Shown here in pieces: positions 1 to 64,000 of a stretch of DNA of 64,000 bases (positions are counted from its first letter, which is position 1; every line of letters starts with the position of its first letter). A program made the translations under genes and the position numbers. A model generated the notes under the pieces. The model did no database searches, had not been told where the DNA came from, and was given only the letters and a program-made list of their open reading frames with translations. The DNA is from Oikopleura dioica (taxonomy: Eukaryota; Animalia; Chordata), in NCBI GenBank assembly GCA_907165135.1, contig OU015568.1, positions 14,589,979 through 14,653,978 of the forward strand, in the 5' to 3' direction.

Positions 1-1017
1 CGTTGGCCAGTCATCAAGGCCGTCAAAGTGAGACAATTTTTATTAATCAATCCTAATTTTTTTAGTTATTCAAATCCCCCAACCAAATGCCCAGTACATT
101 TCTATCAATCAGCACGGGAAAGTCATCGGTTCTCAAGGCGGTCCACCGAAATTGTACATCAAGAACTCCGGTGCTTCTGGTAAGAACGAAAAATACACCG
201 ATTTCGTTAACGAAAAAACGTAGGAACTCCGCATCAAGTAGTCTTACAGCCAGATGGCTCCCAACAACTCGTTATTCCGTCGAATATGATTCCCCAACAG
301 CGACTGCTCGTCCAAACGTCGACAGGAAATATCATTCCTCAAGGAAACAAAATCTTCATTCAACAAACTGGAAACATTAACCAACCAATAATTCTCAATC
401 AGGTTATTTTTTTTGAATTTTTATCTTATCTCTTTCTTAGGGTCAACAAATCATAACGAACAACGGTCAAATTCTAACACTCCAGCCCCAGCAAGGAAAG
501 GGAGGTCGAATGTTCGTAACGCAGCAGCCACAGCAACGAGTGATGGTCCAGCAAGCCCCACGCGGCGGGAACGCGCGCGCAAATCAACCCCAGCAAGTGA
601 TGATGGCTAATTCTAGCAAAAATATTGTACAAGTTCAACAGCAGCCCATTCAACAGTCAGTAAGTCAGGTCAGCTATCTTCGTCAAGTAGGAGCGTTTCT
701 TTTCATGATTACTTTATTGCTTCTTTATATAAAAGCTTTTTAGATAATCAATCCCATCGGGGGGCAAACGATTCAAACAACCATTCAACCCAATCAGCCC
801 GCACTGCCCGCTTCTGCCGAGACAAATGTGAGGCCAATTAATCAGCGAAATTAATCCCTAGCAATGTGTTTCCTTTCAGATCACTCTTCAAACTACACAG
901 GCGCAATTTGATCGATCAAACTCGAGTAGCTCCCAACTGGCAAGTGGGACCAGTACTGCGCCAGCAACACCCACCAATTTCGAGCCTGCGCCTAATAATG
1001 TTTCTCAGGCAAAATGA
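1..1017 (+). CDS. 3' part of a Gln/Pro-rich low-complexity protein (5' end lies outside the window), multi-exon
   Basis: GT-AG bounded exons join into VIQIPQPNAQYISINQHGK...QPQQRVMVQQAP...ITLQTTQAQFDRSNSSSSQLASG...NVSQAK* (TGA 1015-1017). No recognisable domain. Confidence 0.7.
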
Positions 1018-1158
1018 TCCTTTTCAACTTTTGTTTCAAAGTCATTCATTTCCCCTTGTTCCTTCTCAAAAATTATTCTGAATCCTTAATTTCTTGACTG
1101 ACAACTTAAAAAACATGTAACCTATTCTTCGACTTTCTCTAACCATTATTACAGTAGA

Positions 1159-4100
1159 ATGGAGGACTTACACGACAAAGTAAATATAGACAGCAAGAGT
1201 ACTGTCAAAAGAAGAGTCGAGCAAAATTTGACAGATCAACCTCCACGGAAGTTTCCGAGAACGAAAGTTGATCATGTTAGTGGGTAGAATTACTTGCTCT
1301 TCATCTGTTCTCTTCTATGTCTTCACTAAATGTTCTTATTGAAAAATCTCGCTAAAGAGTTTTGGACTTAATCAGAATGGATAGTGATGAGGAAATCGAA
1401 ATTGAAGAAATTGAGATTGGAGAGCGACTTGTCCCCGAATCAGACGAAAATGGTATAAAAGGAGTTTTCCGGCAAATTTTGACATTGATTAAGACAACGC
1501 AATTGAAGACCAAGAACCAGCAGTTGAAGAAGTGCAACCTGCGAAGACATTCCGGCGCGGTTGTAATCAAAATCTTAATTCGAAGCGAGCGCAGCTCCAA
1601 GCGCGTCGGGCCGAGCTCAATTACTCGCTCGATCACCAAATGAAACTGTTGCGCGGTGCGGAGAATCTCTACCGCGCCACGGGCAACACGAAAGTCAAAT
1701 CCACCGTCTCCCTCGAGCTTAGCTTCGTCGAGGCCGCTGTCGAGATTTTGAAGGACGAAATTGTCGAAATCAATGGAACGCTCAATGTTTACCAGAGCGT
1801 ATCAGAGACTATTTCCATGCCGATGATTCCCTTGGGATTGAAGGAGACGAAACCTATCGACTTTACTAATGTGCTTAATGACTTTATGTTTGGGTTGATA
1901 ACCATCATCTTTATAAAAACAGACCGTTATAGTCCGTAATTTTTGAAATAAAAGTATTGAAAATCAACTCTTTGCAGTCTTGAGCACTATTCGGACGAAG
2001 GGTCTAAATATGAACCGGAAATTGCCGAGCTGAACTCGCTGCGCGAAGGAACTCAAACCCCAACTCGCGACGAGGAAGGCATTGACCTGTTGTTTGAGTA
2101 TTACAATCAACTTTACTTTATCGACAATCGATTTTTTCCACCGTCGCGTCCATTAGGTTTGTATTATCTGCGTTTACGCGCTCCAAAAACGCTAAATTAA
2201 AGGGATTTACTTGGCTTGGTTTGATTCACTTACGGGCATCCCGAGTATCCAGCGGAATTGCGCTTTTGAGAAAGGTAAGTTCAGAGAGATTGAATTTATT
2301 GAGCACTTTCTCTTTTGTCGTTCAGCATGCGTTCTATTCAATATCGGAGCTCTTTATACTCAACTTGGATCGCGACTGTCCAGGAAAGGAAATCGCTCTT
2401 AGAAAGAAAGAACTGTACTTTGAGATTTAATCTTGAAATCAAGGAAGAGTTTCGATTTCAAATGAAAAGAACTAAACGAGACGGAATTGAAGAAGCGATT
2501 GAAACTTTTCAACGAGCAGCAGGAGCATTTAATTACATTCGTCTGAATTTTTCAAATGCTCCGACGGCTGATATGAGCGCATCGTTCTTGAATGGAATCG
2601 TCAATCTTATGCTTGCGCAGGTGACTGATCACATTTCTATTGTCGATTCGAAAGAAGTGTATAGGCACAAGAGGGCATTTTCGAAAAGAAAATGCTTGGC
2701 GGACTGCACGAAGCTACAGTCGAAAAACTCATCGCCACATCGTCGGAAGCTTCCAAGGTCTCGGAAAAGTACAAGCTCGTTACAAGCGTAATGACCTCCG
2801 ACACGCAATATGTCAAATACTTGCCATCAACATGGAACTCTGTCGTGCAAATTAAAGCCTGCCATTATCGAGCATTGAGTCACTACTTCTGCGCGATGTC
2901 GCTCATACATGAGGTAAATATACGTACATGGATTAAGGGTGTCTATTGGGATAAATCCATAGCTCAATGGCCAGATTGTTCGAATGCGCTCTAATGCCAT
3001 TTTTATTATTAAGGAGTTTCACCAAATACGCGAGCCATCGGGCCTCTACAATGGCTTCTACTGTTCTGAATTTCCGCCAGATTATCCGAAAATAGAAGAA
3101 ATGGTCAGAACAAAAAAGCTGCGCCGCGGACTGGCGCGCGCCCATCTCAGCCTCGCCCTCAGCGTTCACGAAGTAAGACTATCATAGGCAACTAATAGGA
3201 TAATTATGTCAGAGCTCGCTCCAAATCCAGCGATGCTGCGCCGGGTTGAAGAAAGTTGGATCGTTACTGGGCCAGTTTTTGAATCACTCAAAGAGAAGGA
3301 ACGCGGTGGAACGAGGGCTAAATGAATACTTTATTTTTTCCAAGTTAACCTTTAGTAGGGTCTGCAAATGTCATAAGTATTTGGGTTTGCAGACCCTAGT
3401 CATCTGCGGTTAATAAATAAAAAACCTGTGTATTAAACCGCTTTTCGCAGAACTCAAGAATTGATGCGCACACTTGAAATGGACGAGTTCGTCGGAATGC
3501 CGCCCGACATCTCCCCGAAATCAGATACAGAGGCGGAAATCGTCGCCCCTAACTTCACACGCGTCAAGGTCTTGGACATATTCAGACGGCTTGGACCGAT
3601 GTCCATCTTTTCTGCGAGAAATCGATTTTCCGCGCCACGAGTTATCAAAATCAACAGGTATTTGAATACAGTAGCGCATTGTGAAAAAGTCGATCGAAAT
3701 CAAAGTCTTTCTTGATCGAAAGGAAGAGTTTTTATAGCTTTTTCTGATCAGAGAAAACTTCTTGAAATCAAGGAAGAGTATATCTTCGCTGCTGAGTTCG
3801 GAAATCCTTGTAGACACCTGAGTCAGAGTACTGAAAGAGCTCTAGGCGGTCTTTGATCAAAACCATTTCAGAAATCTCAATCCGTTTTCTACATAAGTTG
3901 CAGACCCCAGCTAAACTGAAGTTTATCTGAATATGGCAAAGAAGCCTTCTTTGAGCAAATGCCAATTATTATTTCAGAAGTTCGAACGGATTCGGCTTCA
4001 CCGTCCGTGGCGATGCGCCGGTGCTCGTCGCCAACGTAGAAGGTAATGAGCGCACAGTGAGAAAAATGTTTTCTGACGTTAATTAGCCGATGGAAAGGCA

Positions 4101-4680
4101 AATCGGGCCGGACTAAGAGAAGGCGACGTTGTCACCAAAGTGAACAAAAAAGATGTCAAATGGGCGAGACACTCCGATGTCGTAGATATGCTCCAATGCG
4201 ACAAATTAGAGATTGAAATTGTCACTGTCCAGGTATGCAACGCGGCATTATTAATACTCCCTACAGAATAGGAAACAAAGGAAAAAAATAGATATTAAAA
4301 TAGAGTTCAGCCAGAGACATACGCGACTTGTTTAACCTTTTTGGTCTCGTTTGTGATCATTTTAAGCCAAAGAGATCGGAATTTTCTTTTTCTGGTCCAA
4401 CCAAAATGCTTCAACTTTTATAAAACTTTTCAATATTTCTTCTCCTGACTCTGAAATCAAGGGTGTCGACCTGGCTCCACAAGCAACAACAGGGCATGGA
4501 CAACATCACCATCATCACCACCACCACGAGCGCCAAAAGTCCCACCCTCACCAACACCATCACGGCGCGAAGGGGCAGAAAGTCAATCGCAAGAAATCGT
4601 TCTTCGGCAGCTTTGGCCGAAAAAATCGCCCGACCCAATTCTCCAATGGGACGAACCCATATGGCCAGACCATATACTAA
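1159..4680 (+). CDS. RHPN: Rhophilin (HR1 + BRO1 + PDZ) with a His-rich C-terminal tail
   Basis: Exons encode RRGCNQ...GAENLYRAT...LELSFV...MPMIPLGLKETK (HR1), AWFDSLTG...EKACVLFNIGALYTQ...FQRAAGAFNY...MLAQAQE (BRO1), LGPMSIFSARNRF, and GFGFTVRGDAPVLV...AGLREGDVVTKVN (PDZ). Last exon stop TAA at 4678-4680. Confidence 0.93.
3356..3398. repeat. 43-bp mini inverted repeat in a rhophilin intron
   Basis: TAGGGTCTGCAAA (3356-3368) and TTTGCAGACCCTA (3386-3398) are perfect reverse complements. Confidence 0.7.
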
Positions 4681-5092
4681 TTTATCAACAATTCTTTCTT
4701 GGAATTATAAAAGTGTCAGTCGATCCTTGACGCGCCCATATGAAAAATTACACGCAAAAATCGAAGCCTAATGATTTTTTTTCTTATTTCACTCGTTTAT
4801 GATGCGAAAAACAACTCAACCTACTGTTCTCTGTTTTCAACAAATTCTGTACTATCAATTATCAATTGTGCCTTTTTACCTAGATTTTAAACCCAACCTG
4901 CTTCCGAAAATGTTCCTTTGCCTAACAAACACTGCTTCAGTTCTTCGAAAACTACTGTTACTCTTGTCTACTGTTTCTGAATCCAACTTTCTACTGTACT
5001 TCTTTCTTTAAAACCCCCTTTCATTCATAATTCTATTTAACCTCAAGTTCAGCAAAGGGGGCAGAAATCACTTAATTTATTTTTTAAAAGGA

Positions 5093-8000
5093 ATGAGTTT
5101 GACGCTAATTCGCTGCAGTAGGCGATTAATTGTTTCCCGTGGGATGAAAATATACACAAAAACCGGTGACAAAGGTTTGTGACAGCTTCGAGATTTGAAT
5201 TGCTTTCTAAGCGAATTTTTCAAGGAACGACATCTTTGTACACTGGTGAAAGACGCCCTAAGGAACAGTTCTCAAATCGGCCTCCCCGGGCTGGTTTCGG
5301 CAACCTGCGTGGAAACCTGAGTCAGGATATTAAATTTGTCTTTTTATCAAAGATCCTTCGGGACCCTCACTCAGATTTCTGCAGGTTGTCGAGCCCAGTC
5401 AGGGGCGGGGACGCTCGTCTAAATTACCAAAGATTTTTGGTAATGCATTACCAAAAATTGGTAATCCATTACCAAACTTTTTTCATAAGTTCTGATTTTT
5501 TGTCCAAAAAATGAGTAAATCACTCCCAAACGTTTTCTATCACACAGGCGCGGAGCGCACAAGGGCTCTTTGACTAAACAAAATTGGCACTTTTCGGGAA
5601 GTTTGGTAATGCATTACCAAAAATTGGTAATGGATTACCAAAATTGGTAATGCATTACCAATTGGTAATTTAGACGAGCGTTTCCCGTCAGGGGAGTGCA
5701 TCTAGTATTTTGAATTATATACTTTTATCCCTTTTTAAAACTGCAGAACAGACGGATCTCGTCTTTGACGCCTTGGGAGCGACAGATGAGCTTTCGGCTG
5801 CACTTGGAGTCGCTCGGGAATTCGCGTACGATCGCCAAATGCAAAATGTTATTACAATAGGTAAAGCCACAATAATCCTCGCTTGATACTGGTTATTACC
5901 TGATTAAAGTTGCTCATTTATTATTTTTCAGTTGGCGACCTTCAAAGTCGGCTTCAAGAAGTTGGATCGGCCATTGCGACGCCTATTTCGTCAGGTTTGT
6001 ATTGGACTCGCCTTGACCTGGCTTTAATTTTTGGATGATCAAATCCAAATCGAGCTGAACCCTTTTCTTAGCCTCGGAAATGAAGCTCAAGCGCGTGAGC
6101 TTCGACGAATCAGGAACGGCTCAATCAGATTTGATACTGAACATCCAGCGGAGTAGGATCAGAGAATAAGCCCGGGAAAAGAAGTAAAGAAGCTTGAAGA
6201 TCTAATCGACGAACTTGACGCCCAACTGCCACAGCTTACGACTTTTATTCTTCCCGGAGGAGGAATGCGGCTTTTGAATCAAACCCGATTTTTAAAAGAT
6301 TTAGGAGAGAGCGTGAATTTTTCATGTTTCAGTTTTTAAAGGCAATAGGTACTAGCTACTTCATGGATGATTCAAACGCCGTGTCAGGAAAGTGCGCTGC
6401 GCATTTGCACATGGCAAGAACTATCTGTCGAAGGGCTGAAAGAATGTCTCTGCCGTTGGCAGATAGTGGCGAGTTGGATAGGTACCTGGGTTTCAGAAAA
6501 AACGGCACTATGTTTAAGTGAGCTCCTAAAATGAAGATTTTCTTCTATGTATTCAGTGAAATCAAAGAGGAAATCTTTTTAAATTTTGATCCAAGTTTGA
6601 CTAATTAAATTTCAAAATTGAACGTAACCGGTAACCACTGAAGTTTTATCGGCAATGGCAAAAAATTTGGTAATTGAATTTTTAAAGAACCTCTTCGAAA
6701 TTGACTCTTTTTTTGTGATGTCACATGTCGAGGTGCGGCTTATACATTTTCTCTGCTGCTCGGCGGCTCTTGAATATTCATAGCGTTATTACTCGGCATC
6801 TAATAATTCAGCAAGCTTGAATTCTTCGACGCTTATTGGATAATCATGCATTTGCAGGCATCGAGCAGAAAAGGATTTTTGACAAAAACTAATTAATTAT
6901 TAACGTTCTAATGCATTTCACCGAGCTACAGCTATCTGCATTCTACCAGCAGAGCTCGCGAGTTACAAAACACCTTTTGTCTGCCAAGAAATATCGCTAA
7001 AATGTCCGCCGCCACACAAGGTCAGTTGAAGGAATCGAATTGATTTTTGCCAATTTACTATTTTTCACTTCATTTTTTTTCTTTTTCAAACATGCCAAAA
7101 CCAGAGATGATCAGAAGATTCTCTAAGGGCATCATCAAAATATTTTCGCCAACAAACTCCCTTGGTAAATAAAAACTCATCTTATTTTTATTTTCCTAAT
7201 AGGAAAATTTGTCGTTAAAACTTATAGATAGCAATAAAGTAGGATTATTTCCTATTCAAGATTCACTTTTTACGAAAAATCTGAGAGAAAACTTTGAAAA
7301 TTTTCATATTCTTCTTGATGATTTTATTCACGAAGATGCATTTTAAGAGAGGTATGAGACTTCTATGAATTGTATTTTTGCGGAGCCACAAAAGATAGTC
7401 AATCTGCCTGCTTTTATATACACCTTTTGGACCCCGACAAGTTGAACTTGTCAAGTTGGGCGACCATTAGAGGATTTATTTACGACTATTGTGCATCCAT
7501 GTTTATATTTCCTATATAACTGCATTCAGCCGCTTTTTGCCATCTAGCGAGCCGGCAACTTAGCCTCCAATAGTCACTTTTAGGAATCGCTTTTTCAGTC
7601 ATCTACTTTTTATTTTTTCTTGAAAGAGGGAAAGTTGAAAGATGTTTTTTTCAGCGGCCAGTTTAGGTTAGTTTTTAATTATTTATATACTTGTCACTTG
7701 ATGGAGGCTTTTGGTCACTATTGGAAGTGAACTTAGTGTAGGCCAAGTGTCATTTTGTCAATATTTGATGAGATTGGTGAGTTTGTTCCTTGCATTTGCA
7801 TTAAGCAAAAGCATATGTTTGCTGGGTATAATCTGGGGCGTTAATGTTTGTTTGAAATGAAAAAATGGGTGTATTTGAATATCTACTTTCCGGAGCGTTA
7901 TTCCCGCTTTTTTATAATTTTAATTATTCGAACTTCCCTGATTTACTGGCAAAAATCGTCATTAAACTTGGCAGGGTCTATAGCTCCTATATTAATAATG

Positions 8001-11000
8001 GTATGCTATCGTAAATATTGACAGATCGGATTCCTATCCGGATTTTTATCTCTTCTCTAATTCATCATTTCGGCTCTTATATTCCAATTTTTTGAGAAAG
8101 AAAACGTACTGAGTTCCCAAAATGGGACTCTGTGGCTGTTGCTCCAGTCGAAAAATCCATGGTATGAACTTTTTCTCATAGTTTTTTAGCAACTGAGAAA
8201 AGCATTATTAATTCGGGGAGTGAAAGAAGATTTTGGCATTTTTTCCACTCGAGGACTGATCAATCAATTATCGAATGATTTAGTCCAGGTTCTTTTATTG
8301 ATAGCAAATAGCAGAATTAATTTGTAACTGGCTGAAAAGTCTCGCTCAGACTGTAAAAAGGATGGATGAGATTGATTTGAGATGAGATTTTTGTACAGGA
8401 TGATTCAGTGTTTCCGGGCGAAAGGTACTGTAATTACTACTTTAAAAACGCTTGTTTAAAAAGAGTCAGAGAAAGTTTTTGATCAGCTGTCATTTTTGCT
8501 TCCTTTCGAAAGTATTCATAAAAGAACGAGAGACGGGGTCACTATGCGGTAATAATTCAAAACGTCACGGGCGGGAAAAGGCGCTTGATCTCACCTGCTC
8601 ATTAGTTAAATTTATTAGACATGTTGGTGCAAACGCTTTAATCAAGCTTTTCCTTCGGATTACTCTCTTTTTCGGCTCTGCATAGAGACTTGAGAGGATT
8701 AGACGAAAACTAATTTTCGCCAGAGATAGCTTCTCAGATCAACGAGGATAGCGAGAGATCTAAAGCTGTCTGCGAGATTTTTTTTAATTTAAAAATTTTA
8801 AGAGAAGGGTAAAGCAATATAAAGGGGCCTCAAGCCTTAGATGATTTAATAGATATTCATTAGATAGTATTTAAAAGGGCTTCTTCCTTCGTTCTCTCAC
8901 TTCCCAAAAGAAGTGCATTGTAGCCGAAGTATGAACCAGGGGAGATCCGCAGGAAGTTCCAGGATGAACGAGACCCCCTGTATATATCGGGATCCCCACA
9001 AAATTCAGAGCATTTTTATAGTTTTCTGAGTTTTCTGAAACCCGTTGAATAGAAACGTATGCCGCTATCTTAATCGCCTGTCAGATTTATTGTTCCAGCT
9101 CGCCCGTAGCGCCCAACCAGGGATGTACATTCGCAGCGCAAAATCCGCAAAACAGCGCAAAATGCGGGATTTTTCATTCTGCAGCGCAAAACAGCGCAAA
9201 ATCAGCCCCAAAAATTTCCGCAATTTTTCCGCAAAATTGCGCGCAAAAGCGCATTTTGCGCGAAAATTGCACAAAATCTCAATAAATTTGCAGTCCGCAA
9301 AATGCAATTTTGCGGGATTTTGCGTAGAATTTCTACATTTTTTTGATGTTCATTGTGAAGATTTCCGAATCAAATCCTCATTCATCATCGCATTCACAAC
9401 TTCGGCGGTAATTTGCGGAAGAAAAACTAAATAATCATCCGACATAAAACCGTCCGATATCGTAGTTAACCAACCGGTCATTTTTCGGGCCGTTTCAGCC
9501 CCGTTCCTTGATTTCTAAATTTAAGGGGCTTGACGGCCCTTCGGGCCGTTTCAGCCCCGTTCCTTGATTTCTAAATTTAAGGGGCTTGACGGCCCTTCGG
9601 GCCGTTTCAGCCCCGTTCCTTGATTTCTAAATTTAAGGGGCTTGACGGCCCTTCGGGCCGTTTCAGCCCCGTTCCTTGATTTCTAAATTTAAGGGCTTGA
9701 CGGCCCTTCGGGCCGTTTCAGCCCCGTTCCTTGATTTCTAAATTTAAGGGGCTTGACGGCCCTTCGGGCCGTTTCAGCCCCGTTCCTTGATTTCTAAATT
9801 TAAGGGGCTTGACGGCCCTTCGGGCCGTATCAGCCCCGTTCCTTGATTTCTAAATTTAAGGGGCTTGACGGCCCTTCGGGCCGTTTCAGCCCCGTTCCTT
9901 GATTTCTAAATTTAAGGGGCTTGACGGCCCTTCGGGCCGTTTCAGCCCCGTTCCTTGATTTCTAAATTTAAGGGCTTGACGGCCCTTCGGGCCGTTTCAG
10001 CCCCGTTCCTTGATTTCTAAATTTAAGGGGCTTGACGGCCCTTCGGGCCGTTTCAGCCCCGTTCCTTGATTTCTAAATTTAAGGGGCTTGACGGCCCTTC
10101 GGGCCGTTTCAGCCCCGTTCCTTGATTTCTAAATTTAAGGGGCTTGACGGCCCTTCGGGCCGTTTCAGCCCCGTTCCTTGATTTCTAAATTTAAGGGGCT
10201 TGACGGCCCTTCGGGCCGTTTCAGCCCCGTTCCTTGATTTCTAAATTTAAGGGGCTTGACGGCCCTTCGGGCCGTTTCAGCCCCGTTCCTTGATTTCTAA
10301 ATTTAAGGGGCTTGACGGCCCTTCGGGCCGTTTCAGCCCCGTTCCTTGATTTCTAAATTTAAGGGGCTTGACGGCCCTTCGGGCCGTTTCAGCCCCGTTC
10401 CTTGATTTCTAAATTTAAGGGGCTTGACGGCCCTTCGGGCCGTTTCAGCCCCGTTCCTTGATTTCTAAATTTAAGGGGCTTGACGGCCCTTCGGGCCGTT
10501 TCAGCCCCGTTCCTTGATTTCTAAATTTAAGGGGCTTGACGGCCCTTCGGGCCGTTTCAGCCCCGTTCCTTGATTTCTAAATTTAAGGGGCTTGACGGCC
10601 CTTCGGGCCGTTTCAGCCCCGTTCCTTGATTTCTAAATTTAAGGGCTTGACGGCCCTTCGGGCCGTTTCAGCCCCGTTCCTTGATTTCTAAATTTAAGGG
10701 GCTTGACGGCCCTTCGGGCCGTTTCAGCCCCGTTCCTTGATTTCTAAATTTAAGGGGCTTGACGGCCCTTCGGGCCGTTTCAGCCCCGTTCCTTGATTTC
10801 TAAATTTAAGGGGCTTGACGGCCCTTCGGGCCGTTTCAGCCCCGTTCCTTGATTTCTAAATTTAAGGGGCTTGACGGCCCTTCGGGCCGTTTCAGCCCCG
10901 TTCCTTGATTTCTAAATTTAAGGGGCTTGACAAAGGCTTGGAACTCTGAGTTGATAAATCTCAGTTCTGTCCCCAACCCCACCCACACCCATCATTTAAA

Positions 11001-11501
11001 AAATCTATATTATCATTGTTTTTTGCTTAATTATGGTTATTTTTGAAAACCTTGAAAATAACTTATTATAACTTCGGAATAATGTCCCCAAAATTTTATC
11101 TCTCCATTTTAAGTAGAAATAAATGGGGCCAAAAATACCACAAAATTCGCAGATTTTCGCAAAATGCGCGAAAATCCCGCAAAATATGCAAATTTTCGCA
11201 AAATCCGCGAAAATCCCGCAAAATCGCAAAATTACGCAAATTGCGTGTCATCTGCGCAATCCGCAATTCCGCAAAAGCGCGAAATCCGCAAAATTTTCGC
11301 AAAATCAACAAATTTTGATTTTCCGCAAAACAGCGCAAAATTCCGCAAATTGCGCGATTTTTGGATTTCGCAGCGCAAAACAGCGCAAAATGGACCCCAA
11401 AAATTTCCGCAATCGCAGCGCAGCGCAAAGCAAAAATTTGTGCGAATGTACATCCCTGCGCCCAACAACAAGAAGGCAAAACCGATCAGTTCAAATCGTG
11501 A
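5093..11501 (+). CDS. MMAB: Cob(I)alamin adenosyltransferase (MMAB/PduO type) with a mitochondrial presequence; last exon interrupted by a hAT-type element
   Basis: MSLTLIRCSRRLIVSRG (Arg-rich, no acidic residues), then MKIYTKTGDKG, TSLYTGERRPK, VFDALGATDELS, LQEVGSAIATP, LPQLTTFILPGGGK, AHLHMARTICRRAER, RYLNRLSDLLFQLAR. The empty-site C-terminus SAQQQEGKTDQFKS* ends at TGA 11499-11501. Confidence 0.93.
5406..5686. mobile_element. MITE/foldback-like element in MMAB intron 2
   Basis: 20-bp perfect TIR ACGCTCGTCTAAATTACCAA (5411-5430) / TTGGTAATTTAGACGAGCGT (5662-5681). Flanking direct repeat GTCAGGGG at 5398-5405 and 5687-5694. Five internal GGTAAT(G/C)(C/G)ATTACC palindromes. Confidence 0.8.
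9118..11458. mobile_element. Non-autonomous hAT-type DNA transposon (2341 bp) inserted in the last MMAB coding exon
   Basis: 18-bp perfect TIR CAGGGATGTACATTCGCA / TGCGAATGTACATCCCTG. 8-bp TSD CGCCCAAC at 9110-9117 and 11459-11466. Dense subterminal CGCAAAA repeats. No intact transposase ORF seen. Confidence 0.92.
9487..10931. repeat. 56-bp tandem satellite, about 26 near-identical units, inside the hAT element
   Basis: Unit GGGCCGTTTCAGCCCCGTTCCTTGATTTCTAAATTTAAGGGGCTTGACGGCCCTTC. Period 56 checked at 9487, 9543, 9599 and 9655. A few units lack one G; one has GTATC. Confidence 0.97.
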
Positions 11502-12120
11502 ATCTTTACCTAAAATTATCCAACAGTTCATTCTTGACATCCCAATGGTTCTGACAAACTTGTCGAAATACGGTTATTAAACTTTCAAGCTTTCACTTAC
11601 CGCTTGATTTACTGACCATAGTGCTTACGTAGAGAGGCATGTAATCGCCGAATATACAGTGTCGTCAGCTTTTTCTGACGTAGAATCTATAATGCGCCAC
11701 TTAGCTGTTTCTACAATTCGATTGTCTTCGCCATTAAGAATTCTATAATTACATTACTTCTTTGAAACCAAATGAATTTTACCCCTTGTTTAAAAATGAG
11801 AGGAATAAATTTTTACGGGGCCCTTGAAATTATTTCATAATGTACATTTTTCTAGTGACACCCTTATACTAGTAAGATTAAACTAAGGGAGACTTCGAAC
11901 CATTTTCAAGTTCTTCTCAATTCTTAGAATCAATTTTTATCGAAAATGGTAGATGCGTAAAAAATGAAGAGTTAGTTGACTTTGTCATAAAATCATTCTC
12001 TTGCAGAAGTGAGTTAGCCTCTTCTTTTCATTTGTTGAAGAAGAAGCAAAGGTCAGGTGGAAAGGGCGAGACTAATCCGGAGCGTGTTTAGATGGAGTAA
12101 GTGATCCAAGCGACTCTAAC

Positions 12121-15474
<3,354 letters not shown>

Positions 15475-16202
15475 TCATTTAGTTTTTTCAATTTTTCCAT
15501 AATTGATTCACTTTTAATTTGATTCCAAATCCCAAATGCACTCAACGACGAAGAAAACACAGTGTGAACACAACAAGAAACGCGATCCGCAAGAAATTAT
15601 CAAAAACAAAGATGATCCGCACTCATTGCTTAATTAAGGCAAATTAACCATGATTGACCTCCTATGTGCATAACGATATTCGTGTGTTATTCCTGAAAGC
15701 ACAACTTTGCATTTCCTGATTTTATTCTTTCATTTTCATTATATAATTTAAATTATGCAATTTCAGTATTTTTGTTTTGCTGTATATTCTCATCTATGAT
15801 TTCTCCTTCCCTCATTAATGTTCCCTTATAAATTTTCATATATTTAAACTGGGAATGAGTAACTAAAGCAAAACGCCTGTATATGAGCACAAGATGAACC
15901 CCTTTTTATACGAAAAACTTTCCGGATACGACCTTAATTTTGATAATTATTAATTATTGCAAGAGTCATCAAAGTTCAATTCAACCCCTATCACTCAAAA
16001 ACAAAGACCAAACTCGCTACTCTTATCCAGTCAAAATACGAATCTTCAAACAAACAAAAACACTACTGATCTTTACCACTCTAACTCTAAATCTCAGCTC
16101 CTTAAACGTTCATTGTACTGTACTATTTTGTTGTCCGAGTCATTCCTTCAATTTTATTACTTTTCATTCTCATGCAGCGCTTTCTCCTGAAGCCAATAAA
16201 AT

Positions 16203-19200
16203 TTACAAAAATTCACGTTTCTTTTTCACTTGTTTCGTTTTTCGGCGAGGGATCAATGATTTCGCCGTCGATTTTTCGTTGTTGGGTAAAGTTGGTAATT
16301 GGGTAGTGAGGGTCAACGGTGATATTGAGGTAGAAAGTGTTGAATTGTTTTGAGAGAACTTTGTATGTTAAGTCCTTAATTGTAAAGTTAGGTTTCTAGT
16401 CTACTCCTGGTACTTACAGAGAGTCCATCATGATGTTGACGTTTTCCAGCATACTGTAGTAATGAATTTCTCAGAGGATTTTTCTCATTGCCTTCGTCCT
16501 CTCCATGCTTGATCATTCTATATTTTGAGATTTCATCAAACGGTCTGATGATAGTATATCCTTCCCCTTTCAGCCTAACTTGCAAGTCGTCGTCTTCTCC
16601 TCCCCAACCCCAGTATTCGTTGCTGTATCCGTTTAGTTTTTCGAATGTTTCTTTTGTAAAACTCACTAAAAGTAAGATTCCGCTTTTGTAAAGATTTTAA
16701 CGAGGTACCTATTCCTCCAAAGACATTTTGATAGAGCGGCTTGTAGTTCCAAATGTCAATGTGCGCGGCGTAGTGGCGAGGATAGCGGGAGCAGAGATAG
16801 AGATTCCGATCGTCTTCCATCACGAGATCGACGTCGTGGAAAAAGAAGCAATCAAAGCCGTCGTTGACTGCTTCTTTGAAACCGATATTGAGGAGTTTTC
16901 CCCGATTGAAGGGTCGAAATCTTCCACCTTATTCTGGGTGATCTTTTCTGCGTATAAAAATGTTTTTCATAAAAGAGCACCGTTCCTTGATTAATGATAT
17001 AAAATCGAAAATGAATATTCTGCCGTATAAGCGCTGGTATCATATAAAGAAGGAGCCATTTTAAATGTTTCGTCCTTTCGTTCGTTTTCGAGTTATCTCT
17101 GAATGGGACAGGGCGGTCTAATTTGCATTCTTGTAAATAATCTCGAAAATTTGCGAGATTAATCTTCTTTGGAAAAAGATTCTGAGATTAGTCAAGACTG
17201 GACTAGTTTCGAGATTAATCTTTTTAGCGAGGGTCGCGTGGCTCGGGGGAAAAATTTGGGTGGCGCTGGCGAGCTGTGAGCAGTGCGAGGCGGCGCGGAC
17301 AAAATTTCAAGCTGCGCTACAAGCATGTTTGAGTTTCATTTTTCTCTCGCGCCGTCGGCCATTGGTCCACCAATCACAGCGCGCGTTTCAAGATTATTTG
17401 AAATAATCTCGATACTATTTCGAAAATTTCCCGAATTAATCTTTTTTATTCAAACAGACTAATCTCGCGTCGAGATTAATCTTATAAGAATAAATGAATA
17501 GTCTTCGGAAAAAAGACTATTTACAAGAATGCAAATTAGACCGCCCTGGAATGGGATGATAATGGCCACATGCTTGTTTTTTGGGACCAAACATCGTTCT
17601 TTCGGAAAATAGCTCGAACTGATGAATTTTGAAGAATATTCGTTCGTGAAGTTTTTGAAGCTTTCTTCCAGCAAATATGTCGGAAATTGCACATCGAAGC
17701 GACCTTTTTTCAAGTCATAAAATTTTCAGATTGGGATGGGAGTCGAAGGACTCTTGTGGTATGTGAAGCAAAATGCGGAGGAATTTTGCACGCGCGCTCG
17801 TCTGAACAATTATTTACCGAGCAAAAGAGGGCCGGACGGAAAAGTGAGAGTCGTTGTTGATGGCAACAATTTTGCGTATGAGGTTTTGCGGCAATCCAGA
17901 GCTCCAGGTACCGCTTGGGCTTTTGTTATTTAAAATCAATTTGAATAAGCCTGCTTTGGAAGTGAACCGGCTGTTTATGAACACATAATTCATCACAGAT
18001 TCCTCAAATATCACCTAAAATGTTGCGACGAGATCATTTTCGTGATGGGCTATTCGAGTGCTCCAGGTAGCGATTGCTGGACAAAGAAAAGGGCGAATGA
18101 GCACGAAAGCGCTATGAAATTTTTCGAACGACTTCGTAATGGAGAACTTCCTCATAGTCAGGGAAATATTGGAAATGATGGTCACAGGAGATACGATAAC
18201 TTGAAGGTGTCCCCGCCGTGGATTGTTCATCAAATCATGGAAATAGTTGAGAAGGACCCAAGAGTGCAGGTTTATCAAGCTGAGTGTGACAAAGACTTTG
18301 CGATCATGGATTTGGCAGTGGATCTTGGGTGTCCGATTATGAGCAATGACTCGGATTTTCTACTTTTTGCGGCGCAGGAAATGGTTTTTTTCGCAACTAA
18401 AGCAAATAAAATTTCCGATTTCTCGCTTCTGATTGGCAATTAGCGCCCTATCATAGGGCCCCTATGAGAATTTTAAAAACCTTATCAGCCCGTTATCAAA
18501 ATGGGCGATTGGCGAGGAGCAGCTGACATTATCAGCGATTATTGGTACAGTTCACAAGATGTCAAGCTTCAGTTCTATCACCTGCCTCTTGTATCGGTTC
18601 TTTGCTTCAACAGAGAATGTGAAATCACAGAAGAAGAGCTTAGACCCTTCTGGTACGCGTTGATCGGAAAAGCGGAATTTGAGCATTCGAAGAAACCGAA
18701 TGTAATTCCCGAGGTGATCAGATGGATTGTCCAGACTTTTGAAGAAGAAGGAAAGTTAAAAAAATATTTTAATAATCTTTGTAAACAAAAGATTTTTCAA
18801 CTAAAACAGATTTTATGAGCTCGATCGAAGAAATCTGTGAAATACTCGACGAAATGGCGCTGATGTCAGATGAGTTGAAAAACCACGATGGAGCGTATTT
18901 TGGAGCGAATAAAGGCCGGGAATCAAGGAAGAGAAGACTCGTCAGAAGCCTCCAGCGATTCATGGTTACCGGAAAGACCTATCCTTGGGAAAACGATGAG
19001 TATTTCAAATTGATGCAAAAAAGCACGCGTGTCGTCACTGATGGCCATCCACTTCTGCGCGCTGCGAGAGATACAGAAGCTTTTTCGATACTGCCGAGTA
19101 AGGTGAAAGAAGTTCTGTCTGCGAATCGACAAAAAATGCTCTGCTCCTCACTGCCTGCTCCAATTTTTACAGAGCCGATCTTCCAACTCTACAATTCTTG

Positions 19201-20527
19201 CCATCCTGCTACTGCCGATGATTACGATGCGCATAAAACAACAATGAATTATCATTACGAACGGGAGGATCTTCCTGTAGTCTCGAACCTGCTTCTGAGC
19301 TATCTACGCAGGGAACTCGTGATCCTCGGTCTCGATGATGCTAAATATGCTCGATTCAAGCCAAAAATGCCCGTAGAATCAAGTTACGCAAAAGACGAAG
19401 AGTTCAATTTTCTCAATGGAGAAAAAGTCCCTACTCTTGACGTTCTCTTCAAAGCTTCAAGAGATCAAAAAGTTCGAGCATTTCTGGCCCTTTTTGACTC
19501 CGAGATACTAACCTACATCAACAAGGATTTCGACAAAATGCCTCCTTTCTGGGGCGTGTTTTTGGCCAGCCTGCGCTATCTCTGGGTCAATGCAGGTCTC
19601 AAGGAATGGGAACTGAATGCTTTCGTAGCGCAGTTTGCTCTTTGCGGACTTTTCACGGCGGCGGACAAGAATTTTTATCGGCTAAAGTGGCTTTTTGTCG
19701 GAGGGGATGGAGACTACCAATTCGACCTTCCTGCGTGCGAGCGAAGCATTACCCTTGCTAACCAGTTTGTTGCGGTGTATTATGCAGTCATGCGAGCTCA
19801 GGCAATAACAGGCACTCCTTTCTATTCTACGACCGAAGTGAAGCCGAATTTATTGGACATTTTTTCCGGTTCTCTTTTTGCCCTCCTCTACAACATGTTC
19901 AAGGAAGATCCTCGAATCTCTGAAGACAAAATGAATCTGCTAAAAAGAATCACTGATGATCAATGGTTTGGAATGCAAGACGAAGAAAATGCAGGCTCAG
20001 ACCAAGTTTTCGAATGCTACAAAAATGCTGTTGAAAATTATTTCAACGTTATCGACTTTTATATTTCCCCAATGCGAAATTTCGACCACCGGGTTGCCAA
20101 AAAAGGGCTTCAGATGGCGCTGGAGGAAAATGCTTTTTGATTGATTTCAAGCCAAGGTATAAAAATCACTGGTAGGGTTAGGCTTCAAAAATTAAAATTA
20201 TTAAATGATTTAGCTAAAACACACGACCCTCAAAGTTTCTTTTCTGACTTTTTCCTTGAAGATCTCTCGGCGCACAAAAACAAGTCGTGGCATTGGATAA
20301 AAACGGCTAACGGAAGATTGAAAATTTAAAACTATTGAAACTTCTGTACATAATTCAAAATCTTCAACCCTATCATCACAGCCAGGCTTCACATGATTCC
20401 CATCTCTCTCATAAATCTTCATCAACTCGACGTAGCTCTTACTGTAAGAGAAAATGTACAGCAGACAGATACTTGTTGATGCCACCGATAAAATAAAAAA
20501 ATTTTGGAAAAACTTTGGCGACTTCAT
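16203..20527 (-). CDS. B4GALT: Beta-1,4-galactosyltransferase family (GT7), type II membrane protein; exon interrupted by a hAT MITE; large intron hosts a nested gene
   Basis: N-terminal TM exon MKSPKFFQNFFILSVASTSICLLYIF at 20527; HVAIIIPF[insertion]RD; FNRGKLLNIGFKEA; FHDVDL (DxD); GYSNEYWGWGGEDDD; MIKH. Stop at 16203-16205. Confidence 0.9.
17109..17548. mobile_element. hAT-type MITE (440 bp) inside a B4GALT coding exon
   Basis: 31-bp perfect TIR CAGGGCGGTCTAATTTGCATTCTTGTAAATA. 8-bp TSD GAATGGGA at 17101-17108 and 17549-17556. Internal AGATTAATCT palindromes. Confidence 0.95.
17736..20140 (+). CDS. ASTE1: Asteroid/ASTE1-like protein (XPG/FEN1-like PIN fold N-terminus), nested antisense in the B4GALT intron
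   Basis: MGVEGLLWYV start, VVVDGN, and QAECDKDFAIMDLAVDLGCPIMSNDSDFLLF match the asteroid-family MGxxGL/DG/EAD/SxDSDF motifs. 441-codon terminal ORF 18815-20140. FAM120 family not fully excluded. Confidence 0.75.
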
Positions 20528-20859
20528 TTTTTCAATTTTATTTTTGAAAATTTGATTGACAGTGGCTCATTTCTCGCAATATTCAATGACTTTTAATTCA
20601 CCGCACATTTTGGGTCTCAACGAGTCAAAACAAATAGTTTAAATGTCAAAAGAGAACAAAAATTTTATTATTTAATAAATTTTAATAAATAAAGAATTAT
20701 TATGTTTGAAGAAACAATAACTTGTTAATACTCCTTCAAAAATTCTCGTATTATTTTTGCTCGTAATAAATAGTCTCTTTATTAAAATTTTGAACTTGAA
20801 GAGATATTGCAAATGTACACGTGTTTCCGTTTTGATTGATTTCTATGAGAATTCTTTTT

Positions 20860-23800
20860 CTATTTCTCCTCGATTCCGGTTAAATCGATGAAAATTTGTT
20901 CCAGAGTCGGCTGATCGACCGTGTAGCCCGCAATGACACCGGTATTTTTCGTAGCTTGAAGCTCTTTGAAGAGAGTAGATAGTTGGGCTCCAGATTCGGC
21001 GCGGAAGGAGATGAAAGACTAAAATTTATTTTGAAGAAATCTTAAATATATCGTCTTACCTGGTTGATTTCTTTCACTTCTAGGAATGGCATTCTGTTGT
21101 TGATTTCTTTCGAAACATTTTGAGAATTTCCTCCTTCAGGCAGCTGCACCTCAATTTCAACGCCTTTTCCGAACTTTGATTTGAGATGTTGTTGTCCTCC
21201 AATGCATCTAAAAAATCAACTGAATCGCTCTTTTTATTGAATTTTTTTTTACCTTAGTCGGCCATTGACCATAATAGCCAGTTCATCGCACAAAGCAGCA
21301 GTTTCTTCCATAGAATGGGAGGTGAGCAAAACAGAAGCACCAGTTTTCATGACGCTCAAAATGACACTCCACAATTGTCGTCTAGCACCAGGATCCAAGC
21401 CACATGAGGGCTCGTCCATAATTGTTACTCGGGGATAACCAGTCAGAGCAATGGCGACGGAGAGTTTTCGTTTGTTTCCGCCAGAATAGGTCGAAGATGG
21501 ACGTTCCGCGTATTGCTTGATTCCCACAAGTTCGATCAGATTATTCACCATCTTAAAATCATTTGAAATTTTTTGAATGCATAAACAGAAATTACCTTTG
21601 GCAAAACTTTCTCAGGCACACCTCGCAATCGTCCGTATAAATAGAGAGTCTCTCGGCCAGTTAATTGCTGCAGAAGAGCATCAAATTGAGGGCAGTAACC
21701 AAACTCTCTGAGACTTCCGAAACGATCTTTTTGGATTTCCAAGCCGTTGATATAAGCATATCCTTTTGAAACAGTTTCTTCGCCAGTGAGCATTTTGAAA
21801 CAAGAAGTTTTTCCAGCTCCATTTGGACCAAGAAGACCGAAACAGCTGTTTGGCTTGACGGTAAAGCTGACGCCCTTGACAGCTCTGAAACCGTCGTAGT
21901 TCTTTTCCAAACTGTCGACGACGAGAGAATGATCCTTGGTCAGGTCTTTTGCTCCCTTGTTCACTTTTTGAGCCATGGCGATGACGTCGCTGTCATCTTC
22001 GAATTGAATTTCAGCTTCTGGGTCATCCGTGGCATCAGGTTGATTGCAGCAGCAGGCGGCGCAGCACTGCTTGCAAAGATCTGTTGGGATGATTTTTTTG
22101 AAGAATCGACTGAGAGTTTTTGTGCCGCTCTCCCATTCGATCAAAGAAAGCAAGACAAAGTAGAGGATTATCAAGGCGATGGCAACAGCAAGATATTCTC
22201 CGATTCCGCCTTCTTCTATTGTCAAGACGTCTTTGACATAGACAAAACCAGCTTCCTCACAAGCTGTTCTAGTGATTTCGTTCTCTTCACAGGCTTTGTA
22301 GATGTTTCCATTGTAGTAAATAAGGAAGATTATTCGAGCAAAGCAGTATTGAGGAGCGATGGAAAAAAGTCGGTCGATTAGGTTAATTGTCCCTTCGCTT
22401 ATGTCGTCCAAATCGCTCAAGATTGAGTAAGTGATGAAAGTGATGATTCCAAGTCCGAAATTGAGGAATCCGATGTAGTTGGACGCATTAGCTGGATTCG
22501 TGAACAAGAAACTCAGACAGTAGACGCAAGGGATGATGGCCAAAGAAGTGATGAATGTACCAAACCATAGGGCGAATGCAGCATCAGAGAATGCCTCAAG
22601 TCCTTCAAGAAACTGCGCACCAATGAGAAGAATTATAACGACTTTAATTGGTTTTTGACTTGGTTTTTGAAAAATGAGTGACTCAAAATAATTTTATTTT
22701 GAATTTATAAAGCAAGGTTATTCTTCACTAAGAATTTGTATAAACAAAAACCATTCCTAGAACATTTGGGAGAAGTGCATTCAAAATATCCCAGCAGTAA
22801 TTCGCTAGCCAGGTCACCCAAAGAGGAGCGCCAGAACATTTTTGCATCACTTTCACGCCCTGTTCCCTCTCTTTGCACGGAAGCAGGGAGAACTGCGCGT
22901 ACATGATCATCATTCCAATGATACAGTAGAAAGTGACGATGTATCCTTGCACTGCGAAACTTGTATCTTGGGAAACGGAAGTTCCCGAATCAGGCGGAAG
23001 TGGATGATTTTGAGCGTTGATGTTCAAGTTTTCATTTTGCTGCTTGAGGAGGATCAAACTCATGTAGTGCATCGCCATTCCAGGCGTGTGGTAAGCTTCG
23101 TTGTTGAAAAGAGCGATTTTGTTAGTGCTGTTCAGATGGAAGGCCATGAGGTACTCATTGTCGAATTTCGACTTCTCAACTCGTTGGATTTCAGCGATGT
23201 GATCGTCCCATTCGGAAAAATTTCCGTAGTGTTCTGAGAGGGTGGCTTCATCGATATTCGCGATTTTGTCACTATTTCCGTCGGGGAAGGTTCTGTCTAA
23301 TCCTGTTTGGAAGCCATCGTTACTGACTATGACATTGGAGAAGCCGTTTGGTGTTTTGATTCCACCTTCGTAGGGAGTCAGAGAAAGATCAATAGGATCC
23401 TGTTCGCCGATAGTCGGAATAACTCCGATGATGATAACGGCCAAGGAGACGAAAAAGGCGGGGAAGAAGAGAGAAGTCAGAATCGTCTTGATATTTCGAA
23501 GAGAGTGGAACATGCATTTGATAAAAGATCCGCGGAATTGCTGGAATCGAAGCGCAGGGCCAGTCAATAGGTCGATCTTTTCAGTCATCGATTTGAGAAT
23601 TTCTTCGTTATCCACTGCTGAAGTGACGGATTTCTTAGCCTGAAGATCTTCCTTCGTTTTTGTCATTTTCAAGAAAATCTCGTTCATTGTCGTCACCGAA
23701 ACGCCAAAACTCGAGACGCCAAGGTTTTCGCTTGATTTCTCCAGAATTTCGAACAGCTCTGGGAACTTTTCGACGTCTTCAAATGGCAAAATAAAGTCGC

Positions 23801-26435
23801 ATTCTTGTCCGTAAATTTTCTCGACATAGGCGCCAGAGCAGACGTTTCGGATAGTTTTGTCGAGTGTTGGGAAATCTGTCGATTCCGACATTGTCATTGT
23901 AAGATGATAACCTGTTCCGAGTTTTTCTTTCAAGAAAAGAACAGTTCCAGAGCATTTGACGCTTCCTCGAGCCATGATGATAATTCGATCGGCCAGTTGC
24001 TCGGCTTCGTCCATGTAATGAGTCGATAAAAGCATTGTATGGGTTCGTCGATATTTCTCCAAAATCTTCCAAAGCTCTCGTCTTGCTCTAACGTCAATTC
24101 CAGAGCTCGGTTCGTCAAGAATCAAATGTTTGGATCCACCACAAAGGGCGATTCCGATTGACAGTTTTCGTTTCATTCCACCAGAAAGCTTGCTTGAGTA
24201 GACCTTTTGCTTCTTGCCAAGTTGAATGTCTTGGACGAGTATTTTTGCTTCCTCTTGAGCTTGAGCGTTGGTGAAGCCCTTGATTTCAGCGAAGAAGATA
24301 AGATGTTCGTTCACAGTTAGCTCAGCAATAAGAATATCATGCTGAGGACAAAGACCCAGACTTGATCTAGCCGCCCATGGATTCGTTGTGATGTTGAAGC
24401 CACCCACTTCGCAGGACCCAGTGTCAGCCACGAGCATTCCGGACATCATGTTAATCGTTGTTGATTTTCCGGCACCATTTGGACCAAGTAAGACTGTAAT
24501 CTCGTTTTCATACGCGTCAATGGAAAGATTATCCACCGCTCTGAAGGGCTTGTCTTTTCCTTTATCTTCGAATTCTTTGACCAGATTTCTTAATCTAAAG
24601 CCAGACTCTTTGCTTGTGCCAGCTGGTAGTTTCTGCTCAAGGGGATTTTCGCTTTCTGCTTCTTCTGCGGTAACCTGGTTTTTCTTTGATGGTCGCCAGT
24701 ACGAAGGAAGACAGAAGAAATTCCACGGTTTCGGGATGCCCCACTGACCTGGTCGAATAGTATCGACGTAGAGGCCAAGCAAGAAGAAAAGCAGAGTGTC
24801 GAAAAGTAAAATACACATTTGCGTTCCGAGATTGAGAGGGTTTGTGCTTGAAAGAGGAGTGAAGAAGTTTTTGAATGTTGCTCCTTCTCCGGCTATTTCC
24901 CAATTTCCGACAGTTTCCAGACCAAGAGCCATGGCGACAGGAGGGAGAATCGAAGCCATAATCTTTGCACCGTATTTTGTCGCTGATCCGTTGATTTGCA
25001 AGAATCGATAAGGAATGAACATCAAAAAAGTAACACCACCAGTGGCCACGGAAGCAGATGTCGAAGTACTGAATAAGGCGCCCATAAAGAAACCAAGGGA
25101 AATGAGAGCCGTTCCGTATGAAAGAAGGAAGAGAAAGAAAACGAGCCCATCTGATGTCAAAAATACGGCGCCATTGTCGGTAAAGGGGACGAATAAAACG
25201 AAAGTGAAGGTGAAACAAGTGATGAGGAATTTGCCAAATGAGAAAATCCAAGTCGCGGACCAGAGTGTGTTTCTTTTCAATCCCATCATCAGCATGTATT
25301 CTTTGAGCCGGGTTTCTTTTTCAATAACGAGGGTTTTGGCGGTACCGGAAGACAGGTAAAGAGTAGTGATCAGGATGACGAAGGCAAGCTGACTTTGAAG
25401 AGCGAGCATGAGGTCATCTTCGGTGTATTCTGGATAAGGAAATCGTTTCATTTCGACAGGTCCGATTTCTGCGGAGTTCTTCACTTTGCTGAAAGCGTTG
25501 TTGACCAAATACTGCAAGTATAACAGCCCCTCGGCGCCATAATACGGTGAGCCGCCAGTAGCGTCCGATTTCGATCGAGGTCCAGCTGCCCTTTTCCTTT
25601 GAGGGTAAAGAAGGTCAGTGAGCCAACCACGCGCCGACGCGAACCCATCTGATGAGACTTCAGTTCTTGGAACTGCCGGCGGTCGGATTTTATAGTCGAG
25701 AGTATCAGGAACAGTGTCGCCATTAAAAGTGTCTTCGTTAAATGTAACTGCCATAAAGATTTGATCAGTGGATTCAGAGGTCTTGATGAAGGTTGAAAGG
25801 TCTTCTTCGGTAGCATATGCTGTTATGTTCCATGTTACGCGTTGAAATGTGCTAATGTAAGCAGCTTGATCTTCGGTTGTAGCATTTGTGAAATTAAAAA
25901 ACTCGTTGGTTTCGGGACACATAAGAAAAGGTCGGACGATCACCTCGCCGGGATCATAATCTGGGTCGTAGGGAAGTCCAGTGATGTTAGGGTTAGGATG
26001 ACCATTTACTCGAACAAATGAAATCTCCGCTAAAACCTGATCCATGATCTGTTTCGCTGAAAGTGTGTCTGGTGCATACGCAATTTCCATTTCGGGAATA
26101 GTTTGATTCGTTTCTTCATCGTAACGACAGAGGTTGATGACATTTCTTGGGCTGAGCTCGCGCGGATTGAAGGTATCCCAGGCAGTTATATTCGCGACAG
26201 GCGTCACATCACCATAAACACGTGCGACGATTAGGAGGGAACCAAAAAGGACTAAATAATTGAACTAATTGAAAAATTTCTGAAAAACTAATGAAAAAAC
26301 ATGTTTGAACGTACCTGGAAGAAATATTTCAAAGAATAGTGCCCAGGGATGCCTTATTTGTATCAACAGCGATTTCTTCAATAAAATGGCCAAGTGCCGA
26401 AATGAACTCGGTTTCTTCTCTTTGGCTTCCCCCAT
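20860..26435 (-). CDS. ABCA: Full-length ABC subfamily A lipid transporter
   Basis: N-terminal [23 protein letters not shown]; [15 protein letters not shown]; NBD1 [12 protein letters not shown] / [10 protein letters not shown] / LILDEPSSG; NBD2 [11 protein letters not shown] / [10 protein letters not shown] / [10 protein letters not shown]; C-terminal [11 protein letters not shown], stop at 20860-20862. Confidence 0.95.
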
Positions 26436-27474
26436 AGTTGGGCCTTCTCTTGACTGGAACGTGGTCTCGCTCGTTCCACCTGAGTCTCCTGAGAATAATT
26501 AAATTATAAATGACTCTAGAAGACCTGGTTTTTGCAGTTTATTTATTACTTTACTAGGTTCAGGCTGGAAAAAGTTATTCCTACAAAACGTAACATTACT
26601 CCTATGAATCGTAAAGTGGCTTTATTAAAGGTCGCAAACAAGTCTTTTAACGACTCAGAATAGCTCAAGCAGGGGTTAGACGGGTCCGCTGAAAAATTTA
26701 AACGAGATTAATATCTAATCAAATTCGCGCTGTAAACACGCCTTTTCTCGGTTTGCTGCACATTTTATGCGTCAAAGTCTTTCAAATTTTACAAGGATCT
26801 TAGTCATTCAACTATAAATTTGATGAATGAAATGATGATTATACCTTGTCGGTATTACCTTTTAAAATATATCTGCCACCTTTCTCTGGGTACAAGGTCA
26901 TGCCCCCTCTTTTTATTCAAGAGAAATTTTAGCTAAACTTCGGGCCGTAAAAATAGAACAATGACATCATTCAGAGCCATTCATAAAAATGAGCGGTAAT
27001 GGTGGAAAAGATGAGTGTTGAGAAGAAACTCTTTCTTTTTCTTTATTGTCTAATCTGGGGATTTGAAAGGCTGCTTTGACTTCCTCAAATTAACAAATCA
27101 AATTTACGTCGAAATCGAATTTTGTTTTTTAGAAACCATGGTAAAAATCAACTGTCGAATTAGAATATTCCAACTTACCTTCTTTGATAAAAAGTTCAAC
27201 TGAATCGTTTTTACAATATTTTCTTATGTAACTTCATGTTCTAGAGATAATAAATTTTTCTCGGAATCAAAAAATTGTCAAAACCGTTGGTCAGGGTCAT
27301 ATGAAGCGTTCAAATTGTAAACTAAGTCTGAATTGAAAGTGAGCTAGCCTCGGGGAATAATAAACGGGGCAGTGAACTGTAAACGCTTGGGTTGCAATAA
27401 AGGAAGTTCCACCGCCCCTCACGTGATAATTTAGCAGTATTTTGGGCGACGAAAAACTGAAAAAACTGTATTAA

Positions 27475-28143
27475 GGGATCACCCCCCGATTTCCCGAATT
27501 TTGACCCGTATCTACTTTTTTCGGGCTTTTCATATGGGGTTGATAAGGAGCTCATTTGAAAGCTCGTTTCTTAAGGAACAAATTCTGGTAGAATCAGCTT
27601 CCTATGTCAACATTCGCTTAAACATTAGGAGCCGTCAAAGTGATTAAGGTTGACAAAAATGGCCATTTTAGGCCATTTTCAAATTGTATCTTCTTTTTTT
27701 AGGTCTTTTCAAGGGGTGATATTTTTTCTCAGTTCAAAAGATCAGACCCGAAACTATATATTCTGGTAGAATCAGCAATATCCGATGAGTGTAAAAAAAT
27801 TTCTAGTTGTAAAACTTTTGAAGCCATTTTTGGCGATTTTTAGGTATTTTATTGCTCCCTAGCGCCAAATATGTTAATGTTAATCAATAATGTTAATCAG
27901 TACATTCTAAGCTTTCAACAGACCCCTTATTTGTCTCTGTTGGATAACATTGAAAAATCGAAAAAATTTACGATTTTCACGCTATTCATATGCATTTTCT
28001 CGAACTTTTGAGGGCAAAATTTCGGGGACTCATTTACGTTAAGGGGTACTGTAATATATCAAAATGATCCTCAGACGACGCGGAATCTATAAATAGGCCA
28101 AATAGACCCGTGCCAAAGTTTTGAAAAATCAGGGGGGGATCCC
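27475..28143. mobile_element. TTAA-flanked MITE (GG termini, Kolobok-like rather than piggyBac-like)
   Basis: TTAA (27471-74) + GGGATCACCCCCCGATTT ... AAATCAGGGGGGGATCCC + TTAA (28144-47); imperfect 18-bp TIR. Internal direct repeat ATTCTGGTAGAATCAGC occurs twice. Confidence 0.6.
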
Positions 28144-28262
28144 TTAAAATGGACATTTTTTCCTCGTTTTGGGTGACACTCGGAATCATAAACTTTGTGC
28201 GAAATTTAATTATAAACAGCATGTTTTTACAGTCAAAGTAGAGTCAAGCAGCGTTGCTTTTT

Positions 28263-31200
28263 TTACATATCATCGTGAGCGGGAACTAGCACCATTGCTC
28301 CAATAACATCCGCTTGATGCACCTTTTTCTTCTCAAAGATAATCGGATCAAGGTGACCAGCTTTCAATCTATCCAAATCGGGATCGTCACCTATTCTGAT
28401 ATAAGCTAGAGTGTCATTGTATGCTGGAACTCCGGTTGCGCGTTCTATCACTCCTCTCTGTGTATGTCCGCTGATTTCAATGACTTCAGTTGGTGATTGG
28501 GACTTTGCAATTGGATTTTCAGAATCGAAGCGTCTTTATTAGAGATTCAGATTTAATGCAGATCGATTATTCGCCAACTAATTTGAATCTCATCCCTTGA
28601 GGAAAGATACTTTAACTCAATAATCTTAATATCCCTCGATTGGGTCCCAATCGCGGCGTCAATCATATTTTTGTTTTTTTCTTCCTCTTCTGCCTTTTCT
28701 TTTTCTGGCCTCGGTTTGAATCGTGGAACAGTACGGCGGAGGCAAGGAATCCATTTGTGTGCTTTTGTGATTGTTTCTTGCCTTTCGCCTGCTTTTTTGA
28801 ACGATTCCCAGAACAGCTTGTCTTGTTCTTTGTAGCGCAGACGTTCCACGATGAATTGGTCGATATTCTTTTTATTTTTCTCCGCTCGTTTTCTCGAGAC
28901 TTTTTACGGCTCAGTATCGAAACTCAAAATATAGCTTTGAGACAAAGCCTTCAACTCAAGCCGTTCCTGGTTTTGTTTGATACATCAAACCGTCGAAAAA
29001 TCCTAGTCTTTCGATAATACGGTACGTATTCTCGATGTCTTTTTCATTCACATTTGTGCCAATGGTTCGCTTGTTTCCAGCTCTGTCTCCACAGCAGATG
29101 GGGATGAAGTTTTCCCGGTCCATGAAATCCATGATAAATGGCCAACTAAATCTCTAGAAATCAAAATTACCGCTGCGCATGTTGATATTTCTTACAAGGA
29201 AGAGAAGAAAGCTGAAGATTGTCATCGCACCAAGAAGCGAAAAGCCATAATAGGTCGATTCCGTGACATTGAGACACTCGGTAGAAAACGGATTCGGAAG
29301 TGAGACTGTTTTGCCCTTTTCATCATTTTCAACGATTGAAGTGACACATTTATTTGACCGTGGCTTATACTTGGCGGTGTCGAAGGAGGCTCTAACTAAT
29401 TCGGCGAAAGAATCGATCTCTTGCTTTGATCTGCCGTAACTCGTATTTCTAAATTCAAAGACTGGATCGCCCAACTCGTTTATTTCAACGATTCTTGTGG
29501 TCTTCGGGTTGTAAGCAGTGATTTCAATTTGACTAATGACTTTCAAGGACTCGATTATTGCCAGTTCCCATTTTAAAAAATCAACTAATCAAGTCCCTTT
29601 CCTACATTGAGCATCGTTTTAACTGTTGCCAGAATTTTCATCGTTGGAATAAAGACCAGAAAGGGAAAGATCGCAAGAAAACCCTGAAAAATTTGTCGTC
29701 TTCTGTATTTTCGCCTCTCTGAGCCAATTTTCCCTCTTCCCAAAGTTCCGATAAATGCTTTGAAATTCCTCGTTTGGGAAAACAACATCCCAAGAGCAAG
29801 AAAAACCGTCAGTAAGACATCAATATAAGCTTGAATAAAGTCGACAAAGTTTCTTTTTACCGATTCTGCTATCAAAATCGACTTTTCCTGAAATACGAAT
29901 ATCAAAATTCGGCGGTTTGAACCTCGTCATATAGAAATAAGTGACGAAAAGAAAGGGTATGTCAAGCAGTAGAGATTGAATAATCGTCAGGCACATCTGG
30001 AGAGGAAAAATGACATAAATTGGTGCACCTTTAGCTTCAAAAGACAAGGTGATAAACCAATTCAGGCAGAGAATGAAGAGACTGAAAAAAAGGAACGCTG
30101 AGAAAATAGTTTCGGACGAGAGAATCTGGGCGGTATAAAAGTCCGTCACTGTCAAAAAGAATGAGAAATAGTTTCAGCATTTAATCTAATCAAATAATTT
30201 GTGCAACATTAGCCAAGTTTATTTTCATCCCTTCTTGTTGCATATGAAATAGCGACATTCAATTTATTCCAGGACTGAAAGAGACCAAGACCTAACACTG
30301 CCGTCTTTAGCCACTTCCACCAACGAGGTAAAACTGAATACGTCTTGTATAAAGTAAGAATGCAAAAGAACATCAAGAACAGAATTAAACAGAGCAAAAC
30401 ATCTTTGAGACCATCAAATGTGTCTTTTGATTCAGGCTCTGTAAATTTGATTGCTTGGGCTTTGAAGCTTCTTGACTTCTCTGGCTCTTCGTTTCTGGGC
30501 GAAATAGAAGGGTCGAGTGAGAGCATTCTCTTTTTGATCCTGTCCTCATCACGAATGTAGCTGATATTGTTCTCTTTTATGTACTCATCCATCCATCCTT
30601 CAAGTTTTCTGATAGTATTTTCGAAGACATCCTTGAATGCTGTCGTTTCACTATCAGAATACAACGTCAGGACGATATCAGAGATCTGCCCTTGTCCAAT
30701 TCTTTCTCTTGGAGGTCTTTTCTCATTTTCTGGCAGGTCACCTGACCCAGAGCCTTCATCTGACCCTGAGTCTTCATCTTTGTTCTCTTCACGTGATTTT
30801 GGTGATGGGTAAGGTTTTTCAATATATTCAGGATTTGCCTTTCTGAGTCCCGCGTATTCGATGTCATTGATTTTGAATCCATTAAATGCATCTCGAATTC
30901 CATCGGTAACTCTTTCAATGAAATATTTCATCAGATCTTTTTCTTCTGTCTTTATTCTGTCCTTCTCCAATTGGGTGAGATTGGCAATTTCCTCGTCGTA
31001 GTAAAAAATTTTCGAGTGCAGAATTGGCAAATTGACGTTTCTCAAATCTTGTCTTCCCCCAATTCCTGCTTCAGCTTTTTCTTCTGCTGCGAGACAGTCT
31101 TGCTTTGTTAAATACGCAAGAATAGTCACTTCTTTGGCCCTTACTAAAGCGCCTTCACCTTCACGGATACTGTCTTCGATCTCGTCATCAGTTCTTCTGT

Positions 31201-32433
31201 CTTTAAGGTAAATTAAAAACATTTTAAGTTTAGTTTTCATCCATTTTTCTCTGACATCGGTGAGTGTTATCACAAGATTGTCGTATTTTTCGTCAACATC
31301 TATTTTTAAAGAGTTGTTCAAATATGGTCTCAACTCAAAAACATCAGCTTCTTTGTCAATATTCGTGAATTTGAGAGGGATATTCGTTGTCACAACGTCG
31401 TTTTCTTCCAAGCAAAGATCCATCGTTATAGTATTTTCATTGTCTCCGGAGTCGATATTGTCCAAAATCTGGGCTTGATTTGTGTTTTGATTAATAAGGT
31501 TTTGAAGCGATAAAACAAGTGCTGATTGAGCACTTTCATCGCCGTAAAAACTATCAGAATCTTCTGGATTGATCCCTAAAGTTTGATCGTAAAAAATGCC
31601 ATTGAATGCAGCAAAAGTTGTTTCATCCATCATCAGTTCCTGACCTTTCGATTGCATGTTTTCAAGGGCGATTAAATACGCTTTAGAGGCACACTGTCGC
31701 GTGCATTCTTGATAAAGATGAAGAAAAATATTGTGAGAAATTTTTTTCTATTTGGAATTTCTTCAACCTTTCCTAAGATCTGAGTATAAAATTCTCTTGC
31801 AAGTTTCGGCATCACCTCAGAACACGTGCTTTTACATTTTGAGGGACAACAGTGTGGATCGTCTTCTGTGAGTCCTGCTTTTTCCAGAAATTTCCATGCT
31901 TTAGTTCTGAAGCCGATAAAAATCATCTCTCGATAATTTTCTTCTTCGAATCTTGCGATGGTCCTGTCCAGATTAAGATCGTCAATAGCAGCGTTCCACA
32001 TATCCATGAAAAAGAAGGCAGTCGGAGAGTCCTCAGGAAAGATGGCAAACTCGGGAATTTCGACAGCTAGCTTCGGATTCCAGTCGCAATTAGACTCGTA
32101 TTTCTTTCTCGTCGCTTCGACAAAGCTCCCTAGCTTTTCATTCAAGCAAGATCGCATATCTTCTTCATTCAAATCCTTGAAAATCATGCAGCTTTCTGGG
32201 TCAGCGCCAGGATCATTATTTGGGAAAACGAGGATGAATTTATACGGCGCATATTGGAACTTTGTATAAATCGTATTCGCTGCTCTCTCAATGCTGCAAT
32301 AAAAAGAACGCTTATTCTTTCTCTCGAATTTGATAAAAATTCTCCACAGATCATTCTCTTTAAAATTCTCTTGGACAATCGGATCTTGCGCTGAAATTAT
32401 CTCTAAAAAAAGAAGAAACGTCGAAAAAAGCAT
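28263..32433 (-). CDS. Orphan multipass membrane protein: signal peptide, large ectodomain, about 6-7 TM segments, charged cytoplasmic tail
   Basis: MLFSTFLLFLEIISA signal-like start. ORFs 31672-32589, 30209-31657, 29820-30155, 29585-29905, 29154-29546, 28553-28849 and 28263-28451 are collinear and can be joined by short introns. Several hydrophobic 20-mers. Confidence 0.7.
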
Positions 32434-32646
32434 TTTATTCGAGCCATAAGCTGATTTTTTTAGCACTTTCGCGCTTGATACTCGAGGTCTTTTCGCGGCA
32501 TTGGTAATAAAAAAGAACATCAGCAGAAAAATCAGCATGCTGAGCTCATGTAAAGTTTTACGATTTTTTTTCAACAAAACATAAATCACTTGAGCCGGGC
32601 ATGTTTCGAATTTTAATATAAGTATAAAACAAAAGTAGAAAAAAAA

Positions 32647-33357
32647 TCAGCTTTTATCAAAGATCAATGCATTCACAGCTTTTAATAATCCACTTCGACT
32701 CTTCGCTCTGTCTTCTTTATGTATTTCTATTGCAGTCATTCTTCCCACTTTTTGAATGTCTATAACTGGGTCCATTTCGACTTCAAGTTCGGCAAGTATT
32801 TTGTTGAATGTTTTGATCTTTTTCTTATTTCTGGAATGTTTTATAAATTATATTAAATCAAATTAAATAAATTTATTATTTATTTTAAATTATTATTTAA
32901 TGTTAAATGAAAAAAAAAATGCTCGTGGTGCCCGATGACGTCGATTGATTTGGATTTTGATTTCGATTTTGCTTGCCGATTTTCAGCGTCAAAACGTCTT
33001 TCAATGATGTAAAATTTGATTCTCCCAATTTGGGAGTCCCAAAACCTAAACCCTCACTCTAACCCTAACCCTCACCCTAACTTTATTTTGACCATTTCCT
33101 TTTTGCGACATATTCCGATGAAATCAAATAAAGATCATCTGTTCCGTTCGCCGTTTCTTTCACCTTCGTTTTTCTGAGCGTATCCCGCGGCTTTATCCTC
33201 GAAAATTGTCTTTCCGAAATTCCAGTTTTTCCAGCTTCAATAAAATTATTCCAGAAAATCTGCTCATTTTCTCCAAAAACTCGCGTTCGAACGCATCATC
33301 TTCTTCCTGTTTTCAAGAAGTTTCGATAATAAACAGAAAAATAATGAAAAAATTCAT
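32647..33357 (-). CDS. Possible small multi-exon gene of unknown function
   Basis: Open segments EEDDAFEREFLEK, IERRFDAENRQAKSKSKSK and IKTFNKILAELEVEMDPVIDIQKVG...DKS* separated by AT-rich gaps. Junctions not resolved. Confidence 0.35.
33043..33081. repeat. Degenerate interstitial telomere-like (CCCTAA)n tract
   Basis: AACCTAAACCCTCACTCTAACCCTAACCCTCACCCTAAC. Confidence 0.6.
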
Positions 33358-33651
33358 GTTTTAAATCTCGTTATTTTTTTATTTTTTCTTAACTTTGATG
33401 CGAAAATGGTCATGAAATAAACGCTGCTGTAAATTTTATGGCGCCAAGTTTAATCGCTGTGATATTTATTATGATAAAGCTAAACACTTTTTAAGCTGAA
33501 GGAATTTAATAATTAAGCCGGTAATATTGCAATTTTACCAAGTTTTCTGTTAAGCTTTGGGCCCGTTTCGATCTTTTGAACCACGTTTATTTGAATCTTT
33601 TTAAAAAATAAAACTTCATGAAAAAGTTTTTCATTGTGCGATGAACGGAAT

Positions 33652-34097
33652 TCACCAAAAGAAGAAAATAAAAGCAGACACAAACAGAATTCCGGGTATA
33701 ACGAAACAAATGACTCCAAGGCAGATGGAAATTTTTGCAGCGTTGATGAAATCATTATTACGATTAGAGTAATTGGGAGATCTTTTCCGATAGGCCGACT
33801 TCGCTCTGTTGTAGAGAATAATTGTGACGCCTCCAATAAACGGGCAGAGCATAAGTGCCAGAAACATGAAGACTTTTTCTCAAATAAGGTCGAGATTATA
33901 ACAAAACTTAAACTCGTAAATCTTTCACTTATTCCTGGTGGCTTGTGTCGTTGAAGAAATTTGCGCTCTTTTCTTTCAAATTTAATCAAATGCAATTCCT
34001 CATTCTTTGTTCTCATTGCCTCATCGTAATTAGGAAGGGGATGCTCTTCAAAATTCCTATTTTCATAAGAAGGTGTTTCCTCCAAGCTTCTATACAT
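33652..34097 (-). CDS. Small two-hydrophobic-segment membrane protein, CD225/dispanin-like
   Basis: N-terminal PLPNYDEA (PY-like motif), then FMFLALMLCPFIGGVTIILYNRAKSAY...AAKISICLGVICFVIPGILFVSAFIFFFW*. One short intron. Confidence 0.5.
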
Positions 34098-34549
34098 TGC
34101 TCTCACGGTTAGAGTCTGGCCTACCTGATTTAGGGAAGATAGAGAGGAGACTCGAAAGAGTCTAATTATCTTATTAGAGTGTATTGTTTCAAAGGAATTT
34201 CGATGTTGCCATCAAGTTTAAAACTAAGTTCTGAATAATCATTAGGGCCTCGGTAGGCTATCAAGTGAAATATTTTTTACCATAAATCCAATTTTTCCTA
34301 ACCATCTTCAGTGATGTAGAATAAACGGTTTAATTTCAACCAGGATTTTCACGAATTACCATTTAAATTTATAGTGAAACTGTTCACAGATAAAGTCAAT
34401 TCGCATAAATTATGCGGCATAAATTATGCCGCATAATACTACTATTCTTCCACAAGATACCTCAATTGGTTCGAAGATTCAACCCTCGAGGCAGAGTTAC
34501 GAAAAAGAGAATCCTTGCAAGCTTCATAAAATCGAGTGAATTTTTTTTA

Positions 34550-35095
34550 ATGTCTGAGTATTCGGAAAGTTACGTTTCTTACGAGAAGGAAGATGTTTCG
34601 GCTTCAAAATTTTCTCAAGGAATATCGAAATCAGAGATGGAAATGGTGATTGAAGCCAAATTACAATTCTACAAAACGAAACTTGTTGATTTTGAACAAG
34701 AACAGTACCAATTAAAACAGAAAAACGAGCAATTAATTAAGCAAGTTGAAGATTTAGAGAACCAAAATGAAACTCAAAAACTGACAATTTCTTCATTTGA
34801 AGAAAAAATTGAAGTGATAACGATTGAGAGCGAAAAGAATAAAAAGACAATTAATGCATATGAAGAGAGATTTGAAAAATTGCAAAAGGCAATGCAATCA
34901 ATTGAAAATATGGACAAAGAAAACAAGCGAGAAATGGATGTGCTGGACGAGCAAATTTTTCTTTTGAAGAAAGAAAAGTACGAGCAAGATCTCAAAAGAA
35001 GAGAAAAGAAAATTTGCTCGAGAATAGCCAATGGTTGTTTTGCATTTATTCTTCTTGCAGTGATAGTCACTCTTATTAAAGTCTTCTTTTTATAA
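34550..35095 (+). CDS. Single-exon coiled-coil protein with a C-terminal TM anchor (181 aa)
   Basis: MSEYSESY..., E/K/Q-rich heptads, terminal GCFAFILLAVIVTLIKVFFL*. Confidence 0.65.
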   Translation: MSEYSESYVSYEKEDVSASKFSQGISKSEMEMVIEAKLQFYKTKLVDFEQEQYQLKQKNEQLIKQVEDLENQNETQKLTISSFEEKIEVITIESEKNKKTINAYEERFEKLQKAMQSIENMDKENKREMDVLDEQIFLLKKEKYEQDLKRREKKICSRIANGCFAFILLAVIVTLIKVFFL

Positions 35096-35267
35096 TAATA
35101 ATAAATTTCTTACGGGTTTTATGACGTCAGTTGAAAGCAACTATTAATTCTACTGAGTTCGTTGCATAATTTTGAACTCTGATGGTATTTCAGTAGCATT
35201 TACGCTGTAAATACACTGTCATGGGCGGAGCAGAATCTTTTTCTGGGTTCATTTCTTTAAAATATCG

Positions 35268-38200
35268 ATGAAAACTACTAAATTATCTTTGATTTTTAGA
35301 GTCAATGTGGTTTCAGCGTCTTTCTTCGAGGAAACTTGCCCGTAATATGCGATTTAATTTTGAGTATAAAAATTTTCTAGAGACCAAGATCTTGGAGACG
35401 CCTGCGAGACCCAGTGTCGACTTACTTTTCTAGCCTGTCGAGAGGGATGCTCTGATACTCTTTGTGAGTCTGAATGCTTGACTGTCTACTCTGGTAAGTT
35501 ATCGGAATGAAAAAGCTGGCTTTGATTTCAGAATGCGTGAATTCATGTCCTTGTTTCGCTGACTGTCAAAACGGCTGTATCGATTGCGATCATCCTCTTT
35601 GTTACTGTAGAAATCCAGAAATATCGAATCCGAGCTACAAACAGTGTGTTCATGAAAACAGTCAAGAGCTGAAAAAATGCATTGATTCTTGTAAAGCCGA
35701 AAAGCCCTGCTTCAACGAGTGCTACGATGAATTCATGCGCAAAGTAGATCAGTGCCCATGTATGATGGATTGTCCAGACGGTTGTCCATGTACAAATGGC
35801 TATAATTGCGAACCATTCATTACTGTGCTCGGTCAGCGGAACACAGGGAATTTTAGCTATATAATCTCGAGCGATGGTCATTTCAAGGCAAGAAAAATAT
35901 AACCAGACTTTAACAGACGTATATCTTTTCGGGTTGACTTCGTTAATAGATCATATGATTTTGTATCGAACGTTTTCGTTTATTGGATAAACTTCATCAG
36001 GATACTAAACTTAAGATGAACGAAAAAGAAACAGAGGAAAAAGAATACTTTTATGTTGAGAGAGCAGTGTGAAATTGCTAACTGAGGAAAACAGAAAAAC
36101 AAGATCAAAAAATGGCTGTTTTTAGTCGAGCGCCAAGGTGGCCCAAAGGTGCTCTCTCAAGATAAAAGTATTCTTTTTCCTCTGTTTCTTTTTCGTTCAT
36201 CTTAAGTTTAGTATCCTGATGAAGTTTATCCAATAAACGAAAACGTTCGATACAAAATCATATGATCTATTAACGAAGTCAACCCGAAAAGATATACATA
36301 AAGTAAAAATCTTGCTTTTGTTAATGCGTTTGATTATTATGATAAAATGAACAAAGAATTTCCACGATCAAAGTTCGTCAAAATTAAAAGTGACCCTACT
36401 TCAAAAGATATCGCAGATTTTAATGAAAGCATTAAAATCCTAAAACCGTATCTCTCATGTTCTACTTTCAAATCTATTCAATGTAATCATAAAGTTAAAT
36501 CGAGCTTTGGATTATTAAAAGTTCATAAACCAGCTCCACATCCAGTACGCCCAATTATTGGTGCGCCTGGTAGCATTACTGCGAATATTGAAAAATACAT
36601 CTACTCCATTCTTTCCAAAATTGTTCCTGAGCTTAAATTCTCTTGTTCTTCTACTAAAGAATTTAAAAGTGCATTTACTAAAATCTCACCTCAAATAACA
36701 TCAGAACATTCTATTTGGAGTGCAGATGTCGTGTCAATGTATCCATCAATTGACAATGCTAAAGCTATTGACGTGATTATTGAAATTCTTTATAAAAATC
36801 CTCTTCGATATTTTAGCCCGGAAGATCTTCCAGATGGCACTATTAGTTATTTTCCCCCTAAAGATGTTTTTCGATCTATTCTTGTTTCAGTCTTACAAAA
36901 GTTTACTTCTTTTTCCACTCAAGAAGGCTACTATAAACAGAAATTCGGTTGCTCCATGGGCTCCAGACTTGCCCCTCTAGTAGCTAATATTTACATCTCT
37001 AGCCTGGAAACTGAATTTCTTACTACTGAAATTAAAAAGGGTAATATACTTTTCTGTAGGCGTTACGTCGACGACTACTGTCTTGTAACCAAAACTAGTG
37101 CCAAAAAACGAATTTTCAACTGTCTAAATAAGTTTGATCCGTCCATTAAAATGACCTGTGAAGATATGAAAGACAACTGTCTTCCTTATCTAGATACATG
37201 CATTAAACTTCATGACAATCAATATCACTTATTCTTTTACGAGAAAGCTAACAAAAGTGATATCCTTCAGAACTTTCGTACTGGAATCGCTCCTCTTAAT
37301 CAGAAAATATCAACGCTTACAGGCGAAATTTATCGCAGAAATAATACAACATCATGTCCGTATGCGTTGAATATTGCTCTTGAACAATTGACTGATCGCT
37401 TTCTTAAGAACTCATACCCGTTTCACCTCATTAAACGTATAATCAATGAAATTAAAAACAATAATTTCGAGCCACTGAAACGTGATGATTCTAAAATTGT
37501 GAAAAAGTTCAACTTGTGCCTCGATTTTACTAGTGAAAGATGCTACTCTATTGGACTTAGTCTTCAAAAACTCTTCCGAAAAGTAACACCTTCTTTTGCC
37601 TAGTCGTTAGTTGGAAAACCATACGACTCGAAAGAGCCTTAGGCAAATTTCTCAAAAGAGTCCCTGAAAAATACGATTTGTGTGATCTCATTTATTCCTG
37701 GAAATGTGACTGTAAAGCGCAATACATTGGTCAGTCCAAACGAAGAGCTGGTATTCGTTGGACTGAACATGTTAATTCTAACAACCAGAATAAAAATGCG
37801 TCTTCTTCCATCTTCAAACATTTTTCCACTTGTAAGACCTTTCAAAAAAGCTATGAAACTTACATTAGTGAGCCAAGCACAAAAAATCTCACCAGTCAAT
37901 ACAAGACTAAAATCGCCCAATCGAAACTTGCTCTAGAGTCCTTTCACTCTAAAAATCCTCCGAAAATTCGATACAAATTTTCAAAAAATGACTATGCTTT
38001 AAAATACTTTGATGTTCTGCAAACTAATCTAACTAATGAGAGTCAAAGGAGAAGCGCTGAACAATTTCTTATTTTACTGCATCGACCCTCCCTTAATGAA
38101 CAATCTGATTTCAAACAGTTCAAAACTTTTTGATTTAGTCGAGCACTGTTTTGGGCCACCTTGGCGCTCGACTAAAAACAGCCATTTTTTGATCTTGTTT

Positions 38201-39431
38201 TTCTGTTTTCCTCAGTTAGCAATTTCACACTGCTCTCTCAACATAAAAGTATTCTTTTTCCTCTGTTTCTTTTTCGTTCATCTTAAGTTTAGTATCCTGA
38301 TGAAGTTTATCCAATAAACGAAAACGTTCGATACAAAATCATATGATCTTTTAACAGACGTATTCAAGGAAAATCGGTTATGGTCGATTCCAGACCCAAT
38401 TTATTACGAGTCTCCGTCAAGTGATAAAGCGATCCCGTATTATTTGGGTGATATTGGAACGGGTTTTCTAAATGGGGAGATTTACCTTTTTGGTGGTGCT
38501 AATGACTGGAGAAAGGTGTATAATTATCATAATAGAATCAATAAATTTCACAGGGTTAAGATTGCTAAGATTATTGACTGTTCAGTACAAGAAATTTCTA
38601 TAAGGCTCAATAATAATTTTGACTCATGGGTTGGCTCGTTGGTAACCGTACCTACTATTCCAAATGAAGTTTTGCTTTGTTTCGGAGAGGCGGGAACGGA
38701 TGCACATCGAAGATGCGAAATTTTTAACGGGGTAGAGGCAAAAATGAACGCCTTTACCTTGAATAATCATCATCGGAATGGCTGCGTTGCATTAGATAAC
38801 AACATGCCTACTGCTATTGGTGGAGGGACAAGCAACGACGAATTTCCAATGACCTCAACTGTTGAAGTTTGAGTTATAACTTATAAAAAATTAAAAGAGT
38901 CTAAGTCGAAATAGCTTTTTTACAACTCTTGCTAGTTCTTGGTATTAGTGGTTGGACGTATGAGCAGGCGCATCCAAAAAAGCTCATTAATCTTGGGTGC
39001 CTATCAGTTGACAATGGGATCATCACTATTGGAGGGGAAGAGCGCATCGACAATACCTGGGTGCAGACCAATCATATCTATCTTTTCCGCCAGAATTCTT
39101 GGTCTCTCGTCGGAAATTTACAAGAGGTTTCAAACAATTGTCTTTTATTGTGTGATTAAATTTTTCAGCCGACAAGAAGAACCTCAAACATCTTTTTCGG
39201 CTCATATTTTTTGTCATTCTCTGGAGCTTATGGGTGAGACTTTTATTTATTTTAATTTGTTATACTCTCAGAAATTCTGCAACTGAGCGAGCTGAGTGGA
39301 ATGGAACTCACGTGACCTCGGCAAAAGTCATTAACCGAAATGATATTTACATGCCGGATGCAGTTATTTTTGAAACTTTGCCGGATCGCTGCGCAAATAC
39401 TTGTGAAAGCTACTGCTTCCCTGTAGAATAA
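35268..39431 (+). CDS. Secreted Cys-rich + kelch-like beta-propeller protein; one intron carries the Penelope-like element
   Basis: CETQCRLTFLACREGC...CPCFADCQNGC...CPCMMDCPDGCPC, followed by GG-containing repeats (EIYLFGG, PTAIGGG, IITIGG). Exons resume in frame after 38368 (ENRLWSIPDPIYYE). Confidence 0.75.
35963..36005 (-). ncRNA. Minimal type I hammerhead ribozyme (antisense copy in the inverted pLTR)
   Basis: Exact reverse complement of the copy at 36211-36253. Confidence 0.8.
36211..36253 (+). ncRNA. Minimal type I hammerhead ribozyme
   Basis: GTATC-CTGATGA-A-GTTTA-TCCAA-TAAAC-GAA-AACGTT-C-GATAC: stem I GTATC/GATAC, conserved core, 5-bp stem II, palindromic stem III AACGTT, UUC cleavage triplet (C at 36248). 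Confidence 0.85.
36347..37603 (+). CDS. Penelope-type reverse transcriptase (N-truncated, ends at a frameshift)
   Basis: PVRPII, SADVVSMYPSI, YKQKFGCSMGSRLAPLVANIY, RYVDDYC, LPYLD motifs. Confidence 0.93.
   Translation: MNKEFPRSKFVKIKSDPTSKDIADFNESIKILKPYLSCSTFKSIQCNHKVKSSFGLLKVHKPAPHPVRPIIGAPGSITANIEKYIYSILSKIVPELKFSCSSTKEFKSAFTKISPQITSEHSIWSADVVSMYPSIDNAKAIDVIIEILYKNPLRYFSPEDLPDGTISYFPPKDVFRSILVSVLQKFTSFSTQEGYYKQKFGCSMGSRLAPLVANIYISSLETEFLTTEIKKGNILFCRRYVDDYCLVTKTSAKKRIFNCLNKFDPSIKMTCEDMKDNCLPYLDTCIKLHDNQYHLFFYEKANKSDILQNFRTGIAPLNQKISTLTGEIYRRNNTTSCPYALNIALEQLTDRFLKNSYPFHLIKRIINEIKNNNFEPLKRDDSKIVKKFNLCLDFTSERCYSIGLSLQKLFRKVTPSFA
37595..38133 (+). CDS. GIY-YIG endonuclease domain of the Penelope-like element (frame shifted by one base relative to RT)
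   Basis: CLVVSWKT...DLIYSWKCDCKAQYIGQSKRRAGIRWTEH...HRPSLNEQ. Confidence 0.9.
38292..38334 (+). ncRNA. Minimal type I hammerhead ribozyme (3' pLTR)
   Basis: Identical to 36211-36253; predicted cleavage after C38329. Confidence 0.85.
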
Positions 39432-39634
39432 AAGAGTTCAGAAATAAAACATTTGATTTTGTTGACGTCATTGTAAAAATATTTTTTTAATTTTATTCCT
39501 GAGCTTTCAAGCTTATCTGCTCATTTTCAAAGAAAGGTTGACAGGCTACGATCTAACAATTTGCTTAGAAGTAGTGTAAGGCGGATTGAAACATTTTGAA
39601 ATTTTCGCTTTATTGAACAAAGGAACTCATGTAT

Positions 39635-41884
39635 CTAGTCAAAATCCAGATCATCGTAGCTGCTCAGAACACCTCGTGCATCTTGAAGAACTTTATCTTT
39701 GTACTCCAACTTTTTCTGAAACATGAAGGTCAATAAAAAAATGAAAATAAAGATCACAAACCGTGAATATGTATTTCTGGCGTTCAAATTCTTTTCTCTC
39801 AAGTTCTTGCGCGGCTTTCATTCGATTCATCTCCCGCATCCATTTTTCTTTCTCACGATGAAATACTTGCCTGATTAAATTATTAATTGAATGGCGAACT
39901 GGGCCTGTAATTTGAACATCAATTTTAAGTGCTTACCTTTCATTCGCTATTTCATTTTTCATCTCCATCATCGCCATTTCGAGGCCTTGCTTTTGCACTT
40001 GCAGATTTTTAACTTGATTTGTCATCAGTTCTACAATTCGTTGATTTTGAATAGCTCCCATGGGTCCGTTACTCGCTACTTCAGGCTCACTTGATTTTTG
40101 GTATGAAAATGTAAATTCTTATCGATTCGTACCTATGCAAAGAATAGTTCATCAGTGGTTCCTTGGGCAGGAAGGTTCTCTCTGGTCGCTGGCCAATTTT
40201 CATCTCAATTTTATTTTGACCCTTTACTACCGGTCCTCGTTGACCTGGGCTCGTCACCGTGTCTAAGGCCGGGTTTGACAGTGATCGTTGAGGCGATCTT
40301 GGAAAGTTTCTCGGCAACGTTGCGGATTGGCCGTACCCGTTCATCGTTATTGACGAGCTGGAACAAGTCGAGTTTGTTGGAGAACTCGGCGCGGAGACAA
40401 CATCGCTCATGTTGTCAGTCGATTCTCGACGGGACATTCGAGTAACTGCAGATTTTGGGACATTGAGCTTCAACATTTGACCTTTTGTAACCAAGGGTCG
40501 GTCATTCTTGCTCTGCCCGAGGCCGCGGAGGTCAACTTGCTGACGGGTCGAAGAAGGACTGGCCAAGGACTCTTGTGAGGATCGACGCTGGTTGTATTTG
40601 TCGAAGAGGGACAGGGGATGTGGTTGTTGTTCACGTTGCTCTCGTTGTCGCAAGAGCTGAAAACATGATGAAAAGCGATTTTTAGAGGCGCTAAGTTACC
40701 TTTTGCTCCCGATTCTGTCTATCCTTCAAAATCCTCTCCATCGTCAGCTGCCGCTTCAAAGCCGGTGGTTCTTCCGGTTGATTTGGATTTTGAAGAAAAT
40801 CAGCAAGATTGCCTCGATTCCTCATGTCAGCAATTTGAATCGCGCTCTTTCCGTATTTATTTTCAGTTTCTGCATCGGCACCGAGGTTCAGTAAAATTCT
40901 CATTTCGGGATTCTTTTTTTAGATTTTTTTTAAATCAGATGATCGAAAACACGGTTGAAAACAAGACTGTCTAATCCTAAATTGCGTCATTTTTCAACAC
41001 TTGGAAAGTTAGGAGACGGATATTTATGATTTTCTTGTCTGTCGGAGTTCCGTTCTCTTCCTTGATTTCAAAAGCAAAAATGACCCCTTTCCTGGCGAGA
41101 ATGACTCGGTCATTGTTAAAGTCGCCCTTGTCCCAGCCAGCATCGCCGCAGACCTTCAACAATCCTTCATTCAAAAGCACCTTGTCCAACTTCGCCAATG
41201 TCTTCTCTAGCGTATTTCCAAATCCAAGCGAAGTCATCGCCACCATGTTTCGCCAAAACTGGTCGGAGTCTGAGCCTCTGAATTTTCAATTCATTTTCAA
41301 CCTGTCAACAGATGTTATTTTTGGTCCTACCGAACTAGCAACGATTCTAGCTGGTGCGGTCGATCTCTCAACGCAGCGGCGATGATGGATTTCACCATTT
41401 TTGAGCGACGAGCAGCTTGCCAGATTACTGAGATCAGCCGACCGCCAACGTGGCTAACAGTAGATGTAAGTTAGGGTTAGACTCGAGATGCTTGAAGAGA
41501 AGACCTATCGGTACATTGGAGATGCTTACTTGAGGACAGCTCCGTTTGAGATTAGCAATCGTAAAATGGCCACAATGGGTGGCCCGTGATTTTCAGACAG
41601 CGCCACTTGCAGCACTGAATTTCCCTAGAGAATATTCTAAAAACTTGCAGAAGCGAAAACTTCTGAACCTTCGAGTTGACATAATTGATATCAGCGCCGC
41701 GGGAGATCAAGTATTCCACAGCTGAAACACGTTGTTCTGGATTCTCACGGAAGTAGACCAGATGGCACAAGGGGGAGTCCCTCCAGCCAGAAGAAGATGG
41801 AAATCCATCGAGCTGGATCAGATCGGGGTTCTCGTGAAGCAATATCCTGGTCTGATTCATATCCGCAGTTCTTAAAGTTTCCAT
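39635..41884 (-). CDS. Ankyrin-repeat protein with a Ser-rich linker and C-terminal coiled coil; further 5' exons possible up to about 43230
   Basis: DSPLCHLV...AVEYLISRGADINYVNSK, LRLLISNGAVLN, ILLNLGADAETENKYGKSAIQIA; terminal EKEKWMREMNRMK...DDLDFD*. Confidence 0.7.
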
Positions 41885-43384
41885 CCAAAATGAAATGAAC
41901 TTATTATTCTTCCTTTTCGATTTGAAAATGGAAAAAAAATCCGAATCGATTTTTTAACCGAGTTTATTATTCAAAAAAATTCTAAGATTTTTTTCTTATC
42001 AGAAAGATCCCTTTTTTATTAATTTAGCTCGAAAAAATTTACCTCATTGCAACCATAAATTGTTCATCTTGTTCTGTAAACGGCCTTGGCTCGCCATATT
42101 GCTCTCTTATCATAATTTCTTGGCAAAATAAAAATCTAAATAAATTTCTGCCGTGTTGTCTCTGTTGCAGCGATTTGAAAGTGATAAGGTCAACTTGGCC
42201 GCTGCTCCGCGTCAGCCATCGTTAGCACCTCAAACGGGCCCATCCCAAGCCACATGCCTTCGAAATCCCCAGCTGATTTCAAAACGAAAACATGTGATTA
42301 CTTTTGAAGACCTTTGGTAGAAATAACCATTTATCGATCAGACACAATGCTAAAATTTCCTCACAGCAGTTCACCATCTGGGCAGCGTAACTTCCTCAGT
42401 CTTCCTGCTCGTTATTGAAATTTCTTTCATTGATTCTGATACCATGAACTGACTTTTCTTAATCCCCAAGTCAGACAAGGCGGAATTTCGTACAGTCATG
42501 ATGAACCATTGGAGCAATACAAATAAGGTGAATTAGGAGAATCACCTCTTTCTATTGAAAATATTATTATATATATATATATACATATTATATTATATTT
42601 ATTATTAAAATATTATTATATATAATAATTTATGTATAATTGAATAAATGCTGATATTGAATTGGCGCGGTGGTTTTTATCTGAGGCTGAGATCTTGCTC
42701 TAACTTTATACAAATTCCGTGCGGTCTGCATTACAATGCGTTTTGGTTTTTGGCAACGCCCGGCCTAAACGGAGCTCGGCCTTTCCAATTTGAATCTCTC
42801 TGCAAGAATTTCTGATTTCCGCGATTGTGCGCCCAATCTGGCACGGGAAGACAATTCCAGCTAAGGATAACAGCATAACTAGCTTTTGGCTGACTTCAGG
42901 AAAGGGCAAATCCGATCGGCCATATTCCAGAGGTTTTATTCCGGATTCTGAATTTATTGCCTCGAATTATCAATTTTCAAATCAACGAAGACAAGAGCAA
43001 AATAACGGCGAATTTCAAAAATAGAAATCTGCTTACGAAAGACGTTCTACGGGAAAATCTGGGCTAACGTTTGTTTTGATTTGTTTTGTTTCTGCCGGAT
43101 CAGACTGTTTTAGCAACAACGGCCACTTCCGATGAGCGATAAACCTCTCCACCCTTTTTCGTCTTAGCCTTGCTTTTTTTTCAGCCGCTAAATCAGAATC
43201 CACGAGGCAGATTTGTTCAATTTTTAGCATCTGATTTATTTACAGTTTTGTTTCTAGTCGTTTTCTTTTTGTGTTGTTTTCTTTTGAAGAAGGCGCACGG
43301 CGGATAGTATCAGATAAAATAAAGAAAATAGATAAATGAAGCAGAAAATGGGAGAAGGAAGAAATATTTTATCAACAATAATCT

Positions 43385-46300
43385 TCAGCCTTCGAATTTT
43401 AGACTGTGGTCGGTTTCCACGTGGCGTCGCAAGTCGACCTGAAGAATTTTTTAGTTAGAAAAAGGTTGGAAAGAGCTGAATTTTACCTTTCGCTGGAAAG
43501 TATTTGGGCAGATTCGGCAGGCAAAGGGAGCAATATTGTCGTGTTTTCGCATATGCGTTATGAGATTCGAGCTCTGGGAGAAGGATTTTCCACAGACACG
43601 GCACTTGTGCGGCTTTTCCCCTGAAAGAAATGGTTAGGAACAAATTTGGGGGAGAAGAAAATTGGAATGGGGCGGGCTGAGCAAATTGTTTCCAAAACAG
43701 GCGAAAATCAAAAACTTCATTGTACGTGTTGCGACTAGAATTTTACATTAAACAAAAAAGACGTTTCTATTTATGCAACAATGTTTACGATTTGACACCT
43801 ACGGAGCCACAATCCCCGCCAAAAACATTAATTCCCCAAATAAACCCTTCAATCTCCCTCTCTCTCTCTTTCCTGAAGTCACTAGAACTACCTACGGCAC
43901 TAGAAATTTATATAATTAGTATGGTTTGTTCAGCCTCCACGCCGGCGGTGTAAAAATATTTGCCGTTGTGGTGTAAATTAGTGGGGATCATAAATCGCCA
44001 AAAATTCGCAAATCCAGATTCAGTGGCACTCAAAAAAGTGCTAAAACCGAGCCCACAAAAATCTCAATTTACGTTTCTATTTAGCGCCGCCAAAACCGCA
44101 CTCTAGGATTTTTTCTAGCGCCGATTTTTCTTCAGAAAACATTCTGCCAAAAAAGAAAATTGATAAAACAGGTTAAAATTACCAATTTTTTGGTAACTTT
44201 CTACAGAAAAAAGGCTAATTATTCCTGTCCCCCGTAAATTTTATGTTTTTATTCTTTAGTACAAAACTGGTTATTTGCCAAAAATTGATAAGAATACAAA
44301 ACAAGGGTGTGCATTTTCGCGGGTGCGAAATCATCTGCGATTTGCAGATTTTGGACTTCAACAAATCCGAAATCCGATTTTTGTAAAATTAAAATCGCAT
44401 TTTTCGTGCGCAGTCGGCGCGCAGCCCCACCTTGTCAAGAGATAAAGCGACATAAATACTAAATAGCCAATCACCCGCTGTGGAAGGTGATAATCGCCTG
44501 CCGTGATCGGATTTCGCCAGAGAGCGGGCTCGAGTACTCACTTCCTTTTTATCAACAGACCGCGCCTCTCTATATCTCCACTCGTATAAATACTTAAACT
44601 TCAAAACCTCTTCTATCAAAAAGCCAAAATCCGCAGCACGAAACGAAAAAAATCTAATTTGATAATCAATCTAACGAATTTCGTATCGCCCCTTTTTTTG
44701 ATTATCTAAATATACAGCGCAGTATATTTTCAAAACAAAAGTTCCGAAAACGGGCGGTAGACATCACCAATCCCAGCTTTCAGGCTCACTTTTTTTAAAA
44801 TTTTAAAGTGACACCCTTATTCTTTACGATGCCGTAAGACAAATTAAATCGAGAAGCCGACTGCGGCTTGGAGGTTTGAGAAGAGAAAGCCGCGCGAAGC
44901 GCGGCTTCATTCTCGTTTCTCGAAGCCGCAGGTGGCTTTTTGATTTCATTTGTCTCGCGCCCTCGTAAAGAATAAGGGTGTCGCGAATCGCGATGCAAAT
45001 AAAAAGATAAAAATTATCTTGAAAATAAGGTTAACCCTTCCGATCGCGTCGAATTTCGCGATTTTGCGATTTGGCGAAGAAATGGAACTAAATTTAATTT
45101 ATTTCCAGAACGGAAATGTAGGAAAATGGTTAATCTGAAAAGCAATTTCCGGATGGGACAAGTGATTGTTGCGGGCGCGCCATCGGGGCGACGAAATCTT
45201 GTCTCGAAGGGATTTTCCCAAAAATCGCCACAGCTGGATTAACCGACCGCCCGAGCCGACCACAACAACTGATTCGTATATCCACCCGCTCAGTAGGACC
45301 TTCCTCCGGCTTCAGATTACATTTTCAAAAACCATTTTTCGAAAACATTTGAAAAAGCGGCAAAACAACAGGTGTCGGCATATCAGAGCAGTTTGTCAAA
45401 TTTCGCCTTTCTTTCAAAATTAATTAATTTAATTCAATCTGGCGAAAATATAATATTTTGAGTCTCACTCTTGTCGCGTGTGATTTTGGGGAAAACACGG
45501 AGCGCCATTTTGATTTAATCATTGTTGCTTGATTTCAAAAGACAATCGAAATTGCTTTCAATAGAGGAGAAAAGGGAAGAACGTGGTGGTACCTGTGTGG
45601 GTGTAGGTATGCTTCTTCATGTCTGATTTTTGGTGGAATCGTTTGCCGCAGAATTTGCACGGAAATGGCCTGAAATATAGCTAAATAAGCAAAATCACTA
45701 GAAATTTTTCCTAAATTTGACTTCGAATAATAAATCAACGAAGACGCGCGAAGCGCGGCTTCTTTCCAATTGGAACTCGAAGCCGCAAGCGGCTTCTCGA
45801 TTTAATCAGTCTTTTAAAGATTGAATATTAAAATAGATTGCAGCATTTTAGGCTGAAAAAAGCCGCGCTTCGCGCGTCTTAGCTTATTTTTTTACTCGAA
45901 GCCGCAAGCGGCTTCTCGACTTGAATAAAAAATCTTATTCTTGTGGTTTACCGTGTATCTGTGTGAATCAGAAGATGAGTGGACAGAGTAGAGCTCCGCT
46001 TGAATTGTTTGTTGCAAATATGGCACTGGAATATTTTGAGCCCATTGTGTCTTGAAACCGAGGGTTGATGAACTCCAAGTTCGATCTGCGAAGTGCGTAT
46101 TTGAGGCGTTATTCCGTGCACCCGACGAGAGTGAATCTGAATTCAAAAAGTCAAGAATTGGCATCATTTCTTTACGAAAATCGCAAGGAAGATAATCGTC
46201 AAAATGGGATTGATGGCGGCGCAGAGGATTTTGCGAAAAAAGTGGCCCACTGCGCTAATGTGTTATACACACAGCCCGCTCTGGGCGCAAATTGGATTCG

Positions 46301-49300
46301 TAAATTTAAATCCAAACGCCAAAAAAATCGAAACAAGCGAGGGATCTTCTGTGATCCAAAAACAAATCGAAAGAGTTCGCGAAAAATCTTGAATACCGGA
46401 CGGTACACCCTTAAAATCTAATTGTGGCTTTTTCAGTAATAATCAAAGTTTGTGGTCGATTTTTATTAAAAAAAGGGGGAAAATCGTTCAACACGTTATG
46501 AAAAAAATTCCTGAAAACAAGAATATTTGAAAACAAGATTCCTGCGGGGATTATCTCATCCCACTTTCTCTTTTTATCCGGAATGAGGCAAAAGCGGCGC
46601 CGCGGAGCCTGATTTATCAAATCACCGCTGAGAATCTGTGCTAGGTGGCGCTTCGAGCCGTGATTTCTCGCGCGCTGATTCGCCGACGCGCGCCAGAGTA
46701 CGAGATTAAAAAATTTAAAGCGGAATTTCGAAAAATTCCAGCGCGTGTCAGATCAGCCCGGCTATAGATAACCTCAAGTTGGCAATATCTTCTGGATCGG
46801 ATTAGGCTTGCTACAGATTTGACACAGCATATCACGTGATTTAGAGGGGCCTTATCAGATTTATTCCCGACTGAGAAGTTACGAGACTTTTCGAGCCAAA
46901 AATACACAATCAGCTAAACAATTTTTTACTCAAGTCTTTTACGGTCACTTAAAAATAGAAAAATGCTGCATTTTTCATTTTTAAAACTTTAGTTTTTAGC
47001 TGAGATTCGATTTAGAAAGGCGTTAAAAAGCCGCTTGGATTGGTAAGTCGACAGCTCGGTGTGTGCGCGAGTCAGTGTTACAAGCGGAATTACACGCGCA
47101 TTTGTGATTTGTAACATTACGCGGATTATATAAGGGTTTAACTCACCTCTAACCCGTGAGAGGTGGTGAAGATTTTTTGGCAGACGGGACAGGAGAACAT
47201 CGGCTGCGGCTGGGACAGATCCTGGGCAATCGTTGTCACGCCGCCGAGAGTTGGGCCAAGGGAAAGAGTCGGTGTTGCTGGATTGCTACTCGAGCACGTC
47301 ATTGAGCTCGAACAGGGCGTGGAGCATCCGGGCTGAAGAGGGAGAGGAGGTGGGGAAGACGCCGACTCCGCTTTCTCTAAAACGGAAATATAATGATAAA
47401 TATAAATTCGGCTCGAGAAAAAATGCTTTGATTATTTTCTGGCGGAAGATGACGCCCCCGCGGCGGATTTTGGACGCTCGCAGCCGGGGGAAATGACGAA
47501 AATAAACGATTTTATAATAAGTACTCTAAATTTTTGGCTATTCTTGCCGAATCGAGGTTTTTTATTACTGGTCGACTTATAGTATCGGCCACGCAGTGGC
47601 CGATTTCTCTAGAAAATCTTCGAATCCGACCCTTTTTCTTAACCCAGTCGCGTAATTTAGGCCTTTTTCTACCACCAGCAGGTTAAGATTTTTTCGAGTC
47701 AAAAAGAAGTTAAAAAGAAAAGACTTACGAGTGATTTCTGACGGACTAGCTGGAGCATTAGAAATGATCGGACTTGTCGAATCGCTGAGGGAGGCATTTC
47801 GGGCTTGCGATTGAAGTTTGGCCAAGAGAATGGACTGTAAGTTTAAGCGGGACGGCTCTGAAGTGATCGGCGAGCTGCGATTCGACTATCACAAGGGTCC
47901 ACAAGAGTGCGCGTGCGAGTTAATCTCTTTCAAATTGGTATGATTTTTCGCTTGCTTGGACCTTTTCCTTTGGATCGACGGAGATGGAGCTTTTTGGCGA
48001 GTCGAGATCTCCTGTTGAATCGGAGGAGGATGGCTTCGGCTCTGATTTGACTTGAGTTGCGGGTGGATGCGCGGAAGGAAGGAGAGCCGATTGATAAGAA
48101 CTTTGAAGGCGCTGGATCAGGGCGTTGTTCACAATGCTCGTTTGGTTCAAGAGATTCAACGCGTTTGGCTCTAGAAAGACGGCGATTATGATTGCAAATA
48201 TGTCACGACTTACGATTCGCAGAAGCAGTTCTTTGAAGAATTTCTCGTCTCGCCATGATTTGCGCCTCCACCTGAAGCTGATGAAGTTGAGCTGCTTGTA
48301 CTTGAGCCTGAGCCTGCGCCTGAATTCTCGCTGCCAGAAGAGGAAGAGCTCCGGGGAGCATTCCGGGAAGTGATCCCATCAGAGTGGGAATCGGAAGTGA
48401 CGTTATCGGGGCTTGTTTGAGAGCTAGAAATGTTGAATTTATTTTTAATCGATTTTGCTTATTATCTTGAGTGAAAGTTTAAGTTTATCTCAGTCAGTCG
48501 TTTTAGTCTCTTTAGTCTGGATTTATGTTTGTTTATCTCAATTTTATTTTTCTATCAGAGGAAAAAAGCGGAAAAGCATAAAGTGGTCGGATAAGCGCGC
48601 CGGATAACACCCACCACAAACAACTTCTCAACCTTCTTCCGCCACGCGAAAGACTCCCCAGCTGGTTGCCTCAATTTCAGGCAAAAATGATCAAGGGGAT
48701 TAGTTCAAATTTGGAAATCTGAAATTCAAGACTTAGAAATGAATGAAATTATAAAGAAAAATTATAGGAATTAATTTTTCCAGGAATAGAAACTTATTTG
48801 GGCTGAATGAGATAAAGGAAATTCGATTAACGACTCATACAGGATGAAAATTATAGACAGTAAGGACGTGCTCACCTTCGACAGTAAGCTCCGAAACGGA
48901 GCTTGCACCAGAAATGGAGTCACCAACAGATGTGGGCCTTTTAAGTCCGTCAGACATCTCAAACGGACGCCAAATGCTCGAGCTCGCTAGAACATACTTG
49001 ATTCATATGTCCATGCATTTCACTATCATCACCATATCTCGCTCTAACCTCTTTTGGCCTGATGACCAGAAATTTGGCGAAAAAAGCGTTTGTTTGCATT
49101 TTTTGCCAAATTTCTGGTCATCAAGCCAGGACGGGTTAAGCAGAAGGAACACCAAAACAAAAGCATTTTTTATAAAATCAAAATTTTCAACCCCAAAGTT
49201 TTCAGTCTAAATTCTAGTCAAAATAAGTCTGTCTATTATCGCTAATTTGTATGGGCTCATCACGACGCACCTGGACGCTTACAGTCGCCAAAACATTGCT

Positions 49301-49958
49301 CGACAAGTCATTTTTGCCTTCGCGAAAAAAAAAAAAATCAGAAACGACAAATTGACCGCCAAACCACTGTTGTTTAGAGTTTAAGTTTTTACGCGAATTT
49401 AATCGTGTAAGGCGCGCCTGGACTAATTAGAGCTTGTTACGAACTTAGCTTTTTTTTCGAGGTTCGAAAATTTGGAATTGAATAGTTGTTGATTTCATAA
49501 TTTTTAAGAGTGTATTCAAAACAAAAATCATAATTTGATTTCATGGGATTTAAATTTAATGGTCTCCCAATCGATTAAGATCAGTTATTGAGATAGAAGT
49601 TTTAACTGTAAGTTAGGGTTAGGGTTTGGAAAAGGAGAGATATCTAAGTAAATTTTCTAGCCTTATCCACATTCTAACCCTCAATACCCTTCTTTTATTT
49701 GAAAAACTAGGAGTGATAAGTCAATTTTTATCGTAAATTCATCATTTTTCGCTTGGGAAGCCCTTAGAAAATCCAAGTTTTCTTCGCCAAATAAGAACAT
49801 TGAACACCAAACACCACGAAAACACAGAAAATCTCAACTGTACCTGGTAAAGCTGGACTGTGAAAGTTCTGATAAGGCATCGGAATCACAGCAGGAGGTT
49901 TAGGAACTCCAGGGATTTGAGAGTGCAGGAGATCGTTTTTGATGATTTGCTCGGTCAT
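43385..49958 (-). CDS. GFI1: Gfi1/Senseless/PAG-3 family C2H2 zinc-finger repressor, five fingers
   Basis: [22 protein letters not shown]; [77 protein letters not shown]...[22 protein letters not shown]. These are near-identical to Gfi1 fingers 1 and 3-6. 5' end uncertain. Confidence 0.93.
44808..44984. mobile_element. Small MITE with internal GC hairpins in a Gfi1 intron
   Basis: 20-bp TIR GACACCCTTATTCTTTACGA (44810-44829) / TCGTAAAGAATAAGGGTGTC (44963-44982). The same terminus AGTGACACCCTTATTCT recurs at 52337-52353. Confidence 0.7.
45741..45915. repeat. Paired hairpin modules related to the MITE interior
   Basis: AAGACGCGC-GAA-GCGCGGCTT at 45741-45761 and inverted at 45860-45880; GAAGCCGC-AA-GCGGCTTC at 45779-45796 and 45898-45915. 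Confidence 0.75.
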
Positions 49959-52365
49959 CTGATGACTTCTAGGAAATCTCTTGAGTTAGGGTTTGTTGGT
50001 TATTTCTATTTTGAGTTGTATTTTATTGAATTAAAATCTGGTCGTGATTAAATCGTAAAATTGATTTCAGTGGATGAGCAAGCAAGCGGACTTGGTGCTA
50101 CGCCGCGCTCGCTCGCTCGCTCGGTGGAGAGGGCGCGCGACCGCGCGATGGCGCAGTCCCGAGCCCCAATAAGCGCACATGGAACTGATAATAATGGCTT
50201 AATTTTGCTTAAATCCAATAGAAATCGTCATTACAAGGAATGTTTCGAAAGCAAGCAAGAACTGAGAAATGTTCTTTTTTGACTATTTCTCCGTAGAGTT
50301 CCCATTAGTTTCAATAAGCCCAGAAAACAGGCCGTTTTAGTAAAAAAAAACCATCATTTTGAGCTTAGTTTCTTGGTAAAATTTATAATTTTCAATAATA
50401 AAAAGCGGTTAAATTAAAAATATTCATAAAAGTCGCCTAATTTTTGAGTTTTCTTTGCTCTTTCTAGCCTTTGATTGTTGTAAATGTACAGAATATTGAC
50501 AAAATCGAACAGTTTACGAGTTCTTGAAAGAAAAGAATCAATTTATGAGTCAGAAATTTTGAATTAAATTTCCGATAAAGCAAGAAAACTAAAAGAAACT
50601 CGAAAATTTTGCGGATGTTGATGGCTAATCAACATGGCTAATTTCATTAATACGTTTGATGAGCTCGAGGCTTAAACCTGCTTCAATCCAGCAGAATGGA
50701 AATGGCTTGTCTTTTAGCGGATTTGAGCCGATATTCATCGCTCTGAAGGGGGTTGAGGATCTTCAGCTGGAATTTAAAGGAAATGGAGCTTTGTTTTGAA
50801 TAAAAGATTGGAAGAAACTTTAGTTTTTACTGCACTTATTGCTGATAAGAGCCGATTCTTGGGAAACTACGTCTTTGCAAGGCCCATTTTACGCGAATAT
50901 CTACAGAAAAGAGGGAATTTAAGACCATGGTAAGAGAAGCAAAAAGTTTCTCCAACTACAGTTTCTCCTGAAAAGCAAAGAAAAGAGCAGGTGAAATTCC
51001 ACATCGGAAAGTTTCATTCAGATTACCCCAAATCCCTGCTATCGCTTGCTGAAACAACTCGCGTGCCCAAATCAGTGCCCGTGAGAGTGTGCCCAAATCC
51101 CCTCACTCGCTCAACATTCAATATTGTCGTTCTCAAGCTAATCTCTTAAATTCTCAGAGCTCTCTAATTCATCACTAAATCACTCACTTTCGGATTCGAT
51201 TTTCCAAAATTGCATCAATTGAAAAACCCAAAAACATTTTTTCAAATTAAATAAAAAACGTAAAAACCGAGATTTGTAATCGTTGCACTTTTTTGATCTA
51301 GAGCAAATCTCATTAATGTTATTACTGTCTATCAGTCAGAAAGTAACTTGAATCTCCTTACCTAGAAAAGATTTTGCTCTTTTTTGAAAAAAAAAAATGT
51401 TTGAATTTTCCGAGGGCTCTCCTGTTTGTATCTGAATTTCTTTTTTGATTGAAATTCTTTTTCTGGTGGAGATTTTAATATCAACTCCAAGCTGCAGTTT
51501 TTGTGTGGGACGGAGACATCTGGGGAAAAAGAGCGCCGGGAATGGTGATTTCCGTCACGAGCGCCACGGAGTTACTAAACTTATCTTTTTTTTTACGAAA
51601 AACAGAATGTTTAATTTAGTCAATAAAAAGCAACTCTGGTTGATGAAATTAATCCTGGAATTTTCCACAAAGGATCAAACCGCGAGAACTCTCCTTCATT
51701 CAGTATGAATCATCCTTGATGGAGCAAAAGTCCGGTTTTCAACTTTCCAAGGATTGAAACTTTTGATTTTCGAGCGTTGAAATCTGCCCGTTTTCCGCCG
51801 TAATGACGACAATTCAACGCAACTCAAGTCTTCTTCTCAAATCAAGCTCGAGTGGAAAAGCAAGTCAGGCAGATGTGGAATTGTTGGCGAAGGCCTCGAG
51901 AAAATAAGCGTAAATACGAAACAGATTCGAATCTTCTCAATCGTAAGGAGCCGCCATATGTTCGTATTCGCGTATGGATTGTTTGAAAAGCAAATTGGGA
52001 AGTTGACTTTGGAAAAGAAACGGCAGATTTTCTAACGGAAGACAGAAAAGATGACCACTTATCTCTATGCATCGAAACAGACTTTTTTCTGAATAGCAAC
52101 TTTCTATAAGGGGCCGCAATTGTCTACTTACTGACCTTGGAAAGTTGGACCCAAGATTGACCATCATCAAAAAAGCTCAGATTGGTCAGGAGCGCGTTAT
52201 GATGATGTTTGGTCCAGGATTCCAATTTTCAGTTGTCCGCTCAGCCGCTCGCTCAGCTCAATGATTTTTTGAGGGAAATTGGGACCCTGGTTTGGCCAAG
52301 ATTCAAGAGATCATGAATTTCGATTTTATTTAACTCAGTGACACCCTTATTCTATTTGACAGAAG

Positions 52366-52395
52366 CCCTAATCCTAACCCTAAACCCAACCCTAA
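52366..52395. repeat. Degenerate telomere-like tract
   Basis: CCCTAATCCTAACCCTAAACCCAACCCTAA; a shorter TTAGGGTTAGGGTT lies at 49613-49626. Confidence 0.55.
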
Positions 52396-54722
52396 GCCAA
52401 TCAAATCGGAAAGCATTGAAAAATCATACAGTGTTTTCAAAAAAAAGGTGAAATCAAGATTGATTGTAAAATTCAAAAGAAAACTTTCAAAGTTAAAAGC
52501 ACCAAAACAGAGTTTAAGTATTTATATGATTAGTTGTTGCCTTTTTCTCCCAGGTAAAAGTGAACATGCAAGGTCAACAAATAAAGCGCTCGTGATATCA
52601 ATATAGCGCGGCGGATGATCCGCTGCTCAAAGGGATAACAGCTGTAAACAAAGGCTCCTTTGATCCTTCTCGACTGAGCGGTCGGGAGCTGCGCAGCTGT
52701 GAGCGCTGTTTTCCGGGATCAAAATTTTTTAACTTGGACTTCTTGGATCTGGGATGGACGCAAGGCAAATCCCCTTCTACTCCGATGTAGTGTAAATAGG
52801 ACGCTCTGTATTGTGTTTGATGACCTGGGCGGGAGATAACGCCCAGCCCACTCCGGAAAGCTGCTTGAATCCGCGCTAACACCGGAAACCCACTCTTCCA
52901 ACGCATATTGCTAATTATATACAATGACCGAATTACTTTTTTTATTCGCAAAGAAAAGAGATTCAAAAGATGCCATTTTAAATTTTTTCTTCGATCATTT
53001 TTCCTTCGAAATATACATTTTCATTAATTTTAGCAGCTTCTTGATTAATAAGACATAAGAAATGGAAACAGAAAAAGCGAATAGACACTAATTTGATAAC
53101 ACATGTACATGCCAAAAGACGCGAAATCAGGCACTGTTATGAAATCAAGCTCGTCTCAGATGTTGTTTTGCGAACTCAATAAAACCGCCTCGTCTTTCCA
53201 CCAGATCAAGTCTATTTTTGATCAATCTTTACCTTTTTCGTGGGTTCTTGACAGTTACCCTCTAAGCTTTTGCTTTTTAGAGCCATTTCAGAACCAAGTT
53301 TTAATCGAAAAAAGTACAAATAACAGCTTTCGTTTGTCAATTTTTATTAGAAAGGTATTTTCCGTGGAAAGAGTTCGTCAACCCTGAGAATGATCCAAAA
53401 GGATACAGGAAGATACGGCCCGGGTGTCCGGCCTCCACAGCTGGGCACACATTTAGCTTAGGCTTGTACTAAATAACGAATAAATATCTACTCATCCGCT
53501 GCTCACTTGCTCGACTTGGGCAACTCGTCAAATACGCCCGAGCAGCGCACCTGTCGCTATTTGCCAAACATCATAAGAGCCTATTCTTTTTATTAAAAAA
53601 TTGACACTTTTTTTCGAAAAAATTCTTATCGGGAAATTTCGACAAGCCAAAGATTCATAAAGTTTTTCTCAAATATTAAAAGATTTTCACTTTCTTTTTC
53701 GATTGTAGATTTCAACAGAAATGAGCTCCCGGATGAAATCAACAAGGAAAACATCGAACAAGAGTCCAACTAATTTACTTCCCCAAGAACAATTTTTTTG
53801 GAATTTGCGATTACATGTTTTACCTTCAGCCTTTTTTCTACCTAAGATGAGACTCGTTACATTTAAATCGATTGTTATTGTATAACAAAACTATTGTTTA
53901 ACGCAGGTGTGCAACGACAAGCGTTAAATGTGTAAACATTCTCTACTGAACGATTGCAAAATCTTGCTTCAGAAAAAGGCACTTTAACATGAAAGAACTA
54001 CCAGGTATTACCAAGGTAATTTCTATTTTGTTTTATTTATTTTCTTTTGCTGGGTCTCCGGGCCAGGAGCAAGGTATAAGTGCTAACCAAGTAAATCCGA
54101 AAGCACTTGACAGAAAAACTGTCCGTCGGCAATGTCAGCCTCTTTCAGAGCTTTCTTTTTTTAAAAAGTCACTGATTTTAACCTCTGCGCTGGGTTCATT
54201 TCTGAATCTCAGATTTGCGCTTCGTGCCTTTGCAGTTCAAGAGAAGCCTCAAGACTCTCTGAGAACTCCTGATTGATAAGAGCGTTTATGAACTGCTAAG
54301 ATCCGCGTTATTCCATGTTATCTTCAGTATGAATTCTGAATTCCTTGCCGAGTTTTCTCGCGGGTAAAAATGTAGTTCATAAACATGCTGATTCGGTTCT
54401 TTTTCCTTCGGCAAAACTAGATAGCACCAGATGCATAAAGTGGATTAAGGAAGCGGCCCTAGGCATTTTACGCCGTCCGATTCTGACAGCGGCGTGAAAA
54501 GAGAGCATTGAAAAAATAGAGAAAAATAAACCAGCTCATCATATCCGATTCATAACAAAGAAAAATTCAAAACAATTTATGATTAAAATCAACTAGGATT
54601 TTTTTTGTTAGATTTCATCTTTCTCGTGCTTGTTTTTTCATAATGAAAACAACTTGAAAACAATTTGTTTTACGAGCTTTTTCAAGTTATTCATTGTTTG
54701 TTTCAGATTTTTGAATTTGAAA

Positions 54723-56497
54723 ATGTCGGACAGAGAAAGACTAATTAACGAAGACGACCAAGAAAGAATCAGAGAAAGCCCGGAATTAGAAGATGAGTTG
54801 GAGACAGAATCGCAGACACGGACTTTTACGGACACGGGAATGGAGACAGAAACAAGGCTGGAGAGAACTTTGGGCTTGTTTGATGCAGTAGGTAAGTTTA
54901 ATCAGAGAAAATGATAGTTGAAAGGCTGTGTTTCTATCAATTTAAATTTCAGGAATCGGTGTGGGAATCATGCTCGGTTCTGGAATCTTCGTTAGTCCGG
55001 GCGGTGTCATGGCCAATGCTGGCAGTTTCGGCTCCTCGATCATCATTTGGGTTTTATGCGGCGTGTTTTCGTTGCTCGGTGGCTTGTGCTACGCGGAGCT
55101 GGGGACTTTGATTCCGGAATCGGGTGGTGACTACACTTACTGCAACAGAATATTTCCGGATATTATCGGCTTTCTTCGACTGTGGGTTGAAGTTATCATT
55201 ATTCGACCTGGCTGTCATGCTGCAGTGGCTGTCACATTCGCTGTTCATATCTTACAAGTAGCTCCTCATACAGTCATCTTTCTATAAACTGATCTTTCAG
55301 CCCTTCTTTCCTGGACAGAGCGTTCCAAGTACACCGAAAAAGCTCATCGCAGCCGCTTGCATCACTTTATTTTCCTGGTTGAACATGTATTCTATCAGAG
55401 GATCAACAATGGTCAATTCCTACACAGCTTTTGCAAAGACGATAAGTTTAATTCTCATCATCGGCGTTGGAATCATGAAGGCAGCACAAGGGGAAATTTA
55501 CAATTTCATGCCCGAGGAGTTTTGGAAGTAAGAAATACAACCGAAAGCTTGAAAATAACATTTTCAGGGACTCAACAACGGATTTTCCAAAGCTCTGTCT
55601 GGCGTGTTACAGTGGTCTGTGGTCATTTGCTGGTTGGACGGATATTGTTCTTGTGACGGAAGAAATTCAAAACCCAGGAAAAAATGTTCCGCTATCAATT
55701 ATCATCAGCTGCACTCTGATTATTGGGCTGTATTGCTTGGTTAACTTAGCCTACTTCACCGTCCTGACGGTTAGTTAGAGTCAGCTTCGTTTTCGTAAAG
55801 AAATTCTAGAGAACAGAAGCATCAGCTATTGCAACAGCTCAAGTTTTCATCGAAAAAGCTCTGCCTACTTTACCCGGGCATCAGTACATCATCCCCGTTC
55901 TCGTCTCTCTCGCCTGCTTCGGCGGCGTCAATGGATCATTGTTCGCTTCCGGAAGATACTACTTCGTCGCTGGCCGTAATAATCACATGCCACCGATTCT
56001 GTCGATGGTTCAAATCCATCGAAACACACCTTCAGTGGCTTGTTTTCTGAATGGTCTTCTTTCGACCGCGATGTTGTTCAATGATGATATTTACTCGTTG
56101 ATCAACTACACTAATTTTATTTATTTTGTCTGGTAAGCAAACCTTCTTCAGGGTCAGTTTTCAACCTTTTTTAAGCATTATTCTTGCGATAAGCGGGCTT
56201 GCCTATTTAAAAATCACCGGCCAAGCGACCGGATCGACCGTCAAAGTTCCTCTGCCAATCCTCATCCTGACATTGATCATGTTCTCCGGCGTTGTTTTGG
56301 GAGCGATGGTCCTTACGCCTTACGAAACCCTTGGTGGGTGCATCCTGACTCTTACCGGACTCCCGGTGTATTTCATTTTTGTCCGACCGCGAGGCAAACT
56401 TCTTGAGTGGAGGGAGAAGATTGAGCCGCAATATGAAAAGTTCTCGAGATTCGTGCAGAAGCTCATGGTCGTAGTACCTGAAACTAAAGAAGAATGA
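54723..56497 (+). CDS. SLC7: SLC7 light-subunit (LAT/y+LAT-type) amino acid transporter
   Basis: GIMLGSGIFVSPGGV, GGLCYAELGTLIPESGGDY, IIRPG, YSGLWSFAGW, TEEIQNPGKNVPLSI, GGVNGSLFASGRYYFVAGR, LYFIFV-type terminal TM. Confidence 0.95.
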
Positions 56498-56720
56498 AAC
56501 TTTTTAAATGTACTTTTACTTCAATGAAAAAGCAGTCCAATAAAATTCATATTACAAATCGACCAAAAAAGCACGTTAAAGTCATTAAGCAGATCTTATC
56601 ATCACGGAAGAACTTCGAAGTTTGGCTTTCTTGGGAACTTGTTCTGAATCAAAATAAATTGCATCAAGCATATTTTATCTTTTTTTCTTTATTTATTTTA
56701 GCAAGAAAAGTAACGCTATG

Positions 56721-58291
56721 TCAATTTCTTTTTTTCAATTCTTTTTCGAGGCACTGCATCGCAAAATCATCGGTAGAATCAAACTTGTTCGCAAATAGAT
56801 GTGGCTGCTTCAATAGCTAAAATTTTTCTCATTTGACGAAAGTTATTCTTTTTCGCTTACCCAGCCTAAATCGCCACTTCCAAAGACGCACACACCTCGG
56901 CGAAGATGACCTTGGCATTTATGTATTGTGTCTGTAAGCCATATTGATATCCGGGAGAGGTTTTCTATGCCATTCTAAATTAATGTTATTCGAATAATTT
57001 TTCATCAAAACGAAATTATTCTCGTCGTTTCAAAACGTACCTCGTAATAAAAGTTATTTCCAGGAGCATTCTTATTCCGAACAATCGTTGCCCAAACAAA
57101 CTCATCAGGAGAAAACGTATCCTTCGACCACTCGATCAGTTTGTGCACTTCTTCGCTTTCCAGCGTCCATTGAACGAACTCTCGTGTCATCAGAAAATAC
57201 GCAGACCCCGAAAAAATTTCAATGCGCCCAGGCGGCGGGGACTTATCTCTTCCTGTTATAACCGGAATAAATTTGTATTCTCTGTAATCAGCTTGAGTTA
57301 AGTCTGATGGTCCAACTTTCCATTCTTTCTCGAAGCGCTCTTTCTTCTTTTCGGAAGGCTTGTAGCTGGTGATTGCGTTTTTGGGGTAGAAGGATTTGAG
57401 ATAGTTGACGATTTCGGAGTTGCTTTTCAACGGAAAATCCTCTCAATAGAAGGGCTTGGAAATTTATAAAGCTACTATCTTTTTCTGACTTTCGAAAGCC
57501 TTGCCCGCAGACATTTATCAAATATCTCCACTGTATCTCGTGCTGTTTAAAAGTTAGCCATTCGTTATAAGACCTCAAAAAAAACAGGGTCCTGATTCTT
57601 CTTTATCGGATCCTTACAGGTCCTTTGAGCTCGATTAACTGGCTCACCTTCCTGAATAAGATCTCCCATGCAATTTATATCGGCTTGAAATCGCTCATAT
57701 GATCCCCAGTGTACATTCTCTCGCTTCTTCGTTAGAAAAACATTCGGAAAACAGCTGGCAAGGGCTTCGAAATCGTCAACTTCCATTTGCGGCGTTTTCG
57801 CATCGATATGAAGACAGTAGACATTGTGAGGAGAGTAGATTGCTCGGAGAAGTCGTTCCGCTTGACCAGGGTTTTTATGGAGCACCATTGAGTAAGCGAG
57901 GGGAAAGTCAGAATTAGCATCTGAGGTCGGGTACTCCCGGAGCTTGACGAATTCGGGGCAGCTTCCAGAATGGACGAGGTATGCGATTTCGCCGTCTCCC
58001 AGACTTAGCGATTCAACTTTCTTCGCCGATTTTCGTCGTTCAACTCTTTCAAGCTCGGCTCGATCTTCCTTATGAAGATTTTAAAATGAAGAAACATTCA
58101 ACTGTTATTACCTGAATAACCGCTTCGCAATTTAAATCAAATTTTTCAGCAATAGCTTCGTTTTCTCTTTTCACCGGTTCTTTTTGCAAAAGAAAGCCCC
58201 CAATAAATAACAAAATCACGAAGTAAGCGTATCGAAAATAAATTTTCTTCAGACGGTTGTGCTGCATTTTCTTTTTTATCTGGTAATTCAA
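56721..58291 (-). CDS. GCNT: Core-2/I-branching beta-1,6-N-acetylglucosaminyltransferase (GT14)
   Basis: N-terminal TM; DFPLAYSMVLHK, RLLRAIYSPHNVYCLHIDAK, CFPNVF, WRYLINVCGQ(E)DFPLK, GSAYF, SPDEFVWAT, CQGHLRRGVCVFGSGDLGW, LFANKFD; stop at 56721-56723. Confidence 0.95.
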
Positions 58292-58579
58292 TCGATGTCA
58301 AAGAATCTTTTTTTGAAAGAACCTATCTAGAAAAACAAAGATTTACTTTGCAGAAGAAACTCGAAAAGCATCGTCAATAAGTGGATTTCGTTTTTGAAGA
58401 TTCAAGCTACCTTACCAAGCGACCGGTACGACAAATGTATTCAAACTTCCCCTCAGAGGGGAGCTTGATGTCCTCACTCTTGCTCTTGGCCGTATGCAAA
58501 CTTTCATCGAACCGCTTTTATCATTAGACTGAAATTGTATACAGAATGAACAATTTATTTTCAAAAGCTCTTTTCATAA

Positions 58580-59226
58580 CTAGACAGACTCATTTACGTC
58601 AGGAATTTCTTTGTATGGAATCCATGCAGCAGGCCTGTAATTGTCACCAGCTATCTTCGGTATTCTGAGAAGATGAATTCAATAACCCGTATTCGAGCAA
58701 TTAATCAGTTAACTAACCTGCTCCAAGAAAACATCATCAAAAGGCCAGTAGCTCGTTTTGTCTCTTCGTCAACAGACTCTTCCTCTGAGGAACCCCTTAT
58801 CATCATTTTAAGCAGATATAATTCAAAGATAGAGTCACCTTTCTAAGTCATCATCTGAGTCGTTGTTGTTTGCACCTTCTGTCTTTGAAATCGCAGTCGC
58901 CAAGTTCACCATTGGAATTCCGTCAGGCGAAATCGGTATTTTCAAGTTTCCAACAATCAGGTACTGACATTTTCCCTGTAATCTGTCTCGAATCGCCAGC
59001 TTGTGATGAGTACAGATCCGATGAACTCCGACCTATCAAATCAAAAAGTTTCGACGTGAAAATCATTACCTTCTTATTCCATTTATTTCGCAGCCCGCAC
59101 ATGCAGTAAAAATCGTTTCCTTGAGCAGTGCCAGATCGCCAGTGCGGATTGTCTTTGAACGGAGATTTTTTGTGGCAAAGTTCGCACAGGATAATCTTGC
59201 TGCATGCTTTTGATTTCAACTCGTTT
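58580..59226 (-). CDS. Multi-exon protein with an atypical GATA-like zinc finger; 5' exon(s) unresolved
   Basis: CELC...NPHWRSG...CMCGLRNKWNKK, then three GT-AG introns that keep one open frame to ...EIPDVNESV*. Confidence 0.6.
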
Positions 59227-59453
59227 CTGAGACAAAGTCATTTTTGGGTTGAATAAAAGAAAAACTAATCGACCTCAATGAGGCTTTTTGATCGTCTTAA
59301 CCAACAAAAAGTCCTCTTTTTGAACTTCAGTAATAAATGATAAAACTGCCTACTGTATAAAGTCAGTAGACAAGAGACAGTAGACAAAGACTGATGACTC
59401 TACTATCACGAAATGAAAGCCTTTAAATTATGGGCTACCTTAAAATTCTAGTG

Positions 59454-59711
59454 CTAAATGTTAGGCTTAGAGTTAAGGACTCTTACAGTAGGGGCCTTGC
59501 TAAAGATTTTGTTCATTTTTCATGAATCAACTTACGTTTCAAAAACATATATCGTATCTCCATTTTTAATCGCATCTTTACAAATCGTAGTCGTAATCTT
59601 CGGCTTCTTTTTCCTTCTCAAGTAGCATGACAGTACAAAAATGCCCGCACAGAACGTCAGCAGCCCAATCTGGAAAGCAATTTCAAAGGACCAAAAATTT
59701 ATCTCTCTCAT
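59454..59711 (-). CDS. Small single-TM protein (about 75 aa, two exons)
   Basis: MREINFWSFEIAFQIGLLTFCAGIFVLSCYLRRKKKPK (TM followed by a basic stop-transfer cluster); GTAAGT donor. Confidence 0.45.
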
Positions 59712-60647
59712 TTTTTCTTTACTCTTTTTGGCAGTGAAACAACTTACCAAAATAACTAAGGACATCTTGATAAGCTTCTTTCTTCTCTCTGTGATTTTGT
59801 CTCTGTTGAAGCAGGTTCAAAAGCTGCCCCGTGGTAACGACGTTTAATCCCACTTTTAGGGAAAGAGCATAAGACTCCCTTTGGGGAGGAATGGGCCTTT
59901 ACAAATCTGAAAGTGAATCAAACATAAACAAGACTCAAAAGGTGTCAAATCAGTGGATCTTTGACAGATCCCAACTTTGGAATATGAACCCATAACTCAA
60001 GTCAATCAAAAGCGCGCGGAGAAAATTCCTCTTTCGTAGCTCATACTTCTGAAATCGAAGAATAGTTCTGTCAGCCTCTCAGACTGTAGCTGATCAAGTC
60101 GAAATGTGTCGAAGATGGAACGTGTCGTTCTAAATTCTTGCTCTTAAATTCTGTCAACAGGTGCGGCTGTAAAGTCTGAATATACTGTTTTTCCTTGGAA
60201 AAATGGTCTTTAACTATTGACCTCGAAAATATAAAGTACTAAGGCACGTATCACAGATAAATCTAAGAAAAATTTCTTTTTAAAGAAAAAGCTGGGTTAC
60301 ATTTGGTCTACCTCAATCACACGTCCTCTTCCTTGATTCCCAGTACTTCCGCGGTTTTTCGCCCGTAATCAAGTCTCAAAAGCATCAACTCAAAACGAAA
60401 CCACCTGTCATCAACACCTTCTCTTATTTATGCGCTGTAAGTGGACTCACACTGGGCCAGCTCAAAGGATGCGTTTTAGCAAGTCTCGGGATCGATGGAT
60501 AATTGGAGAAGACATAGAAACGATACATCAGATTAGCGCAGAATAGGCTCTTTTTGAAACGTCTTCAGTCAGACTTATTTTAACAGGGAAACAATTTATT
60601 GTATCAAAAGCAAAATCGAAAGATATGAAACAAAAAAGGCAGATTTT

Positions 60648-61109
60648 TTAAAGACGAGATGGTTTCTTGCTCTTTCTGATCGCGTTTGGAGCTTTTCCCT
60701 TGTTTGGCTTTTTCTTCGTCATCTTATTCTTCTTCTTTGGCGATTCGCTGTTCTGAGTCTTTTGAGGGCTGGCGGAAGATTCTCGAGGTTTTCCGAAGAT
60801 TTTTTCCTTCTGTTCGTCTGACAGTGGCTTGGACGGCTTGAGGGAGCCTTTCTTGACGGTCTTCTGTTTTCGACTCTTATCTTGTGCTGAGGAAGAATGA
60901 GCAGTGTTGGTCTTCGAAGACGGTAGAGAGACTGAAACCCACTCACTTCGAGGGAGCATCTTCATTTTTTCCGCTGTTGCTTTTTCAACCGTCATTTTGA
61001 CCGGGCCTCTGGTTCGGCTCATCACCATTTTGCAAGCATTTGCTGTTCCCAAAGACTTGGAAAGAAGGGCAAGTTCGTAAAAGTTCAAGTATCGGATTGA
61101 GTCAATCAT
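60648..61109 (-). CDS. Lys/Ser-rich basic ORF, possibly an upstream exon of the GATA-like gene or a separate nuclear protein
   Basis: 153-codon ORF with KKKNKMTKKKPNKGK; no domain recognised. Confidence 0.45.
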   Translation of the reverse strand: MIDSIRYLNFYELALLSKSLGTANACKMVMSRTRGPVKMTVEKATAEKMKMLPRSEWVSVSLPSSKTNTAHSSSAQDKSRKQKTVKKGSLKPSKPLSDEQKEKIFGKPRESSASPQKTQNSESPKKKNKMTKKKPNKGKAPNAIRKSKKPSRL

Positions 61110-63431
61110 TATTGAGTTTGTTGATTTCGATGATTTGTATGAATGATTCCTAGAAATCGATTCTGTTTTTATTCCGGAAATGGAGATAGAGAGTATAATT
61201 TACGCAGGTGAGCTTAATTAGCGGCTCTAGAATCAGGATCGGGAAATGGTCATCACCTGCGTCGATTGGTTCAAAGCTTTCATTGATGATGATTATCTTT
61301 TCAATAGATTTTATGCGCTTTCATCTTCTAAAATCAGGAAATATAGTCAGAATTTGAAAATAAATATAGATAGTCTTCCTTGATATCAAGTTCTTCATTC
61401 AAGATATTCAAAATAATCAATTTTTATAGACTTTTTTATGAAACTTATTTTTCTTTTGATCCACTGGATAATTTAATGGGAAGAAATTTAGCTCATGAAA
61501 AAAGTGGAATAATAAGTTAATTATCAACCCCGTGAGCGAATCGTGCTGAGTGGGGCGGTTGCTAGAGATCATAGGTTGATTATTTTTTCATCAAGGCGGA
61601 ATCTCGCGCATTTCGAATTTCTGGAACGAGCAGTCCTAATTTACATAACATCGCTGCGAAAAACATTTGCATATAAAAAAACTGCTCAATGCAAATTTTC
61701 AATCTAAAAAGAACGGAAAATCAAAATGCTTCGGGAGATTTTAGAGTGTCGATTTTTTTCGGTAATCCGTCGGAAAAGCCTCTTTCCTCGGCTGCTTCTC
61801 ACGCCTTCCGTTGTAACGTTCACGGGATCGTTGTATATTTCGCGGTTTTGTGAAGCTTCTTACTCGGACGGCTTTGGCAGTTTATGGCATCTCAGCTGAA
61901 TCAAAATTCAGATCCGTCAAAGCTCCCATTGAACCTTCTTCACGTCTAGCTCTAAACAGTAGAGGCGTAACTTTTGATGCCAACTTTCAAATTTTGCGGA
62001 CAGGCGAAAATGTTCTTTCCTTTTTCCCATGACCCAGCAGATTCAGGTTCGTCCAAAAATATTTTTTTCTTTTATCAAAACTGTTAATTTACAGTAAAAA
62101 ATTGTTAAAAACCCAATTTCAAACTGCTATGGACTGGGCAACCTGTGTAGAAAACCTGTGTAGAAAACCTGACTCAGGGTCCTGCTATTTGGTTAGTCTA
62201 AAAAGTCTAAGAAACATTCGAAGTTCACGAAAAGTCTCAAAATAGCGGACCGTTATTTCGCAAGTATATTTTTGCTTTATTCCATTCAAGTCTTTCTGAA
62301 AATAGACTTCTATTTAAAATCGATGTTTTTCGCGATAAAAGACTGAAAATTAAAAGGAACCTGTCGCCTGTTCAAAATTAGAACTGAACAAAAATGTGAA
62401 CGACACTTTTAGACTCGGCCGCAATTATATGTGCACAGCGATATCGCGAACATACTAAACCGGATGGGCAACCGCCCAGCACTCGATCAGACACTCTCAG
62501 AAACAACAAAACTTACATCAATAAAACCGTATCGCTTTCGTTTATGTAGTGCAAATATACAAAAAATAAGCTTGTTAAAAACCTTGATCGTTAAATAAAA
62601 CAGTACCGAAGTAAAAAAATGGGGCGGGTTCTCGCCACAGTGGAGTATTGAATTCGAGAGCGGCGACCGCGTTCAGGGCTGGTTCATAAGCTTTGAAGGG
62701 ATTTGCTAAAAAGGTGAAATAATCCGGCCCCTCGTGATTTCCTGAAATAAAATCAAGAAAGAACCTGACGTGAAAGGGATTACTAGATAATGATGAAATC
62801 GAATAGCACAGCAGGGGTCAACTGATTACTAAGCTCGTAATGAGGGTTAACGAGCTGATAGAAAAATGCTCGGAAAAGTTCTATTTTTCTATTTTTGCTG
62901 GAGTAGAAATATATTTCGAATACACTTCTTTTTCCGTCGAAGGCTTAATCCGCGGCCAGGATTAGCGCTGAAGTTACAAGCGCCTGCCAGCCATACAGAC
63001 TTTTTGTCATGCGCAGAATGAATAAATCGCGGCAGTTCCAATTTAGCTTTTGAGCTTTACTAAGGACCATTTCTCCCGTAAAATTAAACTACTAGCTATT
63101 AATTCGATTTTGACCTTAACGACTTTGAGGCCCTTAATTTTCTAAGCTTCAGATTCAAAACAGTTGGGAATTTCGCGTGAGCTCCATTTGGTCTATTTCG
63201 TTAATTACTGAAAATATTGTTAATGACGATCAAAGAGGTACGGGCAAGAGATACTTGTATAACGGGAGCTGGAAAGATGTGTGATTCAATTTGAAACCGC
63301 TGGACGACGCACACGTTTTGAATTTTGCTTTTTCGAATGGACATTCTTCTCGAAGCACACATTTGATTAGTGTGGGGTTAAACGTATCGCCACCTTGGGA
63401 AGTATTAGAACATCGATTTTTAACTTGATTT

Positions 63432-63930
63432 NNNNNNNNNNNNNNNNNNNNNNNNNNNNNNNNNNNNNNNNNNNNNNNNNNNNNNNNNNNNNNNNNNNNN
63501 NNNNNNNNNNNNNNNNNNNNNNNNNNNNNNNNNNNNNNNNNNNNNNNNNNNNNNNNNNNNNNNNNNNNNNNNNNNNNNNNNNNNNNNNNNNNNNNNNNNN
63601 NNNNNNNNNNNNNNNNNNNNNNNNNNNNNNNNNNNNNNNNNNNNNNNNNNNNNNNNNNNNNNNNNNNNNNNNNNNNNNNNNNNNNNNNNNNNNNNNNNNN
63701 NNNNNNNNNNNNNNNNNNNNNNNNNNNNNNNNNNNNNNNNNNNNNNNNNNNNNNNNNNNNNNNNNNNNNNNNNNNNNNNNNNNNNNNNNNNNNNNNNNNN
63801 NNNNNNNNNNNNNNNNNNNNNNNNNNNNNNNNNNNNNNNNNNNNNNNNNNNNNNNNNNNNNNNNNNNNNNNNNNNNNNNNNNNNNNNNNNNNNNNNNNNN
63901 NNNNNNNNNNNNNNNNNNNNNNNNNNNNNN
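63432..63930. other. Assembly gap
   Basis: Run of N. Confidence 0.99.
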
Positions 63931-64000
63931 NTCAGTTACGTATTGCTGCCATCAGATTGTGTTTGTTAGTCGCTTTTTTGGAATTTTTTGGAATTTTTTT

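Follow-up and report, generated by a model that had tools for sequence, protein, structure and literature searches.

The presence of two transposable elements within coding exons of a gene-dense locus of Oikopleura dioica raises the question of whether such insertions are removed from transcripts as newborn introns. The window analysed here, the whole stretch of 64,000 nt, comes from the Okinawa lineage (GCA_907165135.1, contig OU015568.1, positions 14,589,979-14,653,978, forward strand) and is collinear with two Bergen haplotypes (loci L003 and L004). Coding density is about 57% (seven complete genes, collinear Bergen locus). A first-pass annotation had proposed that elements of the hAT superfamily with CAGG termini are pre-adapted intron generators. 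On balance it is probable that the two elements, E1 and E2, are independent recent insertions of unrelated non-autonomous hAT transposons into coding exons, and that they are insertion alleles and not established introns. The features on which the following account is based are collected in the table.

Each element has the features of a hAT transposon, namely a target site duplication (TSD) of 8 bp, a short terminal inverted repeat (TIR) with a C/TAG-G start and clusters of subterminal repeats. A scan of the window for 8-bp direct repeats around a 12-nt TIR gave 12/12 TIR matches only at E1, at E2 and at the inverted ends of a Penelope-like element, while the shuffled-sequence control produced about one weak 9/12 hit. 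E1 is bounded by a perfect pair of 18-nt TIRs (CAGGGATGTACATTCGCA, at 9118-9135 and 11441-11458) and contains a tandem array of 26 copies of a 56-bp unit (9484-10931). Its subterminal regions are rich in CGCAAAA, with 23 copies in the two terminal 330-nt regions as against 13 in the other 61 kb. The TIR of E2 (CAGGGCGGTCTAATTTGC...) extends for 35 nt at 97% identity, the 31 nt counted from the tip being perfect, and the subterminal repeat GAGATTAATC occurs in three copies in E2 and in none elsewhere in the window. Folding of the E2 RNA pairs its two ends in a 28-bp helix (-164 kcal/mol for the whole element, z -10.3). The first five bases of the TIR are common to both elements and the remainder differs; E1 and E2 would appear to share only the CAGGG tip and the 8-bp duplication that are typical of the superfamily. 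No further copy of either element and no autonomous copy with a transposase was found in the window, and exact-pattern scans of metagenomes, for which the TIR of E2 and the left end of E1 served as patterns, gave no match. In same-lineage DNA the E2 family is present at about 10-18 times single-copy depth.

E1 is positioned inside the last coding exon of MMAB. The frame upstream of the element matches human MMAB in the PDB (2idx) and positions 153-170 of the 171-position Pfam profile Cob_adeno_trans (E 3.4e-05, which passes the curated cut-off). Upstream exons of the gene were located at 5079-6481, a Pfam search for them in 7700-9050 having given no match. An MMAB mRNA contig (L002) aligns to 9051-9115 and then passes straight into 11458-11713, and deletion of E1 in silico yields an exon that reads like O. 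dioica MMAB proteins. The empty site (...SAQQQEGKTDQFKA) is present in this mRNA and in eight proteins from the O. dioica MMAB cluster; in ocean metatranscriptome MMAB mRNAs (L002, L005) the exon is likewise uninterrupted by E1.

E2 interrupts a beta-1,4-galactosyltransferase (B4GALT) gene at the conserved motif IIPFR and splits its Glyco_transf_7N domain, the piece downstream aligning to positions 57-87 of the profile (E 6e-07). Further exons of this gene match Pfam 7N and 7C. The empty site reads ...HVAIIIPFRD..., as Bergen does, and the reading ...KNKHVAIIIPFRDNSK... across it agrees with the Bergen sequence. RNA reads with divergent loose ends were observed on the WGWGGEDDD exon and suggest that there are related galactosyltransferase genes. 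Single exons were used as search queries, and joined models (spliced or empty-site) were translated for frame checks only. A protein query that ran from the MMAB exon into E1 returned one ORF of the E1 family (P0001) together with the MMAB cluster, and one that ran from the B4GALT exon into E2 returned no candidates. The earlier statement that unrelated non-autonomous CAGGG elements with 8-bp TSDs sit in coding exons is confirmed by the TIR/TSD scan, the Pfam matches and the empty sites.

It could be argued that both insertions are simply tolerated without splicing, E1 altering the non-catalytic C-terminal tail of MMAB by the read-through of 108 junk codons and E2 having entered a gene that is dispensable or has paralogues, as the divergent RNA reads might indicate. 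The insertion point of E1 after position 170 of the profile is in agreement with this, as is a read-through ORF from the MMAB exon into E1 (9045-9434). This explanation is nevertheless improbable, given that larvacean relatives have kept the tail (Q..EG..DQFK) and that the motif split by E2 is identical in the Okinawa and Bergen lineages.

Features of the window relevant to E1, E2 and the non-canonical introns
Feature	Positions	Strand	Description and evidence
E1	9118-11458	.	2341-bp non-autonomous hAT-type element; CAGGG ends
E1 TSD, left copy (CGCCCAAC)	9110-9117	+	identical to 11459-11466; single copy at Bergen empty site
E1 TSD, right copy	11459-11466	+	perfect 8-bp match to left copy
MMAB last coding exon, 5' of E1 (...NVCRYLNRLSDLLFQLARSAQ)	9053-9117	+	Pfam, PDB, mRNA L002
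MMAB last coding exon, 3' of E1 (QQEGKTDQFKS + stop)	11467-11501	+	mRNA L002; tail kept in relatives
Hypothetical E1 donor CAG|GGATGT (GG)	9118-9126	+	sequence only; equals GTATGT except at position +2
E2	17109-17548	.	440-bp hAT-type MITE; CAGGG ends; 35-nt TIR
E2 TSD GAATGGGA (+ strand letters)	17101-17108	-	perfect 8-bp pair with 17549-17556
E2 TSD, second copy	17549-17556	-	matches 17101-17108
B4GALT-like exon split by E2	16986-17713	-	coding 17549-17713 + 16986-17100 + one TSD copy; Pfam Glyco_transf_7N
B4GALT intron, GA-AG (CAAG|GAACGG...AATAAG|)	16928-16985	-	frame continuity between Pfam-matching exons; Bergen GA donor at same site
PKC intron 1, GC-AG (ACAG|GCGCGG)	12278-12698	+	RNA joint, 14 + 8 reads
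MMAB intron 2, GA-AG (TAAG|GAACAG)	5263-5751	+	mRNA L002 spliced alignment
MMAB intron 5, GA-AG (TCAG|GAACGG)	6114-6181	+	mRNA L002; also GA-AG in Bergen (L005 compared with L004)
MMAB intron 6, GA-AG	6263-6387	+	mRNA L002 spliced alignment; absent from Bergen

Neither Bergen haplotype carries an element at the E1 or the E2 site, and E2 is polymorphic in the Okinawa lineage. Reads were mapped to 11751-17750 of the window (same-lineage DNA runs X1 and X2; RNA runs X17 and X18). Contigs from X1 and X2 connect 17100 with 17549 through 8 ambiguous letters, and depth at this empty-site join was 92 and 39 respectively as against about 132 and 41 in the flanks. Same-lineage contigs stop exactly at the E2 boundary (17108), as is predicted for a bubble of filled and empty alleles. 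It might be suspected, E2 being multi-copy and E1 containing a long tandem array, that repeats had been misassembled into exons, but such an artefact is very unlikely in view of these precise contig ends and of the perfect 8-bp TSDs, each present just once at the empty site in independent genomes. Since the TSDs are perfect and the TIRs perfect or near-perfect, both insertions are likely to be young. The exonic enrichment that had been predicted is not apparent, two exonic insertions out of two being unremarkable at this coding density. The location of E1 and E2 in exons would be explained mainly by the fact that more than half of the locus is coding and by the insertions being too young for removal by selection. 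The further proposal that splicing shelters these elements from selection gains nothing from E2, for which no shelter is visible, the empty allele being present in two same-lineage DNA samples.

An alternative to insertion alleles is an introner-like system, in which exonic hAT/MITE insertions in O. dioica are routinely removed by a relaxed U2 spliceosome with G-N donors at or close to the tip of the TIR and whichever usable AG comes first in the TSD or flank, so that E1 and E2 would be newborn introns able to drift to fixation. Both element ends do read CAG|G, as the first-pass annotation had it. By arithmetic, pairing the E1 donor CAG|GG with the AG that comes first downstream (AACAAG|, ending at 11472) removes 2352 nt in frame with QQ replaced by P; to judge from the sequence, a GG-AG splice of the form CAG|GGATGT...AACAAG| is possible and would restore the MMAB tail minus one residue. 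The E1 donor fits a good donor save at +2, a position at which this spliceosome is tolerant, and this counts against the explanation by insertion alleles. The introner-like system accommodates E2 less easily. With CAG|GG and the strong first acceptor TTCAG| a frameshift results, the in-frame routes need an unusual donor (CA|GG, CAGG|GC or GCG|GT), two of these three routes skip the strong CAG acceptor, and every one of them alters the invariant R of IIPFR. Moreover, the candidate donors of E2, including CAG|G, are buried within the 28-bp TIR helix, and the E2 site is commonly empty in the same lineage. On the explanation by insertion alleles, an E1 that stays in the transcript would cost MMAB its final 11 residues and no others. 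As E2 frameshifts with its best acceptor, the E2 allele is most likely null or weak and carried beside an intact allele of the same lineage.

Enumeration of donor and acceptor pairs for the two elements gave 6/30 and 7/28 in frame, which is not above the one-in-three chance expectation. The claim that a nearby in-phase AG permits removal holds, arithmetically, for E1 with its first AG, and for E2 solely with less likely pairs. Restricting this claim to sense insertions excludes nothing, since CAGGG stands at the TIR tip on both strands. Likewise, that CAG|G looks like a donor is no evidence of pre-adaptation because it is the generic donor consensus from -3 to +1. Among MMAB relatives no public gene model or transcript ends in ...SAQPEGK (spliced) or ...SAQPGMYIRS (read-through), all having the empty-site tail. 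The RNA runs X17 and X18, which come from a lineage only 90-95% like the window, leave the flanks of E2 uncovered (zero depth on 17151-17750) and yield no junction reads. The anatomy of the two elements, their place in exons, the empty sites and the polymorphism of E2 are shown; we infer that both insertions are young, would affect fitness and are probably not efficiently spliced.

Work by Denoeud in 2010 is said to have described G*-AG introns in O. dioica. In these introns AG|G is followed by A, C or G, and 11-12% of introns are non-canonical (PMC8008620; PMC7072748), GA donors having AG upstream and A downstream (PMC7072748). Six non-canonical introns were verified in the locus, and these start with AG|GAA or AG|GC and never with GG (verified donors read AG|GAAC, AG|GAAC, AG|GAAT, AG|GAAC and AG|GCGC). 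PKC intron 1 has the donor AG|GAATGA and a length of 55 nt in Bergen. The observation that AG followed by G occurs at every non-canonical intron holds for all six; it is also generic, being the donor consensus, and has been published for the GA-AG introns of O. dioica (PMC7072748). Comparison of mRNA with genome demonstrates that GA and GC donors are spliced in O. dioica, which lends the introner-like system some plausibility and bears out part of the proposed donor tolerance, but GG is not among the six verified introns. None of the six has CAGGG/CCCTG ends or an 8-bp duplication, and this lack of a hAT signature counts against the introner-like system. In a TIR test of 18 introns only MMAB introns 6 (non-canonical) and 7 (canonical) exceeded shuffles, and in this small set there was no TIR enrichment in non-canonical introns. 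MMAB intron 6 is lineage-specific. Its terminal inverted repeat matches at 13/15 positions, and both of its splice sites are provided by an AGGAA direct repeat on its flanks. This intron looks transposon-derived, although not hAT-like, and is a further point in favour of the introner-like system. It also counts against the explanation by insertion alleles, as a sign that TE-like insertions can become GA-AG introns in this lineage.

Several known systems offer comparisons. The maize Ac/Ds elements, which have a C/TAGGGATGAAA TIR and an 8-bp TSD (PMC3260210), display the same superfamily signature as E1 and E2 (8-bp TSD and a TIR start of C/TAGGGATG), and E1 shares CAGGGATG with maize Ac (PMC3260210). 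Maize Ds and Ds1 have splice donor and acceptor sites near their termini (PMC5395267), and a de novo intron made by Ds has been listed as an example of the transposon-insertion mechanism (PMC3443670), a listing of intron gains in which Oikopleura also appears. In Ac/Ds splicing was proven by transcripts, whereas for E1 and E2 it is arithmetic, with proposed donors that are non-canonical (GG or GC) and an acceptor that lies outside the element. The introners of Micromonas, Aureococcus, dinoflagellates and other organisms are, like E1 and E2, non-autonomous DNA transposons with TIRs and TSDs within genes, and they take one splice site from the element and co-opt the other from the TSD (PMC11282704). 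Introner families, however, comprise hundreds to thousands of copies that are spliced and occupy intron positions, whereas splicing and a genic bias are hypothetical for E1 and E2, and the TSD and flank of E2 offer no scar-free or favoured in-frame splice. A broad survey of introners names neither tunicates nor hAT (PMC9860276). Another precedent is Fritillaria borealis, a larvacean like O. dioica with a U2 spliceosome that takes non-GT donors, in which lineage-specific non-canonical introns with TIRs and TSDs are described as MITE-derived (Henriet et al. 2019, as related in PMC11282704). As described there, most F. borealis introns are of the AG-AC or AG-AT type, and they are fixed and occur in large numbers, whereas those of O. 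dioica are G*-AG and the verified ones here are without hAT-type ends. The G*-AG introns of O. dioica are also established (PKC intron 1 and MMAB intron 5 are common to Bergen), whereas E1 and E2 are absent from Bergen. Even with these precedents the introner-like system is possible but doubtful.

By these tests E1 and E2 are young insertion alleles of an ordinary kind, in a genome dense with genes; the CAGG argument adds nothing past the generic donor consensus. A bolder and slightly less probable suggestion, which we put forward tentatively, is that introns are being born in present-day O. dioica, with young exonic hAT/MITE insertions soon spliced by a donor-tolerant U2 spliceosome, E1 in MMAB being a newborn G*-AG intron and MMAB intron 6 an older product of the same process. 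If exonic transposons were spliced, the segregating filled and empty alleles of O. dioica would show introns in the course of being born, the rapid turnover of introns in this species and its unusual G*-AG introns would be tied to transposon activity as proposed for Fritillaria, and intron gain would be directly testable in a culturable chordate. The precise loci MMAB/E1 and B4GALT/E2 are now available, together with MMAB intron 6 as a candidate completed case. A further copy of the E1 family was observed in an ENA contig (L001), where it lies beside a coding-looking kinase-domain ORF that it apparently interrupts; this disrupted ORF counts against the main, non-intron explanation.

E1 and E2, the insertions in the last coding exon of MMAB and in an exon of B4GALT, lie in a gene-dense stretch of an O. 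dioica-complex genome. The MMAB protein encoded here falls into the same 90% cluster as O. dioica CBY11907.1, and positions 64-22975 are collinear with the Bergen OdB3 scaffolds FN653099.1 (L004) and FN654307.1 (L003), the common gene order being EP400-like, rhophilin-like, MMAB, PKC, B4GALT, a 570-aa gene and an ABC transporter. An assembly gap of 500 N occupies 63432-63931. E1 lies 35 nt short of where the MMAB coding sequence ends. The 21 residues just ahead of it align with the final positions of Cob_adeno_trans (E 3.4e-05) and with human MMAB, and removal of E1 and one copy of its target-site duplication (TSD) from the exon yields ...LARSAQQQEGKTDQFKS-stop. The same tail is found in eight proteins of the O. 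dioica cluster except for the last residue, which is A there and S in the window, and its motif is also kept in more distant larvacean-like proteins. E2 splits ...KNKHVAIIIPF/RDNSK... of a beta-1,4-galactosyltransferase encoded on the minus strand, the exons of which match Glyco_transf_7N and 7C; the Bergen motif at this site is identical.

Positions of the insertions and introns discussed in the text (a slash marks the exon/intron boundary at the donor)
Feature	Position	Strand	Junction	Remarks
E1	9118-11458			in MMAB
E2	17109-17548			in B4GALT
MMAB intron 2	5263-5751		AAG/GAACAG	
MMAB intron 5	6114-6181		CAG/GAACGG	
MMAB intron 6	6263-6387		GAG/GAATGC	125 nt, GA-AG
MMAB intron 7	6482-9052			2.57 kb, GT-AG
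PKC intron 1	12278-12698		CAG/GCGCGG	421 nt
B4GALT intron	16985-16928	minus	AAG/GAACGG	
MMAB intron 7, Bergen			AG/GCAC	sixth verified non-canonical intron

The first-pass annotation described two unrelated elements that start with CAGGG, carry 8-bp TSDs and sit in coding exons, and this was confirmed by their terminal inverted repeats (TIRs), TSDs and host-gene matches. E1 has perfect 18-nt TIRs, a perfect 8-bp TSD (CGCCCAAC), subterminal regions rich in CGCAAAA and an internal tandem array of 56 bp x 26, while E2 has TIRs of 35 nt and the TSD GAATGGGA. CAGGG is all that the two have in common. When the window was scanned for TIRs enclosed by 8-bp direct repeats of whatever sequence, E1 and E2 were the only clean cases besides the inverted ends of a Penelope-like element (shuffled sequence gave ~1 weak match), and no further copies of either were present within the window. 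The TIR of Ac starts C/TAGGGATGAAA (PMC3260210). On the basis of the 8-bp TSD, the Ac-like TIR start and the subterminal repeats, E1 and E2 would fit non-autonomous hAT elements.

Neither Bergen haplotype carries either insertion, and in an MMAB mRNA contig from the Tara metatranscriptome (L002) position 9115 joins directly to 11458-11713. Logan contigs were also searched from two same-lineage DNA samples, X1 and X2, in which many pieces are at least 99% alike to the window and one of which may be the reference individual itself. In both samples 17100 is joined to 17549, leaving out 448 nt, with 8 letters ambiguous; this is the empty E2 allele. Its depth is 92 in X1 and 39 in X2 against flanks of ~132 and 41, and E2 is therefore not fixed. 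The depth of the E2 family is ~10-18 times single-copy.

The two exonic positions do not amount to an enrichment in exons. In the collinear Bergen locus ~57% of the sequence is coding, as calculated from seven complete genes, and with that share both of two insertions would fall in exons by chance with a probability of ~0.3. One more copy of the E1 family was found through a public protein collection in an ENA metagenome contig (L001), in which 227-505 are 85% identical to the left end of E1 (9118-9406) and lie directly 3' of a 65-codon open reading frame whose homologues are protein-kinase domain proteins. This single case is suggestive of a second coding-sequence insertion of the E1 family.

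It had also been proposed that any sense insertion of such an element with a nearby in-phase AG could be spliced. Donors starting with G were enumerated against AG acceptors near the junctions of E1 and E2. For E1, CAG/GGATGT, a donor that differs from GTATGT only at +2, together with the first downstream AG (AACAAG/) would remove 2352 nt in frame and replace QQ with P. For E2, CAG/GG with the strong first acceptor (CCCTGTCCCATTCAG/) would give a frameshift. The in-frame routes for E2 use CA/GG, or pair CAGG/GC or GCG/GT with the second AG, or end at an AG within the 3' TIR, and those that end at a flank AG instead alter the conserved arginine of IIPFR. Pairs that stay in frame amount to 6/30 for E1 and 7/28 for E2, which does not exceed the one-in-three chance rate, and a nearby in-phase AG is therefore no evidence for splicing. 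With symmetric TIRs, the donor does not depend on whether the insertion is in sense orientation. As RNA, the E2 termini form a 28-bp helix starting exactly at CAGGG (z -10.3), so that all E2 candidate donors would be base-paired. Judged by how 5' splice sites are generally recognised, such pairing would be expected to be a hindrance to splicing rather than an aid. Raw-read RNA runs, which come from another lineage and are only 90-95% like the window, gave zero depth on the E2 flanks.

Introns were verified from the mRNA L002 against the window, a second MMAB mRNA (L005) against the Bergen genome, RNA joints and frame continuity. The observation that non-canonical (G*-AG) introns follow an exonic AG and begin with G held for all six verified cases. 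None of the six starts with GG, which would result if a CAGGG tip were cut behind its CAG, and the expected hAT remnants were absent from them, with neither CAGGG/CCCTG ends nor an 8-bp flanking repeat in any. Position +2 drifts across lineages at the same intron: the donor of PKC intron 1 is GC in the window and GA in Bergen, and that of MMAB intron 7 is GT in the window and GC in Bergen. These two are old introns and did not arise recently from hAT elements. Of 18 introns compared with shuffles, only the non-canonical MMAB intron 6 and the canonical intron 7 had terminal stems beyond the shuffled ones.

MMAB intron 6 is missing from the two Bergen haplotypes, which have an uninterrupted exon at this place. 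The intron contains an inverted repeat (13/15) extending from +5 to -7, and is flanked by an AGGAA direct repeat giving AG/GAA at both junctions. The geometry is of the introner type, with both splice sites given by a TSD, but its 5-bp repeat and its arms, which are not CAGGG, are unlike hAT. On these sequence features, intron 6 is a candidate for derivation from a non-hAT transposon, and it is a related and better case than E1 or E2.

The maize hAT elements Ds and Ds1 are classical examples of elements spliced from exons via sites near their ends (PMC5395267), and Oikopleura is already listed among intron gains by transposon insertion (PMC3443670, Table 1). Introners have been described in many protists, and non-canonical introns derived from MITEs in the larvacean Fritillaria borealis (PMC11282704); no description of hAT-derived introns in O. 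dioica was found in the literature searched. The reading of E1 and E2 as intron generators is a reasonable, if unproven, instance of a known idea. A mechanism specific to CAGG, in which the hAT terminus supplies the accepted AG/G context, is not supported by the tests made here.

Several further features of these genes were observed. PKC intron 1 is only 55 nt long in Bergen, and an allele without 12352-12610 is present in same-lineage DNA. The intron contains a 52-nt hairpin (12556-12607, arms AGTCAGGGTCCT) of which the genome has further copies at other sites, judging by loose ends in the contigs of X1 and X2. A 13-14-bp stem (GGGTTTCAGAAAA and TTTTCTGAAACCC) closes MMAB intron 7 and is kept in Bergen, where a C-to-T change still pairs as G.U. 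Conservation in two blocks of the intron (8221-8427 and 8545-8745) is 82-84%, which is unusually high for intronic sequence. In this lineage no ATG is present in the B4GALT exon upstream of E2 (17549-17713, minus strand); the start Met of the Bergen model is substituted here, and the actual 5' exon or site of trans-splicing would therefore lie elsewhere. In RNA reads the O. dioica spliced leader appears as a loose end directly 5' of 12090, indicating that the PKC mRNA is trans-spliced to the leader there, and several MMAB proteins from metatranscriptomes carry the translation of this leader, MGTHPIFESDFDCLT, at their N-terminus.

Follow-up and report, generated by a model that had tools for sequence, protein, structure and literature searches.

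The window analyzed here is a stretch of 64,000 nucleotides of the Oikopleura dioica genome (contig OU015568.1). At 35923-38349 it carries a Penelope-like element (PLE) of 2.4 kb, flanked by a target duplication of 13-14 bp and sitting in an intron of a host gene with Cys-rich and Kelch-like regions, and three short motifs laid out as minimal hammerhead ribozymes (min-HHR) lie within the element (Table 1).

Table 1. Features of the host gene, the Penelope-like element and its hammerhead motifs (positions in the window).
Feature	Position	Strand	Remark
Host upstream exon, Cys-rich region ending ...YIISSDGHFK	35532-35887	+	start inferred from tttcag acceptor
Host intron GC...AG	35888-38368	+	predicted from homologues aligning gap-free
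Left target-site duplication, (T)TTAACAGACGTAT	35909-35922	.	identical to 38350-38363
Inverted arm, reverse complement of the element 3' region plus ~25-29-nt tail	35923-36147	-	
Minimal hammerhead, antisense copy	35963-36005	-	exact match; own covariance model 53.9 bits, E 6e-13
Direct pseudo-LTR fragment, copy of 38231-38349, plus tail	36150-36297	+	tail 36269-~36295
Minimal hammerhead, sense copy 1	36211-36253	+	exact match and own covariance model
Sense copy 1, stem I	36211-36215/36249-36253	+	
Sense copy 1, core	36216-36222	+	bulged A 36223
Sense copy 1, stem II	36224-36229/36233-36238	+	GAA 36239-36241
Sense copy 1, palindrome AACGUU	36242-36247	+	C17 at 36248
Sense copy 1, predicted cut	36248/36249	+	
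Reverse-transcriptase part of ORF	36302-37618	+	in-frame stop 37601-37603
C-terminal GIY-YIG-like endonuclease part	37594-38130	+	other reading frame
3' untranslated region / pseudo-LTR	38134-38349	+	ends without tail
Minimal hammerhead, sense copy 2	38292-38334	+	predicted cut 38329/38330
Right target-site duplication	38350-38363	.	
Host downstream exon, ENRLWSIP..., Kelch-like region	38369-38869	+	

Terminal repeats (both direct and inverted), a 5' truncation and a target-site duplication are all present in this element. The pseudo-LTR fragment is directly repeated over 125 nt at 98%, 35942-36147 is fully complementary (100%, 206 nt) to 38150-38355, and 35919-36066 is 99% complementary to 36150-36297 over 148 nt. 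The reverse-transcriptase (RT) part aligns to residues 91-529 of a 700-amino acid relative (P0001) at 70% identity; its homologues range from 72% to 27% identity, include a Branchiostoma protein and are annotated, in precomputed Pfam assignments, with HTH_animal and DUF8422. For Pfam RVT_1, the window ORF reaches 29.4 bits, just below the cut-off of 29.6, and the relatives reach 38-53 bits. The C-terminal motif IYSWKCDCKAQYIGQSKRRAGIRWTEH can be aligned with the GIY-YIG region of another relative, P0010 (E 3e-4), which scores 24.7 against the Pfam GIY-YIG cut-off of 22.6; the window C-terminus has no direct Pfam GIY-YIG match, a profile search of solved structures was also empty, and we call this part GIY-YIG-like, its assignment resting on transitive sequence similarity via P0010. 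The ORFs of the relatives are 630-700 amino acids long, i.e., a compact family. With the N-terminal ~240 amino acids missing and one frameshift near 37594-37600 in comparison with every relative, the window copy cannot be autonomous. Beyond its own hammerhead, relative L005 stays similar to the window as far as 36298, from where it runs on into an N-terminal ORF domain that the window copy lacks.

The host gene can be followed on both sides of the insertion. Its upstream exon is 47-53% identical to three O. dioica proteins (P0013, P0015 and P0016), and the homologues from this species align gap-free over the junction between ...SSDGHFK (ending at 35887) and ENRLWSIP... (starting at 38369), in agreement with the initial annotation, which had placed the element inside an intron and co-oriented with the gene. 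An alternative GT-AG intron at 35877-35917, whose acceptor would be repeated in the target duplication, was given up in favor of the GC-AG model because the homologues read DGHFKENR over the junction. Please note that the element is intronic under both models. The inferred intron was 40 nt long before the insertion, which entered 5 nt from the acceptor, and is 2481 nt now, i.e., 62-fold larger. At ≥90% identity, the reads of four RNA runs labelled as the same species left both the host exons and the element body entirely uncovered. The only RNA reads found come from a different PLE family and are confined to a ~48-nt hammerhead region, whose sole differences from that of the window are in loop II and a C-to-U change at H17; at very low depth, these transcripts run uncut through the cleavage site.

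By direct reading, the three 43-nt hammerhead motifs of the window, two sense and one antisense, are identical to each other and have the layout GUAUC / CUGAUGA / A / GUUUAU-CCA-AUAAAC / GAA / AACGUU / C / GAUAC, that is, stem I has 5 bp and stem II 6 bp, an A bulges out after A9, and stem III is replaced by the palindrome AACGUU. The number and strands of the copies, the core, stem I (GTATC/GATAC), the palindrome (AACGTT) and the extra A had all been proposed in the initial annotation and are read in every copy, as is the distance of 2081 nt between the sense copies, recovered by repeat analysis; the new 5' ends that it had predicted, 36249 and 38330, agree with our predicted cuts after C36248 and C38329. 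Loop II is 3 nt long (CCA), a small correction to that earlier reading. The 33-nt string from the core to the cleavage site occurs exactly three times in the window (36216-36248 and 38297-38329 on the plus strand, 35968-36000 on the minus strand), with none expected from 100 dinucleotide shuffles. The catalytic core is complete in all three: C3 U4 G5 A6 N7 G8 A9, G12 A13 A14, the A15.1-U16.1 pair and H17. Every feature by which PLE min-HHR are defined (PMC4209133, Cervera and de la Peña 2014) is present, including the bulged A36223 between A9 and G10.1, G36224-C36238 as the G10.1-C11.1 pair, the palindromic 15.2-16.2 segment, a long helix II, a short helix I and the location in the pseudo-LTR, which makes these motifs minimal type I hammerheads of the PLE kind.

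There are just two ways in which helix III could pair, between two copies or as 2 bp closing a CG loop, and the second was rejected as an allowed structure by ViennaRNA energy evaluation; the monomer fold is no more stable than that of shuffled sequence (z -1.44). An Infernal search with hammerhead models, proposed in the initial annotation, was run against Rfam and came back empty: there was no hammerhead match at the gathering score and none at E ≤ 10 over the 2.9-kb region, only chance snoRNA-like matches. This is expected because the Rfam models include a helix III hairpin that is absent from the motif, and support must therefore be sought among related elements.

The motif recurs, in the same place, in relatives of the element from marine metagenomes. 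We aligned four close sequences and then a wider set by means of a covariance model. A hammerhead stands at the matching position in seven of nine contigs of relatives, plus one lost at a contig end, about 100-170 nt from the ORF that precedes it and 45-130 nt from the one that follows, and a strict descriptor matched six times where first-order Markov simulations give 0.03 expected. The relatives share the min-HHR features, with U, G or A as the bulged nucleotide. Among intact copies the core and the palindrome are invariant, helix III being always AACGUU. The stems vary in a compensatory way: 5/14 pairs do so in the four sequences and, for helices I and II, 7/9 pairs in 11 distinct sequences, where 93.6% of the cells are paired versus 14-41% in slid controls. 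From these compensatory changes, i.e., on comparative sequence evidence, we conclude that its PLE family conserves the motif as an RNA structure and that the similarity is not due to chance.

Nothing essential distinguishes the window motifs from metazoan PLE min-HHR as described in PMC4209133 and, for the part of Lunse, Weinberg and Breaker 2017 relayed by PMC6765202, in that account. Type I topology, full core, unpaired nucleotide 9/10.1, G10.1-C11.1 pair, 6-bp helix II, open 5-bp helix I, a helix III palindrome pairing only between copies and the pseudo-LTR location are all shared, and so are the unit-length pairs and the opposite-strand pairs a few hundred bp apart (100-700 bp in PMC4209133). 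The 6-nt palindrome resembles the small palindromic helix III of the Drosophila, rotifer and shrimp variants, not the 2-4 nt of the fully minimal form. In the searchable literature we found no report of an oikopleurid-like tunicate as a min-HHR carrier. The element itself resembles canonical EN+ PLEs (Penelope/Poseidon/Neptune) in its RT followed by a C-terminal GIY-YIG-like domain, its pseudo-LTRs, 5' inverted arm and target duplication, and in the optional tail of ~25-29 nt at one cDNA start that is absent at the other (compare PMC11167929), whereas its family is compact and the window copy 5'-truncated and frameshifted. Non-LTR retrozymes, whose tandem hammerhead repeats give small circular RNAs and whose proposed origin is PLE pseudo-LTRs (PMC7229834, bioRxiv 10.64898/2026.07.22.740005), likewise have type I motifs with a weak palindromic helix III acting between tandem copies. 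However, they are short non-coding tandem units, whereas here the only two sense motifs bracket a 2-kb RT-endonuclease body, and neither a tandem array nor a circular RNA is seen; retrozymes are also depleted from introns (bioRxiv 10.64898/2026.07.22.740005), where the window copy lies. Intronic host ribozymes, e.g., the mammalian CPEB3 HDV-like one, share a self-cleaving-type motif on the sense strand of a host intron, but they are single, conserved, monomer-active host sequences, in contrast to a recent transposon cargo that is dimer-dependent and antisense-masked. The locus is an ordinary instance of a well-described feature type.

We then consider how the motifs would fold in RNA. Since stem III is only a 6-nt palindrome, two copies have to combine into a domain-swapped dimer for the active fold to arise, with stem III and both stems I forming between the copies; judging from the only PLE characterized biochemically, the element's protein is probably required too. 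For isolated motifs this dimer is a legal nested structure of -11.7 kcal/mol, and the antisense-sense duplex of two 43-mers reaches -69.9 kcal/mol. The hairpin at 35919-36297 has -257.6 kcal/mol, and in the folded intron the antisense copy is fully paired to one of the two sense copies, so that in a host pre-mRNA the antisense arm and one sense copy would form a near-perfect duplex of 148-206 bp. Forcing the domain-swapped dimer raises the intron from -761.0 to -559.5 kcal/mol, a cost of +201.5 kcal/mol, against just +6.6 kcal/mol in an element-only transcript (36150-38355), all in a thermodynamic calculation that leaves aside kinetics, proteins and helicases. Two separate RNA molecules could pair via their free copies.

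Taken together, we consider it likely that the locus is a young non-autonomous PLE insertion in a tiny host intron, carrying the conserved min-HHR of its family, with cleavage of the host transcript in cis being unlikely. The insertion appears to be built from three pieces, an inverted copy (225 nt) of the 3' end, a direct fragment (148 nt) of the pseudo-LTR and the RT-endonuclease body, which is truncated at its 5' side. Every copy of the 3' end bears the minimal type I hammerhead of the family, which accounts for the three identical motifs. The hammerheads would probably serve the RNA of the element itself, processing multimeric or read-through transcripts. PLE insertion is reported to involve extension from both cleaved DNA strands and not to need hammerhead cleavage, and the optional tail of 30-40 bp is explained by two RT start sites (PMC11167929). 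The window insertion seems to record two such reverse-transcription starts, one with the tail and one without.

A different role is conceivable for the same motif, namely that it is mainly structural or protein-binding, e.g., in RNP assembly near the reverse-transcription start, with self-cleavage dispensable or vestigial. The 3' end of the element (38349) lies 20 nt past the cleavage site and every inserted copy keeps both sides of that site, so the template was uncut there; the uncut transcripts of the related family and the catalytic mutants, which had no effect on insertion in vitro (PMC11167929), point the same way. Yet the invariant positions are those of the catalytic core and the H17 site, which goes beyond what helices alone would ask for, and the hammerheads of PAc and other PLEs do cleave in vitro (PMC11167929, PMC4209133), and we regard this possibility as unlikely.

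The inverted arm raises a second question, i.e., whether it is a selected safety catch that discriminates the origin of a transcript, masking the hammerhead in host read-through RNA and leaving transcripts from the element's own promoter competent. The difference in dimer cost with and without the arm fits such a device, and inverted arrangements recur in the family (metagenome contigs L060, L098, L079 and L096). If true, the host pre-mRNA would be spared, or the duplex would feed RNA interference, and a transposon ribozyme would have built-in regulatory logic. However, PLE insertion commonly leaves inverted 5' arms as a by-product, with opposite-strand pairs reported in PMC4209133 and both-strand extension in PMC11167929, and a long perfect hairpin means double-stranded RNA that could equally do harm. 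We find selection for the arm quite improbable; most simply, the arm would be a by-product of insertion, through priming from both DNA ends or through template switching.

The initial annotation went further and proposed that the two sense copies can dimerize within the host pre-mRNA, its intron containing a complete cleavage-competent pair. If this pair cut the pre-mRNA, the output of the host gene would fall or an RNA of unit length would be set free. The sense copies are indeed intact and identical in a co-oriented, intronic element, and PLE hammerheads are reported to cleave as dimers (Lunse et al., as cited in PMC6765202). But one sense copy is taken up in a duplex with the antisense arm, so that the two sense copies are not both free, and the fold models therefore make cleavage in cis unlikely and leave the competent pair unsupported; during transcription, pairing would begin with the adjacent arms, which have a loop of 83 nt between them. 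The activity of min-HHR in vitro is very low, dimers included (PMC4209133, PMC6765202), cleavage of a PLE hammerhead depended on the element's protein in the sole reconstituted system and no RNA-seq ends mapped to the cleavage site (PMC11167929), and the window copy's own ORF is broken. Cutting of the host pre-mRNA by the sense pair thus seems very unlikely to us. Chance resemblance to a hammerhead, for which the missing Rfam match and the monomer fold that is not significantly stable might speak, is already refuted by the conserved position, the invariant core and the compensatory changes at 7/9 pairs.

The reading that we prefer, a young insertion carrying the hammerhead of its family, leaves current understanding unchanged. 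It extends the known link between PLEs and minimal hammerheads to a compact PLE family of appendicularian tunicates and marine metagenomes, and the locus is a tidy natural case in which an antisense arm alters the folding options of a ribozyme according to where transcription starts. The finding would gain importance only if the expression of the host gene turned out to be affected by cleavage or masking.

The 64-kb window contains exactly three occurrences of the 33-nt C3-C17 string (0 expected in shuffled sequence), and each 43-nt copy, stem I included, reads directly as GUAUC/CUGAUGA/A/GUUUAU-CCA-AUAAAC/GAA/AACGUU/C/GAUAC. The coordinates and motif description of the initial annotation are correct by direct reading and exact string matching. 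The hammerhead core (C3-A9, G12-A14, A15.1...U16.1, C17) is complete in each copy; stem I is open with 5 bp, i.e., the motif is of type I, and stem II has 6 bp, a 3-nt loop and a closing G10.1-C11.1 pair. One extra A lies between A9 and G10.1, and the 6-nt palindrome AACGUU stands in place of helix III. Cuts are predicted between 36248 and 36249 and between 38329 and 38330. The proposed check with hammerhead models came out negative, Rfam families giving no match at the gathering score and none at E ≤ 10 on the 2.9-kb region. The isolated monomer (MFE -5.7 kcal/mol, z -1.44 against shuffles) is not more stable than shuffled sequence, and its best fold pairs the core bases GAUG with CGUU. A single sequence therefore cannot carry the hammerhead claim, and comparison with relatives is needed.

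The contigs encoding nine relatives, all from marine metagenomes including Tara Oceans, were scanned with a structural descriptor. Seven of the nine carry a hammerhead on the ORF strand (six under a stricter descriptor, compared with 0.03 expected in Markov-simulated sequence), always about 100-170 nt past the stop codon or 45-130 nt ahead of the next ORF; in an eighth, L003, the hammerhead is cut by the contig end and was matched independently by a covariance model (E 7e-4). Conservation of the core among related elements, on which the earlier reading had been made to depend, was found in the contigs examined: the core is preserved with position 7 variable, and so are the single bulged nucleotide (A, U or G) and G10.1-C11.1. 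L007 and L008 show U3-A8, a known covariation of the hammerhead core. Helix III is palindromic throughout (AACGUU, AUAU or AGCU). Compensatory changes are seen in stem I (GUAUC/GAUAC to GUUCC/GGAAC, GUAC/GUAC and AUGUC/GACAU) and in stem II (GUUUAU/AUAAAC to GUCACA/UGUGAC, GUAUU/AAUAC and GAGUU/AACUC), with both-sided changes in 5 of 14 pairs among the four closest sequences. A metagenome scan with core and palindrome fixed returned 108 stretches, about one-third of them GC-rich, non-structured chance matches and the remainder hammerhead-like motifs of several families, including eight contigs of the window's own family. In a model-based alignment of 11 distinct sequences, fitted to the model itself and retrieved with a pattern in which core, palindrome and innermost stem I pair were set in advance, compensatory changes affect 7 of 9 pairs, and 93.6% of cells are paired versus 14-41% with partners slid; no shuffle reached the observed values. 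Visibly decayed copies exist, e.g., with G12 changed to A in L060 and L098. Despite the alignment caveats, the covariation leaves a conserved RNA structure well supported, and strengthens the identification as Penelope-type minimal, dimer-dependent hammerheads.

Several other motifs deserve mention. In L009, a more distant relative, the motif at 2450-2489 combines U3-A8 with C in place of U at core position 4 (UCGAGAA); either the copy is inactive or its core is an unusual variant. L060 and L098 each hold two motifs on opposite strands about 230 nt apart, one of each pair being the motif that lost G12, and in L079 and L096 an inverted RT fragment adjoins the sense motif; among marine metagenome contigs of the window's PLE family, inverted pseudo-LTR arrangements are recurrent. 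In the window itself, a fourth, solitary hammerhead-like motif of another type lies at 39490-39535 (-), just beyond the host gene's last coding stretch and on the opposite strand. Its core, UUGAAAA, is of the U3-A8 kind, and it has a bulged U, the palindrome AGCU, C17, a 4-bp stem II with G-U as first pair and a 5-bp stem I including one G-U. With the three element copies it makes four descriptor matches, compared with 0.12 expected. Its fold is not stable, and no PLE coding remnant was found near it. A PLE relic is hinted at by 39434-39462, which weakly resembles the post-hammerhead segment.

Metazoan PLEs carry minimal hammerheads in both pseudo-LTRs; helix II is larger and helix I shorter in these motifs, which form pairs about 3 kb apart in tandem or 100-700 bp apart on opposite strands (Cervera and de la Pena, PMC4209133). 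The window motifs are exactly of the kind described there, a well-described one; for PLEs of oikopleurid-like tunicates we found no published hammerheads in the searchable literature. Single minimal motifs did not cleave, and dimeric constructs cleaved poorly, mostly at non-physiological Mg2+ (PMC4209133; the dimer model and the low rates are reviewed in PMC6765202). The hammerhead of an Anolis PLE cleaved only with the element's protein present, its catalytic mutants were without effect on insertion in vitro, and no RNA-seq reads started or ended at the cleavage site (PMC11167929).

The element is bounded by a target duplication and consists of an inverted arm, a direct pseudo-LTR fragment and the body, as listed below.

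Features of the element and its hammerhead strings in the window
Feature	Position	Strand	Basis
Target duplication (T)TTAACAGACGTAT	35909-35922 and 38350-38363		repeat analysis, direct reading
Inverted arm	35923-36147	-	repeat analysis, direct reading
Direct pseudo-LTR fragment	36150-36297	+	repeat analysis, direct reading
Element body	from pseudo-LTR fragment to 38349	+	repeat analysis, direct reading
C3-C17 string	36216-36248	+	exact match
C3-C17 string	38297-38329	+	exact match
C3-C17 string	35968-36000	-	exact match

The arm is 100% complementary over 206 nt (35942-36147 with 38150-38355) and 99% over 148 nt (35919-36066 with 36150-36297), and this near-perfect identity suggests a recent insertion. 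Both the internal junction and the outer arm end (35923) carry a 25-29-nt stretch (36269 to about 36295) that is missing from the insertion's right end (38349). The Anolis PLE has two internal reverse-transcription start sites flanking an optional 30-40-bp "tail", and cleaves and extends on both DNA strands (PMC11167929). We infer by analogy that the window insertion would fit these start sites and two-strand extension, its optional stretch being 25-29 nt: two cDNAs, begun at two alternative start sites from two target ends, would leave the pattern of tail present and absent. Since each of the three motif copies retains the sequence on either side of its cleavage site, the copied RNA was uncut there.

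The ORF at 36347-37603 encodes a reverse transcriptase (Pfam RVT_1 29.4 bits, slightly below the 29.6 cut-off), with relatives at 72% to 27% identity, one from Branchiostoma, most of which contain RVT_1 with the Pfam families HTH_animal and DUF8422. The C-terminal 150 aa contain the motif IYSW-C-C-YIGQ-R-EH and align (E 3e-4) with the GIY-YIG domain of the protein relative P0010, itself above the Pfam GIY-YIG threshold; Pfam and a profile search of solved structures gave no direct GIY-YIG match to the window's own C-terminal sequence. As judged from its relatives, the element is defective in two ways, by N-terminal loss and by a frame change. It aligns to the 700-aa relative P0001 from residue 91 onward only, and the frame changes near 37594-37600. 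The tandem relatives L002 and L005 have an ORF start about 45 nt past the hammerhead, followed by some 240 N-terminal aa that are missing from this copy; the L005 match to the window ends at 36298. The frameshift between reverse transcriptase and endonuclease falls at a short T run (37590-37603), where all relatives are continuous; it may be a sequencing error.

Both flanks of the element are coding on the plus strand. The host gene (35300-39430, +) belongs to a family of proteins with a Cys-rich N-terminus and Kelch-like part (P0013, P0015 and P0016); a search of protein representatives with the downstream ORF returned proteins of 385-461 aa, and the named relatives found, 43-50% identical, are all gene models of Oikopleura dioica, which suggests that the window derives from an appendicularian. 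Up to ...YIISSD, their N-terminal halves are 47-53% identical to the upstream exon, and they read DGHFKENR.Y gap-free across the junction, where the window reproduces DGHFKENR only by joining ...GHFK (end 35887) to ENRLW... (start 38369). The interval 35888-38368 starts with GC and ends with AG; without the element and one duplication copy, 40 nt remain, out of frame and containing a stop, i.e., an intron. The element entered this 40-nt GC-AG intron at a point 5 nt ahead of the acceptor, lengthening it to 2481 nt, with its ORF strand the host sense strand. On homology, namely the gap-free protein alignment, the earlier placement of the element as intronic and co-oriented with the host gene holds.

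In four RNA runs with the same species label (X1, X4-X6), no reads fell on host exons or element body at ≥90% identity; either the gene is not expressed in these samples or their sequences have diverged too far. The only matches were 30 reads confined to 35959-36007 and 36209-36257 (90-95% identity), whose flanks are unlike the window; they derive from another, related PLE family, which is transcribed in samples carrying this label. The hammerhead of that family departs from the window motif solely in loop II (an A inserted after 36229; C36230 to U; C36231 to A or U) and at the cleavage-site nucleotide (C36248 to U, i.e., U17, an allowed H17), and the read flank has ACGAAGUCAAC in common with the window's tail. 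On either side of the cleavage site the reads reach 83-186 nt, so uncut RNA of this family exists; with depth far too low and oligo-dT-primed libraries, they are uninformative on cut RNA.

A ready-to-cut sense pair in the host pre-mRNA, as initially proposed, is not borne out by predicted folds, in which one copy is masked by the antisense arm of the element itself. Activity requires a domain-swapped dimer, in which A15.1 pairs with U16.1 of the partner copy, so that each stem I likewise spans the two copies. With two motifs in isolation, this fold has -11.7 kcal/mol versus -17.0 for a non-hammerhead duplex; plus-strand RNA of 35963-36005 paired with a sense copy has -69.9, and the whole hairpin 35919-36297 has -257.6 kcal/mol. 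The complete intron folds at -761.0 kcal/mol, its antisense copy fully paired to one sense copy, and at -559.5 with the dimer enforced, a penalty of 201.5 kcal/mol compared with only 6.6 for a transcript starting past the arm (36150-38355), all energies excluding kinetics, helicases and pairing between molecules. Only 83 nt separate the arm from the first sense copy (36211-36253); co-transcriptionally these two would pair first, which would leave the second (38292-38334) without a partner in cis. Given this masking and the low, protein-dependent activity published, we consider it unlikely that the sense pair cuts the host pre-mRNA; that the inverted arm serves as a transcript-origin switch for the ribozyme also seems improbable.

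The 13-14-nt target duplication repeats the CTTTAACAG stretch immediately ahead of the acceptor, creating a second acceptor-like site at 35916-35917, whose use would join the host mRNA to element sequence. The host pre-mRNA would also hold a near-perfect 148-bp hairpin (35919-36297) or else a 206-bp long-range duplex (35942-36147 with 38150-38355), on either of which RNA interference or adenosine deamination could act.
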